NCBI GenBank assembly: GCA_951406725.2
Contig: OX597815.1
Coordinates: 154,628,001-154,692,000, forward strand
Length of the DNA: 64,000 nt
Direction of reading: 5' to 3'
From: Octopus vulgaris
Lineage: Eukaryota
Part shown: piece by piece, positions 1 through 64,000 of the stretch
Layout of the letters: every line of letters begins with the position of its first letter
How positions within the stretch are numbered: position 1 is the first letter of the stretch
The notes under the pieces: generated by a model
Told to the model about the DNA's origin: nothing
The model's database searches: none
What the model saw: the letters and a program-made list of their open reading frames with translations, nothing else
Program-made: the position numbers and the translations under genes

Positions 1-392
1 CATACTAATGGGTTGCAACCATGGATGTGAAATATGCCAGATGTTTTTTAGAGCATTCCATATACATTAAAACTGGATAAGAGTGAAAAAACTCTTTATT
101 ATTTTCAAGTGATTTATATGAAATGAATTGTATTGAATATGAATAAGTTATTTATGTAATTCCTGCCATCATTAGTACTATTTATATTACTTCCCCATAT
201 TCGGTAATATTATATTATTTGATAGAGTAAGCATATTTAGTATCTTATTTTTTCATTGAGTTATACATTTTTTGGCAGGGCGTATATGTTTATATTTTTT
301 TCAGAATAGAGTATGAGAATAAAATTCTGTAAAATATTATAGATGTTTCATTATATATGTAGCAAATATTGATCTTGAAAATAGACAATATA

Positions 393-2020
393 TACTGGCG
401 AAAATAAATTTAAGACCGATGATAAAAGTTCTATTTCTTACAAAATATTTTGTTACTAACTCCATACAAATTATTTTTATCTTTTACACCTTATGCAGAA
501 TTTATTACGCTTTCGAACGATGCAGACAATAACTATTTTTTTACAACTTGAAGAATTCGAATGCTAAATTAATATAAACTTTTCAAGTTTACCGGCAAAA
601 TTAGTTTAACACCGTATCATTATAATTTTATTTAAAGCTTAAGATGGTAGCAAAAAATGAGCAACAAGAACAAAATACATATTAGTAGTTTGTGCTGTAG
701 CCTTTTTTCTTAATATCGGCTGAACAACGCCTCGGCATTGAATTCGCTAAGTGATTACAAAAGTCTATGGGAATGTTTTGCTATATATCATTGATATAAT
801 CGAATAAATGTTTTAGATTAGATGTTTTTTTTTAGCATGAACTTTTTTGGAAACATAATTCCACAGGTTCTCGATCGGATTCAGGCCCAGGCTCTGGGGA
901 GGCCATTCGATTACGTCAATTTTATGGTGATCAAAACAATTCCATAACCTTTTTGGCTTTGTGCACAGGACTATTGTCTTGCTAATAAATAGCCTCCAGA
1001 GGCATTTGGTGAGTCAAATATGGCACAACATTATCCTTTAGTATATACATATAACCTACACTATTTAGCTTTCCATCAACTTTAACTAGAGGGCCAACAC
1101 TAAAGCTACTAAATGCCGCCAACACTATCACAGTCCCTCCTCCGCTTGCGCCGTCGTTTTCATGTATTTCGGATGGAATTCCTTGGTTGGGCAACGTCTG
1201 ACGTATGTTTTACCATCTGATCAAAATATACAGAAGCGTGATTCGTCACTCCAAAGGACCCTGCACCAATCTTCGGCAGTCCATTGAGCATGGCTTTTTG
1301 CGAAATTAATGCGTTTGAGTCGATTTCTTTTGTATATTATTGGCTTTTTCCTAGCGATTCATCCATGCTCTCCAAATTCTCTCAAACGGTTGCGGATAGT
1401 TTGTGGTGTAAAAATAACATCGTTCTCGTTTACAAATGTCAACGGCTCTCAGCATTCGGTTGCCTTTCGAAAGTTGGTGGATTCGACTGTCCAACTACAC
1501 CGTTGTTTTTCTTGGGGCGCCAGTCCTTTGCCGATCTTCATATTGACCAGTCTCCGAGAATAACTTCCACGCTTGCATGCAAGCCATTTTACTGCACATT
1601 AGTTGCTTGCTGATGTTCGAAAAGGAAACTTTTTGCTGGTGGAGTAATACGATTTTTGCTCTCGTGATTGGACTGAGGCTACGTTGTTTTCCCATTATTA
1701 ATCAATTGTATAATAACGTTAAATTATAACACTATATAGTGCACTTAGTCTAGTTGTGTGACCATCCATTTTGGCAAACAAATTTGCGTACATATTACAT
1801 GATCTTAAACTAATTTGCCGGTAAATTTGAAACGTTTATATTAATTTAGCATTCGAATTCTTCAAGTTGTATAAAAATAGTTATTGTCTGCATCCCACAA
1901 AAGAGAAATAAATTCTGCATAAGGTGTAAAAGATAGAAATAATTTGTATGGAGTTAGTAATAAAAAATATGGTAACAAATAGATTTTTTATCATCGGTCT
2001 TAAATTTATTTTCGCCAGTG
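393..2020 (-). mobile_element. Full-length Tc1-family DNA transposon (IR/DR type), inactive
   Basis: ~215-bp terminal inverted repeats (393-~610 vs ~1803-2020; tactggcgaaaataaatttaagaccgat / atcggtcttaaatttattttcgccagtg), TA on both sides (391-392, 2021-2022), internal transposase remnant. Confidence 0.95.
682..1695 (-). pseudogene. Tc1 transposase pseudogene (stops and frameshifts)
   Basis: N-terminal paired-like HTH MGKQRSLSPITRAKIVLLHQQ...RTGAPRKTT; catalytic-region motif WPPQSLGLNPIENLW (consensus WPxQSPDLNPIENLW) near 861-905; C-terminus SMPRRCSADIKKKGYSTNY* ending at 682. Confidence 0.9.
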
Positions 2021-2896
2021 TATGTATATGTACATATACATATACATATCGATGATATTACGGTATCAAACTCAGTGATCAAGGTAACACATAGATCTCT
2101 CATAGATTGTAACTACTGATAGATACCTGCATTTAAAGAGATCAAAATATCATTCTACATGAAAACAATTGGTTGAGAGAAGGGTGGAGGTGAGAGGAAT
2201 GGGAGAGAGATAATATATTTCTCTTTTATAACTAGAATTTTCATATTAAGAAACAATAACATTTGCGCATGAAACACACTATCTCTCCGTAAGATATCTA
2301 GGAAGGACGAATACGATTCACTGAATGTGGTAAACAACTTTTGGTGAGAAATCGCCGAGCCCATGGAACCAAGGAGGTCAAAGCAACACTTTCCATAGAA
2401 GAAACACTAAACATGCAACAGCTTGTATATAACTCACAGCAATACTTTCTGTTATTCTTATGTCGATCAAATAATCTAAATTATTGGAGCCAATATAATC
2501 CACAACTTCCTCCAGCCAATGCCAGTGAGGAATACACATGTGTTTTTCTGCGTCCTTTTATATCTAAGACTGAAATCTCATTATTGCTTGCTGAGCCATT
2601 GGCTATCGGATTCAATCCTTACTGTCATTAATTACATGCAGCTATTTGTCACTTTTTCCTACTTCATATAACAACTGGCTAAAACTTTTTTCTATCTGTG
2701 GATGTTTTCTTGTTACTTGCATTATTTTTATGTTCTTCTTCGCATGATATTTTATAGTCTTGTATTTTTTATAGTCTAGCCACTGTGCAGAAGGGCAGCG
2801 GTCATGATAATTTTTTGTTAGCATTTCGGAGACCGCTAGAAGATAGGTATCCTCAAAGAGAGGACACGATTCAAAAGTATGCAAGAAAACAAACTT

Positions 2897-3037
2897 CATA
2901 AAAGGCACCCAAATATCAGCTATTGAGGATTATACAGGGTTGCATAAAAGGCACCCAAATATCAGCTGTTGAGGATTATATATGGTGGCATAAAAAGCAC
3001 CCGAATATCAGCTATTGAGGATTATATAGTGTTGCAT
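2897..3037. repeat. Three tandem copies of a 46-bp unit
   Basis: cataaaaggcacccaaatatcagctattgaggattata... repeated at ~2897, ~2943 and ~2989. Confidence 0.9.
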
Positions 3038-3184
3038 CGTGGCCAAAAGTTTGAAACATAAGTATGAAAATTACAACTTTTATATTAAATGCTCAAATAT
3101 ATGCGTTGTATACATTTGAATCGAATGGACATTGGGCATAACAATTTTCATTTTTAATATGTTCCGAACTTTTGGTCACGATTG
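3035..3184. mobile_element. ~150-bp Tc1-type MITE
   Basis: Imperfect TIRs catcgtggccaaaagtttgaaac / gttccgaacttttggtcacgattg followed by TA; resembles Tc1-like CAxTCGTGGCCAAAAGTT termini. Confidence 0.65.
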
Positions 3185-4849
3185 TAAGTCTAATATTCAT
3201 GAACTCAGAACGCAAAGAGCCTAAACTACTATCACGAGACATCTTTTCAGTCAATCTAAAAGTTCTGCCAGTTATCTGTCATTAACCGATACTATATTTT
3301 ATCGATCTCGAAATGTTGGATAGGAAATTCAGTGGATTTGATTTCCGAATGCAGTGAAGCGGGACATATACCACCAAGAATTCTAACGACCCTCTACTCA
3401 ATCTGACATTCTGACGTCTAGAACTGTATATTTACAATATTTCTCCAAACACAATACTTTTATAATTTAATTATTTTGTTTAACATAATATTCTAAGTTA
3501 ATTTTTGCGTTGTGTATTTAATGCAGTAATTATTTGTCCCGTTCTCATAAATAGATTGATCGATTTCCCTAAATTTCCCTTGAGAATATTATAATTGTAT
3601 TAAGTGGAATATCCTCGGTTTTAACAACTCATTAACAATTGACTTCAGTTTTGATATTAAACTAGTGTCTTTGTAATATTATTTCCTAAACTGTGCTTTC
3701 ATTTTGGTGAGTTTTACTTATTTTGCTACATTAATGTTTAATTATTGGTGTATTTTTAGCTTAATTCTCTTATTTGTGTTTCTTTAACTGTTATGTTTGT
3801 GAGTCTCATAAAATATTTCTCTCTTTCGAAATACGCAAATTAACTTTGTCAAAGTTGTTTTGAGTATTTCTTCTCATACATTTCATCCCAACTTCTGAAC
3901 TGAATGCATTAAATGTGTGCAAAAACTGGGTTTCCAGTTATTATCCTAGTTTTCATTTGTGGTGTACTAATGAAATCGCACATAAATAAATGCATAAAGA
4001 AATAGTTAATATCATGCTGTAATTATCTGAGTTAGTATGCTGGGTGACAGTATTTGTGTTAGACAAAGAGTGGAGAGATGTTAAGTTCTTAGAATTCATA
4101 TTTTTGTTAGGATTTATAAAATAGTTTACCGAATATAAAACTGTGTTATTGGCGGTACTGTAAATGCGATTCAATATTTAAAGCCTTCTGGCGAACGATC
4201 ATTGATATGGAGTTCTATTATACTTTTTCACTACGGCTTTGTTCAGAAATATCTTAACCTTTAGTATTTTCCCGATGGTAATCTATTCACAGTCTCAAAT
4301 TTGCTCCCATAAGCTTATGATTTGTTTTCCTGTTGGCTCTTTAGTACACCTTATATTTTAAAAAGAAAATGGAGAAGAAGACTGCTAGTTTGCATTGTTT
4401 ATAGCAGTGTCGGGAGGTTTTCTTATGATGGATTCTGTGCTATTTAAGATAACATGCTGTAGGTGTTATTGTTGATTTGTTTCTACATTATTTGTGGCAA
4501 ATTTTTTTTTGTTTTATTTGTTATTGTAGCTGTCAAAATCATTAAAGCATACGAGACTGTTGCTTTACAATGCTTCTCTGTATGATTATTTTCCATTTTG
4601 TTAACTTAGGTCCAGCTTTTATCACATAAGAGCTGTTCTTGATAAGGTACCACCTTTTCTTAACCGTTGCAGCAGAAACGAAACAATCTCACATATTGTG
4701 AGTCAGTGCATATTCTCAAACATTCACTTATCCATGAGTGGGGAATCATGTCATATGCCTTCTTATAATCTATCCATATTATTGTTATTTTATTTATTTT
4801 TTTAGGTTTCACTTATTTTAGAACTGCTCGTCTATGCATAAGTCATGCG

Positions 4850-5460
4850 TTCATCTAGCCTTCTTCCAGCGACCTTTCTTTTCTGGAGGTAAATTATCGC
4901 TGTCAAAATGCTTCAGAAATGCTTTCTGAGAGCATTCATGTTAACAGCTTCCAAACTAAAGTCAAGCAAGTGATTGGTCTATAATCAGTAGCTATATTGC
5001 GCTTTCTTTTTTTTTATAAATAGTACTATTCTCTAGTCATGCAACTAGTCATCTATCCCTCGGTATCCCATGTAAGTTTCTAAATTTCTGTAGTCAATAC
5101 CGTTGAACTAAATCTGATTTTGGGCCCTTCCAATTCGGTAATCTTCCTAACACTTTACTTATTAATGCACTAATTAGTTTTAGATCTGGCTGCTTCTTAC
5201 AAACTACTTCTTCCTACACTTTGTTTAACTATGCTGCATCCCAAATATCCCAAACATTACTCCAGAAATTTCTAGCTGCTTTTTCATTTGGTTTATCTTC
5301 AGTACTTTCTACACAATTTATATGGCGATAAAATCTTTTCTGCTGTTTCAAAAAATATGTGCTGTTGATAGTGATCTATTCTTTTCTGACATCTGGAAAG
5401 CTTATTTGCCATTGCTATGATACACTGTTTCAGGTCCTCCAAGACTGCTCCAAATCCTCT
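4850..5460 (-). mobile_element. Degenerate R4/Dong-like non-LTR retrotransposon fragment (pre-RT region)
   Basis: Minus-strand peptide remnants such as KRFYRHI, FWSNVWD and PNWKGPKSD match the region upstream of RT in R4-clade ORFs; heavily disrupted. Confidence 0.45.
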
Positions 5461-5469
5461 CTCCTCGCG

Positions 5470-5612
5470 GAAGCATGCCGAACGTAGTGCTTAGCGGCAT
5501 TTTTTCCGGTTCTTTAATTGGAGTTCATATTCCGCCGAAGTCTTCTTTCGCTTCCATCATTTGGAAGTCGATAAAATAAATACCAGTCTGCGCACAGAGG
5601 TCAATATAATCT
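5470..5612 (+). mobile_element. tRNA-derived SINE family B, degenerate
   Basis: Similar to the intact copy at 57378 (gagttca.attccgccga.gtc...gtcgataaaataa.tacc). Confidence 0.6.
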
Positions 5613-6199
5613 TCCCTTCAACATGACGTTGGTGGCAATGATTCCAAAATTTGAAACCTTTACCATTGTTGTTTTTGTCAGTGTGTACAAATATGTTTCT
5701 TGTCTCTGTTTGGATTGTAGGTCGTTCCACGATTTTTCCGGGTAATTTTTTTATGCAATGCTTTATGTTGTTTAGAATGTTTTCACAAAACAGGTTTTAT
5801 TTCATTGGTTTTAGCAAACAAACAAATAAATAAACACATGTTTTCAACATTTGTTGGGCTTTGCTAAACTTCATTTGCAATAGCTTAGAGCAAAAGTGTA
5901 ACGCTAAATAAAATGAAAATATTGATTCTGAATATTGAGAAGCACTAAAATATCAAGCCTGATCTACCAGATGCTCCCTAATTATATAAATGGAAATTTA
6001 TGTCTTTTCACAGAGAAGGAATAATTTTTCTGCGACTTTCCTCGGGGCGACACAAATAACAACTGCATGGACACACACGCAATCAAACAACCACACGAAC
6101 ACACACGCTCGCGCGCATGCACACACACACAAACACGCACAAATTTAAGAAATGTTGTCAATGCATGAAGTTACATCTGGCCAAGCTTCTCAGTATTGC

Positions 6200-7300
6200 A
6201 ATACTTAATATGAAGGTTGAAGAGAGCAATACGGGCTGTGGAAAAATTGCATTGACAAGAACTTAATCATCACTTTACCCGAGGGGTATGCGGCAGTATC
6301 AACGTGAAATAATGGACACAAAACACACAAACAGAGGACCATATCGCTCAAAGGAATTAAGAGGCAGTGACAGAAACGTAACACAACCACAAAGAGTCTG
6401 TGGGCACCCGACTCGGCATCTGGAGACGCAGGAAGTCTGTGCCGTCAAACGATTTCATGGAGCGCTCTGTGGTCGAATTGTGAGATGGCTGGGAGTAAGT
6501 TTGGTTCAGGTGGAGAAGGCATGGAAGGTTGGGAGAAGCAGGGTGACCCGTCTCATTCGGAAATGGGCCAAGGAAAAGCTATCCTTGACAGATCGGGCAC
6601 AAATAGTCAAAGTCTACATTACTTCCGTCATGTATTATCGCCTAACCGTCATGATTTGCCTCAATCCATCCAGTTCATGTCTGGCTATTTTGGAGCGCCT
6701 GCTATTCTGACTCTTGTGGACGGGATGCACTTCAGTGGTTTGATATTCCTCTTGTTGTCAAAAGCCGCTGCATTGCCGTGTGGACATTCCGTAGATGATA
6801 GTAAGTTCAGAGGCTGAAACACATCCAGTAATTCCTTGAACGTGAACAGTTTGCATCGCCTTTTGTCTAAAGAGCTTTCCCATTGTTCGTCGCTCTGTCA
6901 GCACTGCAGTTATGTGGCACTAAGAGACCGAGATAAGGTACCTAACATCTGGAATATCAAGCTCTAGCAAATTTCTACCACTGGTAAAATTCTATGTTGG
7001 TCTTCTTAAGAAGTTTAGTAGCGGAAAAAGCGATGACGGTCGATGACGTTCAACTGACTGGTTTATGTTTTGGAGGACTTTAGAGCCGTAGCACATCCAG
7101 AAATCTCCAACTCGGCAGTGCTGACACGAGATATTGTCATTTGGGGGACAAACTATACAGTCATGGTGGTATAGTCAGCCGAGTATGTCTAAGGTGCTTG
7201 TAGAGGGAAGAAAACGTTCTGCACTCATTCGTCGTGTGCTCGAACATGGTCCACTTGTGGAGATGCTACATTCATCCATCTTTTACGGATATAATGGTAG
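6200..7300 (+). mobile_element. Tx1/L1-clade LINE ORF2 remnant (RT C-terminus to zf-RVT)
   Basis: LGVSL...RKWAKEKLSLTDRAQIVKVYITSVMYYRLTV matches the post-RT 'W...LSL.GR..V...I.S...Y' block of Tx1/L1; a degenerate CxxC...E...H...C...LW zinc motif lies at ~7180-7265. Confidence 0.75.
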
Positions 7301-7319
7301 GTTGAGAAGTAAATTCCCT

Positions 7320-7900
7320 TTCTCATCAATTTCCTTTCCGGTTGGAACTTGAAAAGTTGATGAAGGCTCGGGTATAAAATATGTGTCTATCTTTAGTCCG
7401 TTCAGTCGCTTCCACACATAACCTCTTTTGCCATAGTCGCCGGATAGAGGAGAATTATCCCCACTTTCGGTCAAAGGACATATCGAAGCTGTCTTCAGGA
7501 TGGAGACAGCTGATTACCTGGTTCGTCCTACAGGTGATAGAAGGTGTTTGAAATAATTTCACAAGAGTCAGCAATGGTCAGGAACTGTATGAATGTGTGC
7601 GGGAAGTTTTTCTCCTCTGGGTACATCTTCCGCAGGCACGGCTGACGATACTGCCGTGCATGTGAAGCTTATCCTGAATGAGCAATGTTCCTCGCTAGCA
7701 GTGCTGGCTCCGGTATTTCTGGAAATTGTAAATGGGCACCGACCCGAAATTCCTCTGGAAATGACCAGCCATTTGTGTTTGATCGATGTACAGATTTTCC
7801 CTTAGAATGCCATTGCACTTATACACCACGAATTATTTATAGAAATCTTTCGTGCTTTGGTTTATCTTGTGATTAGTTTCGATTTCATGCTCGACTTTCA
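7320..7900 (-). mobile_element. Second Tx1/L1-clade LINE 3' fragment, opposite orientation
   Basis: Minus strand reads RGTLLIQDKLHMHGSIVSRACGRC, then in another frame EEKNFPHTFIQFLTIADS, then RLNGLKIDT; this is the zf-RVT and C-terminal region typical of Tx1-like ORF2. Confidence 0.65.
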
Positions 7901-8699
7901 GGCTCTCAAACATTATTGTTTTCATGCTTCCACTTTCATTGTTTGTATTTTTAATATGTGTTTTGTCTTCTTTCTCATTTGTATTTACGTATTCTCTCTT
8001 TTCTTTCTTTTGTAATGAAGAAAAAACAAGGAAAGAAAAATCCGTGAAAAGATGGCGTGACAAGTTTAACAAATACTGGACCGCTGTTAATTGTCAACAT
8101 CAACCAATAGATCGAAAAGAAAAACTAGCAACGGTAGATGTCAGCTGATACGTTCATCCAGTGGCCAATTGACAAAGAATGGTGACAACAGCAACAACAA
8201 CGTTCTTCCTTTCAATAACGTTATGTCTACGTCTGATATCTTTCCATTAAGCTTCTAATTTAAACATGCAAATAAATGTCAGTTCCATGTACCGTTAAAT
8301 GTATTTGTTGACTTGTTTTAGCCGTATTTTCATACAACTCAATGAAGTAACCTAATGTGATCAAAGTTAGACCGAGACATTGATGTTAATTGTGTAAAGG
8401 CTATTATCTGTATTCGTTCTCTCACAACTGATTTGCAGCGTATCTTCAAGTTATCTACTCGTGACTTAATTCAGGCTTTTTAAGTGCTTGGCTAACGTTA
8501 TTGTATCGTTTTGTTCTCATTTGCATCGCCCACATAAGATGAGATTTTAACGCTGCTCCTTTGGTTAGTTATTGTTTTATGATTTTCAGTTTTATTGTGT
8601 TCCTATACACTGCATGACTACTTATGCATTTCGAGCCTATAAATTGTATAGAACTCTTAATTTATGTATAGAAAAAATATTCTGTTCATGATTTCCATA

Positions 8700-9080
8700 T
8701 AGTTGTATTCGCTTTGCAACCGCAAGATTTCGGATTCTGCCCCAATGGAGGGTACCTTAACCAGTTGTTTTCTACTGTAGCCCTAGACCAACCAACCAAC
8801 CAACCAACCAATGCCTTATGAATGAATTTGGCAGACAGAAAGCATGTGGAAGCTTGTTGTGCATGTGTTTATGTTTTTTGTGTTATGGTTCTTCTTACAC
8901 CGCTTGACAATCGGTGTTGGTTTGTTTTCAGCACGTAACTGAGAACTGTGGAGGAAGAGGCTGGTATAATAAATATCAGACTTACAAGAATCAAATAATA
9001 AACTGCTGAGGTCAATTTGTTCGACTAACCCTACAAGATAGTGCTCAACAGAGCTGCAATCCAATGACTGAAGCAAGGAA
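8700..9080 (+). mobile_element. SINE family A (tRNA head, CORE-like centre), old degenerate copy
   Basis: Collinear similarity to the copies at 15489 and 49150 (ccgcttgacaatcggtg...gtcaatttgttcgactaa...caatgactgaa). Confidence 0.65.
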
Positions 9081-9114
9081 CACATTACATGAACATATGT
9101 AGCAGGTTCTCTGA

Positions 9115-9325
9115 GGTGGTGAGCTGCAAAGTCGTTACTACGCCGGGGGTAAATGTTTAGCAGCATTTCATCCATCTTTACCTCTTGTGTTCAGATTCCG
9201 CTGCGGTCGACTTTGCTTTCCATCCCTCGAGATCGATAAAATAATTACAAGTCGATCAGTGGGGTCCATGTAATTGACTACTCCCACTCGCTAATTTTGT
9301 GACCTTAGAGCTTTAGTAGAAAGGA
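9115..9325 (+). mobile_element. SINE family B
   Basis: ggtgagctg...gttcagattccgctgcggtcgactttgctttccatcc...tcgataaaataa, matching the 57378 copy. Confidence 0.75.
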
Positions 9326-9401
9326 TATGTAATAGCCTCTCACCAACAAAGCAATAGAATAGAGCAGGCGAATGAAGTTCATTAGGAATGTTGTGGATAT
9401 A

Positions 9402-9967
9402 TTGGGTTGTGCGGAAAGTTCGTGCCGATGTATAGTACTTTACCTTTCGACTTATTTTAGAACATAGTTGAGTCCATAAAATAGGATTTGACTAACCTCC
9501 ATTTAGAGCACAGTTTAATCTATCTTTTCGTGGAAGAAGGTTTATGTTCATATAACCTGTGTTAATTCTGTAACCCTTTAAAATGGAAGATAAGAAAGTT
9601 CATTTTCGTCACTTGATGCTTTGGGAACCAGACAAAAATTGCTGCAGCTCAGCTGGGAAGTGTTACCCAGACCCTCCATATTCACCAGATATTGCCCCTT
9701 CGGTTTTCCACTTATTCAGGTCTCTGCAGAATAGTCTTAATGGTAAAAATTTCAATTCTTTGGATGATGTAAAAAGATACCTTGATGAATTCTTTGCCAT
9801 GAAACTACTTCAATTCTGGGAAGAGGGTATTTTCAAATCAAAGGAAAGATAGAGACGCATTGTGCAACAAAATGGTTCATATTTGGTTGATTAAAAATGC
9901 AATGGCAAGTACTTGTTGACCTTTTTCTTTCCTTTAAAAATCGGCACGAACTTTCCGGAGAACCCAA
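9402..9967 (+). mobile_element. Internally deleted mariner element
   Basis: ~28-bp TIRs ttgggttgtgcggaaagttcgtgccgat / atcggcacgaactttccggagaacccaa, TA on the left and TG on the right; ORF 9583-9852 joins the mariner N-terminus MEDKKVHFRHLMLW to the C-terminal PPYSPDIAPSVFHLFRSLQN...FWEEGI. Confidence 0.93.
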
Positions 9968-11280
9968 TGCATTAACAGATTCCGATGACGTCCAAAACTT
10001 CTTCCTATATCCCCTGCTGGGGATAGAGGCGGTTATCTTTAATTGCGGGTGTAAAAATTGGGGTTGGGGGGTTGGAAAGGGGGGTGAAATTTTTCAACTT
10101 TTAAAAAGAGTACATTTTTGCTCTATTTTTAGATTTAATTTTTTCTGTTTGCATTATTTGGTTGACATGGGTAAAAATGGCATTGTGTTAAAGACCAAAA
10201 GTTTAGCTTTCATTTGCATCATGAACCGTCAAAATATACCAGAAAACATAAGTAATTTTGAATTATTTTTGTGATTTTACGTGCACGCGTAGAAGTGCAA
10301 TTATTTTGTCGATTTGGCCGCGCGAAGCTTGCTTGGGTTATCGATTTTTTTCTCCGCTTAAGACTCAATTGTTTGGGGGTTGAAGATAAGGCTACATAAG
10401 GCTTCTTTCTAATCGCAGGTACACGTGGGTCTTTTGGGGCGGTCATTAGCGTCGCGCTGCGATGCCATCAGCCATTGAGATGATGAGAAGAAGAAAAGAA
10501 AGAGTGGAAGAAGAGAAAGGAGGAAAAGGAAGATAAAGACAAAGAAAAATTTTTTAAATAAGAAAAAGAATAAGAAGGGGTCAATAAAAAGAACTAGGCA
10601 AAGAAGACGAACAAAAGAAGAAAGGGAAAAGGAGACAACACGCACAAAACAACACCACCACCAAACCCCGAGCGAAGCACGGGTCAAAATATAATATAAA
10701 TTGGACATGGGCGAACGTTGCATTATTTCTTGTCTTGAAGTTCACAGCCAAACAGCTAGATATATTCGCGTTAAAAATGGCACACTTGTGGTGACGGGTG
10801 GATAGATTGGAATGTGGTTTGTATTTTTTTCCTAGTCTCCATACTTCCCGAGAAAGTAGTTTAAAACTGTTTCTAATGTAATTCCCGTTTGTTCCACCAT
10901 TAAAACAACCAGTTGCTCACTCAGCCCGCATATACCATTTCGCTAGCAACAAGGGGAGTACAGAGTGACAGTAAGCCAAAACTTTCACTATGCTGTCTCT
11001 CTTCTTTCACCCCTTTGTGAGGTTAATAATCTTAATCTTTAGTTACAGTTTCTCATTCAAACTATGTAATAGGTAGAATTGTCGGATTAAGGCAGTAGGG
11101 TGTTTTGAGGGAGATTTGGCTGCTATTTCTACCAAGTCTAACAACCATGGAGCGGTCTGAACTTAATTTTCATTCACATATTTGCACTTCAAATATTTAA
11201 CATAATATTTTCCATAAATCAACTATCGTAAAAATTTTATTCGACGACCTCATATTTTCTATGTACGTGTGTGTACTTTA

Positions 11281-11920
11281 AAAGACGTCAATCATCACAA
11301 CACACACCTTCACTCACTCACTCTATCTCGCTTTCTCACCCTCTTTCTCTCTCACATACACTCACGCAAGCACGCACGCACGCACGCACGCACACAAACA
11401 CACACACACACGCGCACACATACACACACATGTCCATTTTATATATCTTCTTTCAATTTCTGCTCTCTGCAAATAAAAGTTTTTACGGATACATCTGCTT
11501 GCAAAAATATCGATTAATGTATAATTTTTTTCTATGTACATAATTAAATCCACGTTTTAATGATTAGACACAGGTCCAATAGAATAGTTCTCAGAAAGAG
11601 ACTACGTACAAATACGTCAATCATCACGACACACACTTTCACTCACTCACTCTATCTCTTTTTCTCACCATCTTTTTCTCTCTCACGCACAAGCACGCAT
11701 GCATACACACACACACACACACATACACACACACACACACACGTCCATTTCATGTAACTTCTTTCAATTTCTGCTCTCAGCAAATAACATTTTTACGGAT
11801 AAAACGGCTTGCAGAAATAGGGATTGATGTATAATTCCTTTCTATGTTCATATTTAAATCAATATTTTAATGATTAGTCAGAGATCCAATAGAATAGCTC
11901 TCAGAAACAGACTACGTACA
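11281..11920. repeat. Diverged tandem duplication of ~320-330 bp containing CA/CT microsatellites
   Basis: 11281-11610 and 11611-11920 both begin aa.acgtcaatcatcac and end ccaatagaatag.tctcagaaa.agactacgtaca. Confidence 0.9.
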
Positions 11921-11942
11921 ACTTCGTTCTTCACAACACCTG

Positions 11943-12040
11943 AAGCTGTTTTCTGACAAGGGGTGGGGGTCTGGATATTTTCATACAGTTGGAGGTTCCA
12001 ATCAAAACAGGGACCCGAAATGATAAGGTTGAGAAACGCT
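11943..12040. mobile_element. Possible small hAT (Charlie-like) MITE remnant
   Basis: Right end aaggttgagaaacgctg is the reverse complement of a CAGCGTTTCTCAACCT hAT-type terminus; the left end is poorly preserved. Confidence 0.35.
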
Positions 12041-12204
12041 GTTATAGATTATGCCTAAATGAAAACTATCAGTCACATCATCCAACCAGAACGGGTGAAA
12101 CCCGGCTTAGCTGTTAGTAATTTATATACTGTTGGCAAACATGCGATAGAGTTAGATATTTTAAAATGAATGTTATGTAACCTTTCTACACACACACACA
12201 CACA

Positions 12205-12408
12205 CAGGTGCAAAGGTGGCTGTGTGGTAAGAACCGGTGTTTGTGTTTTACGTCACCGTAACTTACCGGTGCGAGAAAAAGACCCCGATAGAAGTGGTAC
12301 TAGGCTTGAGAAATTAAGTTCTGAGGCGATTTGTTCGACTAAAACACTTCAAGGCGGTGATCCAGGATGGCCGCAGTCAAATGATTGAAACAAATAAGAG
12401 AATAAAAG
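12205..12408 (+). mobile_element. SINE family A, internally deleted
   Basis: Head ggtggctgtgtggtaag joined directly to the 3' half (cgtaactta...gatttgttcgactaaa...ggccgcagtcaaatga). Confidence 0.75.
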
Positions 12409-12590
12409 AGGGGTTGCTGAAAAGTTCCTGCCTTTAAGGGTTCACGGAAAGCGTGGTTGGAGACCCAGACTTCCGAGTTATTTTACAGGGCTTAGATAAA
12501 TTGATGGACCGTTGCAATACGTGTGTGAATCCGAGAGGAGAATATGTTAAAGGATTCTCCTGTATTTTCTTTTACCAAAAGCCCCTCGTA
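12408..12590 (+). mobile_element. Mariner-derived MITE
   Basis: Left end gaggggttgctgaaaagttcc, right end cccctcgta; internal GLDKLMDRCNTCVNPRGEYV resembles the mariner transposase C-terminus (GIxKLxxRWxKCxxxxGxY). Confidence 0.75.
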
Positions 12591-12608
12591 TTTAGGCATA
12601 TATATATA

Positions 12609-12810
12609 GTGATGTAAATATGCCATTTGAATATGGCTAACCCCTAAGGGTGGATGCTACTGTAGTTTTTAGCCCCAGGAAGACATCTCCTCCAGCTGGC
12701 TATAGACACACTTTCTGTGCCCTATCCACCCTTAGGGGTTAGCCATATTCAAATGGCATATTTACATCACGACGTGTTTCTGCTACTGTTGATAACTCAC
12801 ACTGATATTT

Positions 12811-12815
<5 letters not shown>
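12609..12815. mobile_element. Inverted fragment of the HHR-bearing 351-bp repeat family (see 26162), inserted in (TA)n
   Basis: Perfect 47-bp inverted repeat (12609-12655 / 12724-12770); sequence closely matches the ends of the 26162-26906 palindrome; TA runs on both sides. Confidence 0.85.
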
Positions 12816-12849
<34 letters not shown>

Positions 12850-12952
12850 GAAATATTAAAATTACTATATATATATATGCATATATATATATATATATAT
12901 AAACGCATGTATATATATATATATGCATGTGTATATATATATATATATATAC

Positions 12953-12989
<37 letters not shown>

Positions 12990-13381
12990 GCTTGAGAGTT
13001 GGGCGTTCTACTAATAAACTTGGAAGTATTTACAATTGTATCAGCAGGTGATTGAAATATCTGTCAAAAATCAAGTAAAATGTTTCAGATAATTATTTAG
13101 CACTTTCAGTTCATTCATGGCAATGTCGCTTCTTAAGAAAACATATATAGTCCTCTGAAATTTGTCGACTCTTATTTGTTATGTCGCTGACACCATCATT
13201 CCATCTGTTCTCCCAAAACGTCACTAAATGCTTGGTGATTCAATAATCTGTATCTTTTTTCTTAATGGTATTATTTTAAAAACTGTTCACAATGTTTGAG
13301 CATTTTGATTTTTTTAATTAGCACAGTCTGTTCTCTTGGCTGAACAATTTCGTTTTCTTCTTCTTCTTCTTCTTCTTCTTC

Positions 13382-13461
<80 letters not shown>

Positions 13462-13464
<3 letters not shown>

Positions 13465-14000
13465 TAGTTTTATTTTTATTTTTATAGCGTGCTTTCACTT
13501 CACTACCGAGCGCAGCTCTGTGTGTCTTGGGTATGTGCTGTGATTTGTTGTGATGCTCTGATGGTTATTGTATGGAAAGTGTTCTGCGTAGGATGTGTGC
13601 AGTGCCTAGTAGTGCAATTTTCTGTATGTTATATGTGTTTGTAAGTCCTGGTGTTTTTGTTATGTATTTGTCTGAATATTTTTTTATCATGCCTAATGCA
13701 CCTACTATGATAGGAATTGTTTCTGTTTTCAGATTCCACATTCTAGTTACCTCTATTTCCAGGTCTTTGTATTTTGAGAGTTTCTCCATTTCTTTTAGAG
13801 ACACGTTGTCATCTGCCGGTACTGATACATCAATTAGAAAGCATTCTTTTTCTTCATGGTCTCTGACAACTATATCTGGTCTGTTGGCCTTAATTTCTCT
13901 ATCTGTGTGTATCGGCATATCCCAGAGTATGGTTGCTTTCTCGTTTTCTGTGACCTTTTCTGGTGTGTGCCTATACCATCTTTTTTCTGTTGTTATTCCA
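13462..14000 (-). mobile_element. 5'-truncated Dong/R4-clade non-LTR retrotransposon in a (TAA)n microsatellite
   Basis: Uninterrupted REL endonuclease C-terminus RPDIVVRD...IDVSVP...EKLSKYKDL...IVGALG (ORF 13565-13918), short 3' UTR, (tta)n on both sides. Confidence 0.92.
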
Positions 14001-14032
<32 letters not shown>

Positions 14033-14055
14033 TTCTTCTTCTTCTTCTTCTTCTT

Positions 14056-14086
<31 letters not shown>

Positions 14087-14102
14087 TTATTATTATTATT
14101 AT

Positions 14103-14150
<48 letters not shown>

Positions 14151-14185
14151 CAGTAGTAGTAGTAGTAGTATTTTTTTATTATTAA
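14001..14185. repeat. Compound (TTA)n/(TTC)n/(TAG)n microsatellite
   Basis: Direct inspection; a similar tract lies at 13355-13461. Confidence 0.95.
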
Positions 14186-14698
14186 TGTTAGCTTGATGTC
14201 TTATTTCGTGATTTGCAATTTTTTTTCGAATTTAATATTTGATATGTGTTCCTATTTTACTCTTTCATAGAATATTGAAAACAGCCATTTGTTTATTTAT
14301 CATTTCTAAAACATCCTCCACTTTCGTATACTTTTGTTTGCAGTGGGGAAACACGTCATTTGAACTCCTAAAAATAAATCCCCATTCTATTGATATTTCG
14401 ATACAAATGAAGTCAGTTGATTTAATATCTCAACACTGGCGTAGCCTTCTCTCCATTCCCTGTTGTAATTGACAATGTTTTCCACAGTTATTCTATGTAT
14501 GCATAGTCTCGCTAAAAAGTATTTTCTGCTCGTTGCTATTGCATTATTTCCACTCTAATCTCTGTTCTCAATGTTTTATAAACATTAATATGAATAATGT
14601 CTTATCCAGGATTACAGATTCATTTTAAGAGATCCTTGCGTTGTCGGCATTAGACCGGAATTATTTTTTCCATTAGATATAAACAATAATACCGATAA

Positions 14699-14753
<55 letters not shown>

Positions 14754-15488
14754 GCTGCAAAAAAATAAATAAATAAAAGAATTGCTTCTGCATTAACCAA
14801 TATGAATTCTGCTTGCCAGACGCCTTGCTTCGGTCTACGCTTGATCAAGTACTGCATCTCTGACAAGGAAGTGAGCTGCAGAAAATTGAGTCTGACAAAC
14901 GTCGACCTCAGCGCATGCTTACGCATCATTAGCCACGGAATGCTCATTCATCGATACAACGGCTACCGACAACAAGTGAAGCGCATGACCGTCAGAACCC
15001 AACCCCTCTACACACACATATATGCATATACATATAAATATATATACATTCACACATAGACTTATGTGTGCGTGTGCGTTTGCGTGTCCAACTTTACAGG
15101 GGTACTGTTTGATATTTCAGTCGTCTTCCGTTGTGATTACAAAAATGTTCTACTTGACCTTTCACATGGCGACTGTTGCGTGTGATGATAACGCTTTCAA
15201 GTCTATGTAAGAGTTTCCAGACCATCACTCATATCGTATCACTTTCAAATTTGTTGAGTTATTTTTATGAGTTTTAGTTTATGTATGAACAGCTCTGATA
15301 TTGATAACGGAGACAATAACGATTAATACCCTGTCTATTGCCGCTGACTATGTTCGTTGATACAGTTGCTATTGTTAGCGCAGTTATTTTTGTTGTCCCT
15401 CCCCTCTTTGTTTTTTATATTTTTTGAAGTGAGTTGTTTTTATATGGAGTTTAGTAAATGTGTTCAGTATTTTAAAACAAAATCGTTC

Positions 15489-15872
15489 TATGTGGTAAGT
15501 AGCTTGCTTACAAACCATATGGATCCAGGTTCAGTCCCACTGCGTGGCACCTTGGGCAAAATGTGTTCTACTATAGCCTCGGACCGACCAAAGCCTGTGA
15601 GTGGATTTGGTAGACAGAAACTGAAATAAGCACGTCGTATATATGTATATATATATATATATGTATGCGTGTGTGTCTGTGTTTGTCACCCCAACATCAC
15701 TTGACAATCGATGCTGGTGTGTTTACGTCCCCGTAATTTAGCGGTTCGGCAAAAGAGACCTTTAGGAATAAGTACTAGGCTTACAAATAATAAGTCCCAG
15801 GGTCGATTTGCTTGACTAAAGGCGGTGCTCCAGCATGGCCACAGTCAAATGACTGAAACAAGTAAAAGAGTA
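15489..15872 (+). mobile_element. SINE family A (tRNA head, CORE-like gcaccttgggcaa, internal TA/TG microsatellite)
   Basis: A-box-like tgtggtaagtagc, B-box-like ggttcagtccc, CORE-like segment, 3' end ggccacagtcaaatgactgaaacaagtaaaag; resembles octopus OR1/OR2-type CORE-SINEs (from memory, not searched). Confidence 0.9.
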
Positions 15873-16458
15873 TAGGTTATAGTTGTCAATCTCGGATGTC
15901 GTTAGTCGAACGATTTCAGTTCGATCAGCCTTGAATACGTGACCAATTCCCATTTATGGCAAATCACGCCGGTGCAAATCACATGTGGTGTGTATTGGCT
16001 CTTATCATAAACTTTCCCTCAAACTCGAGATCTCAAAACTATACTTAAATGACTATACAATCAATTTGTCTTGGACAACATAAAGATAGACTTGGTTACT
16101 CTAGTCAAGGAAATTTTTTCGACCATATCTTCTCTGTGCCTGAATAACATGCTATTAGTACATTTAAAGATAAAAAGTTACTATCAATACTAAAAGTTAC
16201 AATGTTTGATGGTCTACAATGATCATTGATACAAGGCAAAGATTAACTTAGCTTTCTATTAAAATAATCAGAAAAGACCTCATCTCTATATTATTGGGTA
16301 TACAAAGACCGGCTATCAGCTAGGAATGAATCAATTATTGAAGTAATCGTTCGGTAAATCAATCAGTCAATTAGGTTTGTCAGCAGTCTTTGCGTCAACA
16401 TTAAACAAGTTGTTGAAACATGTATAGTACTGGAAGCCTCAAAAGTTTTCTTATCTAA

Positions 16459-16515
<57 letters not shown>

Positions 16516-17301
16516 CACATGTGTGTGTACGTGTGTGTATGTGTGTGTATACACGCGTGTGTTTATTTTGGCATAATGACCCTCCCAATAAATAACAAAG
16601 CTTTCAACAACTATTCTTCAGTATTTTATTTAAGGTAGGTACGCTACTCACTCTACATATTATTTGCAATCGATCACTTCTGCGCACTCTTTTATGAACA
16701 TTATATAAACATTGTTAATCTGAAATGTAATGGTCAATATATTCTCGTTGCTCTTCAGCTCTAAGCTTTCATATGATATATTTTATTTAACGATTTCTCT
16801 GCTATGCGCAAAAGATTATATGATAGCGTATTGATGGCACAGTATGTCCACTTTAATTTAGAATCAACTGATCAGCATGGTCACCTAAATATTAATATCT
16901 GGTATATTTATTCTTTCATCTTGTTAAACCCTGTCGTAAGAAATTCTTGCTTCGCTCTCTACTTACTTTGTGGCGCTTATATCCACAAACTGCATCTTAT
17001 TTCTTTTTGACGACGTTAATGCCTCTTCGGTCCAAATTTTACAACCTGTTTACACAAATATGCCTGTTTGATCCTAATTCCGTACAATCAGCTCTGCATT
17101 TTCCATAAATAGGAAAAATATTGATTTTATTATTTTCCCCTTTCCTAACATATCCATCTTTACTCTAGGCAATATTCATGTTTACGATATCATACACAAA
17201 ATATTAATAATGATATTATATATCCTGGTGAGCTCGCAACTTATAATGGCGGTGCCCCAGCATGGCCACAGCTTGTGAGCTGAAACTAAATAAATAAATA
17301 A

Positions 17302-17335
<34 letters not shown>

Positions 17336-18429
17336 GTACATACATACATATATATTGATATTAATAATGCTTACATCTTCAAATTTTTGTTATTTCCTTT
17401 CCACTCGATTCATAAATTTTCCTAACGTATTCACGTATTTAAACTTACAGCATTGGCATAATCATTCTGTAACAAATTTTCAAACAAATTACATGTTGAA
17501 CATGAAGTTATTGATTGTCACTCTTTGTTCTTTTATGTATTTTGTGCATAACATTTGAACCGATGCTATTAATCCTAGTATTTTTATGTATTTATATATA
17601 ATTGTTTCTGCTTTTATATCTGCTTGTGCAAAGGTATGGCCCACAGTCATCGTTGTGCAAAGGTATGCGTCCACAGTCATCGTTGGCCTAGATTGTTCAA
17701 CTAATAATATTCTGTTTAAAATTTTGCATGTTGATACAAGCAGGAAAACAAGAGCTCGAACGAGATACAGAGGGATGATGTTATAGGAAGGAAGGGGTGT
17801 GTGTATAAGCAAATGCAGCGCCTGGATAAATTGAATAACGGAAGGATAAACGGAAAGGATAAATTGAATAACGGAAAGATAAAAGAATAACGGAAGGATA
17901 AGCAAGTCGGTAGAGGCTGATTGGAGGTGTGACAAAAACATCCAGCTCAAAGAAGAACAGGGTATTGTAGTTGCAACAGAAAGGAGACAGACAGCATGTC
18001 TCTTGGCGGTGCCATTCGCTAGACCGGCCTTCCTTTCAATGTGGTCTAAGGCGTCAGAGTATTCAGGAACAGTACTGTTCTCGGTGCAGGTACAACGCCC
18101 CATTGTAAATATTGCTCTCGCATCTTTGATTTGTAAAGGGTCAGTAAAAATCACGGATAGTTTTAGCTATGATACGGATTTATTCTGAGATTGGATACCA
18201 CGGTATTAGTGAAGCCTAAGTTTTGGAATGATCATGAGAGTCCTAAATTGCATATAACTAACGTGAGCGTGTATGTGTGTGTTTGCCTGTGTATGTTTAC
18301 TGCTGAAAGAGACAAAATTGTTCAAGGACAATTGGAGGTTGATTTCAGAGGTTTCTCCTCATGAAGTCGGTGCATACTTTGTGTGTGATCTAAAACATAT
18401 TTGGATGTTCTGCTTCTCGTTGTTCTAAT

Positions 18430-18578
18430 TTCTTCTTCTTCTTCTTCTTCTTCTTCTTCTTCTTCTTCTTCTTCTTCTTCTTCTTCTTCTTCTTCTTCTT
18501 CTTCTTCTTCTTCTTCTTCTTTTTCTTCCTCTTCTTTTTCTTCTTCTTCTTCCTCTTCTTCTTCTTTTCCTTCTTCTT

Positions 18579-18637
<59 letters not shown>
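18430..18637. repeat. (TTC)n/(TTA)n microsatellite
   Basis: Direct inspection. Confidence 0.95.
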
Positions 18638-20099
18638 CGATCATGCTCTTAGCACTGATTATTAATAAAGTCTACGATTTATTTGGATTTTACTTATTTC
18701 CCTCTTCATAATTATTTCGACTTAGTGAACAATGGTTCGTATGTATATATATTTCTGCTTATATGATTATATTTTCCATCCGTCTCAGGTTCATTTCTTT
18801 ATCGATCTCAACATGTCCTGGATTATTGTAGCCTACACATTATTACATACCAAATAATATATTTATTTACCACACATTTATGTATTGATGATTCAGTATA
18901 TTAGGCAGTGAACAGAGCTCTTTAGCTACTCATACAAAGACTTGTATTCAGTGTGTCTAGGGTTATATTAAGTGGTTATTTGATGACGTCCATAATATAT
19001 TTGAACTGAACCGCTTAGGAAATCAACTTAGTTTTCTACTTGCTTGTAGTTCTGATTAGCTCCTGTGTTCCTAATGCAAAATTATAAATTTCCGTGGGGG
19101 GCAAAGGAAGCTGTATTCGTTTTAAGCAGAGAGTTATGTATCGTTTGTGGATCCAGTTAACCTAAAGGTTGTATTTGTGTCGAAATTGTTTTAGAATCAA
19201 GTATATCAAGTGTTTATAAATTGGAAATAAAGATGCAAGTCATGTAAAGGTAAAGCAAGCAATGTTACAATTTCATTTCAAGATATTATGTTCACAAAAG
19301 CAGTATTGTGAATTGGTAAACTGTAAGAATGAAGGTGAATGAAAGAATATGTGATAGACTACATTACTGTAAACATCTTAGTTAAAACAAATGAAAAATC
19401 AAACGTTTGGCAAAATTAATTGTAAAAAAGAGCGCTTCGGAAATATACATGCAAAGTCTCCTTGAGTGTTTTGTTGTATTTCATGAGGGCCATTATACCA
19501 ATAATAAACATAAGTACCGGTTCGACATGACTTCTTTATTATATCATTGATCGACTGGTTAACTATGTAACCATTTAACAGATCGATTGTTTGATTTATT
19601 TTTGGTTTGAATATTTCATTAACCATTTGATTAATCAATTAATCAGTAATAATGACCAAAGTCCTTTTGTCGCAATTTGCAATTTCATCGATGACATACC
19701 ATTTCTACTACAAGCCAGGTCTAACTCTGTCTGCCTTTTAAAAAGTAGTATATAATATAATGGATATCATTCAATAATATAATGGATATCATTCAATTTG
19801 TTAACTGTAACATCATGGAGAATTTTGAAACCTTACATATTATTGGTGGATGTGAAATGATATTAAACAATACATTATTATATGCAGGTAGAACCTCTGA
19901 TAAGCTATACGCAAACGTACATACGCAATAAATCTTAATAAAAGCGTATGCACACAGGCATAACATATATCATACACACAAATATACTCTTCCACTACAA
20001 TATAATTATCTATCTATTATATTTATTCATACATATATGCATACATACACTCTCAAACACATACGCGCACAAACGCTTACGATATATGCATCCATGCAT

Positions 20100-21600
20100 T
20101 GCCTTTTGCTAGCAGGATGCCTGCTTCTCCTTGAAGCTTCTGTTCAAGTACGCCAGTCATTTCTTCTTGGTGTCACATGAGACAATTATATACTCAGAAT
20201 ACCTGCACTAATTCTTCTCCAAAACTGAAGATGTTGCTGCTTTCACTTTTGAGTATGCATTGGATGTACTCAATTCTTTATTTACTGTTTAGTAGGCGTA
20301 ATGTGAGTGATATAATGTGACATTCAAAGGCTGTTTGGACTGATCTTATGCCTCTTCTGCCATCACTTCGTCTTACATAGATTCTAATGGTGTCGCTGTT
20401 AATGTGGAAGTTGCCTGTAGTGGCCAGTACCGTTCTAGCGTTGATATCCAGGCTGCATATTTCGTCAAATGTCCAGTCCGATATTCCACGTGTTGATACT
20501 AGCTCTGCTACTGCAAAAGCATTCTGAGATATGGTCTTGTTGAATGTAAGCAATTCTGATTTCCGTAATTGCCAGAGCCTATAAAAATACTCTTTTTATT
20601 GTGGCTTTACTCATAGCACCAACGTATGCAATATTCTCATCGATTCCGAGATACTTGTAGATTTTATCATTAGAAATAGGGAAGAGACAAGCCATTGATG
20701 AACTTGTTGTCTCTCTGGTGGACAATCTTTCCTCGGTTGACTATCATGTAGGAGCATTTATCTTCTGCAAACTCCATTTTCGTGTCTCGTGAGACTATTT
20801 CTAATTGTCTCTTGATTTTAATCCTGTTATCAGAATACAACTTTAGGTCATCAAAACAAAAATATGTGGGTGACATTAATTTTATTCCTTTCTGCATATC
20901 ATGTAGCATTTGCATTTTGTTTACAGGGCTGACCAGGAGTTCACTGCCAGTATAATCAGCATAACATATAATGTATCATCCTGGAATATGCCAGCTGACA
21001 GCTTAATTCTGTTTGTAACGATAGGTGTTGTTTTAGTAGGTGTCAGTGATATCAGTGTGAACCATATTGCAGTCTGTCTTTCAATAGCATTCACTATAGC
21101 AGTTGATAATTTGGTAAGGTGTAGTGATACTATCATCTATGAATGAGGCACAGAATCGAACATCTTGTAGTTTAGTCATAATGTTAAGAGATTACGATGT
21201 CGTTTACCTTCTTTAAGGACAACTTTACTGACAAACGGTTCAGCACAGCCCCAGAATCGTTTCCTACCACCTGTCCTTTCCTCATTTATCACACCATTTG
21301 TCTTGCAGTGGTCTGAAGAATATTCAGAAAACCTATGTATAGTCTGTACATAATATTCAAGCATACAATGGGCCTGTATGTTTTGACCATATAAATCCCT
21401 TTGTTCTTGGAGATAAGAGTAGTCCTTGAAACTGTCAGTCAATCTGGTATATCCAGTTCAGCATTCAATGTTTTTATGAAAAGGATCATAAGAATTTCCC
21501 ATGTAGAACGTGAGCATTTTGTACCGGTAACCTACTACCAAATCTCTCCCAGGAGATTTTTCTATTCGGTAGATACATATTACCCGTCAGAATGGAATAC
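20100..21600 (-). mobile_element. R4/Dong-like non-LTR retrotransposon RT remnant
   Basis: GIFQDDTL (GIFQGDSL), FCFDDLKLYS (FxDDLKLY), MEFAEDKCSY, GNFHINSDTIRIYVRRSDGRRGI; many frameshifts. Confidence 0.85.
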
Positions 21601-21628
21601 TCCTGATGGTTATTGTATGTATGTATGT

Positions 21629-22181
21629 GTCAGGTCACTTTCGAGTGCTACTAGTAACAGGTAACCCAGTACAACCTGTTGCATGGTCGGGCCGTCGGCG
21701 ACTAAACCGGCAACCTCACCAAGCTTGCTTGGTGGGGAAGTTGTTTATTGGACACCCTGCGGGATGAAAAACAAAACCTGTTAAAGGGCGGAGGAACTCT
21801 TGAGAGTCAACGGCCATCCAATAAATGTCTTAAGGCTGTATCATGCGCGGGGACATAGAAATAATCGGACTGAATACCCGATCGCGCGGGTAAATCATTG
21901 GGAGTGAAGGACTCCTAGCCTTTGTTAGGGCATCCTTCTAGGAGAAGGTAAGTCAGGTAACTGGGACAACTCCGACATAAAATCTGCGGCACAGTGGTTA
22001 CCGATGAAGTTGACTTGTTCTTCTTTTCGGATTATGGCTGCTGTTGCTTAGTGAGTGGGATTGACTCAGTGCACAGCCTTTCCTCACTTTAAAAAAATCT
22101 TCTTGCACAGGCATTGCACGATAACAACATTGATTAAGCTTCATGCAATGGCCATACTCGATAACGAGGGGGCAGCCACTG
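21629..22181 (+). mobile_element. ~550-bp GC-richer non-autonomous element resembling an RTE-clade 5' UTR, flanked by (TATG)n
   Basis: Sharp compositional change; gcatccttctaggagaaggtaa resembles the RTE 5'-UTR 'ctaggagaagg' motif; hairpin cctcaccaagc-tt-gcttggtgggg at 21714-21737. Confidence 0.5.
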
Positions 22182-22274
22182 CATGTATGTATATATGTAT
22201 ATATGTATGCATGTATGTATATATGTATGCATGTATATTTGCATATATGTATATATGCCTCTTCTATATTTTAA

Positions 22275-23550
22275 TTTTTATAAATCTTCCACTGAGCCAG
22301 TTTCCAACAAAGACACAAGATTCCATCTTTGAGATGTAGTTAACACAGACGAAATTACATTTGGAACTTGAAAAAAGTCTTGCATATTTTTACTGTTCCA
22401 CTCAAAGATTGCATTTCTAATGTACGAAATTGCCGGTCGATTTCTCTTTCTGAAATTACCAGTTGATCCAGACTCTCCTTTAAGCATTTTCTAACTCACC
22501 CTACTGTTCTAATTATTATTGGTATGAATATGAATTGATAGTCTGAATATAGAAGCTTGAGGTTTCGAAACAGTTGTCGATAGATATCCTCTTTTTCTTT
22601 AACTTTCACAGACATATTTATATATGCAGGGCAGCTGGCCTCTATGATGGTACATTTTTGTATGCTGAGTAATTTCCATCCAGGTCTTCTCTGAGGTAAA
22701 AGAGCCCAGCTGTTTTGAGGCTGTAGAGATCATCAGAAAGAGAGCTTACTGCCAACTCGAGAGAGCTTACTGCCAACTCGAGAGAGCTTACTGCCAACTC
22801 GTACAATGTTGCTCACTTCATTTTTCCGCACTGCATTTATATATATTTATTTCTGCAACTGTTGATTAGCAGGTACTCCCTGAATGATACCATACGATTA
22901 TTTGAAAGCCGTCTGCACTGACCTCAGGCCTCTACCACATTCATTTCTTCTAAACTAGAGCTTGTTAACATCATTGTTTGTGTGGAAGTTCCCAGTTGTT
23001 GTCAGGATTTTGCGGGGTTTTATATCTACGGAGTGGATTTTCTCTACAGAGCAATCAAATATTCCAAATGTTTGGATCAGCACTGGTACTGAAAATGCAT
23101 TGTAGGATATTATTTTATTGTAAGAGGGGAGTTCCGACTGCCATATGTTCTTAACTCTGGTGTAATATTCTCGGATCACTTTATTTTTATTCCCAGTGCC
23201 TTTATATGATACATTTTCGTCTATGCGTAAGTACTTGTAGCATTCTTTGTGTGGAATGGGGGAAATAGAAATACCTTTAATGCAAAGGATTTGGGTTTGG
23301 GGGAGAGACGTTCCTCGTTCTATAACCAAATATGAACATTTCTTTTGGCAAAATTTCATCCCTGCATCAGCTGAAAATGCTGTTATTAATTCTAGTTATT
23401 TTTTTTTGGAATTGTTAACACTTTTAGCATATATCTTCAGGTCGTCTACAAAGAAATTATGAGTTACATTGATATTTCTAGTAGTTGAAGATCCTAGCGT
23501 ATAACCATTTGTTTTCTGCAGTAGGAACAATAATGGATTCAGTGCCAAAA
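22275..23550 (-). mobile_element. R4/Dong-like element fragments (RT, REL C-terminus and 3' UTR)
   Basis: ORF 22955-23359 (KFCQKKCSYLVIERG...YKYLRIDE...ILTTTGNFH), FVDDLKIY near 23430-23455, and the REL region IEASCP...IYRQLFRNL at 22500-22650. Confidence 0.85.
22740..22801. repeat. Three copies of a ~20-21-bp unit (agagcttactgccaactcg)
   Basis: Direct inspection. Confidence 0.9.
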
Positions 23551-24807
23551 TGAAAAGATGCATGCATGCAAGTATGTATGTATGTATGTATGTATGTATG
23601 TATGTATGTATGTATGTATGTATGTATGTGTATGTATGTATATATGTATGTGTGTATATGTATGTTTGTATGTATGCATGTATGTATGCGTGTATGTGTG
23701 TGTATGTATGTGCATATAAGTTTCTTTTATCTTTTATCTTTTACTTGGACTGCGGCCATGCTGGAGCACCGCCTTGGATACATCTTTCTCTGTATTTCTA
23801 TATAAGTTTCGGAAGTGTTGTGTCTCTCAAATAGTGTGTTGAATAAGATATTTCCGTATTTCCGAAGAATGATATTTGCTAATAACACACAGCTAAACCT
23901 ATTGTTGTTTACTTCCATCTTCACTAATTAATCTATTTCCTATAACATTTTCGTTGACCTTAGCAATGTTTAATACTGAAACAGCAAACATTTCATATCT
24001 GCTGACTTATCCAGTTTTAATTTTGTAAAGTTATGTGTGTACGAATGCCCATGTGTGTGAGTATGTGTGTATTTATGTGTCCTTCCCTTCGCGTACACGC
24101 GCGTGCGTATGTGTGTGTGTCTGTGTGAATGTGTGTGCACGTACGTGCCTGCGTTTATGTCTGTCGGTGTGAATGTGTGTGCACGTACGAGCCTGCGTGT
24201 AAGAATGTGTAACATTATCTTTAGAGGATGAAACGTGATTCTATTTGACTGTGGGATATCATATTTTCATGTTGTTTTTATAACTTAATGAGGTAAAGAC
24301 TGTGAACTGGTAGCATATTAACCTTGCCTGACAAACGAGCTTAGTGGTATTTCGTCCAGCTCTATGTTTCGAGCTCAAAATTTGTCAACTTTGCCGAATT
24401 CTTGATTGTTGAAATCGACTTACAGTCTCGTCACAAAATTTCAGATCTTGTGTTCTATAAAAGAAAAATTACTTAACCGAGAAGAGCAGCGCTATAACAG
24501 TTTTCGGAGACTAGACATCATTGTACAAGGTAGTACACAAGGACAAGGCAGTGAGGTTAAACGGATCAATTGTATCACTCGTGGAGGCCACGGCAGAATT
24601 TAAACTGAGAACGGGAAAAGCCAGATTGCACATTGATTTCATATTTTGGCTCAAGGTTTGCAAGTACTGGGAATGGGACAAGTCGATTGAATCGACCCCA
24701 GAACTCGACTGTTACTTATTTCCTCGATATCCGAAAGTATGTAATTCAATGTCGACCTCGGAAAAATTTAAACTCAGAACATAAAGACAGACGAAATGCC
24801 GCTAAGG

Positions 24808-24984
24808 GGCGCATGAGTGGCTGTGTGGTAAGTAGCTTGCTTACCAGCCACATGGTTCCGGGTTCAGTCCGACTGCGTGGCACCTTGGCCAAGTGTCTTC
24901 TACTATAGCCTCAGGCAGACCAAAGCCTTGTGAGTGGATTTGGTAGATGAAAACTGAAAGAAGCCCGTCGTATATATGCATATA

Positions 24985-25057
<73 letters not shown>

Positions 25058-25160
25058 GTATGCGTGTATATGTTTGTGTGTCTGTGTTTGTACCCCCAAC
25101 ATTGCTTCACAGCCGATGCCGGTGTGTTTACGTCCCCGTACCTTAGCGGTGTAGCAAAAG
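24808..25160 (+). mobile_element. SINE family A, 3'-truncated, abutting a minus-strand family B fragment (~24660-24806)
   Basis: ggcgcatgagtggctgtgtggtaagtagcttgc...ggttcagtcc...gcaccttggccaagtg, with an internal (TA)n tract. Confidence 0.9.
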
Positions 25161-26325
25161 GCGCCAATATGATGATTACAAGTGATGCCGTACTGGTGGC
25201 TTAACTTGATTAAATCTTTCGACTTGGTGCCCCACCTTGACTGCAACCCAATAAATGAAATAATTAAAAGAATATAACAGAAGATAGAAGATTCTACTTG
25301 TCTGAAGAATTACATTATTTATTGACTCATGAGATTTGAACTCAGTTGGATATAATTTGGGAGAGATTTGGCTGCTATTTCTAGTATATTGAACAACTAT
25401 ATAGAGATTCCTTTCTAAATTATACACATACTTGAGCACTAGTTTAATCGTGATAGAGAAAACCCATTATCAAAGTCGTTACAGCCTTGACAATTCATCA
25501 CTTGTTCCACAGTCACAGCCAGCATTTTACTAATGTGTTCTTCCTTCTTTAAAAAAGCTCTGAGGAAGAAACTGAAGAAGACTTAGCAGTAGTTTCTTGT
25601 AGTTTCTCTCGTTGGATCGTATTTACATTGTGATATTGGTTTGATGAGTATTAATTTTTTTTTTCTTTTAAATTTGATTTATATTTATTACTGCTTGATT
25701 GTTTTGATTATGACCAGGATATATGTTTGTTGTTTGAAAGACATCACAAATGGCTATACGAGGAAGAAGTATAACTGTGCAACGCTCGTAACTTGACAAA
25801 TGGTATCTAAGGTGTCGGAAATCAATTCGTATGCATTGTCACTCCATGGTTTCATATTATGTTTGTTTTATTTCACTTCTCTAGCGTTTCCTTACCTTTC
25901 ATTTTTCTCTTGCTTGTTTAGTTTAGTATAACGTCAGTGTAATTTATCTAACACACACACACATGTATATATATATATATAATCATATCAAAAGGAAATG
26001 GAATCCACTTGTGGTATTCAACACGCTAGAAAGAACAGCTAGTTTCTATAACCACATTTTTCTTTGATATCATTAAATAGTGTAAGTTTTTGAATAATTA
26101 TATTAAAAAGGATCCGTAAAACACTTCGTGACGTATAACACTTCGTGACGTAAAACACATCATGACGTATATTTACCATTTGAATATGACTAACCCCTAA
26201 GGGTGAATGCTACTGTAGTTTGTAGCCCCAGGAGGACACCTCCTCCAGCTGGCTATAGACACACTTTCTGTGCCCTATCAGTATTTGCAAAGGGAAGCCA
26301 TCCTTCTCGTTTTCAACTCATGATG

Positions 26326-26370
26326 CACAGGGACTCGAGTTTCAGGGTATTGACCCGTCATCGGCGTGTG
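26326..26370 (-). ncRNA. Minimal type I hammerhead ribozyme, variant copy
   Basis: Minus strand reads cacacg CCGATGA cgggt-caat-accct GAAAC tcga GTC cctgtg; U4C core change and one stem I mismatch. Confidence 0.6.
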
Positions 26371-26697
26371 ACAATCATAGTTGCCGACGAGAAGTTGGTT
26401 CCCTTCACAAATACATATACTTTTTCCAGTATCGATTGACACTGATATTGAAAAAGTGAAATCAAACAATGATAAATCTCAGAGCGAGTTATAAACAGTA
26501 GCAGCAACACATCGTGACGTATATTAGCCATATTCAAATGGCAAATATACGTCACGATGTGTTGCTGCTACTGTTTATAACTCAATCTGAGATTTATCAT
26601 TGTTTGATTTCACTTTTTCAATATCAGTGTCAATCGATACTGGAAAAAGTATATGTATTTGTGAAGGAACCAACTTTTCGTCGACAACTGCGATTGT

Positions 26698-26742
26698 CAC
26701 ACGCTGATGACGGGTCAATACCCTGAAACTCGAGTCCGTGTG
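26698..26742 (+). ncRNA. Minimal type I hammerhead ribozyme
   Basis: Stem I cacacg/cgtgtg, core CTGATGA, stem II gggt-caat-accc (C.U at its base), GAAA, short stem III within the palindrome actcgagt, GUC cleavage triplet at 26734-26736. Confidence 0.85.
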
Positions 26743-26902
26743 TATCATGAGTTGAAGACGGGAAGGATGGCTTCTCTTTGCAAATACTGATAGGACACAG
26801 AAAGTGTGTCTATAGCCAGCTGGAGGAGGTGTCCTCCTGGGGCTACAAACTACAGTAGCATTCACCCTTAGGGGTTAGCCATATTCAAATGGTAAATATA
26901 CG

Positions 26903-26966
<64 letters not shown>

Positions 26967-27089
26967 TGCTTCTGTTTGTGCCTTATTTAAGTGAGTTAGT
27001 GGTGTTTGTAAACGTGTAGGTGAGTTCGTGTTTTGGTTGAGCTTTCGATGCACACACTCAAGTGTATGCATCAGTTCATCTACGGAATC

Positions 27090-27480
27090 TCAGATGGCGA
27101 ATATTTGGAATGTCTTACAAATCTGCACTTTGCTGCTATGATATTGGATTTGGAGAATGTGCGTCAGATATTTGCTCTCCCTTCGAAAAGCGTAGAATTT
27201 CTAGGTGTTTGTGTAAATTTGTAGGTACGTAGCACAATGGGAAAATGATGAGAGGTACAAATGAAAATTTGTAGTTGCGATACAAGAGCTGCAATTTGTC
27301 TATGAATTCGTCATAAATTTTCACTTGCTTCTGAAATTTTGATGGTGCATTAACATTCATGAAGTAGTATTCTTTCTTCCTAAAGGTGTAAATTTATGCT
27401 AGATCTGACATGAAGTTAATGTATTTGCAGGATAATCCATCTTGCTCATAGCTTTGCAAAAATATTTTGCGACCATATCA
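27090..27480 (-). mobile_element. R4/Dong-like 3' fragment, degenerate
   Basis: KIYDEFIDKLQLLYRNYKFSFVPLII...LEILRFS matches the REL C-termini of neighbouring copies. Confidence 0.6.
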
Positions 27481-27574
27481 TTCTCAGAGCTAAGGAGAAT
27501 TCCCTAGACATTTTGGCGCGGTTGCTGCTGCTGATGTAGATGATATTTTCCACGTATGTATGTCTCCTCTATGT

Positions 27575-28490
27575 TTTTAATTAACGTAAATCTTCCAATG
27601 AAGAAGGAGCCAGTTTCCAACATAGATACAAGGCTCCATCTTTGGGATGTAGTTAACGCAGACAAATTCACATTTGGGACTTGCATTTTTTACTGTTCCA
27701 CTCACAGATCGCACTTTTAATGTATGAATTAGCCCGTCGATTTCTCTTTCTGAAAATCCTAATTTATCCCGATTCTCGTTTAGGAGTTTACTAACAAACT
27801 TTAGTGCTCCAATTATCATTGGTGTGAATATGAATTGATAGTCTGAAAACAGAAGCTGGAGGTTTCGAAGCAGTTCTCCATAGATATCCTCTTTCTTTAA
27901 TTTTCAAAGACATATTTATATCTCCAGGGCAGCAGGCCTCTATGATGGTATATACCTTTGCCCCTTGTCCCATGCAGCAATATCCGACCTGCTATGCTTA
28001 CATTTGACAGACGTTTTGATGGAAATATTCCACCAGTATTCTGTGAGTTGGTGTTTATGAATGTATTCCATAACAGGGATTTTATAAGTTTATTTCAGGA
28101 CAGTCTTTTTTGTGGACGGCATTATAAATTGTTTTAGCAACAACATCGTGCTGTGTAGGGAGGTAGTATCGTGACGACATTTTAGGACAGCTGTTAATTA
28201 CATGCGTAATATCTTCCACAGAAACGTGACATAGTCTACACATGAGGTGCCCCTTGGGATTACAAGAGCGTCATTGTCTCTCTTGTTCACCAGGTATTTG
28301 GTGACAATCTCCTGTTCTTGAATTGCAAACGCATCGCCTTCATAGTGTGATGTGATGCAGTGGTCTTGTGTCCAAGAGAACCTGCGCTTCGTGTCAATGT
28401 CACTGTCGTCTTCAATCTATCCATGCATAGTCATTTTTTATATGCTGAGTACTTTCCATCCGGGTCTTTTCTGAAGTAAGAGAGCCCAGC
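27575..28490 (-). mobile_element. R4/Dong-like 3' portion (CCHC, REL endonuclease and 3' UTR)
   Basis: CRLCHVSVEDITHVINSCPKMSSRYYLPTQHDVVAK zinc knuckle; IIEACCPGDINMSLKIKE; IIGALKFV; 3' UTR homologous to 22278-22380. Confidence 0.88.
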
Positions 28491-28561
28491 TATATGTATG
28501 CTTGTATGTATATATGTATGTAAGTATACATGTATACATGTATGTATGTATGTATGCATGC

Positions 28562-28594
<33 letters not shown>

Positions 28595-29177
28595 TGTATG
28601 TATGTATGTATGTATGTATGTATGTATGTATGTATGTGTGTATGTATGTAAGGATGGATGGATGTGCGCGTTTTTTTTTACATTTTTCCAGTACGCTTTA
28701 CAAACGGTATTGAATTGTTTGTAGTACTGTAACACAGCGGTATAACAAAAGAAATATTAGACAAAGTATTGCATTTAAAAGTAAGTTAAGAGATTTTCTT
28801 TTTCTTCTAAATCCTTCAAGGCTGCAATGTAGCTTGACCACAGACCACTGAATGAAATAAGTAGAATAAAAAATGAATACAGCGTATTATTTAGCAGATT
28901 GTTAGACGAAACGCTTTGCCGTTTTATCTTATGTCACTTTAAATTCATCGTAAACAATGTCTTCTTTCGCTTTACTTGATGTCGATAGAGTAACTACTAG
29001 TAGATTGATAGTAATCAAAGTTAAACTGATAAAAAGTCTAGTTCATGCGTCCATGTTAGAATAACCGTGACAGACTATAAGAACAAACATTTAAAAACTA
29101 GGCCGATATAGAGAGAACAGTGAACAGGCATCGCAAGCCAGACAACAGATTTTCTTATAAATATAAATTAATAATAA

Positions 29178-29390
29178 AGTGGTGATCTGGTAGAACAGTT
29201 AGCACGTCGCGGAAAAAGCTTACTGTCACTTCGTCCGTCGTTACGTTCTTAGTTCACATTCCACCGAGGTTGACTTTGCCTTTTATTCTTTCGGGGTTGA
29301 TAAAATAAGTACCAGTTTAATACTAGGGTCGATGTGATCGACTTACCCCTATCTGGAAATTGCTAGTCTTTTGCCAAAAGTTGAAACCAA
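29178..29390 (+). mobile_element. SINE family B
   Basis: gtggtgatctggtagaacagttagcacg...ccgaggttgactttgcc...gataaaataagtacc. Confidence 0.85.
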
Positions 29391-29439
29391 TACAAAAATG
29401 ATTCTAGTTTCTGATTTATGTATAAAGCAAATACTATTT

Positions 29440-29622
29440 AGGGGAGGTGGTTAGTTGACATAATCGACCCCAGTACGTAACTTGTACTATGTTTTATGGA
29501 CACAGGAAGGACAAAAAAGATAAGTTGATTCTGATGATATTTGAACTCAGAATATAAAGAACCTCACGAAATTTCACAAATTAATTTTTCGATGATCTAC
29601 TGATTACACCAGTTACACCGCC
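29440..29622 (-). mobile_element. SINE family B, inverted and degenerate
   Basis: atcgaccccagtac...tttgaactcagaat...accagttacaccgcc is the reverse complement of the family B pattern. Confidence 0.65.
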
Positions 29623-29754
29623 AAAAATATATAATGGTTTTAAATTTCAACACACGCCGGGTATTTTAGGGTAGGAGCAAGTCGATATTATCGACTCTAA
29701 TGCTCAAATGATACTTATTTTATTGACCTCGTAAAGATGAATGGAAAAGCCGGT

Positions 29755-29756
<2 letters not shown>

Positions 29757-29815
<59 letters not shown>

Positions 29816-29892
29816 TACATACATACATACATACATACATACATACATACATACATACACACTTACAGACAGACAGACAGATAGATAGATAA

Positions 29893-29984
<92 letters not shown>
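29757..29984. repeat. Compound (TA)n/(TACA)n/(ATAG)n microsatellite
   Basis: Direct inspection. Confidence 0.95.
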
Positions 29985-29985
<1 letters not shown>

Positions 29986-30829
29986 GTGATTGGTTGATTC
30001 CGGTTCGGGCATACATAAATTTCCATACTCATTACCGAATTTACTGGTGATATAATCCCTCACCTGACTGTTTGGGCTTCGTAGCAGACACAGGAGTTAA
30101 ATGCTTGCAACCGCAATCATACATTCAGAAGCACAGACTGAATAAAGATTGTATAAAATTCAGCAGTAGTAACTTGGTAGTAATCTGAAATGGTCTTGTC
30201 ACACGCCACCATGGCTTATATTTCCTTTTCCGATTAGTTTTATAAGAAATTAACCTCGTAAATTATTAATTATATAATATTTAATCAATTCAATCAGATA
30301 TACACAACTTCGATGAAGTACCTGAAATCTTATATCTATAAACGTGTCAAAATCCAATATGTAAATGTTAGCTATAAGTTATTAAGGAGTATGTGTGTGT
30401 GTGTATGTGTATGTGTGTATGTGTATTTGTGTATGTGTGCATGTGTATACGTGTCTGTCTGAGTGTGAACTTTTGTTTTTTAATTTAACCGAGACTCTTA
30501 TATACATTTGCGAAATTACAAATACATATACAAATATGGTTTGGTGTTCATTTCTAATTTGTCCTGTAAGTTCTGAGCTTTTAGACATACCTGCGTAAAT
30601 ACATATATACACATACACACACTCACAAAAATTCACACATTTACTTTTAAACACTGCGGTCGATTCGTTCAACTAAAAGTCTTGAAAGCATTGCCCCTGC
30701 ATCCTTGCATGGACGAGGTCTAATAGCTGAAATAAGTGACGGATAAAAATAAAAGATAAAGATGTGTCTAGGTTTAGTTCATACATGCTTATATAAAGAG
30801 ACATGCTATTACTTTTGTGGTGTTGCTTA

Positions 30830-32250
30830 TCACATACACACAAAAAGAATTATTACATTCTTCACTAACAAGAGTTAAAAATCAAATAGAAACATTTCAA
30901 GACCGTAAAAAAGAAAATGCTTGAGTGAAATTAATCATCGTCAAACAGAAGTTTAGAGTTGTCAGTAAAGATCTTCGTTGTTAGGAGAAAGTAGCAAAGA
31001 AAAATATACATGGCAAGAAATTGAAGCAAACTAAAGCAACAATTTACAGACATATTAAAGTACAATCGATATATGTCACATGACCTGCTGTTCATGAAGA
31101 CATATAATTTCCAGGAAAAATATTTGGCAGTGAACGAACGAAATTTAATTAGGATACAGCGTGGCTAGAAGAAATCTGAAACAAGTATTCACCCTGTATT
31201 ACGGCAAATCATACAACGACAAAGAGAGACCCTTGAGACAGCGATTTAAAAGTTTTAGGATTGGAAAGCACCTAAAAGTGATTTGATTGTCGGAGATGAA
31301 TAGAAAAATCTGACCTTCTGTCGAAGTATGCTAGAGCAAATTCTCCATGGAAATATAAATACATATTAAATTGATTGTCAATGGCTGAATCAAAATTGAT
31401 ATCCCAATGTAATATTACTCAAGTGGATAAAAAAACACAGAAAAAAGAACTACTGCCCAATTGCCTGTCTGAATCTCACGTATAAAAATATAAAACTTCT
31501 ACGAACATATTCCTCCAAAATCACCAAACGTAGGCTGGGTAGATGCTGAATAATTTTTGATTAAAAATTGTGATGTCACAGGTGTGGTGGCTGAATTAAC
31601 AAAAAATAAAGACACGAAATACTCCTAATACCACTAATAGTATAAATCGTTGTAAAAGTATGTTTGAAGGTAACTGTCTTGCTGCCATATTGTTATCCTT
31701 TCAGGAAACTCTTCTTTCTATCTTTTTTGTTTTGACTCACAGGAAACAGAAACTAAAGCCTAACAGGCGCTTTCTGTGTGAAGTATCTTAATGAATGTGC
31801 AAGGAATATGTTATGAAGTAAAAGTTGATGATATTCTCAGATGGCACTGGGCTGGAGTTTGGCCCAGATAATGATTATTCAATGGTTGGATAGTACTACA
31901 AGCCCCTCTACCAAAATTGTTATTAAGTGGCTGGTATTTCTCCTATGTTTGATGAGAAATGACACATAGGTATTTAGAGATGGAAGAAAATGTATCCTAT
32001 AATAATATTTGAACAAGGAATATCGTAACAAGACGCAAACGCAATCCCCAGGCATCTCTGTATAAAATTCAATAATAACATACAATATATTTGTTGTATT
32101 AGATTTTATAGAAACATTTGCACAAGGGGATTGTATGTTAGATGAGACCCGGGCTATTGATGTTAAAATCTTACTTTTATTACCCAACACCAGAAATTTC
32201 CAAATCAATATGACTACCATGGGGTAGAAAGGGCTCCTTAGCCGTAGTGA
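30830..32250 (+). mobile_element. Highly decayed R4-like non-LTR element
   Basis: WKAPKSDLIVG at ~31262 and NYCPIACL at ~31448 (cf. WKxPGxD, NYRPITCL); the rest is barely readable. Confidence 0.45.
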
Positions 32251-33387
32251 AGGCAATCTATCTAGGGAGATAACCTTACAATAAATCACTCGGTCCGTAG
32301 CTTAGAGATACTGGGTTGACGTCTAGCGGAAACAGCTTTGTTTCATGGAGGAGGAAAGATCTTCTTTAGTACTTGGTTGTACAATGCTTTCCAATGTGTG
32401 TAGTAGTGGCGCGCGCACACATTATTAGCCATTTGAAAAGACTACGGAATTTAGTCTCGACCACGGTCGAACAATGATGATGATGATGACTACTATTACT
32501 TAGTCTGGGAGTGCACCCAAGGATCAAATTTGCTTATATGATACTGGTAAGTATCATGTGAATAGGAAGAATGTCCTAACTAGTGACCAGCAATATATAG
32601 CTAGAGACGTAGCACACTCTGCTGCCACATGTCATTCAACGAAATATTTAAGCATGTCAACTGAGGTTCATAGCGATAGTTATATATGCCAGAAGCTTCA
32701 ACGTGATAGCCACAGATAAACAGACTAGACTGATACGGATCTACAACGCGGATATTAGCCTACACTTCGGAAGATATATTATTACCATACAGGAACAAGA
32801 ATAAGAATAAAATGATTACTGTTTTCAACAGATAGAGACACTAGTAAATCAGAGATGCCAGGATCAATGCAGACTGTAGAATTTACACGGTGAATATCTC
32901 CCATACCATAATTAAGCACGAAGATGGTACCAGATATCGGTAAATATAATGTATAGAAAGGATAACACTGAAGGTAACAATATGAGAATCAACAAGAATG
33001 TGAATTATATAATCACCAATGGCACTATCAATGTCTCGCACTTCACACACCAGACTTAATGATCAGGTATAGGATATAGAAATTACGCAGAGGGGCGGAC
33101 GTGAGTGGCTAGGTTAAATTAATGCTTAAGAATTAGCTTAAATGAAAACAGTGATGACGATCTGATGAGAAATCATCAATTATTCCACCGATCTATAAAA
33201 TAAGAAATGTTGATATAATTATTGGTGCATTTGGATACGTAACAAGCGGCTACAGCACAATCTTTTGAAGCGGGGAAATTGCTGCTTCAAGCCAGTAAAA
33301 GCTTTGATACCCATAGCTGCACAGACGTATGTAGGTGCAAACTTGTACACATGCATGCCTGTTTGAGCAAATGTGAACTTGCATTTA

Positions 33388-33432
<45 letters not shown>

Positions 33433-33466
33433 GCATATATATGTGCGTGTGTGTGTGTATTTATGT

Positions 33467-33523
<57 letters not shown>

Positions 33524-33835
33524 ATTCCGATTCGATTGAATTAGGTCCTTAAACGAGGTAACTTTTAGGTCGATTTTATTTACACACCCCGATTTACACA
33601 TCCCCCCAAATATCAGGTTAATATCAAACTCTGTGCAGAAGTGTTTGCACTTGATATTTTTGCAGTGTATGCAGATAACATGACCCAACTTAGTGAATAG
33701 AACTGTTCTTGATTGTTCAGACATATATTTTATATACAAATGCATTCTATAATATTTCCGAAGTGCAGATTCCGGGGTAGGCGAATAAAATACAAATGAG
33801 TAACAAAAGATGACACCTGTACATCTTTGTTACTC

Positions 33836-33869
<34 letters not shown>

Positions 33870-33872
<3 letters not shown>

Positions 33873-35530
33873 AATTGAGATAGGGGTTGTAAAAGCAACC
33901 CTCCATGGGATAACATATATTCAATATACTGCTAGTGAAGTACCCAACAAAGTTAATACATAAATGTTAATGATTGCGATGCAATTAATTCATTTACTGT
34001 ATTATATGGGCAAAGGTAAAATGATTTACCACAAATTACTAATACAAGATAAGAAAATGGAGAAATAAATCTAAATCAAATATCAATTACCAGATAATAC
34101 TCAATCACATACTTTATTAAACCACTACATAAGAGACTGTAGGGTTAAATATAAAAGCAGAACAAAACAATGTACATAAAAGAATGTACATAAAAAAGTG
34201 TACATAAAAGAGTAATGTTGTATAATAAGTGGAATATATATAAAAGAGAATATAAATATAAGTAAATATAAATATAAGTATAGATTACATCTTACAGCTG
34301 TTTCGGCCATGTAGATAGGTATGTCTCATTTTACCAATATTAGCCCTTTATTGTTGGTCAATATATAGATATAAATGAGACATTTACAAATATATCATAA
34401 GGCCTCTTCGGAGATTATGTAATAAAATCAGTCTACATATATACCCACATGGGTGTGGGTGCATACCCATAATACAACATATACATATACATATGAGTGC
34501 ATATACTCACACTCTTATACATATAAAAATATAAATATACATAATGATATAAATAAATAATATACATATATGTGTTCCACATTCAATGTCTCAGTTTTTC
34601 GACTTAATATTGTGATAATAAACATACACAAATTAGTACTTAGATGCAAATATACATAGTCAATTGTATATTATATTACTTCATAATAATTTCTAAAGTG
34701 CCATTCAAGTTAGCATCATTGTCGTTGTCAATACCATTAATGTTATCATTATTATCATTCATAATATTATTAATAACGCTTACATTAGGATCCAGAGCGG
34801 TATATATGTATATCCGAGTTCCAGTTGGTAATTTTCCTTATGACATAAATACACTATTGGATTTGAATTTAAAATTATCATTATCTTCCTCACGGTTGGT
34901 CAATTGAGAGCCGCCCGACCCCCACTACACCGCATAAGCAAAACATACACATCCACATCTAACCCTAAACCCACACATCCACACAGAGACTCACACACAT
35001 GCACACACACATGAATACACCTCGACACATCTCTACACGTTCAATAAATTACAGAGTGCATGTCTGTCGTCGCATAGCTTATAGATAAATCAGTACAGGC
35101 AGCAGTGTCTAACAATAACACACACACTCACACGCACATCCGTATATACGCATAAATATTAATACACTTTCCTATACTGTGTCAGGGAACTTACGCACAC
35201 ACATATATATATATTTAAATATATATCTGCGCAGTCATACGTACAAATAAAAACTATATTTATATCTACCCATGAATGAATATTCGCATATACATATATA
35301 CATATCCAAGTACGCACCTGCGTGCTCATATGTTTAATAAAAACATACATCCGTACATCCACTCACGATCATACCTATATGTACAAAAACATACATACGT
35401 ACACATTCACATTTTCACACACCTACAGAGGTTACTATTAATTTAGAATAAGTTTATTAATTATAAATTAAATTAATTATAGATTAGTAAGTGCCAAATA
35501 AACAAAAATAAATAATTAAATAAATAAAAA

Positions 35531-35581
<51 letters not shown>

Positions 35582-36110
35582 AGATAAATAGATAAATAAA
35601 ATGGAATACAAATTAAGGAGGGCACAAGTATAAACCTAATATAGTAAGTATAAGTGGATACGCCGGAATGCTACAACATGCACATATATGTGCATGCACG
35701 CCCCCGCACGGACACGCGAGTTCATTGCCGGGCACACCCACACACGCCCCTCTCGCACACACGATCACCAAGATACACACAAGAACACGCGTACAAGTAC
35801 ACGCGAATGTCCGCAAGCATGTAAACACATGAACAAAATAAGAATAAACAAAAACAACAAAAACAAAATACAAATTACATGAACATATATAAATAGAAGA
35901 TACAAACATTACAGGCATCCCCCGACATACACACACTAAATAAACATAGACGCACATAGATATATAAGCATGCGGAAATGAAGACATACAATAGAAATAC
36001 AAAATGGCTGACGGTTAGTAAGGAGAGACACAAGTAAGAAAGAAGAAACAAAGGACCACTGATACGGTCACAGGAGTGTGACGAAAGAACTCTGGCCGAA
36101 ATAAGATTAA
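33870..36110 (-). mobile_element. Probable non-autonomous Penelope-like element region
   Basis: Contains the minus-strand HHR at 34289-34415 in low-complexity pLTR-like sequence bounded by (TA)n; boundaries uncertain. Confidence 0.35.
34289..34415 (-). ncRNA. Type I hammerhead ribozyme with very long stem II and CCGAAGA core
   Basis: Minus strand reads atct CCGAAGA ggcc[~92 nt including the atgtctcattt/aaatgagacat helix]ggcc GAAAC agct GTA agat; stem III lies within the palindrome acagctgt. Confidence 0.72.
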
Positions 36111-36269
36111 GATTAATGTAAAAAATAAATAACACTGAAGCAAAATAACACCAAATATATAGTGCGTGTGTTTTTATTGGCTAAACTGGCAATATGACCA
36201 TTCCGAAATATAATAATATCTGTTTCAACACACGACTTCACATAAAAAAATCTTGCACAGCAAATATTG

Positions 36270-37545
<1,276 letters not shown>

Positions 37546-38164
37546 TATTTGCGCGTGTGTGTATGTATGTGCGTGTCTGAGTGTGTGTGTGTTTAAAATG
37601 ATCGTTACTTATAGAGATATGTAACCGGATACGAGCATGCTTATATGTCAATAATAATTATTTACCCTCAGGCAATGGGGATATTTATTATTCGTCATTT
37701 GCCATTTTGCGTTTGAGAACAGCTATAGCAGATATATGCTAAAACCTGAGTCCGTATTTATACATGGAAAACCTTCTTATGAATATATATTATTTGGAAT
37801 TCAGTAGAAGTAATCTGATGGGAACAGATATAAACGACGATAACCTTGTTGGTATACAACTAATCATAATGCGTTTTGCATAATCCAAGAAAGTATCTTA
37901 ATATGTCTTAGTAAGGAGATAGTAATATAAATTCACGTTATATTGCTTTGCACGTTTGGAACCTGGCTGAAAAAGGCCGATGGCAAATATAAATCATTAA
38001 AATTTCCGCAGAATACACTGATATGTGAAAAAGAAGACATGAATAATCTAATTTTCCAAATCGCTCCTTTACTCCTGGGTAACGTTAAAGACAGGAAATA
38101 TATATTGTAGAATCTGCACATAAGGGATTTCGTTTCGATTCTAGATATCTAACGCTCATATATT

Positions 38165-38615
38165 CTCTTTACTCTCTTACTATTTTACTCGTTTCAGTCA
38201 TTTGACTGCGGCCATTCTGGAATATCGCCTTTTAATCGAGCAAATCGACCCCAGGACTTATTCTTTGTAACCATAGTAATTATTCTATCGGTCTGTTTTG
38301 CCGAACCACTAAGTTACGGGAATGTAAACACACCAGCATCATTTGTCAAGCGATGTTGGGTGGACAAACACAGACACACAAGCACACACACACGCACACA
38401 CACAGACACACACAGACATACAGATACACAGACACACACACACGCGCACGCACACACACACACGCGCACACACATATATATTTATACATGTACATATATA
38501 CGACGAGTTTCTTTCAGTTTCCGTCTACCAAATCCACTCACAAGGCTTTGGTCGGCCCGCATCTATAGTAGAAGACACTATCCCAAGGTGCCACGCAGTG
38601 GGACTAAACTCGGAA
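38165..38615 (-). mobile_element. SINE family A body (head displaced to 40125-40158)
   Basis: Reverse complement of family A from the 3' tail to the B-box region (gggactaaactcggaa), where similarity stops abruptly. Confidence 0.9.
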
Positions 38616-40120
38616 TTTTGCCATAAAGGTGGCACGATTTCCACCGAAGAGGCCTCGAGACATGCCGGCAGTACACTGCATACATACGGCACTGTCCCAT
38701 TCTTTTTACTCTTTTTCGTTTCTTTCTTTGGTACGGAAGGGGTTAGCTCCTTCATCATAAACGCAGGAACCTCGCTTCCACCCGCAACCCAGGAATCCCT
38801 CGGAGAGCAACCATTGTACCTCCCCTTCTTCTATTTTCTCCCCTCTTTTCGAGGGCAGTGAGTCACTTCTCCTCCATTTCTCCTTCCGGAGGAGGAGGAG
38901 GAGGAGGGGTTCTTCCACAACTAACTGCTCCAGGACCCTGCTCTGGTCCTTGGGACAGTTCTTCTTAATGTGGCCAGTCTCCAGGCACTGATGACATTGG
39001 GTGGGGGCGTCCCTCAAGAATCACCGGATACCTGGACCCGGCCATTCTCAAAATATCTGGGAACATCAGATCATCGACTGATTGGGTCCACAGGGTCAAA
39101 ACCGCTTTTAACCCCATCCAATTAGCCTCAGGCGTCATTTTAACATTCAAGAGCTTGGAACCGCTACCACCCAGACTCCGGCGGATAGTGTCTTCTATCT
39201 ACTCGGTCTCTATTACGGTTGGCATCCCACACACCCAAGCTCTTGTCAAATTCCTCCCACTATATGTGGGCAGAAACAGAACTTTCTCCCCTTCCAAGTG
39301 CTGGCTCGCAAAAATGCGAGCTTCCTCAGTGGCATCGAATAGCAACTCCACTGTTGCATATTTGACACTCCTTGCAATAAACTTAATGTTTGACAGGTAT
39401 TCCGCCAACTCCTTCTCAGTATCTACTTGAGAGAACACAGTGATGGTATCGAGAGACTAGGAATATGTCCTCAACACCACCATTCTCTCATTAAGGTCCT
39501 CTACCTATTGCTTGAGGGGCACAATTTCCCACTCCAAGACAGTGTTTTTATTTTTTGCCATGCTTTATAAAAAAAAAAAAACTGTTCAAAAAAATTCAAA
39601 ATATTCAAATAAATGTCCAAAGAAAGACAAAGAAAGAACAAAAAGATAAAGCAGAGAAAAGAACGAAGGAAGACAGTTCCAGCATGGCAAAACAATTCCG
39701 CCACTTGGGTAATCCGGGTCCACAGGTAATCCACAAATAATCCACAAGTAATCCTCCAGAATATTGTTTTACACACGTACTCCAGTTCACCGTAGCAGCC
39801 AAAAAGTTCCCCCACGAATGGGTTGAATTGTTATAAACTTTTAAAATTTGGTATCGAGACACGCCCTTTCAAAACAAAACATTTTCACCGCTAAGTGAGT
39901 TACCCAGCGCGACTACAGCAGACAAATGTTCGAGATTCAGTGGCGATTTCTTATATGGAAAAAGGAACAACAAGGTTATACAACAAATTCTTCACTAAGT
40001 CCCTTAAAAAAACAAGTGCCCACCTAGCAGTCGCGCCTCTTCAACAAGTCTTCGATTCAAGACGACCACCTACGCACGTCTTGACAATGTTCAATCCAAA
40101 AAGCCACTAACAAACGCGCA
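38616..40120 (-). mobile_element. 5' part of a Tx1/L1-like LINE (5' UTR and disrupted gag-like ORF1)
   Basis: ORF pieces ...KFIARSVKYATVELLFDATEEARIFA...LFLPTYSGRNLTRAWVCGMP..., ...YPVILEGRP, and the zinc knuckle CHQCLETGHIKKNC (CX2CX4HX4C). Confidence 0.75.
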
Positions 40121-40124
40121 TGCC

Positions 40125-40158
40125 TAAGGAAGCTACTTACCACATAGCCACTCATGTG
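40125..40158 (-). mobile_element. 5' head of the interrupted SINE family A copy
   Basis: taaggaagctacttaccacatagccactcatg is the reverse complement of the family A 5' end. Confidence 0.8.
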
Positions 40159-42504
40159 GCTATTCACAACCGCTTAAAAATTATTGTTAGGCTGGCTAAC
40201 TGAAAATTTTTAATATTCTGATTCGATAATAGCAGTTTATTAACATAAATAGTATCATCATCCCCGTATTTTGTATTTCATATATTTATTCATGATTTAA
40301 TTAGAATGTATAGCTTACTGTTAGAATACAAATGTGAAATACATTATACCATATCAAAATTTGGAAGTGAGGGAAGATGCGATTTAAAGGTACGAGTCGG
40401 AAGGTTGCGATTGAATTCATTCAAGATATTAGGGCAATAATACATGAAATAATCATGTTGTGTAGTCACAAGACTATCGTAATCTGGTAGCTTGTGACCG
40501 AACATGTTTCAGGTATGACAACGAGACAACGTATTTTTCACTTACCATCTCTCTAATATTTCTAATATTATTTAATCGTCGACTTCTAGGTGTTATCTAT
40601 GGAAAATTTCGCTAATATATTTAGTTGAAGTTCTTAGTTGAATTGAACAGACATTTGTGCAAATAATGTGAGCAGTACATACCAATTGACATAAATCATA
40701 ATTGTATTTTTGTTTGTTTGTAGCTGATTATGTAGGTGAATAATTCAGAATAATTAAGAATTGCAGTGACAAAAATAAATTATTTGTATGTCTTCTATGT
40801 CAAGTAATTTTCTTGGATAAATATAATATAAGCTTCTACATGATAGTATTCAGCAGATTTAAGGAAGAAACAATTAAAGCAAAATTAATTTTTCATTCCT
40901 AATTTCAAAAATAATATATTCTTAAATAACATATTTCATAGAATATTTTATAAAAATTACTTATTTAAACACTTTCATTGATTGACAATGATTATTTTTA
41001 AAAGTGTCTTTGATTTTATGAATTCCTATGTAAGCCCTATATACACAACCACTGGTGACAACTCTATTTTCTGTAATGACAACAATAAATTGTTTAATCA
41101 AAACAATTAATTTCTAACATTAAAAGACCAATTAAGTGAAATAATGTTTGAAGAGAAACAAAACCAATGTCTGTGAGAAATGAATTTAAATTTGCAACGC
41201 GTGTCTCTCTAATCAAGTTCAACGTTATAAATAATATAATTGTTTATAGAATCAGTTTGATGCTACGAAGTTGTGTTTGTCTTGTTTTACGGCTTGTTCT
41301 CCCCAGTCATTGGTAAGGGAGACGAATGCAAGTAATATTGGAACCTGATTACCCATAGCACTAACGAGGTTAGATGGTCAGTTTATGTCACCGCCACTTA
41401 CGGGGTATCATACAAGATCTTTCAGGGAGAATTGAATGTATCTCGTATATTTAACTAAATTCATTTCAACGCTGTTATAAAGTGTTCTCAAGCAGTTTAT
41501 ACTTAATGTTAAATATCTTTTCAAACAGAAGCTCAAAGATTTAGAATTATCTTGAATACTATTACTTTCTTTGTTCTCTGTAGATGCTCTTCGTCACTCG
41601 ATATTCCTCGCAGTAAAACTGGATATTACTACTAATTAACCAAGCATGTGTATTTGTGTTTAGGTAGTTGCTTAATTATTGTAATACAATATTAATATTG
41701 CTTTTACTGCTATCATCTTTCCGTCGTATATTCGTGAACGTCTCTTACTATTGCGTTTCTATTATTGATATGAATACTGTGATTTATCCTGACATTCAGA
41801 ATTTCTACGACACATATGTATTTAATATCTCTCGCGATATACTCTTTCCATCTGGGGCCAATAAAACGTAGACATTTTACCCCTTTGAAACAAGAGTACG
41901 TGATTTGGTTTGCAGTCGTGATATTTATTTTCAAATATTGCAGACACAGTGCTGATACAAACAAGAAATGGCAATGGCATTTATTTTGTAAGCATTTGTC
42001 TATTCTTCTGTACCATGATACGTTATAAGCATCAAATAAATTTTAATTCCATCTAAGAGATGGAAAAATGTTTCCATAATTTATAACAGTCTATAAACAG
42101 ACTTAACACTAAATTAATATCCACGTGCTAATCAATGGAAAACTATTAAAAGAAAGTACAGAATTATATTTTAATTAGTAATAACCAAAATTATATCATG
42201 TGTTTACTGAGTTGAGAAATTAGTTATGTAAGCTCTAAGCAACAATTCTATACATTCCATGAATTCCACAATACATTATACAGTGATGTGACTGATTTTA
42301 TCATCACAATCATCTGTTCAGGTCACCTACTATTTCAAATTCGAATGACTATTCAAACAGATGGGCCTTGTGAGAGACTTCAGAATATAGTTTATACGTT
42401 ATAGTTATTTAAAGTGTTTTTAGTCATTCATATATCCCACGACTGTCATATTAGAAATCTTTTTGTTATGCATTCCTACGTAGTTACGTATCTACCAAAG
42501 TATG

Positions 42505-42611
42505 TATCTACCTGCCTGCCTGCCTACCTACCTACCTACCTACCAACCTACCTACCAACCTACCTACATACATACCTACCTACCTACCTACCTACCTACC
42601 TACGTATCTAC

Positions 42612-42659
<48 letters not shown>

Positions 42660-42660
42660 T
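42505..42660. repeat. (CCTA)n/(TCTA)n microsatellite
   Basis: Direct inspection. Confidence 0.95.
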
Positions 42661-44533
42661 CATCATTATATTATTTGCTATACGTATACACTTCGTTCAA
42701 TATTTTTAAATTTGTTTTAATACAGTTTTATTATTTTATTAGATAAAATGTTTATCCGAATACAACTATGAAAGAAAACTTTTTTATAGATAGATCGGAG
42801 CTCATTCAGGCAAAGAAACATTAAGTAGCTGTTGAAAGTGCAAAATGTATCAAACGAAGGAAATTAAAACTGTGCTTTTCTTGAAACTATCATGGATTTC
42901 AATTTTAAAACAACAGAGTTAAGTGTTATTGTAAATATGTTAACATAGATTTCTGTCGGTGACAGTATCATAGAAACAAAGCTTCTTCGACAGAGTATTA
43001 GGTGGTCCTTAAATAAACGAGGACACCAGCCTACATTCTATTTTTGATGACGCAGTGTATCTATTTCAGTTACCTTGCTGCACACATACTGCAACGAAAA
43101 ACCATAATTTTAATAGCTACGATTTCTTTTTCAAATGAATAAACTGAGCAGGGCAGGTATTAATGAATATAACTGATTAAGCTGTGTACAATTATTGTCT
43201 CCGTTAAATCTACTCTCTGAATATGAAGAAAAATGTTGCTGATTCAAACACCTCTGTAATTATAACTAAATATAGCCTTGCAAATTGAAGAAATCAATTT
43301 TAAGTGCTTGTGCATGCGATCTAAAAGTTAGATTCTAAATGAAATTTTGTAAGATGGCAACAAATTTATTTTTCACACGAGGCAAAAGTCAACAAAAAAA
43401 TGTTAGTGTGCTATGTATGGTTCAATCACAGTTATATTCAGGTGCTTGAGTCAGAAGTCAGAAGCACAGAAAGAATTGGTTTCACAAACACTAAATTATC
43501 CTTAATCTTCCAGCTTAAAAGAAAAATCTCTGGTAACATCCAACTATGCACAAGATACTCTCAGAGCCAGTTAGTATTTACGTACGTTATAAAACGGATT
43601 GTGCTAAACCAGATATCACTTATAGCTATTAATGGTTATAAAGAAATAAAAATAAAAGAAAGAAATGACAATAAAACAAAACTAAATGCCAGACATATTT
43701 TCTTTTTAAATCAATGAATAGAAAAAAATAAACAAAGAAGCATAACTTTGTACGCTAAGATGTTTATGTAGATTTACTGTGAACAGATGAAAAATTTCCT
43801 AAGAGAATTCTCTATTATACGAAAGTGAATGTCGATGTATGATTATTAATCTATTTACATATCACTGTTTGCACTTTAAAAATATATTTGTTATTTTATA
43901 ATTTTCGTTGCAACAGTTACTATGTTGAACGGTTTTTGTGTTGCAGGATTGATTCAGCTGTAAACTAACTTATTTTCTGAAGGAGATGCTATCAGTCCAA
44001 TCAGTACCTCTCCGTTCTCAAGCTATAATTAAAAGATGATGTATCAGGGTTCTTCCTTTAAAATCCTAAAATGGATATTTCGTTTCAGCGGCAATCCTAT
44101 GCAGCTTTTTACTGGGAAATTTGATGGAATATGCATGTCTGTATTAGATAAAATTACATGCATACTGGGTGAGAGCTGGTTTTACAGACCGGAGTGAGTT
44201 CATGGGTTTCTATCAACTTAAACTGAGGTCGGTTTAGTTTGAATCTTTCGAACTCTATATAGGACATAGAGAGAGTTCGGCATCTTATTGTAGATGATAT
44301 AGAAAATAACTCATAAATATCTTTTTTACGTTTTTTTGTGTAATATTTCATTTACAACTTTTACTAAAAACATTTTATATCATATTTTGTACAGTAAATA
44401 TCAACTCAAAATCAATAATATGCAAAATAAAACACCTAATTTGATTTGTACGCATATTTGAACATGAAATAACATCTAACATAACACTATGATAAATACA
44501 ATATTTTGTGTGTGCAAATGTGTGTATGGGCGT

Positions 44534-44568
<35 letters not shown>

Positions 44569-44734
44569 CACGAACAGAAAATTCGGGGGATGGGATAAGT
44601 CCTTTACATAGACCCCAGAGCACAAATTGTACTCTCGACACCAAAAAGATGAAAGACAAGGACGACCCCGGCGGCATTTAAAAGAAATTCCCGCAATCAT
44701 TTTGTTCGCCACTGTAAATATTCTGACTATACTC

Positions 44735-44945
44735 TTTTCTACTCTAGGTACAAGACCTAAAATTGTGGGGGAGGGGGCCAGTCGATTAGATCGACACCAG
44801 TGCACAACTGGTACTTAATTTATCGACACCAAAAGGATGAAAGACAAAGTTGGCCTCACATGAATTTGAACTCAGAACATAAAGACAGAAGAAATACTGC
44901 TAAGCATTTCGCCCGGCGTGCTAACATTTCTGCCAGTTCGCTGCC
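44735..44945 (-). mobile_element. SINE family B
   Basis: ggtacttaatttatcgac...aaaggatgaaagacaaagtt...aatttgaactcagaac...tctgccagttcgctgcc. Confidence 0.88.
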
Positions 44946-45095
44946 TTACGTGTGCATATATTAAAATAAATAGGACATAAAGGGTACGCTGAATTCACCA
45001 GAGAAATTAAAAGTATCTGTTGCCTTATATTCTTCTAATAACTCTTATTCATCAGTGTGTTATGATGACGTTTTAACATTAAGTGCTATATGTAA

Positions 45096-45310
45096 GGCGT
45101 TGATCTGGCAGAATAATCTGCATACCGGATAAGATGCTTGGCGGCAATTCGTTCATATTTACCTTCGGTGTTCAAATTCCGCCGGGGTTGACTTTACCTT
45201 TCATCATTTTGGGATCCATAAGATAAGCACTAGCTAAACGCTAGGGTCGATGTAATCAACTGGCTCCTTTCCCTAAATTGCTAGTCCTCTGCCAAAATTC
45301 GAAATCAATA
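45096..45310 (+). mobile_element. SINE family B
   Basis: ggcgttgatctggcagaa...gttcaaattccgccggggttgactttacctttcatc. Confidence 0.85.
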
Positions 45311-45327
45311 TTAATTACTAGACGTAA

Positions 45328-45505
45328 GGCGGTGGGCTTGCGGAATAGTTAGCATGCTGGGCAAGATGCTTGGCGGCATTTCGTTCATATTTATTTTCTG
45401 AGTACAAATTTCGCCAAGGTCAACTTCACCTTTTATACTTTTGAGGTCGATAAAATGATACCAGTTGAGCACTGGGGTCAGTATAATCGACCCTCTCCCT
45501 CTACC
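45328..45505 (+). mobile_element. SINE family B
   Basis: ggcggtgggcttgcggaatagttagcatg...gaggtcgataaaatgataccagttgagcactggggtc. Confidence 0.85.
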
Positions 45506-45549
45506 GAATTATTATATCCATCCTTGTCTGTGTTCGATAAATTCATATA

Positions 45550-47100
45550 TTTTCAACTACTAGGTACACCCCGCTCCATTTTCTGAGTTGTAAGTAGAAA
45601 TGTCATTTGTGATGTGGAATGGTGCTTCTACCTAACTTTATTTAATGAAGAACTTTTCAGTGTTTCTGGTATGACTCTAAAGTTTCGTCTCTTTTACTGC
45701 GCAACATTTGTTTTCCTTTTGATTGGTGGTGTTTGTGTTTTGCATATATAATATAAGTTGTGTTGTGTTAAAATGTCGGGATATGTTTGTGTAGACTATA
45801 TGCTATAGGAAATATATAGGATATTATAAGCACGATTATGTGGAATTTGTACTCTGTTATTATATTGATAATAGCTGCAGAAAGTATGCGTTACACGGGG
45901 TTGTGTTACGATTATAATACATGAGTTACGCTGCTAAAATGAATTTGGCTTGTGCAAAGAGAGGACATCACTTCCTAAACTATTGTTGAATTATACATAA
46001 AATTGTAAGCCCCAGTAAAGTATTTATGTTGTATGCTCGCCTGTATTATGATAAATACTTTGGTTATTATTGGTAGAGGTTTAATCTTTTATACCCAAGA
46101 GCCTGCTTAACTCTATTTCAATGCTCTCATAATTTCATAGTTATTGATACGTTTGAGGCTTTCGATAATAATTATGCTGTTTTGTTTATTAAATTACATA
46201 GGTTTTCTTTTCTTTCTCTGATTATGATATATGTACTGCTCGCTTTGACCTCCATGCCGCATTCTTCAAGTACGACCAAAATTATCGTTGTCTATCATAA
46301 ATATTTTGTTTATGACATACTATAATGCTTTTACTAAACCGAAGATTTTATATCAAAGTGTCGACTTATTGAGCAATGATCATACCTATATATTTTGTAA
46401 TTTGTTAACTCTATCTCTATGTGGATTAGACTACAAAAACGGTGTAGTTTGTTTTTACATATTGTACAACTTTTCCATACAAGTGAGATCTTCTGTTTCT
46501 GTTCTTAGTATATAGCTTTTAAATTTTAGCTTTTGAGGCTAGCCGTTTACACGCTGATGACTGATTTCCTTTCTGTCGGATATTGCAGGATGTTGGCTAC
46601 AGAGTGATTGAGTGTATCCATTTTCCTTAAGTATCCTTATGAATTCTATTTTGATTTAATATCCTTAGTTCAGCTGATAGGTATTTTTTCCTGTTCTTCA
46701 CCTAGTTGCTGCCCCTTGCAAGCAATATAAAGTTATTCGTATATAGAGGATTTTAATGCATTTGTATGTACTTGATGGAGTTAGTCAACAAATTTATTAG
46801 TGAATCAAGGAAAATCAATGTGGTGAAGAGGCAAGTAATCCCTCCAAAAATGTTACAATTGTAATATGCTGTTTTGTAATAAAATTTTCCGGCAAAGATA
46901 CGCGTGCAATACTTACGTAATACTGTATTTTCATTGTTCATATGCGGTTTATCAAATACTTAGAAGTTTGGTACTTTTATCAAATGCACTTTACACAATA
47001 GTTACCATGGTTACCATTACCAAATTTTTAAATATACACCCCGTTTCGAAACTCCTTATCTTCTAGTGGCATTACTTTTATTGCCATTCTGCTGAACCTT
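45550..47100 (-). mobile_element. Possible very old Penelope-like RT/GIY-YIG remnant
   Basis: Only faint minus-strand peptide echoes (e.g. ITCLFTTL, cf. DFxxLFTxL); not verifiable by eye. Confidence 0.25.
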
Positions 47101-47659
47101 CAGTCGGTTAGAGTGTAATAACACAAGCTTTAGGTTTGGAACGCTCTTGGCATTGAAAAAAGATCAAATTTCCCTATGAAATACGAACTACTACTTATAA
47201 ATTCACAGCTTCATTCTTCGAGGAATTAATAAATATACAAATGTTAACAGCTGCGTGTTATCATATCAAAAATTAATATTGATTCCGAAAACAAAAAGCG
47301 TCTACTAAAAAGGATACATACATCTTTAACTTGTATTACTAAATCTCTTCGTAGTCATGTAGTTGTTGGAGCCTTTTTGTTATGTTATTGTACATTTCTT
47401 CCACATCATCTTTATCTTTAGATTGATTTGAATATTTTAGTTTCATGCTTTAATTTTTATTCATTTTGATGTCTCAATTAGGGTTATACTTTGAATGATA
47501 TTTCTGTAAAAGTATTTGGTTATTTGGTGCCTGTTTGAAATATCTTAGTCTCCTGAAATATTCGCTGCATTTACCTTTTTTATGCTACATATTCTTTAAG
47601 GGCTCGATTTATTTAAGCCTTTTTACGACTTCCAGGATAACTTCCTATATCGATGTTAA

Positions 47660-47850
47660 TTCTTCTTCCTCTTCTTCTTCTTCTTCATCTTTTTCTTCTT
47701 CTTCTTCTTCTTCTTCTTCTTCTTCTTCTTCTTCTTCTTCTTCTTCTTCTTCTTCTTCTTCTTCTTCTATCACCATCTTATCATCATCATCATCGTCATC
47801 ATCATCATTAGTATTGTTATTATTATTATTATTAATATTATTATTAATGT
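47660..47850. repeat. (TTC)n/(TCA)n/(TTA)n microsatellite
   Basis: Direct inspection. Confidence 0.95.
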
Positions 47851-49149
47851 TTTCCACTGTTCGTTGCTGTGGAGAACCCTCTTATATTGTGATAAGCTTA
47901 CTTTCTCTGTAGACTACCATGGCAAATGAATAAAATAGATTATACGTAACCGGTAATTTTATTTGCTTCCACGAAAAGAATATCATGTAAAGTTTAGCTA
48001 TATTTAAATATTTCTTTTCATGAATCTGCTGTTATTTGTGCCTTGCGAAGACAAATGTTGTTTGTCTTTGATCTTCGCTGATTCAATTTGTTACACTCAA
48101 TCGTATCTCCTGTATAGTTGTTGGATGAATATGCTATAATATGCACTTTTACTGTATTTATCATCACATGTCGGCCTTATGGTAAATATTGTAGCAGGCC
48201 TGGCGATTTGAATATACAAGTATATGACATTCTCCCTTTGAAATTTAGTTCATTTTTTCTGGTCTTTTATATTTACTTAAAACCTTGTTCTTCATTGTGT
48301 TGTTAGATCTATACAACTTAGATTGTATTCGCACTTCATTTACATTTGGTGTCGGATCCTATGTTATTATTTTCATCCTGTTGTACAGACGGATATGTTT
48401 TGTGTGTGATGAATTCTGATTCAATGCAGTTAGCCTTTAGTTGTTGAAATAATATATTCAGTATCTGCGTTGTTCCATTTCTCGCCCAGAGGTTTTTAAT
48501 CGTGTATTATCAATGTGAACTGCTTATGATCGCTAATCCAATTAGTTTACATCCCGGTCTTTTCTTTTCCATAACTCTTATATCGCCTCTAGCGTGGTGT
48601 GTGTGCATGTGTATGTATGTGTGCGTGTGTGTAATCGCGCACCCATGTATGTGCTGGATAGAGCATGAATGTATAACAGATTTATTTTCATGAGTATATA
48701 CTTGTAGGTTTAGGTCTTTGTGGGAAACACTAGTACGAGTCCCTTTTGATGGCAATTAATGTTTAGAGAGAATATCACTTCTGATGCGCTTTAACTACGA
48801 AGAATTATTGTTATGATCTGATGAATATTATTATTATCAACTGGACATATTCTATTTGTTGTAAATAGCCTATGTACATTTTGTTTTATTGTTTATGGTT
48901 GTACATTAGACTTCTTTTAAAAGATTAATAACTTGTACCTATTAGGGAATCTATTAGTTATCTCTATCTCCATAGTGTGTAAATTTTGTGCTGAATTGAA
49001 TATCTCTCATTGGATTTACTTTTGCGTTTTGAAAGTCCTTCAATTGTTGTTCTATGTTGGGCAGTCTATGTTATTATAACTCTAATTGTTTCATGCGATC
49101 TTCGACATCAGAAGTATCATTCCTGAGAAATGTCCTATATTGTCGTTTC

Positions 49150-49554
49150 TTTACCCTTTTACTTGTTTCAGTCATTTGACAGCGGCCATGCTGGAGCACC
49201 GTCTTTAATCGAGCAACTCGATCCCGGGACTTATTCTTTTGTAAGCCCAGTACTTATTCTATCGGTCTCTTTTGCCGAAACGCTAAGTAACGGGGACATA
49301 AACACGCCAGCATCGGTTGTCAAGCAATGCTAGGAGGACAAACACAGACACACAAGCACACACATGCATATATATATATATACATATATACGACGGGATT
49401 CTTTTCAGTTTCCGTCTACCAAATCCACTCACAAGGCTTTGATCGACCTTAGGCTATAGTTGAAGACACTTGCCGAAGGTGCCACGCAGTGGAACTAAAC
49501 TGGGAACCATGTGGATGGTAAACAAGCTACTTACCACACAGCCACTCCTGCGCC
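49150..49554 (-). mobile_element. Full-length SINE family A
   Basis: Complete reverse complement from ggcgcaggagtggctgtgtggtaagtagc (49554) to the caaatgactgaaacaagtaaaag tail. Confidence 0.92.
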
Positions 49555-49629
49555 TTTTTGTTTGGCTTTGTTGGAGAGTTATTTTAGAGCCTTGTATATT
49601 AGTTCTATTTTTTATTTGTGCGCCCTTTT

Positions 49630-49885
49630 AAAACCAAGCCAAACTCATAGGCCCGGTTTCCTGGTTTCCATGACGTATGTGTTCTTCCCAGCTGGATGGG
49701 ACGCCAGTCCAGCGCAGCGTTACTCAAGAAACAGGAAGAAAGAGTGAGAGAAAGTTGGGGCGAAAGAGTACAACAAGGGTCGCCACCACCCCCTGTCATA
49801 GCCTTGTGGAGCTTTAGGTGTTTTCGCTCAATAAACACACACAACACTCGGTCTGGGAATCGAAACTGCGATCCTCCGACCGCTC
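49630..49885 (-). mobile_element. SINE family C (tRNA head, V-SINE-like centre)
   Basis: Minus strand shows B-box-like gtttcgattccc, ttgagcgaaaacacc and ggactggcgtcccatccag; related to 59762-59985. Confidence 0.7.
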
Positions 49886-50949
49886 AATAGTCTATTGAGC
49901 TGAAAGTGCATTGTTTAGGATCTGGACTGCATTAAGCAGAACAATACGAGTGCAATTGTAAACCACAGTAGGGTATTTATTTTTTTCATGCTTCTATGTC
50001 TGTAACATTAGAAAATGCTCCAATTATATTTACTTCTGTTTGTAATTTCATATACCCTGTCCTGTTAATTTGTATTTTATTGTCATTTTATTTATAGTTT
50101 CTCAAACTATTCAGTGTAATGTTTTTGGTTAGAAGCGATCTATATAACTACCCAAGTACAGAACGTCCCACGCGATCATATCTGGATGGTTTGGTTTGAC
50201 ATTCTTGTCAGCCAGCCACGACTGATGTATCGCAGGATTTTCTTTGTTACCCTCTTTAATATTAGGTTATACCGCACTTACATTCTCAGGCCGAAGGTTG
50301 CACAGTCTTCATCCTTTATGTTAATTCTTGTAGATTATTGAACAAACTACGATACTATTTTCTCTCCACCATTTCGTTAATGTATTTCGGAATCTTAATT
50401 TTCTTTTTCATTCTGTTTAATTTATTTTGCCATCTTTTGTCTGTGTCCTGTACTTAGCTATTAATTTCTAATTTGTTAGCTGAATTGTAATTTACCGTCT
50501 AGTTTGTATTTATAATATTATTACTACAATAATGTTGTCAAAATATTACCAAGAAATACTAAATATATGAAAAATGATAACACTGCAATGTAAATCCATA
50601 GAATGCTGCACAGATAAATTTGAAATCTTATAAACATCGGAGAAAGTGTCTAGATTGAATATTGTTACAATGGTATTGCTAGAAGATCGTTAAGACGAAA
50701 TTCTCTCAAAAACAAAATTGTTATCTGAACGATTATTTAAAAAGAATAATTTAAAAGATATGTTTACAATTCCAATGTTGTTAGTGTTTTTTTTAAGAAT
50801 AGCTGTAAACTTTTCACAAGGATGTGGAGACTTTCCAGTGTTAAGTTGGATTTTACAGCTGTTGTCAAAAAAATATTTCAATTAGTTGCATAGCTAGCCC
50901 GGTCCCTTTGATTATATCTAAGTCTTTTCAAGTATCTAAGCAATTTTTA

Positions 50950-52480
50950 AATTTTTCTATTAAGCCTATGTCATACAAGGTTCTCAATAGGTGTATAAGA
51001 AAGAACTTTTCCTGCCCATCTCATTTGTAAATACTGCTACTGATAAGATTGACCCGATGTGTATCCAATTAGAACATCTGTAAGGCTGGTAGAATAAGCA
51101 CAGTTAAGGAGAGAATTTCTGAAGAGTGCAGCTATGCCGTAAAATATATTAGGCAAAATTACTTGCAAGAGGAGAGGAATTAGATGCATTGAATTGAATT
51201 TGTTGGCGGGGGATTAAGTTCATTGAAGCATCGAAATCAAAGATACTGTCACAGTAATAAAAGAGGTAGAGAAGATACACGTTAGGGACATATTTTCCGC
51301 TGTGTTGTAGCTTTTTCTTTACCAATCAGATAGATGAACAGAATATTTCACACTCTATAATGTTTGTAGTGCTAAGGTAAAGGAGGTTTGGATCTAATAG
51401 CATATGACTATACTCTGCCAATTTTGCGGAAATGCGGGGAAGAAGATATAGTATATAAAATTGAAAAATAAAGTTGAAAGATCTATCTTCGCTTAGGGAA
51501 ATAGATACAAAGATAAGTTTTGCGAAAAAGAAAAAAAAACAGTAATCACTTACAATATATAATGATATTTGTAAAGAAGACATTTCTGTAGCAGAAATTA
51601 TGACTTAAGCTAATAATATCACCAACGTGATGTAATAGCCTCTTGCATGAAAATAAGCTACTGGAAACAAATACCAGCATATTTTACATAGATAGGCAGT
51701 AAAAGAGCACTGGTTGGTACACAAACATCGAAAGAAATTCGAACATATATTGACAAAATATGGCTACGAAAACTTAAAATTGTAATTGAAGACTATAATT
51801 AACACCAGGTACTAAAATCAGAGGAATAGAGTAGAACCAGAACGCGCAATTTGAAGTTGTTAAAACCGTTGAATTATAATAGAGAGATATGTAGGAAAGA
51901 AGTTAGTAAAGAATGTTACTAAGCAGGCAGATTATTTTTACAAACTGAAACCTATACAATACATAAACGAGTTAAGTCATCCATTATATAAATCTGTTAC
52001 TATTGTCATTAGATATTTTTTTTATTAAATATTACTTTCGGCATAATAAATCGGAAGTTAGATACAGTGCAGAAATGCAGAGATTATATAGTAAAAATTA
52101 ACGAACAGCTTACTGCGTTGCAAAGTCTTAATCCGATACAAATAGCTAATACTTACAGAGCACACAAGGGCAACAGACTCTGACACAGATACATACTAAT
52201 ATTACTTAGTAACGATAGAGAGTCTTGATAAATATTTAGATAGAAGCAGAAAGTAATATTTGTTGTACTATGGGAGCGCAAAGCAAATTAAATATAAAGA
52301 ATTGTTTTCTCTGCATAAGAATTGTTTTCTCTGCAAATACAAAAGCATTTTAGATAAATAGTAAGAAGCAAAACGGATTTTCAAAATTGAGCTTCAAATA
52401 TACTTCAGAAAAGAAAAGTGGACAACCAAATCACTCAACTGGAAATGTCCTGAAATAGTCTACCAGAAGAAAGTAGGTTA
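50950..52480 (+). mobile_element. Possible decayed R4-like LINE remnant
   Basis: Weak peptide echoes only. Confidence 0.2.
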
Positions 52481-54014
52481 TCATGATACTCAACATTAAT
52501 TCAAAAACCATTAATGAAACACAAACAAAGGTTTTACTTTAACCACACAAAAAGAAAAATATATAAAACAAGATAATGAGAATGAAATGAAAAGTTAATA
52601 CCAACTCCTGACTATTCAATCAACCCATAGCATAAAACGCCAGGTCATCTCATTTGTCAGTCCCTGATACTGCAATATTGGCAGCTATGCTCATTGACCA
52701 TTCGTTGACCCGTCGAGATTAACACTGAGACGAAGTGCTACTAGCATGTTTCAAACTTAATATAAGAGATAACAGAACTGGCATAATATATGCCTGTGAT
52801 GGCTGACAAGGATCTCTGAATGAACAAGCTAAAGACAAGGATTTTTGAAGGCAATGGCTAAATATCGTGATGAAAGAGGAAATTGACATCTTTGGGGCTT
52901 GATTCTCATCTCGTTATTTTTCAGGTCATAAGGGTTTTCACGTAGACGTTGGACATGAGAGTTGAAACAGTACTGATAATATTCTGCCAACTTTGGATAA
53001 TAAAAAAACATGAAGATACATAAACACCATGCCAGCTCACATACAACTTCATATACAAGTACCGCCTAAAATTTAATTCCGTCAGTATGACACACATTTT
53101 GCTAAAGCTATTTTCAATTCAATAGCAAAACTTACACAGCAAACTCACTATACGGCGTGCGCGGATAATACTTTAACCTGATCTTCATAGCATTGAAATA
53201 CAGTCATTGCGGCCGTTACATCCTTGTTAGACCTGCGAAAATGTCTTCACAGCAAATCCTTAAAAAAAGAAGAACAATTTAATGGTTGAATTATAAAATC
53301 ATGAAGATGGTCATAGCCGGTTCAATTTTATTACAGATTTCATCAATCAGGGCTGATCTACGTCTGAGAAACTCCCAAAACACAACTAACACATAGTTTA
53401 TAAACGATCTCCTTCGAATTAAGCAATATCTCAACTGGTTCTACACGACTGGCAATAGGTGCTTTAACATATCAAACACAATACAATTTAAAACCCATTA
53501 GAACTACACAATTCATAAAAAATGTAACAAACAGCTGAAACAAATAATTATACCAGAAGTAACCAAATAAATCCCACAGTTGTAAGATATAACACCAACG
53601 GAGATTCCCAAAAGACTACACTAGATGTGATGGTGACGCAGAAGCTCGAATAGAAACTGACGAAACATAACAATCATTGTATTTAGACTCAAAACCGGCA
53701 ATTTTGATGGAGGGTGTTAATCAAATTTACCAACTTCTGGAATTCATTGGTATTTATTTATCCCGAAACATAAAAGGCAAGCTGAATTCGGTGTGATTTG
53801 ATAAGGTGGCGGTGCAACTATCGCTCTTTGTAATAATTTCTAATTTAGAAATAAAAAAAGATCTCAAAAGATTTTGAGAAGAGGTGTTATTGCATTATCT
53901 CGACGGTAGTACTTCACTGATACTTTACTATAGCAATCCCGAGAAGATGAAAGGTAATTTAGGTGTGTATGTCTTACATACGCCCTTATCTTTTACATCT
54001 CTTTCTCCTGCTAA

Positions 54015-54028
54015 CTCTCTCTCTCTCG

Positions 54029-54083
<55 letters not shown>

Positions 54084-54178
54084 CACATATATATATACAT
54101 ATATATATACATACATATATACATACATATATATAATATATATATATACATACATATATATGTATATATATATATACT

Positions 54179-54234
<56 letters not shown>

Positions 54235-54260
54235 TATATAAATATGTATATACACATATA
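54015..54260. repeat. (TC)n/(TA)n microsatellite
   Basis: Direct inspection. Confidence 0.95.
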
Positions 54261-56149
54261 ACAAATACTTTCTCTATATCTCTCACTCCTTCATACACAC
54301 GTATACATATATGAGTATATTCGGAACTATATATATATGTTATATGTTTCTTTCCTATTTAGAGTAACTGTTCTTTTTTTTTTCTCAGTTTCATGACGGT
54401 GTTAAATTATTCAGTTTTTTTGAAGCTGGAATTATATAAAGACACATATTTAAGATATAATGTCACTAAATACAAGACTATTGAAATATATTGATTATAT
54501 TTCTGGCAAAGAAATCGAACAAAGTTTGATATCCCTTAGAATATATTATCGAAAACAAAAATAACAAGAAACAACGTAAGTATGGACACCTTTCAGTGAA
54601 AAAGTTGGTTATATCCTAACACAAAATGCGTGCGCTATTTTTCCATAAGATTTGAAATTCATATAAGAAAAGTGTGCTTTGATATTTAAATGATAAAGCA
54701 AAAGTTTTCCCGCAGGATATTAAATTTCTATATATCACTATAGACTTATTAAATATTCCCTAAGGACATTCTAGTTTGTAAATCATGTTTTCTCTCCAAT
54801 AAATGTTAATATGGATATTTAAAGGCGCACGCAATTAATGGTGCAGCTTATGCTATCTCACAGTTAAATTTCTTGCATTCGTTGATAATTTTCATTTAGA
54901 CACACTCCACCTTTCTTTGAAATAGCTACTGTACTGTATATATACATATATTTGACTATAGAAAATTACGTCTTTTCGGCAAAGTTATAAGTTTTCTGTA
55001 TTCAGAATTTACATCCAAAACATTTCGTTGCGCACTAGCTAAATATACGATGACTACAAGAAATATCTCAGCTACGCTATGAAAGGTTATGATATTATTA
55101 CAAAAGACCATGAAAATACAAATCTATTGCTTACTTAAAGGTCCACCCCATGTTGACAAACGCTATGTTTGTCCACCGAACCTCAGTTATGAACATCTAT
55201 AGTTATCTCACAATATGTTTTATACCCTGTTCCGGCAGCAGCTAGAACTGCATCTCTCCAAAGCTATTTTCCTGCTTGCTTTTAGAAGGTGAATATATAG
55301 CGGCATAAGCGGTGCGCTGCTAGAGCTTCCGTAATATATTTAGTTTTTGCGTCTCACAGTCTCTCCGGGTAAAAGCTCATCATTAACATAGTCAGACAGA
55401 CGTCCCATGACTAGCTCGTATTTTCAGGATTGAAAGATACTTTAATCCCCAACAATTACGAATACTCTGTAATGCTCATGTAAAGTCAATGGTGGAGTAC
55501 TTCTCTACCATCTGAATACACACAGTTACCCATGTCCAAATCCAGAAAAAGCCAATCCAAACAATTGGCGTGCATATATCAGTTTTAAGTTCTAATTTCA
55601 ATAAAATCACGTCAAGTGATCTGAGGTTGCAATGTATCACTTGACGCAGAATAAAATCAGCGATGAAAAGTATCCAATTCCTTACCTACAGCGCCTTTTC
55701 CTACATTTCCATTCATAATGATATAGCAGAATTCACTACTTTCGATTTGGGTAATAATTGGTTGGACTGATGTTCGACCAAGCAACTACTGCGCGGCAAG
55801 GCGAAAGTTCAATAAATTCAACACTTAGAGCATTCTTCAGGCTGTATTCTCTCTTCCAAAATATTGCATACCGCCATGTTCAGTTCTACAATGAATGGAC
55901 CAATATAAAATGGAGGTTTATAAAGCAATTTGCATCGCATTGAGACATATTTATAAATAGAGTTCTGATATATATTTAGCGGGCGGGACATAGTCAGAAA
56001 ATTCTGTATCCCAGATTGTCCAATTTCTGTGGGATTCTTTCGTTATGCTGTTGAAATACCATCAACCATCTAAACCTTCAGATTTATCTCAAGTATTGTG
56101 ATTATATTGTCGACAATTTCGAGCATCAAAATCAAAATATGTACTCTAT

Positions 56150-56900
56150 CATGGAGATAAAGTATAAAATGAATTTAATAATGCAGCACTCCTCTACAAG
56201 CTTAGAAAATTAAATGGATGAGAATATTATCAAAAATTCTGTTTAACTCAAACTAGCTGCGCTGAATTCGATGTTTTGCAACAGACGTTTTGTGAGAGAC
56301 ATCATATAATAATAACAATTATTAATTGTGCGTCAATGAAAATTAGCCTATACTCACTGCAAACAAGAATGGGGCGGTTTTTATGTTATTCATTACAGAG
56401 TTCCCTAGTGAGAATTTGATTTTTTTTCTTTTTGCTTGAAGTGCAGAGGATACTGGAAATAGGTCGCTGGTAAATCTCTCATTTGCTAAAATCCAACATT
56501 TGCTAAAATCTATTGTAGTTGTTGTGTTAGGTATTATTGTCATACACTCTTCTGTAGCACAGACAGCACATTCTGTTTTCCTCTTTTACATTTTCTCAAA
56601 TGACACCCCTCCTAGCAGCATTGTTAATAATTCGGAACTCACCCGTGTCATTGAGAGATGCCAAATAATCATCTGTAATCCACACTCGATGGCACACAAG
56701 AGAGGTCTGGAAGCTCTGAATAAGAACGTGCCGGAGCTGTATGACGATAGATTTCAAACTAGATGGATAGCAATGCTGTTGCCAAGCTTTGACAGTGGTT
56801 CAAAATTAACGAAATCCGATGAATTCGTGCCTTTATTAAATTGCCATTGTTTTCGATGAAAGTTAAAATCGAAAAAATATCTAAACATAACAATCGTCTA
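56150..56900 (+). mobile_element. Possible decayed Jockey/CR1-like RT fragment
   Basis: LLYKL at ~56188 and SVAQTAHSVFLFYIFSNDTP (cf. GVPQGSVLxPxLFxIxxNDxP) in ORF 56500-56859. Confidence 0.35.
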
Positions 56901-57377
56901 ATTTTTTTTACGGAAGATTTGTTAAAATTTCGAGAGAAAAATTTCCTTAAACAGTATGGCGCCATTGATTTATCTTCCATCATTGTAAATAGAAGACGAA
57001 TTTGCATCAGTATTCCTTAGTCTGCAAATGTATTAACTGAAACACACAATTCGCTATGCGAACAAGTGCTTGAGTAACTTTATGAACTGGCTCCTGTCGC
57101 AGGAACTTTAGGGAAATAGTGACCGCTGCAGGTCAATGCATATTCTGATTTACTATTCTGTAGAATTAGTTCATTGTCCAGAAGAATTTTCAGATGTGTT
57201 GTATTTCACACTGACATTTAGCTAAAATTAGATCTTTAATCGTATTACAGCATGATGTAGACCAACTCTGAAGTAGTATACGTCAGCAGTTTATAAACTT
57301 ATGCCACGTCATAGAAAGGAAAACTAACTTCTGTAACTGCACTGAGAGATAGTATACAGTTATATTCAGAATTCCAG

Positions 57378-57607
57378 CGGCGAGCTGGCAGAAACGTTAG
57401 CACGCCAGGCGAAATGCGTAGCCGTATTTCGTCTGTTGTTACGTTCCGAGTTCAAATTCCGCCGAGGTCGACTTTGCGTTTCATTCTTTCGGGGTCGATA
57501 AATTAAGTGCCACTTACGCACTGAGGTCGATATAATCGACTTAATCCCTCTGTCTGTCCTTGTTTGTCTCCTCTGTGTTTAGCCCCTTGTGGGTAGTAAA
57601 GAAATAG
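57378..57607 (+). mobile_element. Intact SINE family B with a 16-bp target-site duplication
   Basis: A-box-like tggcagaaacgttagc, B-box gagttcaaattcc, central gtcgactttgcgtttcattctttcggggtcgataaattaagt (resembles Meta/Nin-type SINE domains); atattcagaattccag duplicated at 57362-57377 and 57608-57623. Confidence 0.95.
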
Positions 57608-58387
57608 ATATTCAGAATTCCAGTAACGCCAACGGACGTTCAGTTTCGAATTAAACTAATTTAATCATATCAGACAATGTATCTCAAGGACATGCATTGA
57701 CATTTGCTAGATGGTACCTTGAGAAGTACTGCGTTTCTTAATGGCTGAATTTATTTAGGATAGTGAAGAGCAGTGGAAGCACTTATAATCTTCCGATTGA
57801 CGTTGGTAAAATTAAAAAACCAGCGTGTATCCTGAGGTACTGACACAGGTCATTATCCCAAAGTTATGAAAGGGAAAAATCAAATATGATATCAGATAGG
57901 GCTATCAAAACACTTGGTATTTTTCTTTATCACTACATCTCTTGTATATATTTTACTTGGTTCAGTGATTGTACAATGATCATGCTATGGCAACACCCTG
58001 ATGGATTTAGTTGAGCAGAGTTGAGCAGAGTTGAGCAAATAGCCACCAATGCTTATATCATGATAGCTGTATCGATTACATACCTTGGCAAGGAGGCAAG
58101 GAGACTGAAAAGCCAATGTTTCGAATAAAATTATATTGCATGGTAATAGTTATGTCCACTTAGAAAATTTCTTGATAATAATAGTGATGCAGTAACTAAT
58201 CTGCTATTAATTTATTGGTTTCAAGCAATAGGCTACAGCCATCTTGGTGTACATTCTTCAAACTTCAGGTATTCATATCAACTCCATTACCTGCAACATT
58301 TAGGCACTTAAAGTTACTGGATATAATTATAAACAACACCAGTTTTTAGAAAGTAAGCATAGACATAGCCAACAAAGACACTGTCTT

Positions 58388-58444
<57 letters not shown>

Positions 58445-59761
58445 CATATGTATGTATTTGCCATGAGTATAAGGGTCTTGTCTAACCTTCCGTGCTAGAG
58501 GACTAGCCTGGAAACATGGGAGTGCGAGACATACACCTTGACAGAAGTGCCAGTACCTGCTGCGATAGTAAATATTTTACAGAATAGAATTTCAGGAAAG
58601 AAAATGCTACAGAAAATGCACAAATAGTTAATTCTTTACTAGAGGATAAATTAAAAAGAAAATAGAACCTAATACTGAAGTTTGAAAAAATATACTTTTT
58701 ATAAGAGAGATGTATATAATGCAAAAATTATATAATGAAAATTATGCAATATCAATATGATAAAGATGTATGTAATGTCAAAATTTGCAATGAGGTTTTG
58801 CCAAAAGCATATGTATGCTAATGGTTAAATGAAAGAAAATGTTGGAACAGCGGTAGGTCGTCTAAAGTATTAAAGGATTTATAACCGTATTGGAATTCTG
58901 CAGATAGATTTGGTACATTTTCTTTGAGTTATTTTTTCTATAGTAAGTATATTTTTGGATTACAATGAAAGTTTCCTTTAAAATGGTGGAAGCAAAACTT
59001 TCACTTACGCAAGAATGATGAAATTGTGTGAATTTTAGTTTCGAGAAATCTACCAAAAATAACGTCAGAACTATAAGCTTTTCATGCTTCAACATTATGA
59101 TACAGATTTGTAGAGGGAGAAATAAGCAGAAAAATGTAAAATAAGGCATAGAAATGTAAATTATTTTAAAAACATCACATCGTAAGAACTAGAGGGGAAT
59201 TTGCCAAAGAAATATTTAGGCTTCAAAGGATGGAAGCCAGCTACAACTTCCGAGAATGAAAGGGAATATCTTCTGAAAGGATTTCGTGTAGACAGCTTGC
59301 AGACGTTTAAAAGAATCCACGGATTCTAACAGAATTAAAATATGATGATAATGTTTGTATTTCTGTCAAACTTCCAGCTGCTGTTGTTTAACGTTCTTAA
59401 AAAAGAGAAAAGTATTCAGGAAGGCATTTTAATTTTAACTACTTCATTCTAATGACATTTAAATTTTTATTGCTAATTTATTTTACACCTGTTCTACAAA
59501 AGGCAACGGGTAGGCCTCTACATCATGGCCAGTTGATTTGCTAGCCATAAGAGCCAAGTGAACATCGGTAAGTGATGTAGTTCTAGATATGCAATGGGAA
59601 AGAAAAGGATGAGTGACAAGAATGGAATACAATGGTAATAAGTCTTCACATTTATGGCTGATCTAGTAAACCGGCACTAAATAACAGCAATAAACTTATA
59701 TGTTTATATTCACGAAATTTACATATTTATATACACGAAAATAATGATATATTACAAACAT

Positions 59762-59985
59762 TATCCTTCTCGAGTCATATCGACACATAAGGGCCATTTC
59801 CCGGTTTCCATGGCATATATATTTCCCACCTGGACCGGACGCCGGACCACCACAGGATTACTCATTTTGGGCTGTTGAGTGGTCTGCAGCGACATAAAAT
59901 GAAGTGTTTTGCTCAAGAACACAAGGCGTCACTCGGTTGGGAATCGAAACCACAATCTCACGATCATGCGTCCAACACTCTAGCC
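59762..59985 (-). mobile_element. SINE family C, 5' head cut by the tandem array
   Basis: Plus strand gggaatcgaaacc (B box, reverse), gtgttttgctcaagaacac, cctggaccggacgcc; ends at cactctagcc where the array begins. Confidence 0.75.
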
Positions 59986-60443
59986 CCTTCGTGGGCTGTC
60001 TAGAGTAAACATTATCTGAGAGAAATTTTCTTTAAGTTGTAGAAATGCTAAGAACATTTTTTTTGGCTGCTATTTCTACTAAGTTCAGTATGTGGCAAAG
60101 TAATTTATCTTACTAAGCCCTAATTATACAATGTAAAATTTTGAATTCGCCTTAAATGGTCCATTTACATACTGAACACTTGGTGAAATTGATTAATTAA
60201 TTAATTTTACCCTCAATTGTTGATATTATAATTCATTTCTCTCGGTCATACTGCCTCGGTTCTCGCGGTTAAAATATAATGTTTGCTAGATAGACCACGT
60301 GGGTGGGAGCGGATTGAAGATATTTACGCCTGCGCATTTTGAATTTGTTGACACTGTTAGTCGGAGTGGTTCATCTGAAGCGATAACTTCGCTGATAGGT
60401 AAAGTTCCTTCTTTTTAGTGTTTCCAAATCCAAATTAAGAAAT

Positions 60444-60506
60444 TTTGAGCTGACGATAGAAATGCTGATTTTATTTGGCTAATCTTGAAACGTTGACGTA
60501 CTCAAA
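60444..60506 (+). ncRNA. Type I hammerhead ribozyme motif, array unit 1
   Basis: Stem I tttgag/ctcaaa; CTGACGA; imperfect 30-nt stem II (aga/tct and gctga/ttggc); GAAA; stem III acg-ttga-cgt; GUA triplet at 60498-60500. Confidence 0.72.
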
Positions 60507-61006
60507 CGATCTATGTACTTGTGATATTTTTCTGTATTTACCTCCAAACCTTCGTGGGCTGTCTAGAGTAAACATTATCTGAGAGAAATTTTCTTTAAGT
60601 TGTAGAAATGCTAAGAAAATTTTTTTTGGCTGCTATTTCTACTAAGTTCAGTATGTGGCAAAGTAATTTATTTTACTAAGCCCTAATTATATAATGTAAA
60701 ATTTTGAATTCGCCTTAAATGGTCCTTTTACATACTGAACACTTGGTGAAATTGATTAATTAATTAATTTTACCCTCAATTGTTGATATTATAATTCATT
60801 TCTCTCGGTCATACTGCCTCGGTTCTCGCGGTTAAAATATAATGTTTGCTAGATAGACCACGTGGGTGGGAGCGGATTGAAGAAATTTACGCCTGCGCAT
60901 TTTGAATTTGTTGACACTGTTAGTCGGAGTGGTTCATCTGAAGCGATAACTTCGCTGATAGGTAAAGTTCCTTCTTTTTAGTGTTTCCAAATCCAAATTA
61001 AGAAAT

Positions 61007-61069
61007 TTTGAGCTGACGATAGAAATGCTGATTTTATTTGGCTAATCTTGAAACGTTGACGTACTCAAA
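61007..61069 (+). ncRNA. Type I hammerhead ribozyme motif, array unit 2
   Basis: Identical to 60444-60506; GUA at 61061-61063. Confidence 0.72.
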
Positions 61070-61568
61070 CGATCTATGTACGTGTGATATTTTTCTGTAT
61101 TTACCTCCAAACCTTCGTGGGCTGTCTAGAGTAAACATTATCTGAGAGAAATTTTCTTTAAGTTGTAGAAATGCTAAGAAAATTTTTTTGGCTGCTATTT
61201 CTACTAAGTTCAGTATGTGGCAAAGTAATTTATTTTACTAAGCCCTAATTATATAATGTAAAATTTTGAATTCGCCTTAAATGGTCCTTTTACATACTGA
61301 ACACTTGGTGAAATTGATTAATTAATTAATTTTACCCTCAATTGTTGATATTATAATTCATTTCTCTCGGTCATACTGCCTCGGTTCTCGCGGTTAAAAT
61401 ATAATGTTTGCTAGATAGACCACGTGGGTGGAAGCGGATTGAAGAAATTTACGCCTGCGCATTTTGAATTTGTTGACACTGTTAGTCGGAGTGGTTCATC
61501 TGAAGCGATAACTTCGCTGATAGGTAAAGTTCCTTCTTTTTAGTGTTTCCAAATCCAAATTAAGAAAT

Positions 61569-61631
61569 TTTGAGCTGACGATAGAAATGCTGATTTTATT
61601 TGGCTAATCTTGAAACGTTGACGTACTCAAA
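61569..61631 (+). ncRNA. Type I hammerhead ribozyme motif, array unit 3
   Basis: Identical to 60444-60506; GUA at 61623-61625. Confidence 0.72.
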
Positions 61632-61909
61632 CGATCTATGTACTTGTGATATTTTTCTGTATTTACCTCCAAACCTTCGTGGGCTGTCTAGAGTAAACAT
61701 TATCTGAGAGAAATTTTCTTTAAGTTGTAGAAATGCTAAGAAAATTTTTTTGGCTGCTATTTCTACTAAGTTCAGTATGTGGCAAAGTAATTTATTTTAC
61801 TAAGCCCTAATTATATAATGTAAAATTTTGAATTCGCCTTAAATGGTCCTTTTACATACTGAACACTTGGTGAAATTGATTAATTAATTAATTTTACCCT
61901 CAATTGTTG

Positions 61910-61940
<31 letters not shown>

Positions 61941-62217
61941 CATTATTTACATTATTTACGTAATGTCTATATAATAGAGAGAAAACACCAATGGAAAATA
62001 TGAAAATTAAAAGAGAGAGCACATATGATAAGACATAATGACGTCTTAAGTAAACCTAGCGGTATTAAGCAAGGATAGGAAAATATTAGACTTATAAACT
62101 CTGCATCAGCTGAAGCGTTGTGTTAACAACAAACAAAATTAGGACAAATATTCGTGAATTGTAAATAATGTAAATAATGTTCATATCTAGTTCTCAAATA
62201 TAGAACTATATATGTGT

Positions 62218-62264
<47 letters not shown>

Positions 62265-62278
62265 TATGGACTCATTAT

Positions 62279-62370
<92 letters not shown>

Positions 62371-62691
62371 TATATGAACTCTCTATTGACACTTCCATGT
62401 ACGCACACATGCAATCACGCAAATACAAGCACCTATTACTATAGCTGCTGACCTCCCAGATCGACAGTATCACACACGGACACAGACTCTACAACACGCA
62501 CACACCACCCACCACCAACGCACACGCTACCACATACACAAGCTACCACACATAAAGATACCAAGCATCTTCACATTCTCCTGTCTCAGAAAGAACTTTC
62601 TCTTCCTCCTTCAGAAATGTAACCGCTCGTGTGCTGTTAGCAAATTTTCCTCCTTCTCCCTTCATTCTCTTTGAACTTTCCTGCTCTCCTT

Positions 62692-62726
62692 GTTTCCGAC
62701 AAAGAGCTATGCTTGAAACGTAACTA
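62692..62726 (+). ncRNA. Degenerate minimal hammerhead-like motif in pLTR-like sequence
   Basis: ccgacaa-a-gagc-tat-gctt-GAAA-cgta; core damaged and stem I poor. Confidence 0.3.
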
Positions 62727-62919
62727 TGTTCAATTTGCGAGCATCAAAATAAATTGTTCGTGCTAAATCCTCACGTTTGATTCTTTTATTCTTTTTTCAT
62801 TCTTTCTCTGTTTTCTTTTATTTTTGGGTTTGAACATGTATAGTAAAAAAGGAAAAAAATTTTTTCGTGCAAATCTGACCCTGATACATACGATACAGCT
62901 AAGGGTCAGACCCGATTCT

Positions 62920-63410
62920 GATTGGTCAACAAGTTGATGACGTCTAGCTCTGCTAGAATGGACAGGATACAAATAGGGGACAGTCATTAGTCAGAATATT
63001 GATGACGTCCTTTTCTGCTTGAATAGTCACCTAACAAGTACAGACAGGGGGCAGATCTAATGTAGCTATAAGTCGTGATTGGGCAGAATCTGGATGACGT
63101 CCCGCTCTGCTTGACTAACGAAGCGACTGGTCAAAACAGGAAACAAACAAGAGGCAGATATAATGCAGCGATTGGTCAAAATAATGATGACGTCCCGTTC
63201 TACTTGACTAACGAAGCGACTGGTCAAAACAGGAAACAAACAAGAGGGAGTTATAATGCAGCGATTGGTCAAAATAATGATGACGTCCCGTTCTACTTGA
63301 TTAAAGCCACCTAACGAAACGATTGGTCAAAACATTGATGACGTCACGCTACGCTAGATTGACCACCTAACAGGCATTATAAAACCGAGCATTTCACAAA
63401 AACTCACTAG
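62920..63410 (+). promoter_or_regulatory. Pol II promoter-like array: six ATTGG-N10-GATGACGTC modules, TATA box and Inr-like motif
   Basis: Modules at 62920, 62985 (attag variant), 63077, 63170, 63263 and 63321; three lie in a 93-bp tandem repeat; TATAAAA at 63378-63384; TCACT at 63404-63408. Confidence 0.6.
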
Positions 63411-64000
63411 AACCACCCAGCGAACTTCCACCATGGGTCATCACAATTGCTTAAGGTAAAAATGAATTCCTCGCTCTTTCGGAAACATCAATCTTCTGTA
63501 TTGACCGCTTTCCACCACTTTGATCTGTTTTTTGTATTGAATACGTATCGCCACCGTGGGCCACTGCATCGAACACTTTGAACATATACTTCAAACTATA
63601 TATCAACTATACATGAACTCTAAGATGTCTGACTCCGTTGTGTATTATAAATGAATTTCTTGTGTTTGACGGCATGAGCTGTCTTTTTTTATATATAACT
63701 TTTTTTTGATAAGGTTCATTTCAGGAACTGAAACATGTTATAATGTATATATAAAAATTAAAAATTGTATAATACAGCAGCATTTTCGAACTTCATTTTT
63801 TACAAATATATACCTACTCGTATACGAGCTAATCCTATTATAAATATCATATCACGTACGAGCTCCCGAAAATGCCTGCTAAAAAAGACACCAACGACAT
63901 CTCCTCAATAAATGAAGAGATACTGAAAGAATTGAAAAGCATAAATTCAAACCTAACAGCAGTGTTAAACAAACTCAACTTAACACCTTGACCTTCTACA

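What the first reader, a model, noticed from the sequence alone, without database searches (positions are those of the whole stretch)
26118..26906. 745-bp fold-back of a terminally redundant 351-bp hammerhead unit
Seen: the right arm is one unit with a 32-bp terminal redundancy (26524-26555 = 26875-26906, period 351) holding a minimal type I HHR (26698-26742) with a palindromic stem III loop. The left arm is its reverse complement. The inversion axis sits exactly on the unit's own mini-hairpin gccat-attcaa-atggc, and the left end has stuttered ~17-bp repeats (aacacttcgtgacgta). Known: minimal HHRs with palindromic loop 3 occur in Penelope pLTRs and metazoan retrozymes and act as dimers; inverted pLTRs are typical of PLE insertions. 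Inference: hairpin-primed fold-back cDNA synthesis. A transcript from either strand would form ~365 bp of dsRNA (ADAR/Dicer substrate).
Basis: partly seen in the sequence, partly recalled or inferred. Interest (0 to 1): 0.75.

Follow-up and report, generated by a model that had tools for sequence, protein, structure and literature searches.

The report
Two-armed Penelope-type hammerhead retrozyme insertion
This palindrome is one of many back-to-back insertions of a 352-base protein-free jumping repeat that carries a predicted self-cutting RNA motif, and the family's ends show two fixed copying start points used one per arm, so it was likely written by a Penelope-type enzyme copying one RNA from both sides of a DNA cut rather than by a hairpin folding back.

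Summary
The palindrome, 32-bp redundancy, hammerhead motif, axis hairpin and 17-bp stutter are real. But the locus is not special: the unit is a young, dispersed 352-bp non-LTR retrozyme (106 loci examined), and 49 of 105 loci are head-to-head inversions. Copies end at two fixed points about 46 nt apart (A, B), mostly on (TA)n: the Penelope 'tail'. 38 of 40 two-armed loci use one A and one B end; the arms share source alleles (118 of 123 polymorphic calls, 83 expected); in 13-18 of 33 neither arm can be a copy of the other. An autonomous Penelope-like family in this genome obeys the same rule (14 of 15). Best reading: priming from both target strands on one RNA, joined by microhomology, not hairpin fold-back. 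This locus is an A+A outlier with a near-symmetric junction, so fold-back stays possible here (about 0.3). The family core is CCGAUGA (U4C); the right arm's canonical core is a minority change. No mobilising partner and no RNA evidence found. The scan noted the same two-start pattern before, for other retrozyme families in this genome.

The parts
26154..26531 (-). Left arm: 378 nt of the retrozyme unit, unit positions 15 to 352 to 40; its 3' end points outwards
   Evidence: L001; 13 differences from the family majority sequence
26524..26906 (+). Right arm: 383 nt, unit positions 1 to 352 to 32; ends at start site A
   Evidence: position 32/35 is the commonest family end
26524..26542 (.). Head-to-head junction: 8-nt imperfect overlap (26524-26531) on the unit's own mini-hairpin (26527-26542); loop reads in the + (right-arm) sense
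   Evidence: hairpin kept by a compensatory C-G/T-A change in the older sister subfamily; same junction in 2 genomic places
26698..26742 (+). Type I hammerhead motif, right arm; canonical CUGAUGA here by a minority C-to-T change at a CpG; predicted cut after 26736
   Evidence: activity untested
26326..26370 (-). Type I hammerhead motif, left arm; family-type CCGAUGA core plus a stem I mismatch
26875..26906 (+). Terminal redundancy (second passage through unit positions 1-32), a result of copying more than one unit from start site A
26115..26169 (-). 17-bp stutter = unit positions 24-40 (the hairpin at start site A), 3.2 copies; the two extra copies share a change absent from the arms, so at least one duplication is likely later DNA slippage
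   Evidence: position 35: 152 T, 1 A in the family
26907..26963 (.). (TA)28 target microsatellite at the right 3' end
   Evidence: 126 of 154 family 3' ends are followed by (TA)n or (ATT)n
26000..26099 (.). Older, unrelated dispersed repeat fragment that forms the left flank (no TA run and no target-site duplication at the left end)
12606..12815 (.). Second, small head-to-head copy of the same family in this window, with one A end (35) and one B end (77), TA on both sides

Best explanation
This is one insertion of a young, dispersed, non-coding 352-bp hammerhead retrozyme family whose head-to-head arms were likely made by a Penelope-like (PLE) reverse transcriptase-endonuclease priming from both strands of a cut in AT-rich/(TA)n DNA on one template RNA. 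Shown: the family, its two fixed 3' ends (unit positions about 32-35 = A and 78-81 = B), the TA targets, the one-A-one-B rule, shared source alleles in both arms, non-nested arms, and short microhomologies at the junctions. Inferred: the two ends are the two internal reverse-transcription start sites that give the PLE 'tail'; a dimeric enzyme uses one site per DNA end; the two cDNAs, both of the same sense, are joined at their 3' ends through short inverted matches, which the mini-hairpin supplied here; arms longer than one unit come from a circular monomer or a homogeneous tandem transcript. At this locus the left end is atypical (start near 40 or a trimmed B end, then slippage). The locus itself is predicted to be a dead end as a circle source: each strand holds one hammerhead, and it would be buried in about 360 bp of duplex.
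For: Unit found at 116 matches among 40 scored of 3550 candidates, with a 9-unit tandem array; 95 exact 29-mer core hits. 106 distinct loci; 49 of 105 (tandem array set aside) are head-to-head; of 40 with both outer ends at A or B: 38 A+B, 2 A+A, 0 B+B, p=7e-10; 9 others have one non-standard end; in the pattern-selected subset 17 of 18. Arms share 39% of non-majority alleles versus 5.7+-2.0% in 2000 permutations (35 loci); 118 of 123 agreements at polymorphic columns, 83 expected. Non-nested arms in 18, 16 or 13 of 33 at tolerance 0, 12, 25 nt. Overlap of 2 nt or more at 16 of 24 junctions without filler, chance 0.16, p=4e-8. Inner and outer redundant copies within an arm agree at 63 of 65 polymorphic calls. 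Older sister subfamily (about 80% identical) uses the same two ends. An autonomous RT+GIY-YIG family with a different terminal repeat shows 14 of 15 two-armed loci A+B with a 41-nt tail. PMC11167929 (main text read): a purified PLE cuts and extends both strands, starts at two internal sites that define the tail, is predicted to be a dimer, and does not need hammerhead cleavage.
Against: This locus is one of only 2 A+A cases, has a near-symmetric in-register junction on a hairpin, lacks a left TA run, and carries C at inner position 19 where both outer copies carry T, which a hairpin state would explain. Near-symmetric junctions are in mild excess in the family (10 of 33 versus 5.1, p=0.02), and 15-20 of 33 loci are nested, so fold-back is not excluded for them. 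Arm-to-arm gene conversion could add to allele sharing. PMC11167929 saw no difference in start site between strands in vitro. No autonomous element sharing this unit was found in the two PLE families checked. The first 30 loci were the best full-length matches, so long arms are over-represented.
Confidence: 0.65

Rival explanations
1. Hairpin-primed fold-back at this locus (first reader; akin to the self-priming proposed in PMC3846280): cDNA primed at the right TA run ran 384 nt, folded at the mini-hairpin and copied itself; a template switch at the end gave positions 33-40 and the stutter.
For: In-register near-symmetric junction on a conserved hairpin, loop in the right-arm sense, no B end, no left TA run, 5 shared alleles, inner C19 that perfects the hairpin; mild family excess of near-symmetric junctions.
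Against: Left arm passes the right arm's end; the only other locus with this junction has a B end and is not symmetric in length; impossible for 13-18 of 33 A+B loci; A+A also occurs at an asymmetric locus (L069).
Confidence: 0.27
2. Two independent RNAs or two successive insertions into the same TA run gave the two arms.
For: TA runs attract nested insertions (L026, L030, L151 abut other PLE copies); arm divergence here (17 of 370) is near the between-locus level.
Against: Allele sharing far above random pairs, including the 150A-158G-227G-340T haplotype seen only in this locus's two arms; no TA between arms; strict A+B rule.
Confidence: 0.05
3. A foldback/MITE-type DNA transposon with long terminal inverted repeats, or an assembly artefact.
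For: Long inverted arms.
Against: Inner ends vary freely, outer ends are two different unit positions, tandem arrays exist, 56 of 105 loci are not head-to-head; arms differ at 15 sites; left junction seen in independent reads.
Confidence: 0.03

Closest known systems
Metazoan non-LTR retrozymes (Cervera and de la Pena 2020, PMC7229834, passages seen; Li, Clavereau and Pollet 2026, 10.64898/2026.07.22.740005, abstract to discussion read)
   Same: About 350-bp non-coding, self-paired (z = -7.1), 43% GC unit with a type I hammerhead, dispersed and in tandem arrays, co-existing with PLEs; stem II with a mismatch at its base as in axolotl HHR_Amex2.
   Different: Mostly dispersed 1-1.5-unit and head-to-head insertions; U4C core in the young subfamily; circular RNA and cleavage not shown here; no pLTR homology to an autonomous PLE found.
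EN+ Penelope-like element insertions with inverted 5'-truncated copy and 30-40-bp tail (PMC3846280 passages and Discussion; PMC8557442 passages; PMC11167929 main text)
   Same: Two 3' ends, tail on one arm only, head-to-head inversion, (TA)n targets, hammerhead in the repeat.
   Different: No ORF; tail 43-49 nt; the literature seen explains the inversion by self-priming (PMC3846280) or the tail by endonuclease resolution (PMC8557442) or by two start sites (PMC11167929), without the quantitative one-A-one-B and same-template tests made here.
L1 twin priming (recalled; PMC2837659 seen only as a search listing)
   Same: Both target strands prime on one RNA; inverted arms joined by microhomology.
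   Different: In L1 the second primer anneals by homology at a variable internal site and the arms barely overlap; here both starts are fixed and the arms overlap over most of their length.
Minimal PLE hammerheads (PMC4209133, results and discussion read)
   Same: Short palindromic helix III, extra nucleotide between A9 and G10.1, G10.1-C11.1.
   Different: 4-bp helix II with an extra U before G12; U4C, a change reported to lower activity in vitro yet tolerated in a viroid (PMC3088659, passage).

Membership tests
Non-LTR retrozyme | Small (170-400 nt) non-coding unit, GC under 45-50% | tested here: met
   352 nt, 43% GC; no open frame of 110 aa or more over the locus
Non-LTR retrozyme | Type I hammerhead in each unit | tested here: inconclusive
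   Motif conserved in copies and in all 9 array units, but young-family core is U4C and Rfam gives no hit; older subfamily CUGAUGA in 14 of 15 readable cores, 15 of 30 truncated or unmatched
Non-LTR retrozyme | Tandem copies in the genome | tested here: met
   9-unit array L139 and arms up to 733 nt
Non-LTR retrozyme | Highly self-paired RNA | tested here: met
   z = -7.1 against 100 shuffles
Non-LTR retrozyme | Self-cleavage and circular RNA in vivo | not testable with these tools
   needs cleavage assay and RNase R / divergent RT-PCR
PLE-type insertion | Two 3' ends separated by a short tail, tail on one arm | tested here: met
   ends cluster at 32/35 and 78/81; 38 of 40 A+B
PLE-type insertion | Head-to-head inverted 5'-truncated copy | tested here: met
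   49 of 105 loci
PLE-type insertion | AT-rich microsatellite target | tested here: met
   126 of 154 3' ends; this locus only on the right
Autonomous PLE | RT plus GIY-YIG ORF between the repeats | tested here: not met
   none in the element or attached to any of 106 copies as shared flank
pLTR of a known local PLE | Sequence homology of the unit to an autonomous element's terminal repeat | tested here: inconclusive
   none in 2 young PLE families; other families not checked
Foldback/MITE DNA transposon | Fixed, identical terminal inverted repeats with target-site duplication | tested here: not met
   outer ends differ (A versus B), inner ends vary, no TSD here

The most novel reading that the evidence does not exclude
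A Penelope enzyme dimer holds one small retrozyme RNA, probably a circle, at two start sites about 46 nt apart and copies it from both ends of one cut, one site per end; the head-to-head palindrome with a tail on one arm is then the normal product of PLE transposition, for autonomous elements too, and it overturns self-priming as the source of PLE inversions. The young family spread with a weakened (U4C) ribozyme, which would mean that cleavage is dispensable or protein-assisted.
Probability: 0.5. Interest if true: 0.65.

Novelty: new member of a known kind. Interest (0 to 1): 0.42.

Why it matters
The locus itself is ordinary: one of dozens of such palindromes. The family data turn two open questions into direct tests: how PLE inversions and the one-sided tail arise, and whether PLE enzymes mobilise retrozymes. 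The strict one-A-one-B pairing with a shared template is a sharp prediction for the existing in vitro PLE assay. Such insertions also seed the genome with 100-370-bp near-perfect palindromes that would form dsRNA if transcribed.

Tried and rejected
Rfam scans found no hammerhead model; the miRNA hits are only the palindrome and microsatellites. Search for the mobilising PLE: no flank shared by copies that encodes a protein; two young autonomous PLE families (811-aa and about 1000-aa frames) have no homology to the unit beyond nested insertions and an 18/20 match at E=0.24; more distant relatives of the unit (L020, L069, L146, L150) are also ORF-less fragments. My first count that 21 of 33 loci exclude fold-back was too strong because it ignored shifts by one unit; the corrected count is 13-18 of 33. 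A-to-I footprint: among alleles shared within a locus A>G 8 versus T>C 6 distinct, p=0.36, no support. Stutter as three RT re-initiations: rejected in part, the two extra copies share a private change; re-initiated fragments occur at 3 of 154 ends, plus L018 seen as a separate hit. No target-site duplication; no empty allele seen among the joints shown. Expression: no RNA holder listed and no RNA run was laid, so transcription, host gene and editing remain open. No earlier scan note matched this sequence or place. Not-in-print statement rests only; supplements of PMC11167929 and of the bioRxiv preprint were not seen and may bear on start-site pairing.

Full report
Observation. Rfam does not call the hammerhead. 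A short-read contig from another sample spans the stuttered left junction; nothing spans the whole palindrome.

The family. The window lies in a 2.8-Gb animal genome (earlier scan notes call it cephalopod, not tested here). The unit is a repeat: 3550 first-look candidates, 40 scored, 116 matches; 95 exact hits of a 29-base core; a 9-unit tandem array. I gathered 106 distinct loci: the best matches of two DNA searches, the pattern hits, and a few others. Copies are about 2.2% from their majority sequence. An older sister subfamily, about 80% identical, has 80 exact hits of a 25-base motif.

Ends. With the tandem array set aside, 49 of 105 loci are head-to-head and 56 are not. The 3' ends cluster at unit positions 32/35 (A) and 78/81 (B), and 126 of 154 are followed by (TA)n or (ATT)n. 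Of the 49, 40 have both outer ends at A or B: 38 A+B, 2 A+A, 0 B+B (p=7e-10); in the pattern-selected subset 17 of 18. The window holds a second small A+B copy at 12606-12815. This is the PLE tail, described as present on one of the inverted repeats (PMC3846280, PMC8557442, passages) and shown in vitro to lie between two internal RT start sites (PMC11167929, main text). An autonomous RT+GIY-YIG family found beside locus L026 has its own 41-nt tail; of 20 regions I fetched (6 picked as inverted RT pairs, 14 as intact hits), 15 were two-armed and 14 of these A+B, 1 B+B.

One template, two primers. The arms of a locus share 39% of their non-majority alleles against 5.7+-2.0% for shuffled pairs (35 loci) and agree at 118 of 123 polymorphic calls, 83 expected, so they come from one source (later conversion may add to this). 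Yet in 18, 16 or 13 of 33 simple A+B loci (tolerance 0, 12, 25 nt) neither arm is contained in the other in any register, which a fold-back copy requires. Junctions show overlaps of 2 nt or more in 16 of 24 cases without filler (chance 0.16) and short fillers in 9 of 33. Inner and outer passages through the same position agree at 63 of 65 polymorphic calls, as for a circle read more than once or a homogeneous tandem transcript; these two are not told apart. The simplest model: both ends of a cut prime reverse transcription on one RNA, one at A and one at B, and the two same-sense cDNAs are joined by short inverted matches. The purified anole PLE cuts and extends both strands and is predicted to be a dimer (PMC11167929), though it showed no strand difference in start site. 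The dimer and the site assignment are inferred.

This locus. It is an outlier: A+A (40 and 32), near-symmetric, no left TA run; the left flank is an older unrelated repeat. The same hairpin junction exists in only one other place, L032, which has a B end and a 75-nt arm. For fold-back: symmetry, a hairpin kept by a compensatory change, inner C19 against outer T19 in both arms, and a mild family excess of near-symmetric junctions (10 of 33 versus 5.1, p=0.02). Against: the left arm passes the right arm's end by 8 nt. The stutter is unit positions 24-40, the hairpin at site A; its two extra copies share a change found once in 153 family calls, so one duplication is likely later slippage. I put dual priming at about 0.65 and fold-back at about 0.27 for this locus, and dual priming higher for the family.

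The ribozyme. The young family carries CCGAUGA (53 of 54 unselected copies, 114 of 120 overall); the older subfamily carries CUGAUGA (14 of 15 readable cores). The right arm's canonical core is a C-to-T change at a CpG; the left arm has U4C and a stem I mismatch. U4C lowers activity in vitro but is tolerated in a viroid (PMC3088659, passage); minimal PLE hammerheads cleave poorly (PMC4209133) and cleavage is not needed for insertion in vitro (PMC11167929). The active fold (-7.5 kcal/mol) is less stable than an alternative (-13.1). In a read-through transcript of either strand the single hammerhead would sit in about 360 bp of duplex, so this locus is predicted to be no source of circles.

What is known and what is not. 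Non-LTR retrozymes and their proposed PLE mobilisation are published (PMC7229834, passages; 10.64898/2026.07.22.740005, parts 1-3 of 5), as are inverted copies and tails. In six literature searches I did not find the quantitative one-A-one-B, same-template, non-nested argument; PMC3846280 (Discussion) proposes self-priming instead. Earlier notes of this scan reached a like reading for other retrozyme families of this genome; my reading was written before seeing them and they are not independent support. Their suggestion of fixed RNA edits is not supported in this family. No partner PLE was found and no RNA data were obtained.

Verdict. Interest 0.42, carried by the testable mechanism rather than by the locus.

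Noticed in passing
window 59986-61911: A second hammerhead retrozyme: about 3.4 tandem units of 562-563 bp, canonical CUGACGA core with long stem II at 60446, 61009, 61571, ending on a TA run; relatives in L030, L143.
   Followed up: partly
window 12606-12815: Small head-to-head A+B copy of the same 352-bp family between TA runs.
   Followed up: yes
L216 4125-7870 (G000:C1:202197000-202206200): Young autonomous PLE family (111 of 111 scored hits at 92-99% identity) with an upstream frame of about 480 aa overlapping the 811-aa RT/GIY-YIG frame at a U-UUU-UUA slippery site, intact in 20 of 20 copies; min-hammerhead with a U3-A8 core; forms 5-8-kb head-to-head palindromes. Frameshifted ORF1 is noted for PLEs in PMC8557442 Fig. 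1 legend.
   Followed up: partly
L238 (G000:C8:23386890-23391026): Second very young PLE family, about 1000-aa C-rich frame, 3' region rich in CA repeats.
   Followed up: no
L148 1162-2605 and 6383: Third hammerhead tandem repeat, period 481, with an inverted copy, near a GIY-YIG PLE fragment.
   Followed up: no
window 26000-26099; L242-L252: Left flank belongs to another abundant repeat that also forms TA-flanked head-to-head pairs (948 candidates).
   Followed up: partly
L020, L069, L146, L150: Distant (about 60-65%) relatives of the unit with hammerhead-like cores, also ending on TA runs: the retrozyme lineage is old and has had several waves.
   Followed up: partly
L139 3400-6547: The 9-unit tandem array is not flanked by TA and has A instead of T before GAAA in every unit, like the older subfamily.
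   Followed up: no
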